From positions 13,330,001 through 13,394,000 of the forward strand of contig OZ176050.1 in assembly GCA_964247055.1 (NCBI GenBank): a stretch of DNA of 64,000 bases, written 5' to 3'. Position numbers and translations under genes: made by a program. Positions within the stretch are counted from its first letter, which is position 1. Each line of letters opens with the position of its first letter. The notes beneath the pieces are model-generated. The model was not told the DNA's origin. It ran no database searches and saw only the letters and a list, made by a program, of their open reading frames with translations. Positions 1 to 64,000 of this stretch are shown piece after piece. Source of the DNA: Paragordius varius (lineage: Eukaryota; Animalia; Nematomorpha).

Positions 1-798
1 ATTCAATAAATTTCCATGTGCACGAACAAAGGGTGAAGTTATTTTAATATTCTAGAAAAAAATAATAAAGACAAAATTATCACAAAGTGCGCTGGGTGAT
101 GCAAGAAGCGGCACAAAAATATTTTTAACAATTTAGCGAATAATCTTAATCAAAACATTATTGGCAGATACACAACGTTCAAACAGCTACTCATTTGTTA
201 CCCCTGGATGTGGAAAATATAGATGTTAAAATGCTTGAATATTGTAGAACTGTTGGTTAGCTCTTCTGCCAGCGATTGATAAATTTATAAAAATATGATC
301 TCCTAGAATCCTATTTGTTATCACAGGACAAAGGTCAAAATTCCAAGTCAAAAAAGCTTAGAAAATAATTTTATACCATTACCTAATCGCAATATTATAA
401 AGCATCCAGAAAAACAAGGCTCAATGAATAGCCAGAATATAAAAATGTTTTATACAAACAGAAACGATTATTTGGAAGACAAGACGGTGTACAATGACAC
501 TTTTTTATGAAGTCTCATTATTAAATAAATATATAGATAATGAAAACTTAAATTATGGACAGAAAAAAATACGTAGGATATAAATGGTTAAAATAATCAT
601 TTTTAAACAAATTATGTTCCACACAATAATATTTTAATTGTAGAATTTAAATGAACCACTGGTATTGAACGCGTTTTTCCACAGTAAATTAAGTAAGGAC
701 ACGGAATCAAATTTAAATGTTGAATAAAAGCCATTTTATGTGTTCAAACATAATTTGTGAAGACTATACAATATTAAAGTAATTTTGTGTATTTTTTA

Positions 799-2690
799 TC
801 ATAAAAACTTTATAAATATAAGAAAATATTTTTCTTTGGTATATTTTTTGTTTGAGTGAATGCGTTTTAGCAGATTGTCACCATTTTTTAAAATATTGCA
901 GAAGTCTTCACAAGAATTTGTCAAGTTATATTTGACAGATAAAACGGCCTTTAAAGTTTCAACATTTAAATTTGATTTTTCCGATGTCCACACCTGATTT
1001 ACTGTGGAAAAAACGCGCTCAGTAGCAGCGTTGGTAAAGATAGTGCGAATTCCACAATTTTTAAAATATTATTGTATGTAAAATAGTTGGCTTCAAAATG
1101 ATGAAATATTTCCAACCATTTCTTTTCGACTGTATATTTTCTTTTGTCCATAATTTAAGTTTTTCATTATTAATATATCTTTTAACTAATGATACTTCAG
1201 AAAAAAGATCATTTTCTGAAAGATTACCTTTTGATAAATTTTGGGAGCAGATATAATCAAATCGTTTTTGAACATCGCACCAATTAAATTCTGATTTTAA
1301 TGTTATCCAATGAAAATGATCTTTCAATGAATTGGGTCGTCCAGTCTTCCAAATAATCTTTACAGTTTGTATAAAACATTTTTATATAGTACAGGATATC
1401 TTGGCGATTTATTAAGCCTTGTTTTTCTAAATTATTTATTATATTGCGGATGTTAATAGTATAAAATTATTTTCTAACCGTTCTTGACATTGGAATTTTA
1501 GGTTACTAACTTCATTGGCTACTTCGATTGCCGAAATTTTGTCACCTTCTATAAATTTAATAACATTTTGAAAGAGAGAAGCTTGATTATGTAAGCATTC
1601 TAACCATATTTTTGAACAATCACTTTCAAAAAACTTTTTTAAAGTTGTAGGACATTTGTCCTATGGTAATAAAAAAGATTTTAAAGGATCATACATTTTT
1701 AAAATTCTTCCGATAGCTGGCATAAAAGCTAACCAACGAGTTTTACAATATCCAAGCATTTTTTGATATTAAACTTCTGCATTTTCACAGAATTCTTTAA
1801 GCGATTCCTACTGTGTATATTAAAAAATAGGAATATATTTTAACAACTACATTTTCCACATCTAGGGGTAACAAATCAGTAGCTGTTTGAATAGCGTTGT
1901 GTAAATGCGTTGCACACCCAACGCCAATAATGTTTTGATTAAGATTATCTGTTAATTTATGAAAAATATTTTTTTGTTCCTCTCCTTGCTTTTCCACCAA
2001 AGTTCATATTGGTGTTGTCAGCGCAATATACGATAATTTTGTATTTTAAATTATTTTTTTGCATTATTGAAGTAAATATTATTTCGGAATTTTCACCGGG
2101 TAGGGAAATTAAATCTAAAATTTTAATTTTTACTCCGGTTTCTGAATCAAAATATCTCATCAAAGTGGGAAATAATTTTGTTTCATGGTGATTTGATGCA
2201 TCAGAGTATAGCGATATGGAATTAATTTTCAGCAAATCTTTTTGTATTTCAGAAAATATATGTGGCGAAAGGACATTGCACACAATGGCTTCAGCTTTTG
2301 TACGGGCACATGTAAATTTTTTATGGAATAACGTGCGAATAACTTGTGAGGTACAGTCCATAGATCTAAAGGAATTATTGTGATTAACGGCGTGAAAAGA
2401 TAACACGCACTCAGCTAGTGCCAAATTCTTTTTTTCCTCTCCAAAAGCGGTTTTTCGAAAAAAATCGCTCATTTTGTAAGATGATGCCGCCATATCTAAA
2501 CATTTTTTATGTTTCTGTGTTTCCATATGCTTTGTAATATCATGCTTGCCGCCATGTGCCAGGGTGAATTCTCCCTCGCATATAAGACATTTAACAGATG
2601 TTCATTCTTCGTTTTTTTTGATAAAAGGAAAATCTTTCATCAATTCATCGTTGAATTTACAACCTCTTTTTGTGCTAATATTTATAAACT
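799..2690 (-). pseudogene. Degenerate hAT transposase (several stops and frameshifts)
   Basis: Split across at least four ORFs that each match the 252-aa and 311-aa ORFs of copy 2 (for example CARTKAEAIVCNV and WTSEKSNLNVETLKAVL). Confidence 0.85.
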
Positions 2691-2698
2691 ACTATTAG

Positions 2699-2960
2699 TA
2701 TAATAAATATTATATTACCTTAATTTTCTGGAATAAACGTGTAAGGTACCGATTTGTGGTATCAATTTGTCTTTTAAGCTACCGATTTGTGGTATTAATT
2801 TGGCTTTTTAATAATGTTGGCAAGTAATAAAACTAAAATATTAGTATAATAAATATTATATTACCTTAATTTTGTGAAATTAACGTGTAAGGTACCGATT
2901 TGTGGTATCAATTTGTCTTTTAATCTAGAGATTTGTGGTATTAACTTGGCTTTTTGATAA
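2699..2960. repeat. About 148-bp tandem duplication upstream of the hAT transposase
   Basis: TAATAAATATTATATTACCTTAATTTT...CGTGTAAGGTACCGATTTGTGGTATCAATTTG occurs at about 2699 and about 2847. The same duplication is present in copy 2 (about 60780-60960). Confidence 0.75.
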
Positions 2961-3610
2961 TAATGACAGTAGTAGTAGGAAGTATAGTGTATAATCACAT
3001 GATATAAATTCGAAAAAATAAATATTTTTAATTTAAAATAAAAAATTTTAATTTAAAATTGAATAGATTTTAAAGATATTTAATGATAAAAAATTTAAAC
3101 GGACAAAAAAAATTTATTTGTATTAAAAAAAATTTTTTTTATATAATTGTGAAAAAGCGGGACATTTAAAAACGTAGCAGGAAGCGGGACAAAGTGTGAA
3201 AAAGCGGGACTGTCCCGCCAAAAGCGGGACGTCTGGTCACCTTAATGATACACCCCCTTGCTCCCCCTCGGTACGCCCCTGGGTTTTGGGTCTTTAAGTT
3301 TTGATCCCTCCAGATTTTTTGGCTTAATTGAAGCCTGAAAGCCCATCTGACCTTTTTAAAAAATTAATTTAGTATTTTGTTTAAAAACATCCAAAATTTA
3401 ATTCAAAGAGATTTCTTGTGGCGTGGTCACAGGGATATTTATGAAAAAATGCAAGTTGAAGGGATAAATTGCATGCGACATCTAACATATAAATATTTAA
3501 CGAAATAACTTTCCATTTTTAATATTTATAAATAAACTTAATGTAATGAAAATGTTAATTCAAGGAATCCATAGACATCTATGAATTATTAATAATATAG
3601 TTTCTTTTAG

Positions 3611-3647
<37 letters not shown>

Positions 3648-3857
3648 GGGTGCTAAAAATTACAAAAGTGTATATGTTGGAATGGCGACTTGACAATAAA
3701 TTCGTAAAATAAACGAAAATTATTAATTATTGATGACTTTATAAAAAGAACAACATTGATTTAATTTTTGATGACAATGTGATACGCTTTCTTCTAAAAT
3801 TTTTCATGAACTGATAATTATTCTTATAAACTAACTACTATAAGGAATAGTACAAAT

Positions 3858-4793
3858 ATGGATTATAATTTAACTAATTTTTTGTACCATATTACATTTT
3901 TTGCAAACATCATATTCTTTGTATCGGAACCCGTGAAACGTATTGCCCGTAATTTTGTCAAAATATTCCTAATACATTCATCCGATTCTCAAGTGAGAAT
4001 ATCCAAAAATATTCTTAATAACGATTATACCAGTTATCAAAACAGCTATGATGAGGGAGATGATAAAAATGAACGTTTTTTATACCATACAAGGTATAGA
4101 ATATTGCGTTTGTTACTTGTTTGTTACACAATCATATATGCTATCATTGTGTTTGAATCGTTTCCCTCGACGTTGATGATCTTAAAGAAGGGTTTCGGCT
4201 CATATTGGACATTTGCTAGTCTAGTTGCCTATATGAATCAATGGGTGCTTCCAAACATCCTTGTAATCGATGATATTTTGCGCATCAGGTCACCATGCAT
4301 GTATAGATTGAATTCTACGTCAAAATATATAATTATTTTAGCCATTTTTTTCACCATCCTGGTATCGGCCCCATATATATTTTTCGTGGAAGATAAATCC
4401 ACTGAGCCCGCCAGAGATAGCGGGCGTATAAGCGTTTTTTGGATTGCTTCTTTAATGGTGTCAGGTTTGCAAAGATACGCTTTCTATACCTACTTGGTAT
4501 TTATTGTGCTATTTGCGTTTTGCTATGTGCAAAAACTCCGACATTTTTTCAAGCATGAAAGTCAAGTTTTAAAATTTATACAACCATATTATTATAATTG
4601 TATGGTAGTGGGATCAAATTCTTCGATACAAATTTATGTAGTTTTATTGAGTTATATAATTTGTCATATGGATTATCATTATCTAATTTATCATTTATTT
4701 TATGTTATTGTGCATTGGATGTTAGAAATGGAGATACTAGTTTTAGTCATGAATTGGCTTACCCTTATTTACCTTAATTTACATGGACAATAA
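3858..4793 (+). CDS. Intronless 311-aa multi-pass membrane protein, divergent class A GPCR / chemoreceptor-like
   Basis: Open single-exon ORF with about seven hydrophobic segments. ILVIDDILRIRSPCMYR resembles the TM3-ICL2 pattern xIDRYxAIxxPxxY, and ILAIFFTILVSAPYIFF resembles TM4 (S-x-P). Confidence 0.6.
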   Translation: MDYNLTNFLYHITFFANIIFFVSEPVKRIARNFVKIFLIHSSDSQVRISKNILNNDYTSYQNSYDEGDDKNERFLYHTRYRILRLLLVCYTIIYAIIVFESFPSTLMILKKGFGSYWTFASLVAYMNQWVLPNILVIDDILRIRSPCMYRLNSTSKYIIILAIFFTILVSAPYIFFVEDKSTEPARDSGRISVFWIASLMVSGLQRYAFYTYLVFIVLFAFCYVQKLRHFFKHESQVLKFIQPYYYNCMVVGSNSSIQIYVVLLSYIICHMDYHYLIYHLFYVIVHWMLEMEILVLVMNWLTLIYLNLHGQ

Positions 4794-5495
4794 ATTTGAT
4801 TTTTTTTTCATATAAAAATTTTGTTAAAATGTTCAAATTTATTATTCCATATATTTAATCTATGAATGCGCAAAGCGCAATTCCTTTCCCCTTCCTCAGT
4901 TAAGTGCCATATGTAAAAATAAAAATATTTTGAAAAAACTTAAAACACTATTTTTCTTACAGCTCATTGGGAAACCTATTCTATCATTTATCAATAATAA
5001 AATGAATGTACAGAGGGGGATAGAGAGTTTTTCTATTCCCTAAATTAAGCGTTACTTTTCTGAAATTAGGGTTTTTGTTAAAATAAAACATATACCATTT
5101 TGAGGTAATATCCAGGCAATATATATTAAATATCACTTTTTAATCAAATTCAACCCTGTTTCAACCAATCAAACTTAATACTTATTGTTAACTAATTAAA
5201 ACTATTCTAAAAAATATTTAATCACTAAATCTTGGAGGTTTTTATTATTGATACCTATATTACTGTGAAGACTTAATTCCTGATTCATGAATAGTGAAGC
5301 TTTCCCTATTTCGCTTGTCAACACATGCGCAGAATACGGGCCTACCTAGGAATAGTAGCGGGCAATCTTCTTAAATATAAACTATTTGCTAAAAGTTATA
5401 TTTTTGAAATTCGCATAAATAAAATTTTGACAGCTGTTTAGTCAGAATAATAAAATATTTTTTATGGTTTAATATGTCTTTTAAAATTATAATAA

Positions 5496-5602
5496 CAGAG
5501 CTTCGAACCGGTCCCAATAAAGTGAAACTAGAACCGGACTCCAATTAAAAAATGGAACAGGAATTGGTTCCCAAAAGAACTAGGTTCCGGTTCGAAGTCC
5601 TG
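5496..5602. mobile_element. Very short MITE-like element (107 bp)
   Basis: Terminal inverted repeats CAGAGCTTCGAACCGG / CCGGTTCGAAGTCCTG with internal GAACCGG-like motifs. No clean TSD. Confidence 0.55.
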
Positions 5603-6192
5603 ATAAATATATAAATATACTAATTAAATGGAATTTAAATGTGGGCGGACCGTCAATATTTTTAAATTTTAAGAATGGCCCGCTGAAAAAAATTGCCGAC
5701 CCCTGTTTTAGTGTGTGGTGAAGGTTTATCGAAAATATGTTTTAGAACTAAAAATAATTTGAAAATAATATGCATCAGAGGTTAACAACATCATAAAATA
5801 ATGCATTAATGTATACCAGCTAACAAATGTTGGCAAATTCACTTTATACAGTAAAGTATGTGAAAAACAATCCTTCTGTGAATTTTATTCACAATGTATG
5901 CATTGAAAAACATATTTTACAAAATTATTGTTATTTCTCATACTTTGCTGTAATATGAATTGGCCAACGTTATGTGATTTGGCCTGCATTAAATTGAATA
6001 TTGTGTAATCAAAATAAATGAATCGAGATAACTTGTTAGAGAATATAGTAATGATGAATGTTTATGTTTTTTCCCTCTTTTTTCCACTATTAAAACTGCC
6101 AGAAATTGATAAAGGATTTAACAATATCATTATGACTAAAATTTAATGGATAATGAAAAAATGCATTTTTTTCTCTTTTTTCCTTTGACTCA

Positions 6193-6520
6193 TTAACACT
6201 TCGATTCAATTTGAGGTATTTAATACCCCAGACCAAATTAAATTTAAAATTTCAAAAAAACTACTGGAAACGGTCCTAATTTAAATTTATGCTTCTATCC
6301 CAACAAAAATTATATAAATAGCCTAAATTATTTTAATAAAATTTCGTTTTGAAAAAAAAGTTCCATCTCAAACTACTTGGACGCCATTGTTATTTTGCAA
6401 ACTTTTTGCAAAATATCATCTTCATTTAATTTTAAAGGTAAAATTAAAGCGAATTTTTTATTTAAATTACATCTAACATATTATTTCTATTTTCATACAA
6501 TGCATAATCATACTATATAC
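6193..6520. mobile_element. piggyBac-like (TTAA) non-autonomous element, truncated copy
   Basis: Begins TTAACACTTCGATTCAATTTGAGG and is collinear with the copies at 36036-36573 and 48302-48850. The right terminus was not found. Confidence 0.55.
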
Positions 6521-7149
6521 AATGATATATATATAAAATGATCTCATGGCTTAACTAAAACGGAATATAAATGCGCCAGCACTAAAAAATCTACCATATA
6601 GTGCCTCCAACCATATCATATAAAGTAAATCTATCCTAATTTATTTAATTAAGATATAAAAAGGAACAAAAATGACCTCTGCTTAAAGAAGCCTAACAAT
6701 TTTAGTTATATGAATGATAATAATCAAACTAAGAATTATTTATGAAATTTATGAATTTATATCTAAGTAATTTAGTAAAATCAAAACTATTTCCGGTTTC
6801 CCAAAATGGTTCAGATTCCAATTCGGTTTTTTTCGGTTAAGGTTTTCCAACGTTTAAATCTTTTCTGATACAATATATTTAAATAAATAGATAGCAGGTA
6901 AACCACATTGGCCACATCAAAAATATAAATTATACTTTAATGATTCATATATAATAGCAAATAAAATATAAAAGAAAAATTGATATGTTAACACCGCTAA
7001 ATAGAGCCCCCAAAACAATTTATGGTCATCAAATGGTTTTAAAATAACTGGCTATAACAAAAACGGTTCTGGATCTAATTACCTGGTAATGTATATAAAT
7101 TTAATTGCGCATAGGCAAACACTTTCTGTGCCTTCTATTGAATGACAAA

Positions 7150-7440
7150 ATCTATAATGCTTGAATTGCTACAGTTGAAGTCGACTTTTTGCAATATTGC
7201 AAATAGAATTCACCATATTTTGCAGTTTTTATTTTAGTATTGAGCTCTGCCAAGAGTGAATTTGTCCCTTTGATATTGACAATCCAGTTTGTATTTCTTC
7301 GGCCTCTTTTACGTGTACTGCTGACCTTTCCCAACTCAAAGAATTTTTATTGGCCAAGTAAAATAGTTTGGTGCGAATGGACATGCCGAACAGTATTAGA
7401 ATGGATTTATTTAGGACGTATTGTTTGTAATTACACACTG
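7150..7440 (-). mobile_element. Degenerate 3' fragment of a BovB-like RTE LINE
   Basis: Fragments VLNKSILILFGMSIRTKLFY and MGKVSSTRKRGRRNTNW match the C-terminus of the element at 62554-64000 (VILDKINPEIHLIGMCLKMKLSYFGH...GKVEGSRKRGR). Confidence 0.65.
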
Positions 7441-7964
7441 AATAAACTATAAATATTGCCAGTTTTTATCTTCATTTGCAATTAATGATGATATTAAACA
7501 AATAATAATAGAAAAGATCCATAATTTGCAAGGATTAAAGAATAAAAGTCTTTAACTACCTATTTATAGGCAAACATAATTAACATTTTTTTATATGTCC
7601 AATATTTCAGTTATCGAATTTAACATTATTTCGAAATACAAAAAATTGTTCATATAGGATTTTAGTGATATCTGTGACATTTTAAACCTTTTTAATCAAT
7701 AACTAATCCTATTATTATAAAAGATAATTAAAATAAAACGATGTGATGCTAATAAATATAAGAAATCAATATTTCAAGTTTAAAATTATTATGGGAACCT
7801 TAAAACCGTATTTCAATAAGTACTTATTCCTTTTTAACCTTTTATGTATGTAATAGACACACTAACAAGACTTATTATAATGATATAATTCATTAAAAGT
7901 ATTAAAAATTCGATTAATAGTTTTTATAATTAAAACTTACTTCTGCTTTGCATTTTGTAATTAT

Positions 7965-8235
7965 ATATATATAATTATTCAGACAAAACCTAAAAATATA
8001 AAGACATTTTTTTTTCAAAAAACAACTTTAATTTTTGATATATAAAATATTTGATTACAATCGTAAACTACATAATTGATTGTGGTACCAATTTACATTT
8101 CTACTTTATATTTTGCAGTTTAAAACAATTAATATTTAAAAAAATCAAGAATCAAAAAATATGGTTGTCTTTTAGAAAAAAATATTTGTATTAATATTTT
8201 TACATTTTGTCCGTATAATTTCAATTTTTACTGTA
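7965..8235. mobile_element. MITE family B (TIR about TACAGTAAAAATTGAAATTATACGGACAAAACG), degenerate copy
   Basis: AGACAAAACCTAAAAATATAAAGAC near 7980 and TTTTGTCCGTATAATTTCAATTTTTTACTGTA near 8205-8235. Same family as the copies at 22687-22957 and 36757-37400. Confidence 0.55.
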
Positions 8236-8507
8236 TATATATAAAAAATTAATTGTAGGTAGTATAAATGAGAAAAGAAATTGTATATTTAATTTGTCAC
8301 AAATTCAAAAAAATTGTCGCTTGGAGTGTTTTGGGCAAATACACATTATTGATTGTGTGTCAAATTTTGTCACTCTATTAATATGAATATACAATATGAA
8401 TTGTAACAATAAATCAGTATTATGCGCATTTATAACATGAAAAAAAGCGGAAACATTATTTATTGTTATTGAAAGCAAGCAAGCAGACTTGTCAACATTT
8501 TATTGGA

Positions 8508-8543
<36 letters not shown>

Positions 8544-8932
8544 CATATGCACATAGATTTATGCATATTTTTTTTCAAAATTTTCTTCACCAATAATAAT
8601 AATAATTACAACACATTAATATTGTAATGATAAAATGTGTGTCTTGTATGATATAGTAGCTTACAATTAGATTCCTAAAACTTAAACATGCCCATAATAT
8701 AATCTATTCCTTGCTGGAGTTAAAAACAGCTTAATACTTTCCGGTCCTTATTAATATTCCATTATCTTGGAACAAAATATTCTGGTTTTATAGAAAATTC
8801 TAAATTCTCCCCCACACCAATGTTACTTGAATAGTTTGTCCTCTCTTTTATGGAATTCAAAAAAGACCCAATTGTTGAAAATTTTGAAAAATTTTGAATT
8901 TTTTCAAAAATTTTTAAACAAAAGCATAAACA

Positions 8933-9028
8933 ATGAGTGAAGTGTTTAGTTCGGAATCATCCAAAAGCCTTCAGGTGAGAAAATATCTTTTAACACTCTT
9001 TTTTTTTCAAAAATAACATGTGAGATTA

Positions 9029-9064
<36 letters not shown>

Positions 9065-12000
9065 CAAATTAGATGTATGATTAAAAATTTTACAAAGAAA
9101 ATTGTGTAAATTCATATCGAGCAAATATTTATATGATAATTATGCGTATTAAATTTCAAAACTCCACCAAAATTATTCGTTAATCTTATTATTATGAATT
9201 ACTCTTTTATTTCCAATGAACAAAGGCTTTACCCTAGCGTTATCCGGGGTTTGTGGTTATTATTTAACAAAAATATTTTATTTTAATATTTTTTATAAAA
9301 TTTATTTAGTTTCATAAAAAAATAGACTTTCTATTATTAGCAATAATATAACAAATATGATATGAAATATTTTTACAAATTATTATTTAAACAAAATATT
9401 TTCCAATCTGATTTTTTATTTTTCGGCAAATTTTTTTGTTAAAATTGGAAATCAATTTACATATGCAAAAAACTATTGGACAGTTATGGAATGATAAAAT
9501 AATTTGAACAAGTTGTTTATATATGAACACCTACTTACTCTATTTATACAACCTCATTTGAAGATTAATTATATATATTTAAGTAATATAGCACATAAAA
9601 TATTTTTATATACTTAAGCCACATTATATTTTGGCATTCTTTTTTCCTAAACACCTTTGATATTACGAAATAATTATTATTCTTATCGTGGACATTTACC
9701 ATTATTAAAAGAATTTACCATTATTCGCCAACTAAAATGTATGTGCTAACATACATCTCAAATTTATTGTAAAAATTTGATTTACAGACAAAGTTTATTC
9801 GTCGTGATAAACACTAAATTCCCAAATTAATTAGATTGATCCATTTTCTAACAATCTTTCATCTTTTTACTTATAAGATTGTCCTCAATAAACACTAAAT
9901 TCCCAAAAATTATAATTGAAAATAAAATTAATCCTTTTTTTAAAACGGTTTTTATTTTAAAACTTGCGATAGAATAATTCTTCCAGCAGTGAAGGCTCAT
10001 CACTTTCAATGAACGGACCCAATAAACGGCGTATTAGTTGGGCCGATGATTTTACACTGTGTACCCCATCTATCATGTTAAACATTGTTAAAGCCATTTT
10101 GGTTAGGGGCATTTTCTCGTTGCATTTCTTGCTTACGTTATCGCGCGTTGTTTCAACCAAAAAGAACCCACTGTATTGGTATATAGCTTTTATGTTATGG
10201 CCCATCTTAGTCGAATTGAGTATAGCTATCATCATACGAAAGGGCAAAGAATATAAATGGTATGCATTCAGATTATATATATAATATAAAAGTTATTAAT
10301 TGATTCATTTTGTGTTTGATTAACGAAAGTTTTGGGTTCATTTATTTGATTATACAAATTTAGTTTTAGATGACGAATAGCTAGAAAAGATAGTGTTTGC
10401 AAAAATAGGGATATTTTGACGGATTACACTTTGTCTCATATTCCAAAATTATTTGTTTGGAAAATGGTTTTTCTACTATGATATTTTGTTAATTAATTAA
10501 TAATTTATTTATTTTAAATAGGTTTGATTTTTTAACCCGCTATTATTCAATGCGGTTACGGGTTGATTTTAGAAATAAATATCTGTTTTGAATCCAAGAT
10601 GAGCTGGACTATTTTAAATTTAAACTTATCAATGGTAAAAAAGATAAAAAACCATTTATTTGAAATTTTATACAATATTTTCAGTCTAGTAACTTAACAT
10701 ATTTTATTTCACCAATCATTTTTAATATATTATGGATTCCATAAGTAGCGGTTTGTCTGTTTTCATTGAATCATATTTGAATGTACAAATAGCAAGAATA
10801 TTCACTTATCAAATCTGAATTTTATATAATTTTATAAAAAATTGCTATTTTATAAAATTTGATGGCTTATTGGCACAAATAGGTTTTTTTGCTCACTTAC
10901 ATACATAAGTATGGTATGAAACGGTCATTTTACCATTTTTATATAAAATTCTATCAAAATTCGTTTTTCAGACCTAAACTTTAAAAAAAAATTATTAGTA
11001 AAAATGGTTTGTTTTTGCATTTCTTTACCAATAATAATAAATAACTTAAACCAACTCCTTTTAAAATTTTTGTTTATTGTGATATAATATTATTAATATT
11101 TTTGGAAAAAATACTATACTAATACCATCCAATTCACGATGAATTTATGTTAAAATTTTTATGTAATATACCATGTTTTCTAATGTATATATTTACTCAA
11201 GTGGAACTATTATTTTAATTTGAGCGGTTTAAACTGTTTAAACAAAACAAAACTGTATGATTTTTGAATATAGCTCATAAATAATATGTTCATGATGTCG
11301 TCAAAATTTTTAATATGATAAAGACACCATAATTACTAAAATTCAAAAATATGGCCACATTGCAATAGGGAAAATAAACTCAAAAACCGAATTCAGGCAA
11401 ACAGCTGTTTTTAAGAAGTATCGTTATAATTTTTTATTAAAATGGCTAAAATATGAAAATTAACAGTTATTGTTAAAGAAATAAGTTGATATGCTCTGTT
11501 GAAAATTGGATAATAAGTGAAACGTCGAAAATGCCAAAAATCAGTTTCCTTGAAACAAAATAATAAATACAAAAATGTAAACATTTGGTTACGGGGTCAA
11601 AGTGTGAAAAATCTGTTAAAAAAGTTAATGTATGTAAAATTCTTTAGTCTTACAAGTCTTTAATTTTTTGAAATAAAAATATATGAAACCCGTAAGTTTC
11701 CTGAGATATATAAATAAAATAATAGTTTTTTAAGTGACATTTAATAGCAAAATTATTTATACTTTCGTTGTAAAAAATTTGATATTCTATAGATCATTAA
11801 TACATAGGTTTTGTCCGAGCGTTTTTTTCTATCTGTCAGCCGTGATGCCTTGCATTTGGATCCTAGAAATGGATGAAGTTGAGAAATACAGAATTCTTCA
11901 AGCACAAGAACAAACTAAACATCTCTTACTTTGTCCGGCTGAGGAAGTCAATGCCGCACGCAGGGGTTTCATTGCAGAACAGAAACGTTATAGTATTGGA

Positions 12001-14645
12001 GTAATTATTAATATTTTTTTGAATTTGAAGTATATGTACGATTCTCATACATGCAATATATAAAACATTTAATATGCATATATTTTCGTGCGCAATTATA
12101 TAATGCTTGTTTAAGAAAATATTTTTATTCAATAATAATGTTTTAAAAATAATAGTTTGTCACAATGACATTTTAATTGTTATCACGGATTGAATATTCA
12201 CATATCACAAAGTTACTGTAATCTTTATGGCATTTTTATAAAACATCTATTTACAACGCAATAATAAAAAATATAGATTATATATTTTGTTCTATGTTAT
12301 CAAATATTTTTTCTCAAACTTATTATTAGATATCTTTGCCCATTACATTAACCCACGAGGGATGGATAATAGCGTTGGAACAAAGTTTAGTCATAATACT
12401 CATAATTGGGCGATGGTTGTTACCGAGAGGTAAATAAATAATTATATTTCATTTTTTTGTGCTTAAAATATTACTCATCTTTCTTAAGTTTCATATAGAT
12501 AAATCGTAATGGATGGAATTGAGTTAAATGAAATTACATTAGTAAAATTTATCATTCTTGAATATATATATACCATTTATACTTTAAATTTACCCTTGAA
12601 CAATTCACAATTTAATTTCACCCTAAAATAAATGATGCGTTTTTTAAGATTTAATAATACATATACTTTTTATATTTTTATAAATTAATACTTAAAAAAA
12701 TAAAAACTAAGCCATAAAGATATATTTCATATTAATAATGAGTGCCCTAAAACACGCAATTTATTTTTAGGGTGAATTCGAATTGTTCGAGGGTGAATTT
12801 AAATTGTTTAAGGGTGAATTTGAATTGTAAATGATATATATTAACTAGGTGAACTATCGAGAGATCAATTATCCCAAATATTGCTCGTGTATATCGGTAC
12901 TGCGGCTGATATAATGAGCCTGTTCGAAACGTTCGAAGAACAAGAGGCTAAAGGAAGCCGTCTTATAAGCATAGTCATTCTTTCCATATGGACCTGGAGT
13001 TTTGCTCAATTCACGTTTGTCCTTACAACGCTAAAATCACGCAAGGATAAGCTGGGTGCCATTTTTTTCGTGCACAAATTCAAGAAGGCCAAACATCAAA
13101 TGTTCATAGATCTCATGGGTGTCATGTCTAATCTTATGTTTCAGGACATTCCTTTCCTTATTCTCAGGATTTTGCTCATCACTAAATTCAACATTATCAG
13201 TGTGATGATGGTATTTTTCATTATGAAAAACATTTTGGTCATTGTGTTGGAAATGTACCGCGTAGCTGTACTATTCCTATCACGGCGTAAACGTTTGAAT
13301 GAGATTAAGAAAAAAGCTTTGATACATTCATACTTTAAGAGTGATCCGAAAAAATTGGTTAGCAGTGGGGCCGTGACCATACCCATATCTACTGCCCCCC
13401 CTTCAAACTTGAGTGCACCATCCACAAGTAGTGAAGACACTAGTCCAGGTAAATAATAATAATACATCTATCTATAAAACATTTTGTTAAGGAGAAGATA
13501 ATTTTATAATGAATATGAGATAAATTTAATATTTAAAGTACGGCCTTTTTTATCGCCTTTGTGTTTAACTAACACTGACCAATCCATCAATTATTAGAAT
13601 ATAGTGGGATAGTCTAATTTTACGGTTAAACGATCATTCGTGTTTAAATTTAAACTTTTGCCCAAGTGTTTTTGTTATAAAATATTCAAAAATCTCTTAA
13701 TACTAACCCTTATTTATTTATGTAATAAATATATTTTTAGGTGTAATTGATGATAGGACACCTTTATTGGGTGATGGTTTATCCGCACAAGCTGGACAAG
13801 CCCCTCCAACAACGGTTATTTCAACTGTCGTTACACTACCCGCTAAATTTGTACCGCCTGTCACATCTTCCGAGACAGGGGCCTCGGTTGAAAATGTGCC
13901 ATCTCCGACTTTGGCATTTGTGGTCACGGTGGCGGCACCCATATCTACGGCTGAAGCGTCGTTAGCAACCACTCAGCAATCAACGCCACAGGGTATAACA
14001 GCTGTAGTAACGGCAGGAAATTCTCCCCTTACATCCGCTCAAAATATAAGCGACAGCTCAATAAGTAGTAGACCACCTGCTATTATATCACCAGTCAATA
14101 CAATAGCCGTGTCTAATACATCCACTTCCATTTCAACTGCACCTACTACTTCAGATTCAATTTCATCACCACCGTCTTCTGAGGCCCTAAGCCCGCCCAT
14201 CAGTGCTCCAGCCAAACTTGAGACAAGACCAAGTTTTGATGAAACGCTGGAAGCCTTTAAAAAGGTCAAAGAAAAGGAGGCCAAAGAAACCACAGTGGAT
14301 GATTTAGATCGGAAAGCTATCTTGAAAGGCGAAGTTGGGAAAATATCGCCCATCAAAGAGGAATTAGTTAAAGTGTTTAAACTCGCTGATGATGTTCAGG
14401 AGATTGTGGATATTCACGAGCTTAACAAGGAGCTTGAAAAAAATATTAAAGACAAGAAAAAAGAAATCCAAGCTGCTGCCGCCGTCGCCGTCTCACAATC
14501 TACAACCGCGCCCACAAATATTTCTTCTAGTCAACCAGCTTCTGTCGCGAATTCACAAACCTCTGCATTATCATCATCTTCAAATACTACAGCTACACAA
14601 TCCATAACTTCCCCTATAATGACTCCAAACGTGACAACGAAATAA
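8933..14645 (+). CDS. TMEM26: TMEM26-family membrane protein with a long C-terminal extension (about 708 aa, 6 exons)
   Basis: Exons 8933-8974, 9973-10259, 11808-12000, 12330-12429, 12849-13448 and 13741-14645 have GT-AG boundaries and consistent phases (2127 nt total). Motifs [57 protein letters not shown] and IWTWSFAQF match TMEM26 as I recall it. Confidence 0.85.
12571..12836. mobile_element. MITE family A (TA|CCATTTACA...TGTAAATGG|TA, with 21-nt subterminal repeats), copy 1
   Basis: Long TIRs built from GGGTGAATTTGAATTGTTCAA-like units, TA flanks. Lies in TMEM26 intron 4. Confidence 0.75.
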
Positions 14646-15118
14646 ATTTATGCCAAGTCCGAAATAATTTAATGAAAAATATAAAATTTGCAGTCACAAT
14701 GAGATACAGATAATATTGCGTATGCCAAAATTTGGATGTTGACGTGATAAATTTTACCATTTGCTAGTCATCACAATTAATTTTTGAACTTATAAACCAT
14801 AGGAGTGCCAATGCTTTGAAAATGGTTATTTTAAAATATCTTAAACAAAATAAATAACCTAATTTATCAATCGGTTTTAAAAAATAACGATAAAAAATGA
14901 CTTAATTTAAACCTTTCAACAATTCTAAAGTAACTAAATATTTTTTTTCCTTAAATGTGGTTAATTTCAAAATTTTAAACAATTAACCTAATATTTTTGA
15001 TTGGTTTAAGAACACTAATGACCAAATAATTAATTTTAGCTATTATTCTATGTAGCAAAGAACCAAAAATATTATATTAACATTATGTCGCTTCCATGCT
15101 TTTGTTTAGATTGTTATA

Positions 15119-15439
15119 TACCATTTACAGATCGAATACACTCTTGAACATTTCCAATTCACACTCGAACAATTCAAAATCACCCTAAAATTTATAATGT
15201 GTTTTTTAAGATAAAAAATTACCTTGTTTTTAAAGATTTTTAAAATATGAAAATTTAAAATTAATATAATGCTGAAAAAATAATAAACTATGTAGTAAAA
15301 ATTTATTTCATATTAATGATATGTTATATTAGTCCGAAACTTAATTTATGTTTAGCGTGTTGAATTGTTCAAAGGTGAATTTGAATGGTTCGAGGGTGAA
15401 TTTGAATTGTTCAAGGGTAAATTTGAATTGTAAATGGTA
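15119..15439. mobile_element. MITE family A, copy 2
   Basis: TACCATTTACAG...TGTAAATGGTA with the same internal sequence (CTGAAAAAATAATAAACTATG...CATATTAATGA). Confidence 0.8.
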
Positions 15440-16753
15440 TATATTATTATTATTATCATTATAATTGTGAATACCGCTATGCTCACACATTTGGTGTCTT
15501 TATTCATATAATATATTATCAATAAATTTTACTTATAATTTTTCCCTAAGTCACACCATCTTTTTAAATTCCTTTAATACTTAGCAAATAACTATGATTC
15601 AAGCTCATTTTTTCACATAATTTTTTTTTAATTTCCAACATTTTCTTTCAAAATCAAAATGATAATTATGATATTTTTATTGGGCAGGTTAATTGTAAGC
15701 CCCAAAAAATGTTTTTATTGCTTTAATTAACATTGTAGATTTGAGCGGATATCCTTATAAAATGAAATGAATGGAAAAATCAATGTATAGTATTCAACCT
15801 TTTTCAGATTATGTGCGATAAGGCAGATTTGTATCAATTTTGTGCAATTAGTGAAAAAGTACGAGAATGGCATAAATCCCTAGGGTTTTTAAATAAAATA
15901 ATTGGGTAAACATACATTTCTGTCAAAATCTATATTAGATGAAAACGAATGTAGTTCTAGATTTTAAACTATTTATGAAAACATTTATCACAGTAAAAAC
16001 TTATGCGTATTTAAAAAATACAAAATATTTTTACCATTCACAAAATCAGGCAAAATTATTACAGTTATATCTAAAGCCTTAAATTAATTTTAATTATACC
16101 AATTTATGTATATGATATGGTTAATTATTAAAAGCATTATATTTATTAATAATAAATTCATAAAAATGAATGATAAAAAGAGGACAATTGTAATAGAGAG
16201 ATGTAAAAATTATTTTGGTATAAATCAAATACAATGCTGCACACAAAGAGATATATATATATAGTTGGTTAAATGTAAATTTCATAAGTATTTCAATTAA
16301 AGTTAAGAATTATTTATCTTAAAAATCTTAGAGTAATGGTATGGTGAAAATTAATAAAGTATATTTAAAAAGTATTAAAAAATTGCATTTATGGTAGAAA
16401 AAAAAGTTTAATAGGCTAAAATAAATTTTGTAATATAAAAATACGAATTTGGTTGGTTGGGTGTGTCCGACATTATAAGTATACATTAAAACATCACAAA
16501 TAACCTTAATATTACAGAGGTGCGTATACGTTCAATTAGCAAAATTAATTAAATACATCAAATTTATATATTGGAAGAAGCTATATTATTTTTTAAGTCA
16601 CACAGTTTATAAATGCAATAAATGCCGCCGTATTCCAGCCTTAAAAATTATTTGAAAAAAAAACTGGTATTTAAAGTTCTAATAAAAAACTATACTATAA
16701 AAGTGTATGTAGATTTAAAATACTAGCATATGCTATAAATACTAAATGAATAA

Positions 16754-16978
16754 TTAATCTGAAACAAGGTTCGAGTCCTCACAATTAATCAACAGATCCT
16801 CGGAAACTTCATTTAGTAAAAGATTATTCATATGGCTAGTATTGTTTTCATTCAAATTATTTAACAATGCAATATTGTTTTCATGGTGATTAACATTATT
16901 ATTAAGATTATTGTAATTTTGGCCTTGGACATTTGAATTAGTTTGACCCAATTCTCCACCATCTAGTACTGTGTTTGT
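16754..16978 (-). CDS. Candidate alternative terminal exon of EB1 (Asn-rich)
   Basis: AG acceptor at 16980-16979 followed by an open phase-0 frame TNTVLDGGELGQTNSNVQGQNYNN...SNLVSD*, similar in composition to the EB1 tail. The upstream donor was not identified with confidence. Confidence 0.35.
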   Translation of the reverse strand, partial: TNTVLDGGELGQTNSNVQGQNYNNLNNNVNHHENNIALLNNLNENNTSHMNNLLLNEVSEDLLINCEDSNLVSD

Positions 16979-17498
16979 CTAAATAGGTAGTAAAAAATAT
17001 TAAATTAAAAAAAAGACCCCTTTTTAGATATTAATATATATATGAAACAAGCAATTAAACATATAATAAAATTACGATAATAAGGATATTAGCGCAATAT
17101 TTTACAATGGCACATCAATTTACTAAGCTAAAACTGACAACGTACATGCAAAATTTAAATGTATACATAATAACCGCAAACAGAAGTAATGAATAATAAC
17201 ATATAGACGTAATTTAAGAATTAGATTGGACAAAAAAACGCTACAAATATACAAACATAAACACAGAAAAACGGATAATATTGAAAGTTAAAAACTGGAA
17301 ATTTACAAGAGACTGATAATGATCGAAGCTCCACATTGGATATAAAATGATGATATGCCAATATATTCAAAAATCAAGAATTGGTCAGAAATCGACGAAA
17401 AAACAGATATATGAAAACTATCAAAATTATTATTGAATATAATCCGGAAAATGTTGAAAAGTTGTCGATAAAATAGTTTATCTGCATAGATAGTTTTC

Positions 17499-20400
17499 TT
17501 ATTTATCGGTGTTAATATGATTAACATTGCTTTCTGCGCCACTATTGATATTGTTATGTTGATTAAAGTAAAAACTATCGACCAACTGTTTCTCATAAGC
17601 ATCAAATTCGCTTAAACCCTCATCCCCGTCAAAATCATCGTAATCAAACAAATTATTTGGTTGATTTCCATCTTTGCTATTGCAAACATTATATTTTGAA
17701 TTTTTTTCAATAATATCATTTGATTCAGCATTGTTATGAAGAGTTTTTGCCTGGGTATTATGGGTTAAAAGATGTAAATTATCATCTTTTAAATTATCAT
17801 TATTTTTTAAGTTTTGTTGGCCATCATCAACATTATTATTGGGAAATGTTTCATTAGGCGTTGTGGTTAATAAATGCGTGTCATTCATAGGAATTTCTTG
17901 ATGATTAGAACTTGAAACTGCAGAAGTTACAACCAATTTTCCATCTACAACGGTAGTTGTGGGAATTTCAAACCCTTCCTATTTGCATTTAGTTGGGTTG
18001 TTTTATGGTAAAAGTTGATTAAAAAAAAGCCATTTATAATTAATAATATTAAAATCCAAAATTAAAATTTAAATATATTTTGCTTTAATAAATATAATAC
18101 ACTACCTAAAACTTTAAATATCCCTTTATTATTAATCAATACATAATTCCATTTAACAAATCAAATATATAATACTTATTTGCCCGTGAATCTAGTATTA
18201 AAAGCAATTTAAATAAAAAACAGATTAAGTATATTGCAAAAGATTATGCATGTATTATTTATACCTCAGTATCATAAATAATTTCCAACACTTTCTTAAG
18301 GTTAGGATCCAATTGATTTTTGGCTTCGAGTTCTTGGCAAAAGATCTCAATGTTCCGCAATTTCGAGTAATAAAAATTGCGTTCAATATCAGCCTCCTCC
18401 AACATACGAGTTAATTCTTCAGTCTTTAAGAAAGAAAAGTTTTGTTTTAAAAAAAACTCAAAAGAACATAAAGCGCAAATATTACGCAAATTTTAACAAA
18501 TATTTGGAAATGGATTATTAAATTAAGTTATCTGTAGGATTTTTAAGACCCATGTTAAAACTCCGTAAGTAACAATTACATACTTAAGTACTTATGTTTA
18601 TTGTTATATACTTATGCTTACATTTTTAAATAAAAATCATTATTCATCAAAAGTCTGTTTCTAGTAGACTTGTTAAAATTCTAAAATGGCATAACTTGAA
18701 AATTATGCGACTTTTTAAATTTTATAAATTGGAAATAAATATTTGGCTTTCTATCCTCTAATTTACAGAATTCAAAAACACGCAATATTTTTCAAATTAT
18801 GTCGCTTTGATATTTTAACAACAAGTCTACATCCTAGGGCAGACTTATGATGAATGAATAATATTTATTTAAAAATGTAAGACAAGTAAAAAAAAATTTA
18901 GCATAACTTTAACATGGGACTAAAACTTGGTCGATCTTTATAATATTAGAATGATTCGCAGAATGATGCCTTAATACTAGTTTTTAAAATATGGATTTCA
19001 AATTTACGATTTAATTTCATTTTTGGTTCAGGGTTCAATTACACACATTTTTTATAAAATTTCGGTTCCCAAAATCTTTGCAAAAAATTAGTTTTTTAGG
19101 TAAAATAGTTCAAATTTTGATCCTTTTTTTTAAATTGCAAATAATTTATGGCAACAAATTTTTGTTTGCAACTATGTAAATTTAAGAAAAATACATTTTA
19201 TTTCCAATCGATAAAAACAATATTTTAAAAAAATAATCTAAAATTGCATAAAAAAATCTTTTAAAGCCGTTGCTATTAATTCAAATGGTGTTTCAAAGCT
19301 AATGATTCAGTACCAAAAACTGTTTCGATACGAATCCCTCTTATAAGTTACACTCTTTTTTTAACTTATTCTTTACGATTAACCGAAAAACCTTATATAT
19401 ATATATATATAAAATATATACCATTTGAAATTCAATTTCACCATTGAACAATTTAAATTCACCGTCGAACAATTCAAATTCACCCTTGAACAATTCAAAT
19501 TCACCCTTAAATAAAATATATGTTTTTTAAGATTAAAAATCACCTATATTTTATATATTTTTAAAAAATAAAAATTCTATTTTAAGTCAAAATAATACTG
19601 AAAAAATAATAAACTATACCAAAAACATATATTTTATATTAATAATGAGTTATATTAGTTCGAAAACACATAATTTATTTTTAGGGTGAATTTGAATTGT
19701 TCGAGGGTGAATTTAAATTGTTCGAGGGTGAATTTGGACTGTAAATGGTATATATATATATATATATATAAACATCCCTTTAAATATAAAACCAGCCAAG
19801 TATACCTCTTTCTTATGTTCCGTCAATTGTTGCTCCATTTGTGCAATCATTTGTTGATTTGCCATGCCTGATTTTTCATTCACATTGTTCCCATTCCCAT
19901 TCGCATTGTTATTGTGATAAAGATTATTAGCATTGTTAATATTACAATTATTTTTATTAACATTATTATTAACATTGGGTAACGTTTTATTTTGTTGATA
20001 CATATTATTATTGCCAGGAAAATTAGAAGAATTAATTTTATTAGCAACAGCTGTTTTTGGCGTCCCAGCTGAACCAGTTCGAGTTGTCGCATTCTTAACC
20101 ACCATATTATTATGATGAGAGGGCGGCAGACCGCTTTGGGCCCTTTTATAGGCGGGTCCAGCGCCATTCGTGGCTGAAAAACCGGTTCCTGTATTACCAC
20201 CAATCTTTGATGCTAGGAAAGAGAGAGGAAAATATAAAAAGTTTGCTGGTCAAGAAAAATTTGAATGGGAAAAAAGTGGTGTTTCATTTTTTTACTTTAT
20301 TGTATATCTTTCGGGTTAATTTTCTACCAATTTTTAATACAAGAGACCATTATAAATTACGTAATTTACCATATAATAAAATCCCTTCAAATGATTACTA

Positions 20401-21060
20401 TACTTTGAAGTTTTAAAAACTTTTTTCATAAAGTCAAAATTAAAGTTAATTCACGATCTTACGAGTTAGTTGCCTATTGTTATAGTAAAAGTTGATTTTA
20501 TTCGTATAGTTTTAGTATTCCTTAAAGTTACTTAACAAAAGAAATAATTAACAAATATTTCATATAAATTAAAATCATATACCCATATCTAATGACGAAG
20601 GGGGTATATTCATACCGTCTCTGGCCGATCTTGCATCATAAGGATCCCCATTGTAATTATTGTCAAAAAACTTTTTAAACCATTGAACAAACTCAAAATT
20701 GTCTTGATATCGACCCTTGATCAATTTATCAACGGGAATCACCTAAAATATCATGAACATATGATACTTTATCCACATTAACCTTCTTAAATGCCGATTG
20801 TAACTGTTTAAAATTTGATATGTATTCATGCTCCAAATTTGCATTAAATTTAACTTTTTTCAAATTTATGGATCCTAAATATAGAATTTTTGTTTGTTAC
20901 CAGGGAAAAGCATATCAAAAAAATTACAATAAGCCGTTCCAGTACATAATTGTTCAATCTTTGTGAAGTTACTCTGTAAACATCCATTAATCCAATTCAA
21001 CATATCATGTCTGCTAAGATTATCAGTCGTACAATTAGTAGAATACACATTTATAGCCAT
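17499..21060 (-). CDS. MAPRE: Microtubule end-binding protein EB1 (RP/EB family), about 479 aa, 6 exons
   Basis: Exons 21060-20901, 20874-20768, 20742-20616, 20212-19806, 18423-18265 and 17978-17499 (1440 nt). CH domain MAINVYST...LSRHDML.W...[19 protein letters not shown] and EBH domain [13 protein letters not shown]...IIYDTEEGF. Confidence 0.93.
18543..18923. repeat. Foldback / long inverted repeat in an EB1 intron
   Basis: Ends TTAAGACCCATGTTAAAA / TTTAACATGGGACTAA. Internal arms TCATCAAAAGTCTG...TAGACTTGTTAAAAT...CATAACTTGAAAATTATGCG pair with CGCAATATTTTTCAAATTATG...AACAAGTCTA...CAGACTTATGATGA. Confidence 0.6.
19419..19750. mobile_element. MITE family A, copy 3
   Basis: Same TIRs and body as the other copies. 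Lies in the EB1 intron 19805-18424. Confidence 0.8.
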
Positions 21061-21158
21061 TTTTGTCGGATTTATCGATAAAAATGATGAATTGTTATAA
21101 ATTAGGTTATAGATTTATTTAACGGTATGATAAAATGAATGTGGTGCACAAATAGAAC
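21061..21158. promoter_or_regulatory. 98-bp divergent intergenic gap between the EB1 and Arp2 start codons (putative bidirectional promoter / overlapping 5' UTRs)
   Basis: EB1 ATG at 21060-21058 (-) and Arp2 ATG at 21159-21161 (+). Both match the conserved N-termini of their families. Confidence 0.6.
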
Positions 21159-24100
21159 ATGGATAAAGGGAAAGTTATCGTTTGCGATAATGGCACAGGA
21201 GTATTTTAATTATTTTTATGCCTAATTTATAGTTTGTTAAAGTAGGATATGCCGGATCCAATTTTCCTTCCTTTATTTTTCCATCGATGGTTGGACGACC
21301 CCTACTTAGGTCCAAAGTTCGTGTCAAAACCAATATTGGTAGCGAAATAGAAATTAAGGTAATATAAATTGTTTGTACATTTTAAAATTTATACATTTAA
21401 GCGATCTGTAAATTATTTGTATTATTTGGCTTTTAAAGGAAATTATATTAACTATTCTTTCATATTTTTACCAAATTTAAATTATAGTTTATAAATAACG
21501 ACTTAAGCCTATTATTTAGAAAAAAATACTCCATCGCATATTTTGGAAAATATAGTATGTAAAAGTTTTTTTTGTTTTTGATTCTAAATGATTTTGATGG
21601 AGAATAATTTTTTGAGAGATATATATATTTTTTGCATCGTTTTTGCAATAGGAATTTCCGTATAATATCTATTTATTATAAGTTTAAATGTTTTATTTTT
21701 TTCAATTTTGATTTTAAGACCCGTTTAATTTTAATTTCCATTTTTTGAAAGAAAATTATAATGTATTATAATGTGTAACCAAGCTATCCAATTTCTTTAG
21801 ATACCATGTCTAAAGTTAAAACTTAATTGCTGAAATTTTTAATGGTTTTGAAAAGTTTAAATGATTAAATTGAGATTTTAAACCTCTTTAATAATATTTA
21901 ATTCTTATTTTAGTTTTCTAAATAAAAAAGAGAAATGTGACTTAATTTTTTTATTAAAATTTTGTTAAGGGGGTTGACTGTTAATTTTAACTGCCATTTT
22001 TGGAAGAAACTAGTATAGTTTAAATTAAGATTCTAGTTTTAACTAATTTAAAAAGTTTAACAATTTTTAACCATTTTATCAAGGATCTTATGGTTGGAGA
22101 TGAGGCAAGTGCGGCCCGTCAATTCTTGGAAATCAGTTACCCCATGGAAAATGGCATAGTTCAAAATTGGAGTGAAATGGTCAATATATGGGATTACACC
22201 TTTGGACCAGATAAATTAGCTATCCAGGATGAAACGAGCGAAACGAAAATCTTATTAACGGAACCACCGCTAAACCCTGTAAAAAATCGACAAAAAATGG
22301 CTGAAGTTTGTTTCGATTATTTTGATGTCCATATTTTTTGTTTTTTTAAATATTAATACAATAATAATAGATGTTCATTATCATAACGGTTCTTTGTGAT
22401 ATTCCTTTGTGTATATAACAATTTTTATGATTTTTTTGAATTAGTATGCTTAATCATAGGTTTTAGTTTCCGTTTAATTTTTAATTTAATTAGTTTTAAT
22501 ATCATTTTCATTTTTTAAAATTGAAAATCTAGATTTAAAATTTGAGAATCAATCTATTAGTTTATATTATTCGTCTTTATATATATATATATATAATATG
22601 TAGATTATGTTTGAGAAGTACAATTTCAAATGCATTCACATTGCGATACAAGCCGTATTAGCCTTATACGCTCAAGGTGAAAATATACAGTAAAAATTGA
22701 AATTATACGGACAAAACGTAAAAATATAAGGACATCTGTGTTTTATTTACATGGTTTCTTAAATATAACCAATGCATATTTAAAAAATCCAAATTGGAAT
22801 AAACGCGTAAATTGGTAATATTAATAACATATTTTACAATGGTAACTATATAATTTATCTAGGAAAAATTAAGGTTTAAGGAAAGTATGGTTGTCTTTTG
22901 GAAAAAAATTGAATTTATATTTTTACGTTTTGTCTGTGTAATTTCAATTTTTACTCTAAATGGCTTTTAAAAACGTTTAATTGTTTCCCCAGAAACTAAA
23001 CTGGGTCAATATTATTATACAGTTTTCGAAAAATTATGGCTGCTGTTTTAGTTCTATTGTTTTATAGTCAAATTGTTTTCAAATCCGATTAAAATTAAAA
23101 GTTTACAGGCGCTAATTTTTCATACAATAAGAATAAGAGAAAGGTTTTAACACTGTAAAGTTTCTTGGATTCGATGCTCATATTACAAAAATGATATTAT
23201 CAAATAACATTGTGATAAAATTGAAATTATACAAAATATGGAGAATATGTTTCGAAAAATTGTTCTACCAATCTAAACTCGAGTTATCACTCGTTAGGAG
23301 TGCTTATAAAAATTAATACCTTTTTAATAAAAATATAAATTTTGTCGTATAACTAAAAATATTAAAAAGATTTATATATACCATCTACGTTCAAATGCAC
23401 CCTTATATTATTCAAATTCACCTTAAAATATAGTTTTTTAAGATTAAAAATTACTTATATTTTTTTTGAAAAGATATAATATTGTTTAAATTAAAATAAT
23501 ACTGAAAAAATAATAAAATATGCCATTAAGATATATTTCATATTAATGATGAGTTTTATTAGCCTAAAACACCATAATTTATTTTTTAGGGGGAATTTGA
23601 ATTGTTAAAGGGTGAATATGAATTGTAAATGGCATATATATTTATTTAAAATGATTTTTTTGATCAAGTCCTTTTATATTTTGTATGTAGGTCTTTTAAC
23701 TGGAGTTGTCATAGATTCTGGGGATGGAGTTACCCATATATGTCCAGTATATGAGGGTTATGCCCTCTCTAATCTTACCCGTCGATTGGATTTAGCTGGA
23801 CGTGATATAACTAAATATTTGATTAAAGTACATTTTTACAATAGTTTGGTTTTTTGCAAAAATATTTTGGTTTTTTATTTTAGTTTTTTTGTTAATGTAT
23901 GGATGGCTTATATGTTTAAAATGTATTAAGTTTGCGTTATGATATAGTACTTTTATTTTGAATAAAATTATTTTGTCGCCAATGAAAGCAATGTAATAAA
24001 ATGACAACTAATTTTTATAATATGGTTTGGTTTATAATATATAGGATTGTTATGCTTAAAAATCAGAAATGATGTATTTATAACATTAACTTTGATAATT

Positions 24101-27100
24101 TTGTTGGTAAAATTAAATATTATAAAATATTTCTTTATATAAAGGGTATATATTATATTTTGATAAATTTTATATTTAAAAAAAATTTAAATTTTAATTT
24201 TATTGTTATAGCTTTTACAATTGCGTGGGTACTCTTTCAATCACTCGGCAGATTTTGAAACTGTCCGTATGATAAAGGAGAAGCTGTGTTATTCAGCTTA
24301 CGATATTGAACAAGAAGAACGGTTATCGATGGAAACGACAGTTTTGCTGGAAAAATATGTGGTATTTATTTTTTTGTTAATGATTTATTTCAAATAATTT
24401 GATTATACGTCTTTATACGCTATTTCTCCTTTCAAAAGAAGTAGTAAGCGTGTTATAGTTTTCCATTCCTTTCTGTCTACAGTTTGTTCGATTTTGATAT
24501 CTGAGAAAATCGCCAGGTCTTCTTGAATGGTGGATTGCCAGGTTTTTAAGGTATCTACCTTTTTTATTATTATTATTATTAGTTGAATAAGACTGTATAA
24601 GTTTTATCCAGTTTGTGTCTTGAGCTCTGTGGATGTGACCAGCCCAACTCAAACGGTAATCTCACGGATAGCTGTATATTAAATGGTTTAATTTTTAGGG
24701 CAAAATTTGACTTGGAAATTGTATAGATGTTAGGAGGGTTATGTGTGAAAAGAATGGCGTTTAGGATTTTTCGCTCACCCTTTTGCAGTAATAGTAGATT
24801 TGATTTAGTCATAGGCCATGTTTCCGTACCATATAGTATAGCGGGACATGTACTGATTAAAACGTATTTATTATTTACTATTCCAGCCGGCTTTGATTCT
24901 ATGCGATAAGGCCGATTCTAGCATCTAAAGTATCACCTAGGTATGTAAATTTGTCGACAAATTCGAATAAATTGGAGGATCGAGGGATTCTATGGTTAAT
25001 GTATTGGTTGTACTGCACGGGAGGCAGATAAAGTTTTTATTATTACATATATAAACTTTTTAAAGTGGAGCATTTTTTATTATGTACCCACTTTAAACAT
25101 TTGTTACACTTTATTTTATTGAATTTGACTTTACAACTCAATGAGCACATGGAGCAGGGCCATTTTTTTGTCACCTTGTTTTCATCGAACATTAGTTTGG
25201 TTTTAGACGTGTATTCACCTTTAAACCGAATTGCTTTAGGGTATCCTCCTTCCATAAATTTAATTTTCCCCTTAATTCCGTTGCTGATGTGGCACAGCAT
25301 AATATTAAGTCATTAGCGTACAAAAGTTCAACAAAGGATAGGCCTTTTCGTATGTCTTTTGTGATCTCCTCATCTCCATAATTAGGATGAATAAAAGGGG
25401 GCTCAATATAGAACCATGGTGTAGGCCGTTTTCAAGTGGGATGGGGTTCGGAGTATCGCCAACGCTTGTACGGATTACAGTTGATGAGGGTTCTTATATA
25501 GTGCTTCTATTATTTGTATCTTTATATTTTCCTCTATACCCTGCTTTCTGAGCGTTCAAGAAATCAGGTGTTACGGGACTGAGTCGAAAGCCTGTTCCAT
25601 GTCTACAAACGCATACATAGTGGAGTATCAACGGAATTAAATTTATGGAAGAATGATACCCTAAGGCAATTCGGTTTAAAGGTGAATACACATCTAAAAC
25701 CAAACTAATGTGCGATGAAAACAAGATGACAATAAAATGGCCTTGTTCCCTGTGCTTATTGAGTTGTAACGACAAATTTAATAAAGTGTGTAACAAATGA
25801 TTATTGCCACCCAATTCGAATTTTACGGAATTTTTTTGATCATTTTCAACCAAAATTTTTAAAACAACGCAAAAAGATAAACAATAAATACAATATGCAT
25901 TTATTAAAGTTTTTTAAACTCACTGGCACGTATTTAAAGTGGGTACATAATAAAAAATGCTCCACTTTAAAAAGTTTATATATGCAATAATAAAAACTTT
26001 ATCTGCTGCTCCCCCCGTGCAATACAAAAACAATAACCATAGGATCTCCTTGCCCCAAGTCCTCCAAATTATTTCGAATTTGCAGACAACAAATTTACAT
26101 ACCAAGGTAATACTTTAGAAGCTGGTGGTGGTATAAAATCGGTTTTACTGGATATAATCAAAACCGGCTAGAAAAAGTATCATAGTTTGCGCACAATAGT
26201 TAATGATAAGCCTTAACAGCTGAAACTCACCATCTTTCTTTTAATAATTTGTTAGTATATACATAAATAATTTTATGTTTTATATTTCATAAAAAAAATT
26301 TCTTTGTAATTTGCTTGTGTAAATACATTTTATGTAATGTGACTATTGATTGCTTTTTTGTTCTGGAATATATATATATATATTATAGGGTTTTTTTCTC
26401 ATTTATGTAGGTGAAAGAAATCTTTTTATCTGTAAAATTGATTAAATAAAAAGGTTTTGAGATTTTTTTATATAATTTTATCTATATACCGGCATTTAAG
26501 CTTAATAAAGTTGTTACTATATTAAATTTTGTTTAAAATTTCATTAATACCATACGTTGTAGGTACCGATAATTCCGAAAAAATTGATTTTTTTTATCTT
26601 GTGGCATACCATTTCAAAAATATGAATAACATTAATACAATTACATTTCAAAACTTTACACATCTACCTTGAGTCCATTAATAAATTTGACCGTAATACT
26701 TATGCTAATAAAAAATCAAATTATAGATTTAAGGTTTATTTAAAGCATTTACTATATCATTAATTTATTAAATTTTTTTCATAAGAATTTTATTTTTACC
26801 CACAAAAAACGTAATAGTTACCCGATGGAAGGATCATAAAACTTGATAGAGAACGATTCGAAGCCCCAGAATGTTTGTTTCAACCCCATCTTGTGGATGT
26901 TGAAAGTCCTGGACTGGCAGAATTACTTTTTAACACTATACAATTGGCAGATATTGATATCCGACCCGAATTTTATAAGCATGTAGTGCTTTCTGGTAAT
27001 AAACCTTTGCTTAATTTTTACTTAATTATATACCATTTACAGTTCAAATTCACCTTTAAACAATTCAATTCACCCTAAAATAATTTATGTTTTAAAAATA

Positions 27101-30100
27101 AAAATTACCTTAATTTTTTAATATTTCAAAACCTAAAAATTTGTTAAAAATTAATATAATACTGAAAAAATAATAAACTATGTATAAAATTATATTTCTG
27201 ATTAATAATCAGTTATATTAGGCCGAAAACACATAATTTATTTTTGTGAATTAAAATTGTTCAGGGGAATAGTTTAAGGGTGAATTTGAATTGTAAATGG
27301 TATATAAATTAATTGTAAAAATTATATATATTGAGTTTAGTTTTTTTTTCAAAGCACCTATGGTTTTTTATCTCTTTGAAATATCGAAGGAGTATATGAC
27401 AGTCAAGATTTCCGCTAAAATGGTTATAAAAAAAATCTTTTATTTCTAATTGAAGATATATAAAACCTATCAGTTTGACCAATGGTTCTCAATATTTTTT
27501 ATGCACGCCTCAAATCTTGCCCCCCTTTCCCTTCTCCTCCCAAAAATGCAAAATTTATTATACTGCTATAAAAATCATAATAAATAAGATCCTTGAATCT
27601 GTAATTCTGGATATATGTTTTCCATATCGGGGGACAAATCTTGATAATTTGCCCCTCATTAACCTTAACAGTGATTACTCTCACTACTAACTTTATGATT
27701 AAAATTAAAAAATATTAAATTATCAACTATAATAAACATTATGTTTAATAACATAAATTTAGAGGCGTTTTTCCAGATTTACGCCTCCCTTTTGGGAACG
27801 ACTGAGTTTGACAATGGCTTCAAAATTTGAATTTTTTTCATTTTTCAATATAATTTATAATAATTGCTATTTAGGTGGAAATACAATGTACCGGGGTTTT
27901 CCTTCACGATTAGAACGAGAAATCAAACAACTTTACTTGGAACGCGTTCTTAAAGGCGACCTATCTCGTCTTGCTGTACGATATTTTTATAATTTTTTTG
28001 TTTTTTTTTTGATAAAAATTGAGTTTATTTATTTTTTAAATATAGTGAACAATCATATATTACACTTATTTACCCTTAAATAAATTATGTATTTTTAAGA
28101 TAAATTACCTATATTTTTTATATTTTCAATAAAAATAAAAATTTGTTTAAAATTAAAAAAAATACTGAAAAAATAATAAACTATGCCATTAAGATATATT
28201 TCATATTAATGATGACTTATATTAGCCCGAAAATTCAATATTTAGGGTGAATTGAATTTTAATTGTTCAAGGGTTTTGAATTTTTAGAGGGTTAATTTGA
28301 ATTGTTTAAGGGTGAATTTGAATTCTTCGAGGGAAAAATTGAGAATGTATTTGAATTGTAAATGGTATATAATACCCAAACAAAACTCATTACTCTATTT
28401 AATGAGTTTTTTGTCCTGAACAACGTTTTTAAATAATTTTTTTTATTCAAAACATTTCCATTTTACGTATAAATCTAAAACCATTTTTGTTTTATTATTA
28501 TTATTATTATTATTACATTACATGTTTTCACTCGTGAGAGCGGTCATGTTATACAACCTGTCTCGCCATAAAACTCTATCTATGGCGTCCTCTGCATTAA
28601 GCTCGTATTCTGCTAGCTCTCTTTTTACTGTATCTATCCATTTTGTTTTAGGCCGCCCACGTCCTCGTTTTCCCTCAACTATATAACCATCTATTATTTT
28701 TGCAATATAATTAGAATCTCTCCTTTCAATGTGCCCGAACCAACGTAGCCTATTTTTTGACATTCTTTCCGCTATTGGTTTAATATCTGTGTTCCCACGA
28801 ATAAATCTATTCTCGATTTTGTCCTTTCTAGTTACCCCACACATCATTCTGAGCATTTTCATTTCAGTCACGTTAAATTGTCTTTCTTCGGATTTTTTGA
28901 CACCCCATGTCTGTGAATTATACATCATTGAGGGCTGGACAACTGAACTGTAAATCTTACCTTTCACTCTAACATCAATATTTCGATCGCATAATACGCT
29001 CGAAATTTTCTTCCAATTTACCCAGCTGCTCTTTATTCTTAAATTAATATCGTCAGTTAACGAACCATCTGCACTTAACATAGCTCCAAGATATTTGCAA
29101 CTTTCTTTACCCTTCAGAACCCAACTATCATCAACTACCATTTCATGTTGTGGACCACCAAAAGTAATAAGTTCGGTTTTTGCTTTGTTTACTTTCAGAC
29201 CATATTGATCCAGCATAACAACCCATCTGTTTACCGTTCGCTTTAACTCAATTAATGAATCAGACAAGATGATTATGTCATCTGCATACATTAAGTACCA
29301 TCTTGAACTCACATTAACAACCTTGGCTACCTCGTCCATACAAATTATAAACAATAAGGGGCTGAGTGATGAGCCTTGGTAGACTTCATGCTTTATTGAA
29401 AAGGGCTCTGATAAACCTTGTGGGGTTTTAATCCTGGAGGTTGTGATTCGTACATTATTTGTAACAACTTAATATAACTTTCTGGCTCCTTTTTACGACG
29501 GAGACTCCACCAAATAGTTTCTCTAGGAATCCTGTCAAACGCCTTCTCTATATCAATCAAAACCCCGTGTAATTCTTTCTTTTTTTCAATGTGTTTTTCA
29601 ATCAACCTCCTAACCGCATGTATAGGATCTACTGTTGACTTTCCTGGCATGAAACCAAATTGATTTCCTTCTATAGATATCATTTTCCTGATTCGCTTTT
29701 CAATTATTTTTTCAAACAATTTCATAGTGTGCGACATAAGTTTTATCCCTCTATAGTTACTACATTCATTTATATCACCTTTTCCTTTAAATAAAGGCAC
29801 AGTTAAACTTTCCTTCCATTCAACCGGGATTTCATACGTTGAAACAACTTTATTAAATACACGCTCCAAAAAATTTAATCCAGAATTTCCAAGCACTTTC
29901 CAACAATTTATATTTATGTCGTCCGATCCTACAGCTTTGTTGTTTGGCATTTCTAACAAATTAGATTCTACTTCCTTTTGTGTAATTGCTTCTATTGGTC
30001 TAGCAGTAGCTTCAACTGTATTTGGCAAAAATATCTCGCCTACCCCTTCATCTAAACTCACAAAGTACTCTTTCCATCTTTTTAATATTTCTACATTTTC

Positions 30101-32087
30101 GCACAGCAAGCTTCCATCTTTTCCTTTTATTGCAGTCGCATAACATGGCAAATCCATCCTGCGTTTATTCCTTTGCTGCGCAACTTTATACACTTTGTTT
30201 AAACCTTGCTTACTATTTAACTCATCATAAAATAAATTCATTTTTTCTTTCTTAACCTGACCGACTAATTTTTTCAATTCCTTATTTAAACTTTTATACT
30301 TATCTCTATCATCATCATTCCTTGTATGTCTCCATTTGTCAAAAGCCTTACCTTTTTCTCGTGACATCAATATTATTCTTTCATCGTAAAGCCAAGCCTC
30401 TCTGTATACTTGAGATTTTCCGCCTTTTAATCCACAAACTAGAGTTCCTGCCTTTTTGATTAACTGACTTACTTTATCCCAATCACCATTTAACCCTCCA
30501 TCCTCGGATAACCGTATTTCTTTTATAAAAGCCTGCCTTTTTTCGGATAATTTCTCCCACTTAATACTTTTTAATCTCTTTGAATAAGAACCACTTTGTT
30601 TAGACTTTTCTTTCACGAAAAATTTACAAATAAGTAAATTATGTTGCGAACTAACCTCTAAGTTTGGCACGACCTTACAATCTACCACAAGCTTCAATAA
30701 ATCTCTTGGAACAAGTATAAAATCTATTTGAGATTTGTTTATGCCGCTCTTAAAAGTTACTAGATGACTCTCTCTTTTTTCGAAAAACGTGTTCGCTATC
30801 GCCAAATTGTGAGATTGTGCAAATCTGAGCAAATTAATTCCTTCCTCGTTTCTTTCTCCATAAGAATGTCCCCCGTGCCATATTTCAAAAGATTCCCTTT
30901 TTGAACCAAGATGACCATTAAAATCCCCACATAAAAACTTGACTCTGAGCTGAGGGAGAGCGACTATTTTTTCATCTAAAGTCTCGTAAAATTGCTCCTT
31001 TTCTTGTTTGGGTAAACCTATTTGCGGGGCATATATACTAAATACCGTTATGACCTCGTTACCTACCAAAATATCTAAATTCATGATTCGGCTGTTATAG
31101 CGTCTAACCTCTTTAACCTGATTGGACAATTTGGGATTAATGATAATTGCCACTCCATTTCGTCCGCCACTTTCACCTGAGTAATATAGTCGATAATTCT
31201 CTTCCAAAGTCCTTGCTCCGTTTCCGCGGTAACGAGTCTCTTGTAATGCCAAAATATCAATATGTTTAACTTTCATTATTCTCACAATATCATTTAACTT
31301 ACTTTTCAATGAACCAACATTTAAACTAGCAAAATACAGGCATCTCGTATTCCTTTTCGTTCTCTTTGTATTATTGGCCACAACACCAAAACCGCGGCTG
31401 GCCAGGCCTGACCGGTTATTACTATACACATCAATATTCATTTGACAGCTTTAAACAAACAAAATAAAATAATAAAATTGAAGTGTCGAACTAATTATGA
31501 CAAATTGATAGATGTTAAAAAAAAAACCTAGGCTATAGGTATAAACGGAAATTATATTTCGCAATAAAAAAAAATTAAAGCAAAAATTATGTATAAAACA
31601 ATATAAATCAAGGGTTATTTTATGTGTCATAGTAAAAAATAAAAATAAATAGTGCTACAATACTTATCCAAGAATACGATCTATATATTTAAGAGAATAT
31701 TAATAGGCAAATTTTAGGAAAAGGCCAACGGTAAGTCCTACGTCCAAAAACAAAATGGGAATAGGTATGTTATAACAAAAATTTAAAGTATAGGATAAGT
31801 GATAAAAGATAGAATAAACTTTGAAGATAAATAGATAAGAATTTAGAATTTTTTTCTTTTGTGTAATGTACGAACTCGCGCGCGTACAAAACAATAAATA
31901 TTTTTGCTTTATTCCAAATTAGAAATTTAAAATCCGAATCGAAGATCCACCCCGAAGAAAACATATGGTGTTTATAGGGGGAGCTGTGCTAGCTGATCTC
32001 ATGAAACACAATGATAGATGGTGGTTAACACGAACAGAGTATGCAGAGATCGGACCAAAATCACTAGATAAATTTGGACTTTCTTAA
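21159..32087 (+). CDS. ACTR2: Actin-related protein 2 (Arp2/3 complex), 397 aa, 9 exons
   Basis: Exons 21159-21200, 21233-21358, 22084-22305, 22604-22676, 23691-23827, 24212-24361, 26818-26995, 27875-27975 and 31923-32087 (1194 nt). Motifs [52 protein letters not shown] and [17 protein letters not shown]. Confidence 0.95.
22687..22957. mobile_element. MITE family B (Tc1/mariner-like, TA|CAGT ends)
   Basis: TACAGTAAAAATTGAAATTATACGGACAAAACGTAAAA pairs with TTTTACGTTTTGTCTGTGTAATTTCAATTTTTACTCTA. Confidence 0.7.
23379..23634. mobile_element. MITE family A, copy 4
   Basis: TACCATCTACG...TGTAAATGGCA. Lies in Arp2 intron 4. Confidence 0.75.
24400..25600 (-). mobile_element. Degenerate 5'-truncated RTE-like LINE with a PHD-like Cys/His finger after the RT core
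   Basis: Minus-strand relic motifs in order: [17 protein letters not shown], (LLY)ANDL, KTKLM, WPCSMC...[38 protein letters not shown] and WAGHIHR. Confidence 0.75.
25629..26200 (+). mobile_element. Inverted partial duplicate of the same PHD-bearing LINE
   Basis: 25629-25800 and 25935-26125 are reverse complements of about 25283-24918. Encodes the relics WPCSLC and [14 protein letters not shown]. Confidence 0.75.
27031..27302. mobile_element. MITE family A, copy 5
   Basis: TACCATTTACAGTTC...TGTAAATGGTA. Lies in Arp2 intron 7. Confidence 0.8.
27480..27804. mobile_element. hAT-type MITE with a perfect 8-bp TSD
   Basis: TIR CAATGGTTCTCAA / TTGGGAACGACTG. TSD AGTTTGAC at 27472-27479 and 27805-27812. 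Confidence 0.8.
28050..28367. mobile_element. MITE family A, copy 6 (left TIR eroded)
   Basis: Body and right TIR (TGTAAATGGTA) are intact. Lies in Arp2 intron 8. Confidence 0.7.
28494..31450 (-). mobile_element. Near full-length RTE-clade LINE (APE endonuclease + RT), antisense in the last Arp2 intron, one frameshift
   Basis: ORF 31441-29393 contains SLNVGSL, LQETR, GDFNGH, SQIDFIL, YRGIKL and [11 protein letters not shown] 29354-28518 contains YADD, KYLG, LRWFGH and [11 protein letters not shown] 1-nt shift near 29445 rejoins them ([14 protein letters not shown]...[10 protein letters not shown]). (TAA)n 3' tail at about 28494-28517. Confidence 0.92.
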
Positions 32088-32868
32088 TAATAATAATTGA
32101 AACTAATTTAACTACTTTTTGGTAAGTTTTGAGAAGATTTTTTTAGTATATAGAAAGTTTTGATAAGATTTTTTAATTTTAAAAATGGTCCTTAGTGAAA
32201 AAAATCATAACTATATCAGTTATGGACATGATATTGAATAATGTCCATACAAAGAGTAGTATATAATAATTTGTAAAATAATTCAGAAACTAATTTAACT
32301 ACTTTTTGGTAAGTTTTGATAAGATTATTTTTAGTATATGAAAGTTTTGATTAGATTTTTTGTTTTTAAAGTGATAAATTTATATCAGTTATGGACTTTG
32401 TATAAATAATGTCCAATAGAAAGTGTACACTATAATATATTGTAAAATAGTTCAAATACAATGATATTAAGTTTGGTTAATTTAAGGTTTGATTAAAATT
32501 TTTTAAAAGTAAACTTTAAAATTTATTTTTCGGATGGTATGTTGCTATTATTTTAAATTGTTTTTTTTAAATATTTTAATATGTTAATATTTTATAAATT
32601 ATTTTATTAATTTTCTTTTTTCTTCGTATTTAGTTATCCTAATCATCAAACATTTGATACTATACAATATTCCATATAACAAATTTGGCATTTATCCTGC
32701 TAGAAAATTCCTATTTGAATCTATACGCCACACCTTTTTTAAATGCTTTAATATATAAATATATATATTATATATTATCACGAATCACTCATTAATGTTT
32801 TACACATCATTTATTTATAAAGATTTTGCCATAAATGAATTATATTTTCATGCATAAATTTTTTTTGC

Positions 32869-35800
32869 TTAAACTTTCAGGTCCGTAATTTGAGCTAAAT
32901 AGGTTTCCGAGCCCTTACAAATTTCTCCAATCTTAGTTTCCATCTAATGATAAAATATTTATATTTATTAATAATTATCGAAATCTAAAAAAATCAAAAT
33001 CTAAATATAATATACCTATAATATCAAAAATGATTTAATCGGAAATTTTTTTCATTTAAATATGTATGTACCTTGTGAATAAAATTCAAATCTTTGCACT
33101 GTTTAAGGTTGATCAAAACATTGTATTTGCATCCCATGGTAGCCGAATGTAATAATTGAGCAGATACCTACATTAAAACATCTTAAGATATATCAGAATT
33201 TTATTTATATAAAAGATGAAATTATTAACACAAGTATATTTCTTTAATAAAGACTATATTTTTTTGATATTGTTATGTTAGCCTCGATTTGGAATGCAAA
33301 ATAAGAAATAGAGATGTAAATTGGTATTAGTCAATTATATATACCATTTGCACTTCAAGAGTGTCCTTAAAAAATCAAGTTGGTCCTGGTTCAAGTTGGT
33401 CCTTGAACACTTCAAGTTGGTCTTTAAAATTTATAAATTTTGATTTAACCATAATTTTTGCATTTTTTTATTTTATTATTTTTTAACCTATTTTTTTTTA
33501 TTAAATATTTATTCGTTTAAAATTAAAAATTTTATTGAAGAACCATTTTTTTAAACTTTCTTTCAATTGAACAAAATTATTGACTTTTAATGTTTTTAAT
33601 GAACAATTTTAATGATTAACCAGAAAACTTATATATTTTTTGATTTAGTGTTAAAATCTTATAAAAATCCATAATTATTTTAAGAAATTAATAAATATAC
33701 GGTTTCTTAAAGATTAAAAGTTGATATTAAAATTTATGTTAAATAATAGAAAATAGGTTAAAAACAATAAAATAAAACAAGATTTTATTTTTAAAAACAT
33801 AAAAACATATAGGTAATTTTTAATTTTAAAAATAATTTATTTGAGGGAGAATTTGAATTGTTCAGGGTGTGAATTTCAATTGTTTAAGAGTGAATTTGAA
33901 TTGTTCGAGGGGAAATTTAAATTGTTCAAGGGTGTATTTGAATTGTAATGGTATAATTCTCATTTGAAGTAAAAAAATCAAGGTTTAAAAAAATGGCTGT
34001 GCTTGTGATAAAAAAACTATTGTCTTGTATTTTTAGGCTTTGTCTTTATAATTTCAATTTTCTTTAATAACCTGTAAATCCGATGCTACATTATGATTAA
34101 AAATTTGGCTGAGGGTTACGATATGAGGCCACATTTTCCCAATTTCTCCTGCTAATTCTAAGGGAATAGTTGCGGCTTTTTGGCAAGCTTTTTCAAATTC
34201 TGCTAATCTATGATCGAAATAAGATTGATGTTTCTAAAAATAGTTTTTACTGAGTAATAATTTATAGTTTGATTTAAATCTGTTACATACACATAGGCTT
34301 AATAGAAAGTATAAATTAGAATTAATTCATCTGTCCGTCGAAATAAAGGAACTCATGAACATCAGAAAGTTAAGAAAATTCACAAATTGATAGAATAACT
34401 TTAAAACGATAAAATAAATATTAAATGAAACTCTATAGTAGCGGTTTATAAAAGCTTGTATGTTCCGAAGAGTTAAATATTAAGGAATGTGAATGATTAT
34501 AACTAAATTTAAGTGTTATCGGTTTGACCGCATTTATGACATATCTAAGCTTAAAATATTTTGTGACTACAATCATTTATTTTTGCACATTGTAAACAAT
34601 ATTAAGAAATTTTCAAAATACTAATTAGCCTAATTGTAAAAATACTTTTCATTTTCGTTATGGAAAGTTTTTCTGCCCAATTCCAACACTTGTTTAAAGG
34701 ATTCGGCATCCCTATCCATGTATTCCAAGAAAGTGAATTGTAAATCATACAAGGTCGGTAAAATTTGTTTCACAATTGTATTGTTATGAGCAAATTTTTT
34801 ATTACCATAACTCAATAGACCAACCATACAACTCAAAGATGCACCCTAATTACAATGTATTTAATATTAATACAGTAAAACTAAATTTTAGTTTTTTTAA
34901 AAAAAATTTAATTTTACCAAAGAAGCGACTAGAGCTGAAACACTCCCGCCTCCGGGAACAGCTTTCCGACTCCCCAGCAATGTTATAAAATCAAGGATTT
35001 TTATATCCTTATAGCCAGATTTGTAAATTTTATCACCCAATTTGTATCTATGATATATATATATCAAAAATATAAAAATGTTTAAGACTGCGAACCGGAT
35101 TCGAAATTTACAATTCGGTTTTTAGCTTAGTTGAAGGAGTTAAATGACTGGTTTAGTTGTTTTAAAGCGGCCGAAAACTGGAGCTTTGCGTATTTTTAGA
35201 ATTGTCAAACAAGCGGTAATAGTTTCTGGACTCAAAAGCGCGGTTTGCCAAAGTCATTTTAAATTTTTTTATTTATCTTAGCCATAAAAAGAATAAAGAC
35301 TATAAAACAGGACAAATCACCGTGCAGCCCGCGAAAAACTTAGAAAACTACTAGGTAAATACGATATCTACAATACGCAAAATATCTTGTATAAAAATTT
35401 CTTATTATACAAATTTTCTGAATAAGTTTCCAAACACCAATAGCACAAATTGGTGAGGTAAATAGTAATTATATTTTATTGTTGTACAGTCTTATATGTT
35501 TAAAATGTAAGAAAATATTTAGTAATGGCCATATATTTTTCATATGCGGCCCGCCAAGCTATTTGTGTCGTGGACTAAAGTTAAAAATGCCAAACACAAA
35601 AATTAAATTTTTCTATTTTTGATCAATGTTTATGGAATTTGTTTATATTGTGCAGTTATAATTTGTTGCTAAAACTTACTCAATAATTTGATTGTATTTG
35701 AAAGGTTTCACCGTGTTTAACCCCAAACGGTCGATTGCCTATATATAGAAATAGTATAAAAAATTTAATTATTTTCAAAATATTCAATCATTTCAGTTAA

Positions 35801-38800
35801 ATAATATTGCAATTGAATGTATAAAAGATAGAACCAGTTTAATTTTGCTGCCTTCATCAAGTATCAGTAACTCTTCCGTTTTAATATAATGTTCTGCACA
35901 ATCAAGTAAAGCTTGTTTTGGGATAATTCCAATTATTTCTGACCCAATTATCGGGACTTTTAGTTCCTAATGCCCACCCACAAAAAATTTTTAGGATTTT
36001 TTTTAATTTAAAGGTTTAAAATTAATATTATATTGTTAAACATTTCGATTCAAATTGGGGTATCATACCCAGACAATATTTGAGTCGATATTTTTAAAAA
36101 ACTACTAAAAGAAACGGTTTTAATTTATGCTTCTATCTTAATAAAAATTTTATGAATAAATATATAAATAAAATTTTTAAAAATTGCGAATAAAACTACT
36201 TGGACTCCATTCTTATTTTAGAATTTTTGCAAAATATCGTGTTTATTTGATTCTGTGCCTAAAATAGTTTCTTTTTTATTAAAATCACATTTAACATTAA
36301 TATAAACAGAAAAAGTAATATATTTTGCATTATACTTCTATTTAGCTTATGCACACATGTCATCTTGGCTAAATTTTTATCTTTGAGATTTACCTCTCAA
36401 TTAATGTATCATATTTTTTGAATGATTTTTTATATTTCGGGTCATAATGTTATATGAGTGCAAACTTTTGCCCTGGTTTCAATTTATTATATTTTACATA
36501 ACATGTCTGAATATCTAACTACCCCAATTTGAATCGAAGGACTGAAATGAATGTAGGTGTATCCAAGTGTTAAGTTTAAAATTGAATTCATTTTCTACTT
36601 TTGCGTCTTTTAAAGCCTCTTCATATACTTTCCAGATGGGTGTTTCTTGATAATTGAGGATGTTGGTTGAAATTTGGGCCATATTATCTTCTTCCAAAAT
36701 CCAACCAATTGCTTGAACATTTTTTAACCGTCCTAACTATATTATAATCAAGCATATTACAGTAAAAATAAATTTTATACAGACAAAACGTAAAAATATA
36801 AAGACAAATACTTTTTTCAAAGCGGCTGAATTTTTTTACACTTATTTTTTTATATAATATACGCATCGTTCTGGGTTGCAAAAAAGAAATAGAAATGTAA
36901 ATTAATAGCACACAAAGAAATATATTAAAATTGAATTACATAATTGTGTAAAAAAAATCGAAAATTAAAAAAGTAAGAGTATGTTTTCAAAAAAAATATT
37001 TGTCCGTTAGTTTTCTATGTTTTGTCTGTATAGTTTTGATTTTTACTGTAATATATGATATTCTAAGAATTAATGTTAACTAAAACCGAGTTAAAAAATG
37101 AATTTAAAATTACAGTAAAGACTGAAAATATACCGACAAAACATAAAAAGATAAGGGCAAAATTTTTTTTCTAAAACAACACCATACTTTTTATATCTTG
37201 ATTTTGTATAACTCATTGTTTAAACATCAAAAAGTGAAATCGAGATATACATTATCAAAATCACTTTTATATTTTACAATTGTAACTATATATAGCTTAT
37301 CTAAGAAAAATTAAGGTTTAAAAAAAGTATGGTTTTTTGAAAAAAATTAGTTGTCTTTATAAATTTACGTTTTGTCCGTATAATTTCGATTTTTACTATA
37401 TGTTACTTCTTGTGGTCCTCTCCCACTCTCCCTTAAATTAAGTGCTATGGTATGGGCTTGTTCCTTTGTCCCCAACAAATTAATATTGAACGCAATGAGA
37501 AAATCTCGACAACCTACAATACTGGCACCCCAGGTTGGATCAAATTTCGCGGGTCCGTAGTCCGGGGCCCAAATGGGATCCTTTAACTGACCATATAAAA
37601 TTTAAAAATAAACCACCTCTTGAAAGCAGTAAAGGGCGTTACAAAATATATACCATTCACGGTTCGAATTCACCCTAAAATAAATTATGTGTTTTTTAAG
37701 ATTAAAAATTACCTTTATTTTTTAATATTTTTAAAATATGAAATTTTGTTTAAAATTAATATAATGCTGAAAAAATATTAAACTATGTCGCAAAAATATA
37801 TTTCATATTAATGATGAATTATATTATCCTGAAAACACATTTATTTTTAGGGTGAATTTGAATTGTTCAAGGGTGAATTAATCGTTAAGGAGTGAATTTG
37901 AATTGACAATGGTATATTTTATGGATAATTGGAGATTTACCGATTATTTATTAATATGTTTATATAGGATTTTTTACCTATGGTCGCTATACGAATTGGG
38001 TATACCTTAACTTTATCATAGATTTTATAAATATTTACCAAATTTGATATTACTAGGGCCCAATATAGAGGCAGTGCGGTTTTCATATAAAGGTAGCGAT
38101 GTAATTTTGTGTAATTAAACAGGATCGATCAAATCGAATACGATTTTATATTATACAGGTGAATGTGACTTTTGATATATTACAACTTGGTTTTCATCAA
38201 CAAGCTTATTCTCTAAAATACCAAGTTTCTAATTGCTAGCCTACCTCTTAATATTTAGTCTTATCCGTAATTTTTTTTAAGTTTACACGATTGTTAAAAA
38301 GTCAATTATTTAGAAATGGGAGTTATTTATATAAAGGTTTTCATAACTTGATAATTTTATAAATGAGACATCTTATAATTCTCCAACAGTCCATAAGTGG
38401 GATGCCGAAGGGGAGAATGATTATGAGTATGAAAAATCTTTACCTTTTCTGGTAAATCTTCGTATTCACCGGCTCTTATTTGTGGAACTTTGTTGCGCCA
38501 ATCTTTATCAGAAGATTTGCCATACAAATATACTGCATAAAAACAATTATTAAACGAAAATAGATATTTGATTTTATAATTTTTATAACGCAATCAAATT
38601 TAAATAATTTTGATTATGTGTGTATTTATTCTTATTGATACGATTATTATATTAGTTGAAAATGTAACTAATATATTTTTAGATTGGACTCAGAAATGCC
38701 AAATTTCACCATATGAATGCATTACGGTCTAAATCATTCAATTAATAGTAAAAACGAATATGTATTGCAATAAAATAAAATTTCATCAACTAGCAGTAAA

Positions 38801-40876
38801 CTGGTTAGATAGAATATTGTAAAGTTAACATATAAAAACTATTACCATGAGAAACTACTTGACAATATTGTTTCGAGTTTTGTAAATATATTTTGAAACA
38901 TATGATAAATATTTAATATTCTTATCTTTTGCAAAAACCACGTCATGTCCTGCATAAAAATGTGCTTAGAGTTAGATGTAAATAGGGATCTGTATTATTT
39001 ATTAGCTACGATACAATACTTATAACCGATTTTATTATAACTTACCAAATAAGTTAATTAAAGTTATTTTATATATAAGGTGTTAGGCAATTAATTTATC
39101 AAAAAATTCAAATGACATTACTGTTAAAAGCAAAATATGAATTATATAAATAGTAGTGTAATTCCATATGTATATCATACATGCATTCACTGATTGAAAA
39201 AATCGCAAATGCAGTCAAACCGGTTTAGGATTTATTTTATTTACTAATATACAACCTATAAAAAATATTTGATATATACCCGGGACATCAAGTTCATTGG
39301 CAAGTTTTTGGGCAAAAGTTTTGCTAATTTCCACACATTCTTGTATAGTTACATTTTTGATTGGAATAAAGGGTGACACATCCAACGCGCCTAATCTGGG
39401 ATGTTCTCCTATTAGTATGTAAATTGAGCAGGTAACGACGAGGGTTTGCAATGTAAACGATGTGGAAATCGTCGTAAAATATACGTTATAAATAATTAAA
39501 AAATACAATATCTATAGTGTCAAATATATTTTTGAGCAATCAAGTCGTTATTAATAAAATATTTTTTTAAACAACTTTAAAATGCAGTGGCGTTTTTATC
39601 CGCTAACGGATAATTGAATTATAAAACGTGCGGTTTCATTCGTTATCTTTTATGTGGCGCTTTGTTTTTACTTTTACAACATATTATAAATCATAACGGA
39701 AATGGATTAATTATATTGAATTCACCTATAAACATAATTAATATGTTTTATCATACATCATTTACTTCATTTAAAGATTATATTTTAATCAATGAATTCG
39801 AAAATTTGAAATTTTTTATAATACTGTCACTTTAATCATTACTCAATAATTATTTAAACCGAGATATTTTTTAAATATGATATTCATATATTTATGTAAA
39901 TTAAACCAACATGAAATCAGATTTGAAAAAGGAATTATAATAAATTTTGAAGCCTATTTTAAAAAATATTTACAAAAAAGCTAACCTTTTTGCTTAGTCA
40001 TATCAATTAATTTGTGGGCTAATTTCGATGCCGCTAATGCGCCTTCTAAAACGGCTTCGGGCGTGCCTGCAAAAGTATAGATTGTTCGATGGGTCGAATA
40101 ACCAGCATTCGTATCCAACAAAAGACAACCCGGTATCTTTGATGCTTCATGACTAATTTCTTCTATGACCTAGGTTGTTTTAAGTAAAAATTATTTATAT
40201 TTTTTATTGAAATTATTTGTAAAATATTAAAAGAATATTATTTTAAAATAATTTAGTCATTCATCTTTTATGAATTGAAAATGAATTGGATGTTTAAAAT
40301 TTGGAATCAAAACTGAATTGAAACAATTTTTGGATAATATATTCTTATATTATTTTGAAATGATTTTTTTAAACTTTTAATTATAATAATTGACATGGTA
40401 ATCCGTATTGAAAAAAAATAAAAATTGTTTGTTGACCATATTAATAAAGGAAGTTTTAAAAAAAAATTAACTGTAATTAATACGTGATTTTAATAATTAT
40501 ACCTTTTTATTTCGACCTTCAGAGAAATTAGGTACCCAAAGAATTATTTTATCCATGGGATGAGATGCTTGATAATAATCCTTTGAAGACTCTAAAATAG
40601 TCCTGGAAATCTGAGAATCGATGTTTTTACCTGTGAAAGATTATATTATTCAAACGATTTGATAAATACTCATGATATATGATAACACAAGATGATTGAT
40701 TATTTTTGAGGAAAAAATGCTAATTTATTAAACCTACTTTTTTAGCAAATATATATGTAAAGAAAAAACTCAAAAAGATGTTTTAAAAAAGGTTATTTTA
40801 GCATGAAAAAATTTACAAACTTACCATGTAATGTTAATAAAACAAGATGTAGCAACAAGGTTAAACCATTTTTCAT
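32869..40876 (-). CDS. FTCD: Formimidoyltransferase-cyclodeaminase, 575 aa including a 42-aa N-terminal extension, 14 exons
   Basis: Exons 40876-40825, 40630-40503, 40169-39986, 39408-39280, 38532-38444, 37586-37407, 36736-36599, 35966-35835, 35738-35680, 35047-34918, 34845-34646, 34207-34072, 33167-33072 and 32943-32869 (1728 nt, all phases compatible). Motifs [66 protein letters not shown] and YNVLINL. Exon 1 is less certain than the rest. Confidence 0.92.
33342..33953. mobile_element. MITE family A, longer variant (about 610 bp) in the opposite orientation
   Basis: TACCATTTGCAC...TGTAATGGTA. Its right side is the reverse complement of the left body of the other copies, and its left side has CAAGTTGGTCC x3. 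Confidence 0.65.
36036..36573. mobile_element. piggyBac-like (TTAA) MITE in an FTCD intron
   Basis: TTAAACATTTCGATTCAAATTGGGG ... CCCCAATTTGAATCGAAG...AAGTGTTAA. Collinear with 48302-48850. Confidence 0.65.
36757..37400. mobile_element. Two adjacent MITE family B copies filling FTCD intron 6
   Basis: TACAGTAAAAATAAATTTTATACAGACAAAACG...TTTTGTCTGTATAGTTTTGATTTTTACTGTA (about 36757-37052) and TACAGTAAAGACTG...TTTTGTCCGTATAATTTCGATTTTTACTATA (about 37110-37400). Confidence 0.7.
37651..37914. mobile_element. MITE family A, copy 8
   Basis: TACCATTCACGG...TGACAATGGTA. Lies in FTCD intron 5. Confidence 0.8.
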
Positions 40877-41936
40877 ATGTAAATACATATTCTAAAATAT
40901 TTAGCGAAGATTTTTATATTATTTTTATATGAAAAATTGGTGGTCAAAATAAAAAAATGCTTAAATTAAAATTAGAAAAAAATATTTAAAGATCAAATCT
41001 GGTCAGTCAAAATTTTCTATTAAAGAACCATAATTTGACAAGTATTGTTTAGTTAAGTAGACGAATTGATTATTATTATATAGAAGTTTTTATGTCAAAT
41101 TTTGAAAAAAGATTAAATTAAATCGAACTCAAGATTTAGGTATAAAATGGTGTAAAATTTCAATTGAAAGCTTAATTGTATGGCCTTAAACGTATATGTA
41201 TATGATAATTAAATAATGGTTAAAAAATGAGCAAAGAACTAAATGGGCGCTTGCTAAGTAGTAATTAATATTGTAATTTTAAGGGTGCATGCACATAATA
41301 AGTCTGCTAATTTTTAGGTAAAAACTAGAACAAAATTAGGAGGTAAAAACTATTTAAATTAAAGTTCCTACAGGTAAGCAATATATTTATAGATTAGACA
41401 TTGCTTAAATGTGAGTTTTATATGCTTGATGTCAAGATGTTTTAAATAAAAGTTAGAGGTTGTGGTAAAATGTTGGCGGGACTTAATTCAAGTTTTTTTG
41501 GGTGACTTCCGGATTGATTTAGTAATTATTGACTTTTTTAAGTTTTAATGAACTTAAAATAGTAATTTATTTTAGAAGATGTTGATTAGATCCAATTGAA
41601 AGCTATAATTTGATTTAGACCAGGGGTGTCCAACACAAATGGCTTCACGGGCGGCATTTTGGGATTAAAAATTTTGGGAGGCCTTCATTCGCAAAATATA
41701 TGGGCATTAACAAATATATTCTTAAAGTAAACATAAGACTTTAAAAACTACTATTTAATTTAACATTTTTTGTTAGTTTATTGCCAAACGGGAAGATTTA
41801 TTTAGAAAAATTGTTAAAAAAAATAATTAAAATTGGATTTCGTTTGTTAATAAAATTTCACGCGGGATACATAAATATTTTGGAGGGGCGCATATTGGCC
41901 TTTACTTGATGAATTTAATAAAAATATTAAAAAAAC

Positions 41937-42009
41937 TGTTTCCGCCCAGGATCGAACTGGGGACCTTGTGCGTGTTAAGCACACGTGATAACCACTACAC
42001 TACGGAAAC
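41937..42009 (-). tRNA. trnV-AAC: tRNA-Val, anticodon AAC
   Basis: GTTTCCGTAGTGTAGTGGTTATCACGTGTGCTTAACACGCACAAGGTCCCCAGTTCGATCCTGGGCGGAAACA: 73-nt cloverleaf with A and B boxes, followed by a TTTTTT Pol III terminator. Confidence 0.96.
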
Positions 42010-42667
42010 TTGAAATAATGGTAAATATTTAAATTTATATAATACAAAATTGTACTATCGTATTCTACATCTTTTTCTGGATAACCTCTAAATCTTATCT
42101 TAATTATGAGCGCTATGTTGATCAGGGCATTATAAACTTCTACCGGATTTAACAACACATATTTAAGGGCAATTAAGGTTGTTTTGTTAAAAAAGAAAGG
42201 AATTAGATTATAATGTAATGTTCACGGACATCTCTTAATATAAACTCAAATTGAACAATTTAGCCGCTTTGTAGAAGGTTTAGGAATATAGAGGGGCCAT
42301 AGGCATTCGACTAAAATTTTTCAAAAGAGAAAATTTACATTTTATAATATTTGTGAAAAATTGCAGGCTGTATTAGTAAAATGTTATATATGAGATAAAA
42401 ATGTAATCAAACAATCAATCAGTGTAGGTAAGGTTAATTCATCATTTACAGTTTAAGTCAAAAATGTTATAAATATAAAATACGGATGAGTGTGTTGCTC
42501 TTGTCGAATTCGATATTTTAAATATTATTGGAATTTAATTTGAGTTCAATGGCAAAAATATAATTTGCATCCTTAGCCCATGGAGATCTTTAATTTAAAC
42601 CAATTATCGGCCATCAAATTTATATGTAATAGGGATACAATTCGATTTTAAACATACGATCCTAAGC

Positions 42668-44324
42668 CAGGGCTTCTTAAACTATGGGTCGCGGCGTAGC
42701 AAAATTATGAGATCGCGAGTGATAAAAATACATATAACAAAAAATCTTTTTTAATTTGTAAAAATATTGTTATAAAGAAAAATAACAATCATCGTAGATA
42801 AATATATCATATAATCTCCTGGTTCAGAAAGACTGTTTATACCAACATTTCTGTTCCGATCATTATAATCTATATATTTATAAAAATGGAAAATGCTGGC
42901 TTTGTGATCTCTTTCCGGAAAACCGGTAGACCCATTCAAATCCAAATGTCAAAAAAATATAATCATTAATGAATGCCCCGACAATAGCTTCACCCTTTTT
43001 TTGAATTAGGCTCCCAGTTCGTGTCCACACAAAGTAAAAAACGTGTTTTTTAAAAACAGAAGTTCAGGAAAATCGTGTCTTTGAGACAATTTTCCGGAAA
43101 ACGTGATGGACCATTTGATCTGAAATTTGATTATTTTAGTTTTTTCGATTGCGCCGAACCTAGCCGGCTTAATTTTTTAATTTAGGCTTTCTTTTTACCC
43201 GTTCCCCCCGTAAAACGCCATTTTTTTCTAAAAAAACTAAATAATTTTTGCCAAGGGTATGAGACCGTTAAAATTCACTGAGGATTCGAATTATTCTCTG
43301 TTAAAAGGCAAAAATTTTAGTCTTGCGTTTTTTTAAAAATTGGCTGCTGGGTAAACAGATAGCCGCTAAAACTGCGCCACTACTAATTTACAGAAAATTT
43401 ATGAAGCTATATGAGATCATTAAAAGCTGGAAATATTACCGGTAACTAGGTAAAATTTAAGGTCATTTTATTAGCCGTTAATTTGGGCCTTTATGCCCTA
43501 AAACGCCATCATATAACGATTATTTAGTGTTGAGGTATTTTTTCGAATAACTCGTGAGACGATGGTATCAAAGATGATTCCAAATATTTGCCCTATAAGG
43601 CAAAGAATTTAACTCAGCGCTTTTTCCATAAAGGTCTATGGGTAGGGGTCTACCGGTTTAAAACTGACACGCCATACTAGGCGTAGTTTTAAAGCTAATT
43701 TTCAAAAAAATAAGAAGCCATACGAGTTTGGTTAAACACATTTCTGGGGAATTTGTATAATATCATTCTATCCTTCAAAAAGGAACCACAAATGATTTAC
43801 TTTTTATATCCCTTGATCCCAGGTGTATGAACACAATTTCAAAATAAAACTTTTAACTATAGTTTCGTAAAACGAAAATCTTAAAATAAATCCAATGATA
43901 GTTGAATATTAACTTTAATAAGGGAGGGACAGATTAAATATGGTCAATTTAGAGTAAACAATTTTTCAGCCTATGCAAAACCCGTAAAAGAATAATTAAA
44001 GACATTCTTTTTATTAAATATGTTTATTATTATATATTTATCTCCATTAACTCTATTTATTGCAATAATTATCGGTGAGACTACGCCACACCGAAGCGTG
44101 ACAGGGCCAGCTAGTATCTTGTATAAATTTACTATGAATCAGAAAATGTTATTACAAAAATTGTAGATTTATTCTTGTATCATAACCGAAATAATCCTGA
44201 TAAATATTAGCAACATTATTTTTAAGTCGAAGAAACTATTATTTTTCTTTTATATTTGTTGGGGTCGTTAAGAAACTCGCAATCATAAATGGGGTCGGGA
44301 ACTAAAAAAGTTTAAGAAGCCCTG
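42668..44324. mobile_element. hAT-type MITE interrupted by a Helitron-like insertion
   Basis: TIR CAGGGCTTCTTAAACT at both ends. 8-bp TSD TCCTAAGC / TCCGAAGC (one mismatch). Confidence 0.8.
42869..44114 (+). mobile_element. Non-autonomous Helitron-like element
   Basis: Inserted at A|T. Starts TCTATATATTTATAAAAATG and ends with the GC-rich GCCACACCGAAGCGTGAC...CTAG. No TSD. Confidence 0.7.
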
Positions 44325-44378
44325 TCCGAAGCCTTTTTGATCTCCCTTTTTTACCTTTTATATAATATTTTCATGAAG

Positions 44379-45611
44379 GAGTTGAAGAGCCATCCTTGTA
44401 TATTACAGCACACAAAAGCGTTATTTGATTGAATTCTACTATTTTCACTATAGACTTTTTCCAGTGGTTAATATTTAGGTTTTATCAGGGTTCATAAGAC
44501 CCTAACTCAAACCTTTCCAAATCTATTCAATTAATTCCATTAAATTGTTTACACTTTCAGCTATAAGGGTAGTATCGTCTGCAAATATATTGATTCTCCC
44601 TGCTATTCTTACTCCAATATTTTTACTATATTATTTTCTCATTATCATTTCTCTGCATATTAAACAGATAAGTGGAATATGCAACACCCTTGTCTAACTC
44701 CTTTCAAAATATGTATGTCTTCTGTGTTGCCCGCCGATGTTTTAATAATCGCTCTTTCTTTTACATAGAGCGATGTTTCCCCCACAAGGAATCATAATTT
44801 ATCGAATCAAAGGCTTGTTTGCAATCGATAAACACATAATTCTCTAATAAACTCCCTAGATGCTTCCATTCTCATGTTTGATTAAAATGGTTTCTTTTCC
44901 TCTTATAAATCCGGCCTGATTTTCTGGTATTTGTGACTGTATAATAGTGTTCATCCTGTTTTGTAATATTTAAGCATGACCTTACTAACGTGGCTAAGAG
45001 CTATGTTTTGGTAGTTTTTGCACTGGACTACTTTAGCTTTTTTGATATTGGGAAATCCCCAGATTCGACTACCGATATCCGAAATAGAATAGGGCTGGGA
45101 AGAGAAGCGATGACCAAATTAGTAAGATCTGGAAAAACAAAAGTGTAGGAGTTGAAATCAAAAAAAAAGATTACTCAATTTTTTCTTCTCCCGGTCACCA
45201 AATATGGTTGTAAGAGCTGGATTCCCAAAAAAAGAGATAAACAAATTCTCATGGCTCAGTTTCTGGCGTAGAATGCTAGGATACACATGGAAAGTCAAAA
45301 TTAGTAATGGAAAGTTTTAACCAAACATATTAATCCTAAAACAATTATTTTAGAAAAAAATTTGCAAAGGAACTAAAACATATTTTAGTCATGTCCCGCG
45401 ATCTAATTCTCAAGAGAAAGATACCATGTTTGGGAAGGGATATGGGCAAAAGGCAAGGCTGACCACCAATGAGGTCGTTAGTGATAAAACAGGAGATTAA
45501 GATGACGTTGAATGAGTTGAATGTAGTGGTAAAAGATAGAATGAAGTAGAAATCGTAGTTTAAACTATATCCAAAAAGTCGTTAACGATTAAGGAATAAC
45601 CAATCAACCAA
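44379..45611. mobile_element. Degenerate BovB-like RTE LINE with an inverted 5' segment
   Basis: About 45040-44379 (-) gives NYxxIAL, QAGF, QAFDS, GVRQGC and FADDTTL. About 45060-45611 (+) continues with TDIRNRIGLGREAMTKL to the 3' end. Candidate TSD CATGAAG at 44372-44378 and 45612-45618. Confidence 0.65.
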
Positions 45612-47411
45612 CATGAAGATTTTGAAATATCAATTTTGATAAAATTATTTAAATAACACTGGACAACAAATTTTTCTGCCAATCAAGTTTTTTGCATTTT
45701 CTGATATTTAGTATCATTTTAACAGTAAATCTGAAATAAAAATTATAACTCGTTGGAAGAATTTTGTATAATTGGATTTTTTTGATTATGCGCCCTCTTT
45801 ATCAAAATTTTACTAGAAAATGTTTTTGAAAATATACAAGTGATGCCCATTTGTAATATATCATTCGAAAGAGTAATAAAAACTCTATAAAATGCATACT
45901 AATATGTATTACATCGACAGTTAGTATTGGACACAAAGAGCGACAAAAGCGCGAAGCGAGAGCATTTTTTTAAATTATCATATTTAAAAAACTAATGGAT
46001 GAAAATAGCTCAAACTTTGTTTAGATGGTGATGAATGTCTAAAAAAGATAACACAAGAAAGTTTTTTTGATTAGAACATTTTTTTATTGCTTTTATGTCA
46101 CTCAAAACAGCCATTTTTAAGTTTTTTGTTTTTTAAAAATTACCATCTCATCAATATTAATTTATTTTCTTTACGAGGCTGATAATTTCGAAATTTTAAA
46201 GATAAAAAAGGTTTAAGGTATTTTTGATCTTTTATAGCCATTATGTAATAAATTTACAGTTATAACTATGCATTTTAGTATCCACTAGGTAAAATATTTA
46301 TGATAATAATATTTATTATTAAAAAAGCAAACCAAAAGCTTTTTCAAACATTTTTAAATACTAATATAACTCTAATAATTATATTAAAATAATTTATATG
46401 ATTTTCAAATTAGTTTTTATGTGAAAATTCTTGACTTATTTAAGGATTGAAAATTTCGACCATAAATCCAAAAAACTTTTACATCTGATTGATTTAAATG
46501 ACTTACTACCATTTAAAAGTTGCAGTTTTTTGGGCTCTTTCGAATGATATTAAATACATGGCTTCATATCTAAAACTTTTAATTTTCGAAAATTCGAGTT
46601 TAATGTTAAATCAGGGCAAAAAATTATCGATAAACTCTAATATAAAAAAATTCTTGCATGCTAGCCAATTTTCTTTTCAGATATACTAATTATGTACTTT
46701 AATAAAATAATTTTTAAATTTAAGAATGGCAGTTAAAAAAAAGTTAAAATTTGTTGTCTAGTGTAATTTTATTAATATCACCATAATCGTACCAAAATAT
46801 TAAATTTACTTATATATTATTTTTTTAATATTTCAAAAATACTATCCCTTGAAATGAGTAACCGAATTTTTAATTAACGGCCAATACCCGTTAATAAATG
46901 TAACAAAAGCTTTACAAAAGTGTTTACAAAGGATTGGATTATTTGAGTTTTAATTTTACTCTTTACAATAAAATATGTTGCAAATAAAAGTATATAAATA
47001 ATTTTTAGGGAATTTTGAATTTCCGAATATTTAACAGACTAAGCTACAATTCAATCAAATCTTTGGTTTATAGTTAAATCGCGCGACTAATTTTCCTCAG
47101 ACCAATAAGTTTCATGCAATTTAATTTAACTTACTGATATAACCAAAAGTTTATCTAGTGTGATAACCTTAAAATTAAAAATAGCGCTATGCAAACAATT
47201 TCATGTATATTTGTCATAAGGACCTACGAGTTTTTAATTGAAACCATCAATATGAGGTTTTGGTACAAAAAAATTTATAATATTATTAAAAATATTTTTT
47301 TAGAATATTAATCTATAGATAAATCATTAACTTTATATTTTTTTTAAATCAGAAGAGTTAAGATAAGGCAATTTTATTAAAATTATAACCTATTTTACAA
47401 TCATTACATTT

Positions 47412-50400
47412 TTATTTATGAAATATATTATAGGGAACGTAACAAGCCGAGGGCGCTATTGAAGTTTCTAACATTCCTGGGATCGCCACCAATTGATTTG
47501 TCTGTATATCCAAACATTCAATTTCTTTAAGTTCGAGATTGCTGAGTGAGCTAACGCCTCCAATTACAAAAATTTTGGAATCTGAATTTTGGATAAATAT
47601 TTTGTAAATGGCATATAAATGGCATATGGGAGCTTTATGTGTGAACTATTATTTTTGGAAACAATAATAAAGCTTAGCTTATATTTATGGATACTACTAT
47701 AAAAATCTATATATTTATAAAAATGGAAAATGCTGGCTTTGGGATCTGATACCGGAAAACCGGTAGACCCATTCAAATCCAAATATCGAAAAAATATAAT
47801 CATTAATGAATGCCCCGACAATAGCTTCGTCTTTTTTTGAAATAGGCCCCCAGTTCGGGCCCACCCCGTATGAAAAACGGTTTTTTTTTGAAAACAGAAG
47901 TCCACAAAAATCGTGTCTTTGAGACAATTTTCCGGAGAACGTGTTGGACCATTCAATTTCAAATATGATTATTGTTTACTTATTTTCGATTGCGCCGAAC
48001 ATAGCCGAGCCACTTTTTTGATTTAGGCCCTCTTTTTACCCGCTCCCCCCGTAAAATGCCACCTTTTTCAAAAAACAAAGTCCACAAAAATAATTTTTTA
48101 AATCTATTTTTCGCCAAAGTAAACAATATATTAGTATGAATATACCGTTTTGGAATTCCTATGATATCATAGCTATTAAATAATGTTCCAAAATAATTCA
48201 CATATATTGTCCCTTTTTTTCAAATAGGGATGCGTAGCAGCACGAGATTTACGCTAGTACTTTATAAAATATTACACGTTGTTTGAATAAATACTTATTA
48301 TTTAACACTTTGATTCAAATTGGGACATCTTAATACCCCAGAATAAATTTAATTTAATTATAAAAATTACTGAAAATGATCCCCATTTAAATTCATGCTT
48401 CTGTCATAAAAATTATATAAATAAACCAAATTTTCTAAATAAAATTTTGTTTTGAAAAAATGTACCATGTCAAACTACTTCGACGCCATTTTTATTTTAC
48501 AAAATTTTTGCAAAATATTGTGTTATATATGATTTAAAATAAAATCAAAGATTATTAAATTGCATCTAACATTGATAGAAATAGAAAAAGTGGTTTATTT
48601 TGTATTATTTTTCAATTTAACCAATGCACACATGTTACGTTGATTAAATTTTTATCTTTAGGTTTACCTTAAAATAATTATTATCAAGTTTTTGAATAAA
48701 TTTTTTTATAGGTTTATTAATGTTATATCAAAATTTGTCATGATTTCAGTTCCTTCTATATTTTTAAAGTATTTAATTTTAAACAGGCCTGAAGTATCCA
48801 ACAACCCCGATTTAAATCGAAGGACTAAAATGAATGTTTTGAAGTGTTAAAATGGGACATATATTATTAAATTGCCCCTAACAAAAAAAGGACAAATAGT
48901 AATGAATAAAAATAAGCTGTCGTACGAAGCTATTATACCTTTTTTGACCAATGTACATTTTAGTTTAGATAAAAGATCTGATCTGATATAAGTTTGAAAA
49001 AATAAACCATAAGTTATCATTCCAAAGCGGTGTCTTGGAATTTTTAAGCTATTAACATAGCTCCATGTATCCGTATCCTCATTGTAAACATCTATGGCTG
49101 GCATGCTCGTAATATTATAGGTATTCTGAGCTGACCCTAAAAATAAAAATAAAATAATTAATTGATTTTTGTTTGAAAGCTTTACACACCATGCTTTTAA
49201 TGCATTTTACTTTTGAAAATATTTATATTTCTCATTGACACGTGTAATTAAATAATATGTTAAACAAATGTTACCATCACTGTTATTAGTAAAAAGGGTC
49301 GCACCACCGCAAATATATAATTTGCCCAAAGCCACTCCGCTCGAAGCATGACATCTGGGAAAGCGTAAATGCTTGCGTTTACACCACCTATTTAATGCAA
49401 CAAAATGTGTATAAATAACGTTATCGAACTATTTTATATCCTGTTTATTCATTAATGAGAAAAAAGTTATAATATTATTTCAACATCTTTTTGCTTTTAG
49501 ATATAGCGTATAGGAAAGAATTGACATAAACTCTTAATTCACTTGCTTGCTTACCAGATGTAGTCACAGATGTTTCTTAGAAGACACCTAATTTTGAAGA
49601 GAAATCATTTATTTTTAAAATATTGTCCATCGCCTTCCACACATTTTGCCCATTTCACACGTAATATATGGAATGCCGTTCAGAAAAACTGATTTTTTTT
49701 GCAGCAAACCATTCGTCAAGCCATTTTTAACGTCTTTTGATAAGTATTCATCTAGTGTGTGCTTATTGGGAAGGCGTAAGTCAGATGGCGTCAGGTTAGG
49801 AGACTACAGCGTATGCTATAGAATTTTCTATTTAAGCGATTATAAGGTGTCATTAAATTAGTATGAGACAGATCAAGTCATGCAGCAAAATTATTTTGCC
49901 ATGTCTTCTCCATTTTGGTCGTTTTTCGATCAACGCATTGTGTAACTAAATCATTTGTTGGTGGAATTGTATATTAACTGTTTCACCGGGCTTCAAAAGT
50001 TCATAATACACATAAATGCTCTGGTCTCACCAGATACAGACGATTTGGATTTGGTGTTGTTGGATCGGCTTGACAAACAGAAACACCCCTTTGGATTTAC
50101 GAAATAAAGCCATTTCCGATAAATCGCCATAAAATGATGCAACAATGATTTTTGAGAGTTACTTTGGGATTTGGAACGTTTATTAAAATTGTTTTGGACA
50201 CATTTACCAAGTTTATTGATCTTTGTCATTGCACGTACCCGTCTACTGGTTGTTTTTTGCAATATATCTAATAGTTCTGCCAATGGCCGTTAAACAGTTA
50301 GGTTATCATCCTTTAACTCTTGTCGCAGTTGTGTTGTCCAGAGAGATGACACTCTTTCACATTAAAATTGCAACTTAACCATAATATGTTTTAATCAATG

Positions 50401-52830
50401 ATGTATACACCATATGTTTCTACCAGCAAACGATGACTTTCAACATCTCATTTCTTCTTATTTAAAAAGGCAATGCAATGTTCTTCAAGCACAAACGACA
50501 AGTTTACTGATAAAAAAACGCTAGTTTTTTGCGGACTCAACGTGTGTGTATTTGTCGTTTGAATGTGAGTGAACAATATGGCGTCAGTTTCAAATCGATT
50601 ATATGCCTACTTTACATGACTTTTTTTCTAAGTTAATCCAGTTATGACTTATGACTACACCTGGTAAAGTGCATATTATATATTTATTTAAATTTTTGAT
50701 GGTAATATAGACTTAATTTTTAACCCTGATATATTGGTGTTGTTTATAACGTTAAAGCTTTCAACCGTATCCACAATAGGATATTTGGAATTATGTTCAA
50801 AACCACCCATAACCCAAATACTCTCATTATATAGGCAAGCAGTTGCAGCTAATCTTGCAGAACTTAAGGAAGACATACGGCTGTACGCATCTATTTTTGT
50901 ATCTAATCTTGTCACTGTACTCAAATGACTATTTGAAATATATAAATAAATATATGTGTATCTGAAACATTTCAAATAAAAACAAATGGATTTAGTCTTA
51001 ACTTGTGTCGCTATGATTTTCTTAACTTTGTAAGCAAATGGCAAAAAAGTAAGGAAATATTTAGTTCAATATGGCAATGTATAACAACCCTTAATTCTTG
51101 TTCAGAAAAATAAAATTGATAAATGATTAGATTTTAAGCCTAAAGGAAATTTAGTCGTAACCATAAAATTTAAACCCTACCAAAGGCTAAATGGATTTAC
51201 ATCATTGATCAATGTATAATGGAATACTTGCTGTAAAAATATCCTGAAAATCATAGAAATTTTTTTTTACACACATTAAGAAGAATTAGTTACACAATTA
51301 TTTAAATCTATCAAAGGGAATATATGAAAATTACGAAGCTAAACCAAATTATAAATAATTTAATACTCTAGGTTTCAATAAATACTTTCCGTCAGCGTCT
51401 TGTCCGCCTAGAATGTATATATCGCTTCCAGAAACGGCCAATGAGTGATAAATACAAGCAATTGGCATATCTTTACCAATAATCCAACGCCCATCCTTTG
51501 TATACTTATAAATTTTGCATGTTGGGATCGGTTTATATTTCCCAGGTTTCAATTTGACTTCGCTATATTCAAATCCACCTATATTATAATACATATGGTA
51601 CTCATATATAAACAGACATTGCAAAATAAATGGTTGGTAATCGATACTAATGCAGTTCACTATCGGTAGAAAATATATTTTTTTCAAATATACCAGGTGT
51701 AGTATATGCCTTTACCGGTTTTTTTTAAAAAATACCAATTTTAATGGGAACTTTATTATTTTATTTCAAAATATTGTCCCTCGGCTTCTAAACATTTTGC
51801 TTATCTCTCAAGTAAATGCATGCCATGCCAGAAGAACTACGATTTGCGGCATCATCTAGCCATTTCCAACCTTTTTTAAATTATTGACGTGCTACTCTGA
51901 GAGCAGTTGTTCCATTCATGCCAGAGGTACAACTAACACCAGGTCAGGAGAGTAGGGCGGATGCGGAAGAATTTCCCATCGAACTGATTTTAAGGTCTCT
52001 TTCCCTGGTTTGTTATATGAGACGGTGATTATCATGTAGCAAAATCATTTTTCCATATCTCCTGGACTATTCAGATAGTTTATTATTCCATGTTCTAAAA
52101 ATTATTTGTGGATGATAGCGTAATAGAGCGGTTTCACGGGGCTTCTAATTACACAAAACTGCTTTAGCACATAGGGCAGCCTTAGATAAACCGGATTGGA
52201 ACATTAAAAGCCACGATTTTGGATTTAAAAAAACATTTATCCTCCCCGGTAAAGATTCGATACAAAATCTCTGGTGACTTAGAAACAGGTTTCACAATTC
52301 ACTTTTCGATTTAACCACGAATTGCGTACAATCCATTTACCAAGTTTATTTGTCTTTCCTTTTCGCAGACGTCTACTGATTGTTTAGTTTTAGCGACATC
52401 AAATACATCTGCCAATAGCCGTAAATTTGTGTTGAGTGATCATTCAATAATTATTGCACTTTATCGTCCACGCATTTTTGTGGCAGAGCGCATCTTTCAC
52501 ATTGATATTACAACTTTTAAACATTGAAACTATGTTTCACACGTTTTAATCATTGAGCATATTCACCAGTGTTTCTACTTAAAAATGATTTACAGTATGG
52601 AATAAGAAATGTGTGTATTAGATGTTTTCCATACATTGACATGATTACTGAATGATAAAAATAAGAAGCTAGTCTTTAGGCGAGCTCAACTTGTTTGTTT
52701 GTAGTTTAATGACCTATGAACAAAATGGGGTGTCTAGATCCGCGTACTTTTCGCTAATGTCTTCTCTTAGTTAAACCGGTAATGATTTATGATTAACCTG
52801 GTATTTATATATAACTTTTACTGGTATTTA

Positions 52831-52871
<41 letters not shown>

Positions 52872-55350
52872 TTTAACAAAATACTAATACAATTCATATT
52901 GCGAAAAAATATTGCCTATAACGTAAAGGGATTCTCCGGCAAACGCAATTTGATGCATGCTACTGCTTCAATTTTCGACCATTTCATATGTCTAAGGTCC
53001 AGGATTTGTAGCAAAGAAGGATTCGATCTTCCTTTACATCCACTTAATGTTACACATATTGGATTATTCGCTATATTAACATCGGATGAAACAGATTTTA
53101 TACTAATATTGTTACTACTTTCCTGCATAAATGAATCTAAATATTGATCCAATTCATCAATAGATTCTAATTCTAATATTTTTGTAGATTTGATGGACAT
53201 TGGGAATTTGTCAAACTATTGGTGTTGAATTAAAAATCATATATTATAAATATATATATATATATATATATTAAACAGGTTAGATATGGTGCTTGGAAGT
53301 TAACTTTATGAAAAGTAAATATAATTCGTCTGTATCGAAAAATGGTAATATATTAAGATAAAAATGGAGGCATACATTATCTATGTTTTAACCTGAAATC
53401 TGACAGACTCCTTGTTAGCCAAATACTTCCTGGGGTCAATAATATGGTTTTTTTGCATGCCTTTTAAAACTTTGGGCGACAGATTTAATTTATGTAAGTT
53501 ACTGACTAATATCCTATTCATTATAAATATTCATTTAATATACTGTTAAATTGACATAAATTTATTAAGACATCCAAAATATATAGGAAATTCTATTAAA
53601 AAATTAGTTTCTGGTATATTTGTATCGGGATAGTGATAAATATATTTAAGAATTCCATGCCTTTATGATAGCATTTTACCGCAATATCTACTCAAAACTT
53701 ATATGAGCATTTGTGTAAAAATTCTGTTTCACCTTTTTTGAAATGAGATTACATATGAGCATAAACCATATTCTATCATAAAAGGTGCATTTTTTAAATA
53801 AAGTTATGAATTTTTGTTAATTATTATGAATTTAAAATCTTAGGAGCAGAACCGATTTTAAATGCCTTCATATTTTCAATATGAAAAGTAAAATATTTCA
53901 ACAACACGGTTCTTGGATCTTAATCGAATTTTAGCTCTTAACATTTGCCTTAATTAATGGAATATATATTTTGATCATTTTTACATGTGTTTCCACTTAA
54001 TTTATAATAAAGAAGCGCAAAAAGGAATTTATGTGGCTAGTATAAAAACGTGCCTCTATATATATATATATATATTTAACTAGTTTATAACACATTTATT
54101 ATAATTTTTTACAACAATGTTAGCTTTTAGAAACCCAAAAATAAAACAACATAGGAATGAGCTTCATATTTTTATAATAATTTTGAAATCGTTTAAATTA
54201 TGGACGAAATAGGTATTTTACTCTTGCCCATGCCATCACGATTTCTAGAAACATATTTAAGATCTCAAATATATAATCAATACAAATATTACCAATTGGC
54301 TGTAAGACGCATATTTTCAGGGATTGGTAAATATTTTTGATTGCTTTCCTGAGAACAATATATTAAATCGTCTGTCTGCTGAAACTGCAATAATCTATTA
54401 TTAGCAGCCAATTCTTTGAAACCATCAGACAAATTTTTATCACTAACAGTTGTTTCACATATAATTCTACTTTCTCTCAGGATATGTTTCATTTTGCACC
54501 AAAACAATAGGATATCATATAGTTCTCGTTCATCCAAACATTCAATTTCATCGCTACAACTTAACGCCAAAACTAAATCATAATCCAATTTAATATATAC
54601 AGATGGATATCTTAAAATACACGATTTTAGTTTACGGACAAGAATGTCTTTAATTGAATGTTGAAGCTTTATAAATCCATGTGAAGTAGTTAATTTCCAA
54701 TATTCCATTAATATTGAATAAATGTAATTCTTTCGTAGCAAATTATTATCTTTGTTAAAATCTGAAAACAGTTGTTTTATAAATTTCTCGGAATTTAGAT
54801 GTTCACTTAAAGGATCCAATAATGTTTTCAATTCAAATGTGATGGCAGTATCAAATAATTTTGGTATTGAAATAAGCTCTATTAAATTTAAATCAATACC
54901 CTTCCCGGTATTTATATGGTAAAAGATGAGTCTCATAATTTGTGGGTCTATCATTAAATGTGTAAAATCTAATTCTTTTACCATTATTGGCGACAAATTT
55001 TTCGATACAAGCAGCCATTCGAAGAACGGACTACTCCGTATTAAGCATTCTTTCTTTACTTCAAATTGACATTGATAAGATTTCACGATTACGATTTCTT
55101 TGGATGATGTTGGAGAAGACTTTTGAAAAGCGTCCATTTTTTCTAAATCTCCAAACGGGGATATTAGGACTTCTGGAGTTTTCGATATTTGGGATTCGTT
55201 TACATCCCTATCTGGGTTTATTAATTCTACATTTTCCTTTAAGATACCGGGGCTGAAAGATCTTAATTCTGTGTATCGTCTCTGCAAATTCCTTAGTATC
55301 AATCTTAGCTCCTCGTCATCATTATCGCTGTTCGATTCATTTATACTCAT
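47412..55350 (-). CDS. BTB-BACK-Kelch (kelch-like) protein, 8 exons, with one unresolved frame break
   Basis: Exons 55350-54293 (BTB/BACK: LIRSSPFFEWLL, IECLDERELYDILLFW), 53513-53393, 53215-52916, 51578-51386, 50928-50725 (donor uncertain), 49387-49275, 49136-49008 and 47581-47412. Kelch motifs LYVIGG, IYILGG, IWVMGG, LYICGG and IFVIGG. Confidence 0.8.
47706..48257 (+). mobile_element. Non-autonomous Helitron-like element, second copy
   Basis: A|TCTATATATTTATAAAAATGG start shares about 400 bp with the copy at 42869. Ends GCGTAGCAGCACGAGATTTACGCTAG|T. Confidence 0.7.
48302..48850. mobile_element. piggyBac-like (TTAA) MITE
   Basis: TTAACACTT ... AAGTGTTAA termini. Body shared with the copies at 6193 and 36036. 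Confidence 0.7.
49554..50664 (-). mobile_element. Degenerate mariner element 1
   Basis: TA|CCAGATGTAGTCA ... TGACTACACCTGG|TA (Mos1-like CCAGGTGTA end). Minus-strand relics SPNLTPSD (about YSPDLAPSD), KWLDEWFAAKK and WQKCVEGDGQYF-like. Confidence 0.8.
51693..52801 (-). mobile_element. Degenerate mariner element 2
   Basis: TA|CCAGGTGTAGT ... TGATTAACCTGG|TA. Minus-strand relics of the mariner C-terminus (KWLDD, EAEGQYF-like). Confidence 0.75.
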
Positions 55351-56435
55351 AATAAATAATGCAAATTAAACAGTCATTTATGCACAAGTAAAAATGATAG
55401 GAATTTAACTGATTGTTTAAATACTTTAAGTATCAAAATTTTCACATTACGTTGGGTAATATTATCATCATAAAAACATTTTTGATCGTAAGTCAATATT
55501 CATAGCATTGAATCGATTTTTAGAATAAGTTAATCGTATTAAGACCGTTTTTGATTTTTTTCATTAATTAATGTATAAGTTAAAAAATTGATTAAAATAT
55601 GTTTTATCTTATGACTTCAATACCTTTTAAGAGTTTCAGCTACACAGAGCTACTATAATATTAGTATCGAGATAATTATCATACCAAATTTAATAATTTT
55701 AAATGCATTGTTCAAAAAATTCCCCAAATACATTTTAAACAAACAGCTGATTTTAACCATATTTACGAATTTCATCGCAACAACATGTGAGCAAAAGCAC
55801 TTTATATTTAACCTTAATATCTTCTTTTAATTTGTTATGTTTTAGGCAATTCAATATCAAAAGATATAATTATTGTGCTAAAAGAGCGGAGAATTTATTT
55901 CACAATTTATCATTGTAAAAATAGTAAATTAGCCTCTAGGACCGGTAACCTCGCCACAAATGGCTTTGCGTGCAGCATTTTCGTCTGATAAAATCCAGTG
56001 GACCGCATCTGAAATAATGAATGGGTAAATATTATACTGGATTTCAAGCATAAGTCTAAATTTACCAGTTCACCAATTTTGGCTTACTGCCAAAAATTAA
56101 AAAGTTGGATTATTCCGATTCGTCTAAGCATTTTCAATTTAAGTGAGAATTTGTTGAATATGGAAGATTTTCTGCTAGATATAAATACATAATATATATA
56201 TATATATATATATATTTCAAAAACAAAATAGCAAATTTATTTTAATTATCTCCAAATAGTACTAAGTAAATATAATTTAAATTTTATAAATTATGTGTAC
56301 TTACAATTTTAAAATTTATATTTAATGTGTTAGTTAATAAGTTAAATTTGATTGTTATAAGATTATTCAGCCTTATTATATAACAACAATCGCAAATTTA
56401 TATACGATATTCTAAAAATTCACAAAAATAAAAAA

Positions 56436-59400
56436 ATGTTTATTAACTCTTCCACTTTGTTTAACAAATCATCCATTCATAAATTTAAGGCAAAACCACC
56501 TATTGAAAACTACTTTCCACTAATTCCTAATAAGTACACGAAATCATTGAAGTTGAAGGATTATACAAATATAGCAACTCAAATATTTAAGGAGGCGACC
56601 CTTAAAGCTAACAGTCATTTGAAAAGACAATCTGTGAAACCATTAGAGTTGAAGGATTACACAAATATTATAGCAAGTCAGATCTTAAAGGACGCTAAAC
56701 TTAAAGCTGATGATCATATGAAAAGTCAGTTACCGAAACCACTAAAGCTGATGGATTATACAAATATCATAGCAACTCAAATATTGAATGAGGCGGCCCT
56801 TAAAGCTGATAATCATTTGAAAAGACAATCTGGTAAACCATTAGAGTTGAAGGATTATATAAATATTATAGCGACTCAAATATTGATGAAGGCTAAACTT
56901 AAAGCTGATAGTAATTTGAAAGGTCAAGCTGCAAAACTACCATTGAAGTTGAATGATTATACAAATATCATAGCAACTCAAATATTGACGGAGGCCAAAT
57001 TTAAAGCTGAAAGTAATTTGAAAAGTCAATCTGCGAAATCAGCATTGAAGTTGAATTATACAAATATCGCAACTCAAATACTAAAAGAGGCCAAACGTAA
57101 GACTGTTAGTTTGACATGCCAATCTGCGAAACCACTAAAGCTAAAGGATTATTTAAATATCATAGCAACCCAAATATTAAAGGATGCCAAACTTAAAGCT
57201 CATAGTCATTTCAAAAGTCGATCCGGCAGAGGTCCAGTGATTGCAAAACCATTGAGGCTGAAGCATTATATAAACATAATCGCAAATCAAATATTAAAAG
57301 AGGCAATGGCTTCTGCCCATATACAAAAGCAAAATAATTTTGATAAAAGTTTGAATATATCTAAATCGAATAATACTTCCGATGATAATTGTGATAGCAC
57401 AATTCTCCTCAACCCCAAATTAAAGCCAAAAAAGAAAGTTAGATGGATAGATGAAATAAAACTCAATGAGAGTCAATTGGAAAACTTGAATGCTTTTCCT
57501 TCATCCCCTTCTCTTTATCAATCTCTCCATAGCAAAGTGCTTTCAAACACACAAAAACAGTATAAAACTCTGAATGGATGTATATTGGAACAAAAATATG
57601 ATGAGTTAAAGGCGGAAATCCTGCAGATATCTGGTAAAATTTAATATTGTTAATTAAAATAAGATTATTATATGCTTAAGTAAAATTTAATTAAATAGTT
57701 ATACTTTATTTATAGAATGTTAATAAATATGCGCACTATTTCACGTAGCATTATTAAGTCAATAAATTAACAGTTTTGAACCGAAACCATTGGTATGTTT
57801 AATAACTTAATTGTTTTTGTTAACTTAACTCAATTGATCTTATATTAGTTACCTTATGAAAATATAATATTATCCTTCTCTCTTACCTTTGTGCATAATA
57901 CTTAAGGTGATCAGATTTTTTGAAGGAAAAAGCGGGACAAATCTGAGGGGGGGGGGTCATTGGTGGGTACAACCAAAAATTTTTATACAAAAAATTTATT
58001 GTAATATTTATTTATTTTTAACACAAATACATTATAACTCTAAAAAAATTTGTACCTTACAGGTTGTTTGTACCTTATTCAATAAATTTACATGTGCACG
58101 AACAAAGGGTGAAATAATATTTTAGAATAAAGACGGAATCATCACAAAGTGCGCTGGGTGATGCAAGATGCGGCGCAAAAAATATTTTTAACAATTTAGC
58201 GAATAATTTTAATCAAAACATTATTGGCAGATACACAACGCTATTCAAACAGCTACTGATTTGTTACCCCTGGATGTGGAAAATATAGATGTTAAAATGC
58301 TTGGATATTGCAGAACTGTTGGTTAACTCTTTTGCCAGCAATTGAAATATTTATAAAAATGTGATCTCCTAGAATCCTAATTTTTATCACAGGACAAAAG
58401 TCAAAATTCCTAATCAAAAAAGGTTAGAAAATAATTTTATACCATTACTTAATCGCAATATCATAAAGCATCCAGAAAAACAAGGCTCATTGAATAGCCA
58501 GAATATAAAAATGTTTTATACAAACAGAAACGATTATTTGGAAGACAAAACGGTGCACAATGACACTTTTTAATGAAGTCTCATTATTATATAAATAAAT
58601 TGAATGAAAGCTTAAATTATAAACAACAGAAAAAAATACGTAGGATAGGTTAAAATAATCATTTTTAAAAAAATTATGTTCCATACAATAATATTTTAAT
58701 TGTAGAATTTGCATTATCTTTACCTGAACCACTGCTATTGAACGCGTTTTTCCACAGTAAATTAAGTAAGGACAAGGAATCAAATTTAAATGTTGAATAA
58801 ATGCCATTTTAATTTGACAAATTATGACTTATACAATATTTTAAGTAATTTTGTTTATATTTTAACATAAAAACTTTAAAGAAAATATTTTATTCTTTGG
58901 TATATTTTTGGTTTAAGTGAATGCGTTTTAGCAGATTATCATCATTTTTTAAAATATTGTAGAAGTCTTCACAAGAATTTGTCAAATTATATTTGACAGA
59001 TAAAACGGCCTTCAAAGTTTCAACATTTACATTTGATTTTTCCGATGTCCACACCTGATTTACTTTGGAAAAAACGCGCTCAGTAGCAGGGTTGGTTCTA
59101 GGTAAAGATAGTGCGAATTCCACAATTTTTAAAATATTATTGTATGTAATATTGTTGGCTTCAAAATGATGAAATATTTCCAACCATTTCTTTTCTACTG
59201 TATATTTTTCTTTTGTCCATAATTTAAGTTTTTCATTATTAATATATCTTTTAACTAAAGATACTTCAGAAAAAAGATCATTTTCTGAAAGATCAATTTT
59301 TAAGAATTTTTGGGACCAGATATAATCAAATGATTTTTGAACATCGCACCAATTAAATTCTGATTTTAATGTTATCCAATGAAAATGATAAAGTTCATTG

Positions 59401-62039
59401 AGCGTCGTCCAGTCTTCCAAATAATCTTTACAGTTTGTATAAAACATTTTTATATGGTACAGGATATCTTGGCGATTTATTAAGCCTTGTTTTTCTAAAT
59501 TATTTATTGTATTGCGGATGGTTAATGGAATAAAATTATTTTCTAACCGTTCTTGACATTGGAATTTTAGGTTACTAACTTCATTGGCTACTTCTGCCGA
59601 AATTTTGTCACCTTCAATAAATTTAATAACATTTTGAAAGAGAGAAGCTTGATTATGTAAGAATTTTAACCATATTTTTGAAGAATCACTTTCAAAAAAA
59701 ATTTTTAAAGTTGTAGGACATTTGTCCTGTGATAAAAAAAAAGGTTTTAAAGGATCATACATTTTTAAAATTCCTTCGATAGCTGGCATAAAAGCTAACC
59801 AACGAGTTTTACTATATCCAAGCATTTTTTGATATTGAACTTCTGCATTTTCACAGATTCTTTAAGCGTTTCAACACGTACCGTGTATATATAAAAATAG
59901 GAATATATTTTAACAACTACATTTTCCACATCTAAGGGTAACAAATCTGCAGCTGTTTGAATAGCGTTGTGTATTATATGCGTTGCACACCCTACGCCAA
60001 TAATGTTTTGATTAAGATTATCTGTTAATTTATGAAAAATATTTTTTGTTCCTCTCCTTGCTTTTCCACCAAAGTTCGTATTGGTGTTGTCAGCGCAATA
60101 TGCGATAATTTTGTCTTTTAAATTATTTTTTTGTAGAATATGCATTATTGAAGTAAATATTATTTCAGAATTTTTACCGGGTAGGGAAATTAAATCTAAA
60201 AATTTAATTTTTACTCCGGTTTCTGAATCAAAATATCTTATCAAAGTAGGAAATAATTTTGTTTCATGGTGATTTGAAGCATCAGAGTATAGGGAAAAGA
60301 AATTAATTTTTAGCAAATCTTTTTGTATTTCAGAAAAAGCATGTGGCGAAAAAACATTGCATACAATGGCTTCAGCCTTTGTACGGGCACATGTAAATTT
60401 TTTATTGAATAACGTGCGAATAACCTGTGAGGTACAATCCATTGAACGAAATGAATGGCAATGATTTAAGGCGTGAAAGGAAAACAGGCCCTCAGCAAGT
60501 GCTAAATTCTTTTCTTCCTCTCCAAAAGCGGTTTTTCGAAAAAAATCGCTCATCTTGTGAGATGATGCCGTTATAATTAAACATTTTTGTTGTTTCTGTG
60601 TATCAATATGCTTTGTAATGTCATGTTTGCCGCCATGTGCCAGCGTGAATTCCCCATCGCATATAAGACATTTAATTATTCATTCTTCGTTTTTTTAATG
60701 AAAGGAAAATCTTTCATTCATTCATCATTGAATTTACAGCCTCTTTTTGTGTTCATATTTATAAACTAAATATTAGTATAATAATTATATTACCTTAATT
60801 TCTGGAAAAAGCGTGTAAGGTATTGATTTGTAGTATTAATTTAAATTTTTTATAATGTTGGCAAGTATTAAAACTAAATATTAGTATAATAAATGTTATA
60901 TTACCTTAATTTCTGGAAAAAGCGTGTAAGGTATCGATTTATGGTATCAATTTGGCTTTTTGATATTAATGACAGTAGTAGCAGGAAGGAAAGTGTATAA
61001 TCATATGATATAAATTGGAAAAAAATAAATATTTTTAATTTAAAAATAAAAAATTTTAATTTAAAATAAAAAAAATTTATTTGTATTAAAAAAAATTTTT
61101 TTTTATATAATCATGAAAAAGCGGGACATCTTATAAACGTAGCGGGAGGCGGGACAAAGTGTGAAAAAGCGGGACGTCTGGTCACCTTAATAATACTCCT
61201 TTGTCCTTGTTACGCTAAAAATGTATATCTTGGTTGTGAATGTTTTCACCTAAATACTGTAATATTGAACCTTATGCAAATATGCAACCTCGCCCTAAAA
61301 CTAAATATAATGGAATATAATTTTTTATAAAAGAATAAATTCTTTTTTTCGCTTATTAAAACCATCAAAAATCATAATATAGCCCTTAGATTTGGACAAG
61401 AACCGGGTTCTATGAGTGGTTTTCCGTTTTAGTGGTAGTAGATTGCCACATTTTTTAAGCTTTATAAAGATTGAACTGTAATTATTTAAATTTATTTTAG
61501 AAAATGAAATAATTCCTCAAGCATCAGCCAGAAAATACAAAGTGACGAAACAAATAGTCGAAAATGTAGATTTGAGAGATAAACTGGTGAGACTATCAGA
61601 TGATAACCAAAACAGGAAAACATTCAAGACTTATCCAAAAAGTATCTTACGTAACAGTCAAGACCCGTTAAACAAACGCACTTTTTCGAATGATAAAAAT
61701 ATGGATATGTATAAAAAGCAACACTTAATACCAACATATACAGATAACAATTTAAATGATAACTTTGTCCAATTAATGAATGAATTAAAGGTGGAATCAA
61801 AACCTCAAATTTTAAACCATGATATTAAGGAAACCTTTAATAATGAAAATTTCAATATAAAATGGACTCAACAGGATATCATAAATCAATATCTGGCTTA
61901 TTTATCTGCCTTTGGAAAAGATACCGTATCCAATAATCATTCCACTGTAATGAACCTTAAAGAAAGCGAAAAGAATAATCAATTCTGTTTTGGTAGCGGC
62001 GGTGGGATAACAGTTGTTAGCCTTGATGATGAATTATAG
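56436..62039 (+). CDS. Two-exon tandem-repeat protein (about 579 aa), putative PKA/PP1 scaffold (AKAP-like)
   Basis: Exon 1 is 56436-57633, with a phase-1 donor (G|GTAAAA). Exon 2 is 61501-62039 (TTTTAG|AA AAT GAA, phase 1, in frame with ORF 61542-62039). Eight repeats of about 33 aa; KKVRW and KSILR motifs. The two ORFs are clear; the splice join is inferred. Confidence 0.7.
56546..57312 (+). repeat. Coding tandem repeat, 8 units of about 93-117 bp
   Basis: Consensus L(K/E)LKDYTNIIATQILKEAKLKA..HLK.QS.KP. Units start at about 56546, 56643, 56742, 56841, 56943, 57045, 57135 and 57252. Confidence 0.92.
57903..61189 (-). mobile_element. Complete hAT-superfamily transposon, copy 2 (3287 bp)
   Basis: TIR TAAGGTGATCAGA / TCTGGTCACCTTA. 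Perfect 8-bp TSD ATAATACT at 57895-57902 and 61190-61197. GCGGGAC subterminal repeats. Confidence 0.93.
58890..60765 (-). pseudogene. hAT transposase with few lesions (BED-like finger, DDE core, C-terminal LSLP...TERVFS dimerisation-type motif)
   Basis: ORFs 60553-59795 and 59825-58890 are separated by a 1-nt deletion (AAAGAATCTG versus AAAGAATTCTG in copy 1). The N-terminal CLICDGEF...KHDITKH region at about 60600-60765 contains stops. Confidence 0.85.
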
Positions 62040-62599
62040 AGTTGATGATTGAAAATTGTAAAATATAAAAACAAAAATAAATAATAAAAATATATTTTAT
62101 TTTTGACTTTGTATATGTAGGGATATTTTATTCCAAAAAATAATATAAGTTTAAGGCTGAACTATTATTCCATTGTTTACTAATGAAAATGACCCGTTGA
62201 TTGCGATATTTGTGCCGAGTAAGTATTTTAAGTGAATATTTAATCCAAATTATAATGATTAATCCGTGTTTGTAATATTGACCTATAGCGTTGTGCTTAT
62301 ACTTGTTTTTCTAAATAGCCGAAGTCAATTCTCTACACCAGGGGCGACATTTTAACATGTAAACTTAAAATATTTTATTTTTATATTTGGTCCATTATTT
62401 ATATTGGTAAATCCATATTTTTCATTATGTTGATTTTGTAAACCAGAGTGCGTTACTAACAATGAAGATTGAACATAATTTTATAAGGTGTGACTTTTTT
62501 TGGTTAAAAACAGGTGATAACCACTGATTGGGTCTATATAGTAGCCATGATGCTTAAACTATAGTAAATTTGGCCTTTCTGGATAACCCATAATATCTA

Positions 62600-64000
62600 A
62601 ATGTTATTGTTATTATTGTAGCAAAGATCGTTGTCGATTTATTGCTTTTTCGAAGGTATATTTTCTCCAGTTTATTCGATTGTAAGTGAGTGATGTTAAC
62701 TGTTGTAAAGAGAGATTGGTTTTTTTGGTTAGGTTTTCGATCCAGCGCTATCTTGCAGCGTCCACGTTTCCTGGATCCTTCAACCTTGCCTGTCATTAGT
62801 TGGAATTCCAAGTCATTAGCTCTGGTAATGTGACCAAAGTATGATAATTTCATTTTGAGGCACATGCCAATCAAGTGTATCTCGGGGTTTATTTTGTCAA
62901 GGATTACAGTGTTTTTTATTTTGTCTTTCCAAGTGATTCGAAGTATCTTCCGCCAGCACCAGTTTTCGAAGGCGTTTATGTATTTTTCGTCTACCTTTTT
63001 TATTGTCCAGCTTTCTGATGCATATATCATGCTAGGAAATATTAGGGCTTTAACTAAACGGATTTTTGTTTTAAGTTTGATGTCGTGTGATGACCATAGT
63101 TTATTATATTTTATCATTTTTGTCTTAGCAATTTCTATTCTTCTTTTGATGTCTGGGGTGCTTATGTTTGTTGTATTTATAAGACCTCCTAGGTAAGTGT
63201 ATTGGGTCACTACTTCTATTTGTTGGTTGTGAAAAGATAAGTTGTTATAGTGGTTATGAGCGTTTATAATCATGATTTTAGTTTTTTTAAAGTTGATCGT
63301 CAATCCAAATTTTTGACATTCGTTTGAGAATTCAGTTAGGAGTTTTTTCAGGTTGTCCACTGAGTTTGACAGCAGTATAGTGTCATCAGCATAGTGAAGT
63401 GATGATATAATATTGCCGGCAATGCTTATACCATTAGTTTTATCTATGTTTCGTAATACGCTTTCTATGCAGACATTAAAAAGAGTGGGTGAAAGGACAC
63501 ATCCTTGTCTTAAACCATTGTTCATTTGTACACAATTACTTGTGCCATGTGTGATTTTTATGTTTAGTGATGAATTGGAATAGAGGGATTTAATGATGTT
63601 TAAAATGTGATCTGAAACTCCCATCTGAGATAGTGCCTTCCACAGCGTCTCGTGTTTCACGTGTCGAAGGCTTTTGTAAAATCAATGAAGCAGATGTGGG
63701 TTTCTTTCTGTAATTCAATTTGTTTTTCGAATATCCAACGTAGATTGCTGATCATTTCCCTGCATCCGCGATTGGATCTAAATCCCGCTTGGGTATTAGA
63801 AAGTTCGGCTTCAATTATGCCTTGAATACGCCTATGAATTATTTTGAGGAAAACTTTTGATGCTTGATTTAGCGCTATAGTTCTATAGTTGTTAAATGAT
63901 TCGCCTTTTTTCAAGATGGGGATGAGTATTGATTTGCACCAGTCTTGAGGGAATGAGGCGTGAAATATCTTTTGGAATAAGTCAGTTAAGATATGAATTG
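62600..64000 (-). mobile_element. BovB-like RTE LINE, RT region (continues beyond the window), frameshifted
   Basis: NYRTIAL, QAGFRSNRG, FIDFTKAFD, GLRQGCVLSPTLF, YADD, YTYLG, LSYFGHI and GKVEGSRKRGR. Frameshifts near 63660 and 62720; TAA/CAA-rich tail. Confidence 0.9.

Follow-up and report, generated by a model that had tools for sequence, protein, structure and literature searches.

Known scaffolds with PKA-anchoring helices and PP1 docking motifs

AKAPs arose many times through the gain of one short helix and, to our knowledge, the known anchoring proteins carry just one to a few PKA-docking helices. In AKAP220 (AKAP11) and SKIP/SPHKAP a single chain bears more than one PKA-anchoring helix; they have been described as a unique class sequestering multiple holoenzymes (PMC12083921). 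AKAP220 also uses a KVxF motif to bind PP1 (PMC4516873). D-AKAP1/AKAP149 and yotiao (AKAP9) unite a PKA helix with a PP1 site of the RVxF type in the same scaffold (PMC4516873). RSP3 possesses two helices that bind non-PKA proteins' RIIa and Dpy-30 domains (PMC3494852), and yeast Rif1 carries an RVxF followed by a SILK motif (positions 114 and 146; PMC3937515).

A gene of the hairworm Paragordius varius, located in the window (the whole stretch of 64,000 nt that was analysed; contig OZ176050.1, positions 13,330,001 to 13,394,000), was compared with these systems. Its product is read here, with a probability of roughly 0.6, as a putative multivalent PKA regulatory-subunit (PKA-R) anchor plus PP1 regulator. 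Similar to AKAP220 and SKIP/SPHKAP, it displays several, in this case putative, PKA-anchoring helices per chain; however, those of AKAP220 and SKIP are few, non-identical, far apart and provided with the FA motif, whereas the hairworm family has 8-22 homologous tandem helices at a spacing of 32-42 aa, mostly without the Ala, and no sequence homology was detected between them. AKAP220, D-AKAP1 and yotiao also place PP1 beside PKA, with fewer helices; D-AKAP1/AKAP149 and yotiao have defined targeting regions and no described tandem helix array, while the window product has no recognisable targeting domain. RSP3 shares the presence of several D/D-type helices on one scaffold, but is itself axonemal and has two. 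As in budding-yeast Rif1, both PP1 motifs fit the consensus and are ordered RVxF-then-SILK, but their spacing is longer (114 aa here, 131-132 aa in the paralogues), and the window product has neither a HEAT domain nor homology to Rif1. No tandem anchoring design of 8-22 helices was found among AKAPs in the literature searched.

Gene structure

The first exon is contained in an ORF of 402 aa in the ORF listing (56436-57644, forward strand, as are all gene features below). Its coding part (56436..57633), of which the ATG and the donor are conserved in the paralogues, is composed, in order, of the conserved ATG, a short N-terminus, eight repeats and the RVxF region, and ends at a phase-1 donor (CTG/GTAA) after position 57633. 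The second exon (61501..62039) is open over 178 codons and ends at a TAG. Joining the 57633/GT donor with the AG/61501 acceptor is in phase and results, by local translation, in a 579-codon frame with a single terminal stop. This splice had been put forward, as phase-matched, in an initial annotation of the sequence; it is colinear with the paralogues and is supported because in these an exon 2 counterpart of identical phase follows 119-928 nt downstream. The comparison likewise supports a predicted two-exon gene (56436-57633 and 61501-62039), in whose exon 2 the second intron of the paralogues is missing, having been removed by an in-frame deletion. Upstream, a non-coding region conserved across the family (56340..56435) is a candidate promoter or 5' UTR. 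A Pfam search and inspection brought to light neither a signal peptide nor a transmembrane segment nor any Pfam domain, and the N-terminus is short and basic; a role as secreted effector was set aside, since this N-terminus lacks a signal peptide.

PP1 docking motifs

The two PP1 motifs reported previously, KKKVRW and KSILR, are both present and nearly invariant across the paralogues. KKKVRW spans 57429-57446, and the RVxF motif with its flank, KKVRW plus IDEI (57432..57458), forms a 9-aa segment that is identical in six of the seven paralogues compared and has one change in the seventh, with a pN of 0-0.04 versus 0.27-0.31 around it. The SILK motif KSILR(N) (61638..61655, with KSILR at 61638-61652) is identical in six paralogues, which show three synonymous changes relative to the window copy (pN 0, pS 0.9). 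Both segments thus have zero or one amino-acid change amid approximately 50% divergence, and the rates expected by chance per 580 aa are 0.007 for a strict RVxF and 0.05 for a SILK motif. The SILK motif is in frame beyond two GT-AG introns in three paralogues and, by predicted splicing, also here. The features that define PP1-interacting proteins were found: an RVxF fitting (K/R)x(V/I)x(F/W), conserved and outside a folded domain (AlphaFold gave no confident fold for this region), and a SILK fitting (S/G)IL(K/R). The flank of the RVxF motif may resemble inhibitor-3.

Organisation and selection of the repeat array

The exon 1 ORF contains a 99-nt tandem array (TRF score 674), which in the window copy comprises eight repeats with periods of 33, 33, 33, 34, 32, 32 and 39 aa. 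The array of eight described in the initial annotation is therefore real, but repeats 1 (56550..56603) and 6 (57045..57098) have each lost one residue inside the helix by deletion, which breaks the register. The full register is kept in the remaining six of the eight, namely repeats 2 (56649..56702; 8/18 identities to the RIAD peptide), 3 (56748..56801), 4 (56847..56900), 5 (56949..57002), 7 (57141..57194) and 8 (57258..57311), the last being the best with 9/18 identities to RIAD and a score of 44.

The dN/dS of the window repeats is 0.06 for the hydrophobic face, 0.07 for the polar helix positions, 0.3 for the N-flank and 1.75 for the C-linker, with a bias in two columns at which the filter demanded Asn and Ile/Met; a C-linker value for the whole family was left aside, since the clades differ in register there. 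The helix cores are under purifying selection, while the linkers vary. Conservation at the polar positions of the helix (Asn, Gln, Lys) equals that of the hydrophobic face, which could point to another partner.

AlphaFold predicted separate helices of 22-26 residues, which is longer than an AKAP core. Together with the high identity between repeats and the conserved polar positions, both typical of folded repeat proteins, this length would suit a helical solenoid or structural fibre, in which the repeats pack together or polymerise instead of offering their helices as free docking motifs. We consider such a structure improbable: each repeat provides one helix, versus two or more in HEAT/ARM/TPR-like solenoids, the linkers vary in length (period 32-42 aa) and drift in sequence (dN/dS above 1), and the AlphaFold models showed no confident packing (pTM 0.19, and 0.27 with 51 rows). 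A Foldseek search with the three-repeat model, itself weak, returned no match.

Likeness to PKA-anchoring helices

An AKAP helix is defined here as 14-18 residues in which hydrophobic residues are paired at positions 1-2, 5-6 and 9-10 and also occupy position 13. The repeats match this pattern and are helical in AlphaFold; its loose form occurs in 6/8 window repeats and 90/118 family repeats versus 1.7e-4 per control window. The amphipathicity is modest, with a hydrophobic moment of 0.20-0.41 for the intact repeats versus 0.51 for RIAD. The nine identities out of 18 between repeat consensus and RIAD that had been noted earlier hold against the published RIAD sequence (PMC4526808), and single repeats show 7-9/18 identities; 7-10/18 were counted in register. 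With RIAD and smAKAP the repeats share the aromatic residue at position 1 and the same hydrophobic pairs, repeat 2 having 5/14 identities with smAKAP. RIAD, however, is an engineered peptide and not a gene family, and has Ala at position 2, where the hairworm repeats have Thr, Val, Ile or Leu; position 4 is hydrophobic in the repeats. The closeness of natural repeats to an engineered peptide is notable in itself.

This AKAP likeness withstood controls for composition, pattern and real proteins as well as a test from which RIAD was left out. None of 2000 shuffles of the ORF reached the best BLOSUM score of 44 (shuffle maximum 37), and shuffles preserving both composition and hydrophobic/polar pattern gave P values of 0.00015-0.007 for the six intact repeats. 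The intact repeats score 30-44 against RIAD, whereas 390,266 windows taken from real bacterial proteins scored 33 at most, none reaching 34; the extrapolated null tail runs from approximately 1e-7 per window at a score of 44 to 3e-6 at 34, and AT-rich controls were similar. On a profile built from smAKAP, D-AKAP2-derived AKB-RII, Ht31 and AKAP-is, the six intact repeats lie at null fractions of 5e-6 to 6e-4 (top 0.0005-0.06%), RIAD itself at 7e-6, and the two deleted repeats at 2e-3 and 6e-3; repeat 8 equals RIAD's own score, and the best off-register window reached 6.5 versus 8.8-16.2. The match also holds against the natural smAKAP, at 1e-4 to 1e-3. As all repeats descend from one unit, their match to RIAD counts as one observation; approximately 0.5-3 RIAD-like matches could arise by chance per proteome, and a single motif match therefore falls short of significance on a proteome-wide scale.

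The helices of the sperm proteins AKAP3 and AKAP4 may begin with Tyr-x-Asn. Type I AKAPs carry an FA or YA dipeptide at helix positions 1-2 (PMC12083921). An aromatic residue occupies position 1 in approximately 90% of the family repeats, Ala occupies position 2 in 0/8 window repeats and approximately 10% of family repeats (one Ala-containing repeat lies in a paralogue at C1:9.639 Mb), and the strict FA/YA-type pattern occurs in 3/118 family repeats. The RI-type selectivity assumed in the initial annotation is consequently not supported.

Candidate partners in the genome

The genome encodes a type I PKA-R (C8:3.676 Mb), whose conserved RI D/D domain matches mammalian RI-alpha with an E value of 1e-16, two RII-like PKA-R genes, one Dpy-30 gene and four PP1 catalytic genes. 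An RIIa-domain search retrieved only three genes, all PKA-R-like, plus the one Dpy-30; neither IFT57 nor non-PKA RIIa-domain genes were found by the searches run. Partners of the ropporin/SP17 type, suggested earlier, are thus unlikely and were set aside, no such gene having been found in the RIIa-domain search.

Alternatively, the product might be a genuine PP1 interactor with repeats that recognise a partner other than PKA-R. This could be Dpy-30, which shares the D/D fold, an unrelated groove that accepts helices, or a membrane surface; the likeness to AKAPs would then represent convergence on a common helix pattern of two hydrophobic and two polar residues. The missing Ala of the FA motif would fit such a partner, as would the invariant Asn and the conserved Gln and Lys, which suggest specific polar contacts, the binding of same-pattern helices by the Dpy-30 domain (PMC3494852), the presence of one Dpy-30 gene and the lack of proteome-wide significance of a single match. 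It is nevertheless a distinctly less probable explanation: residue identities, not the pattern alone, resemble RIAD in the pattern-preserving shuffles, the match holds versus the natural smAKAP, and the pairing with PP1 motifs is a known AKAP arrangement (PMC4516873).

A hairworm-specific family and its proposed mode of action

The gene belongs to a family of 16 loci with 135 repeat matches, up to 22 repeats per open frame and repeat periods of 32-42 aa. Most copies have the PP1 motifs, while the longest arrays (C1:9.58-9.60 Mb) are without either. With the two exons searched separately, a HMMER scan of 1.84 billion representative proteins gave no relative at E<=0.001; word searches with the ORF, the family alignment and the three-repeat alignment gave no match, and exact look-ups and ESM Atlas searches (repeats, exon 2) were empty. 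Pfam and PDB searches yielded only chance matches (no Pfam AKAP model, no PDB peptide), and no homology to named AKAP families (AKAP3/4/11/SPHKAP, smAKAP, AKAP7, AKAP28 etc.) appeared in Pfam, the PDB or the 1.84-billion scan. By these searches the family appears to be without relatives outside its own genome.

The motifs, the selection and the candidate partner genes are observations; the gene structure (deduced from the paralogues) and everything on binding, stoichiometry, tissue and role are inferred. The product would be a lineage-specific, largely unfolded scaffold. Its repeats would each form a short helix carried by a linker whose length varies, the hydrophobic residues being paired at 1-2, 5-6 and 9-10 and single at 13. 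Each helix may dock in the groove of the PKA-R D/D dimer, type I being most plausible and both types possible, and tandem duplication would have multiplied this site 8-fold here and up to approximately 22-fold in paralogues. Because each site is probably sub-optimal, with Thr, Val, Ile or Leu replacing the usual Ala at position 2, the array would act by avidity or as a local PKA store, and not as eight saturated sites. Through its RVxF and SILK motifs, the C-terminal part is predicted to bind PP1, placing the phosphatase beside the kinase.

For the family as a whole, we give an even chance to a hairworm-specific set of putative PKA-anchoring polymers with 8-22 docking helices per chain and copy number set by repeat expansion, which would occur in two forms, one with a PP1 arm and one of long arrays without it, and serve as multivalent PKA store or scaffold. 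If true, a natural chain of 8-22 helices would represent anchoring valency amplified via tandem duplication, and would offer a ready reagent for studying the influence of valency on PKA clustering; RI-alpha condensates are reported to be dissolved by monovalent anchoring (bioRxiv 2023.12.10.570836). In a parasitic phylum that has been little studied, the family is a candidate for a lineage-specific innovation in signalling.

The hAT transposon and integrity of the window copy

The intron (57634..61500) measures 3867 nt, versus 119-928 nt in the paralogues, because a hAT DNA transposon was inserted (57903..61189, reverse strand), as identified by its terminal inverted repeats, target duplication and transposase. 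Without the element and one target duplication the intron would be 572 nt. This 3.3-kb insertion, the deletions in two repeats and the many broken family loci (frameshifts, stops, lost splice sites) might indicate a decaying or silent window copy, in which the hAT prevents splicing or causes premature termination of the transcript, leaving a 402-aa product without the SILK motif, or a family that spreads by duplication without function. Either form is very improbable: the exons are open (399 codons in exon 1 and 178 in exon 2, within approximately 71% AT DNA), all indels are frame-preserving, the splice sites are intact and conserved, the exon-1 tail has a dN/dS of 0.36-0.56, and the motif segments are nearly invariant.

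The element is flanked by the 8-bp target duplication ATAATACT (57895-57902 and 61190-61197), and its transposase is split over two broken frames. Hundreds of candidate copies of its left end occur across the genome.

Structure of the repeat gene

The open reading frame at 56436-57644, which encodes 402 aa, contains a 99-nt tandem array translating into eight units that recur every 32-39 aa. The eight repeats of about 33 aa described in the initial annotation were therefore recovered, but two of them, repeats 1 and 6, are one residue short inside the helix, which leaves six intact. Both PP1 docking motifs were located as described, the RVxF motif (KKKVRW) at 57429-57446 and the SILK motif (KSILR) in exon 2 at 61638-61652. 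The proposed phase-matched splice 57633->61501 is well supported by comparison with the paralogues, since these carry a homologue of exon 2 shortly after the same CTG/GTA donor (119-128 nt, in two cases 920-928 nt) and in the same phase. The intron of the window gene measures 3867 nt, a length inflated by the insertion of a hAT element (57903-61189) that is bounded by terminal inverted repeats and flanked by a perfect 8-bp target duplication, and whose transposase is broken; the element belongs to a high-copy family, and 572 nt remain once it is subtracted.

Family members with the PP1 arm have, where intact, one or two introns. In three paralogues (L017, L019 and L020) the coding sequence is interrupted a second time, by a GT-AG intron of 74-76 nt whose removal puts SILR in frame at a distance of 131-132 aa downstream of RVxF; the proteins of these paralogues stop 22 residues beyond SILR. 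This intron is absent from the window copy, having been removed by an in-frame deletion, and the frame is open to 62039.

Two KRQS sites of PKA consensus occur at ORF aa 63 and 129, within the linkers that follow repeats 1 and 3, and are absent from the two paralogues checked. Upstream of the ATG, at 56350-56391, lies an inverted pair (GATTGTT and AACAATC, approximately 30 nt apart) conserved in nearly all aligned family members, which may bind transcription factors as paired sites or fold into a hairpin in the 5' UTR. Further upstream, a BTB-Kelch-type gene (49993-55350, minus strand) lies about 1.1 kb from the repeat gene in head-to-head orientation.

A gene family of the hairworm genome

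A search of the genome assembly (110.6 Mb, 44 contigs) identified 16 loci on five chromosomes, with 135 repeat matches. Members of the clade on chromosomes C2-C5 combine about 10 repeats, each 35-38 aa long, with the PP1 motifs. On C1, L023 and L024 (9.586-9.598 Mb) form an inverted, near-identical pair whose in-frame 42-aa repeats number 22 and 14 and from which both PP1 motifs have been lost; its repeats have one Cys each and an Arg/Ser-rich linker, and in both copies the same 7-nt deletion causes a frameshift in the last repeat. The N-terminus places the window gene with this pair, unlike which it retains the PP1 arm. The window exons were searched separately against databases, and no relatives outside the family's own genome appeared in the sequence collections, from which other hairworm proteomes are possibly missing. 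Germline expression, hypothetical here, would fit such a fast-duplicating orphan family.

Cilia genes have been lost in Nematomorpha, and the failure to find IFT57 in the genome search fits this loss. The mitochondrial contig contains long zero-loop palindromes, with arms of 131 and 97 nt, which are reported as a hallmark of Nematomorpha (PMC6649704).

Similarity to AKAP helices

Compared with RIAD, a synthetic RI anchoring disruptor peptide (sequence from PMC4526808), the repeat consensus has the 9 of 18 identities initially counted, and single repeats have 7-9. The best ORF score was 44, while shuffled ORFs reached at most 37 (0/2000 at 44), and intact repeats gave P values of 0.00015-0.007 in shuffles preserving composition and hydrophobic/polar pattern. 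Among control windows drawn from real bacterial proteins, 390,266 in all, the maximum was 33, and the extrapolated tail is approximately 5e-7 at the family median score of 39 and 1e-7 at 44, AT-rich genomes being similar. Because RIAD had prompted the AKAP idea, the test was rerun without it, using a profile of smAKAP, D-AKAP2-derived AKB-RII, Ht31 and AKAP-is. The six intact repeats then ranked at control-window fractions of 5e-6 to 6e-4, with repeat 8 equalling RIAD's own score; the fractions for the two deleted repeats were 2e-3 and 6e-3, and none of the off-register windows competed with the in-register repeats. Since all repeats descend from a common ancestor, the match counts as one observation, and by chance one proteome could give about 0.5-3 matches of this strength. 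It is strengthened by its coincidence with the selected repeat core and by the adjoining PP1 motifs, whose chance rates per 580 aa are 0.007 and 0.05.

Type-I AKAP helices carry an FA/YA motif (PMC12083921), the Ala of which is replaced by Thr, Val, Ile or Leu in 8/8 window repeats and in about 90% of those across the family. The window repeats also have a lower hydrophobic moment than RIAD. Single sites may consequently be weak, and may favour either isoform or neither. The original description as AKAP-like, RI-type helices stands for the likeness to RIAD, which exceeds shuffles and real-protein windows, but not for the type-I character.

Selection and predicted structure

Among the six intact window repeats, a small sample with two filter-biased columns, dN/dS was 0.06 on the hydrophobic face and 0.07 at polar helix positions, rising to 0.3 in the N-flank and to 1.75 in the C-linker. 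The exon-1 tail shares about 50% identity with the paralogues (dN/dS 0.36-0.56). KKVRWIDEI is unchanged in 6/7 paralogues, and KSILRN in all six that retain it, with three synonymous changes and flanks differing at 38-62% of residues; as the paralogues form one clade, this amounts to about one independent comparison per motif (P roughly 0.002-0.03 and 0.016). Broken loci are numerous in the family, and the window copy could itself be silent, which we consider very improbable given these conserved motifs.

AlphaFold predicted one helix per repeat without confident packing (exon 1: pLDDT 34, pTM 0.19; three repeats with 51 rows: pLDDT 56, pTM 0.27), which hints at helices on a string. Repeats with a folded or structural role, for which the low dN/dS at polar as well as hydrophobic helix positions might speak, appear improbable.

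Candidate partners and proposed function

The genome encodes an RI subunit with a docking domain near mammalian RI-alpha (E 1e-16), a pseudosubstrate site and cAMP-binding cassettes, as well as two RII-like genes, one Dpy-30 and four PP1 catalytic genes. The suggested ropporin/SP17-type partners were not borne out, as no such gene turned up in genome searches with short domains, which give lower bounds. One RII-like gene (L126:2477-2638, C3 ~9.131 Mb) has a degenerate cAMP phosphate-binding cassette lacking the conserved Arg of P-R-x-A, the single such cassette detected in 10 kb, and possibly encodes a cAMP-insensitive R subunit. One PP1 gene (L129:843-1961, minus strand, C2 ~8.878 Mb) is divergent and intronless with an N-terminal insertion, and looks like a retrogene; the three others have introns.

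While the repeats and motifs themselves are confirmed, their interpretation as an AKAP/PP1 scaffold is partly supported. We estimate a probability of about 60% that the product anchors R subunits through its repeat helices and holds PP1 through RVxF and SILK, a reading drawn from sequence. Each helix would be received by the D/D groove of an R subunit, and PP1 is predicted to be bound by both motifs together. Large holoenzymes spaced at 33 aa may crowd one another and so restrict how many sites are filled, which makes it more probable that the array works by avidity or as a store than that all eight sites are saturated. A PP1 regulator whose helices have another partner, Dpy-30 included, would accommodate the replaced Ala; the leave-RIAD-out scores favour R subunits, and we regard this alternative as rather unlikely, though the foremost one.

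If the predicted binding holds, the anchoring protein would act like AKAP220, SKIP and D-AKAP1, although no named AKAP is homologous to it. AKAP220 and SKIP are described as unusual in anchoring multiple holoenzymes (PMC12083921), and within an incomplete coverage of the literature we found no published description of a tandem array of 8-22 AKAP-type helices.

Other transposable elements

Within the intronic hAT element, parts of the element's transposase gene recur at 58050-58800 as degenerate copies in inverted orientation (arms of at most 93 nt, 71-91% complementary), and a partial second copy of the same transposase family lies at 1957-2961. Two broken non-LTR retroelements with reverse transcriptase occur at 28518-31441, with an endonuclease-like N-terminus, and at 62554-63914 (minus strand).
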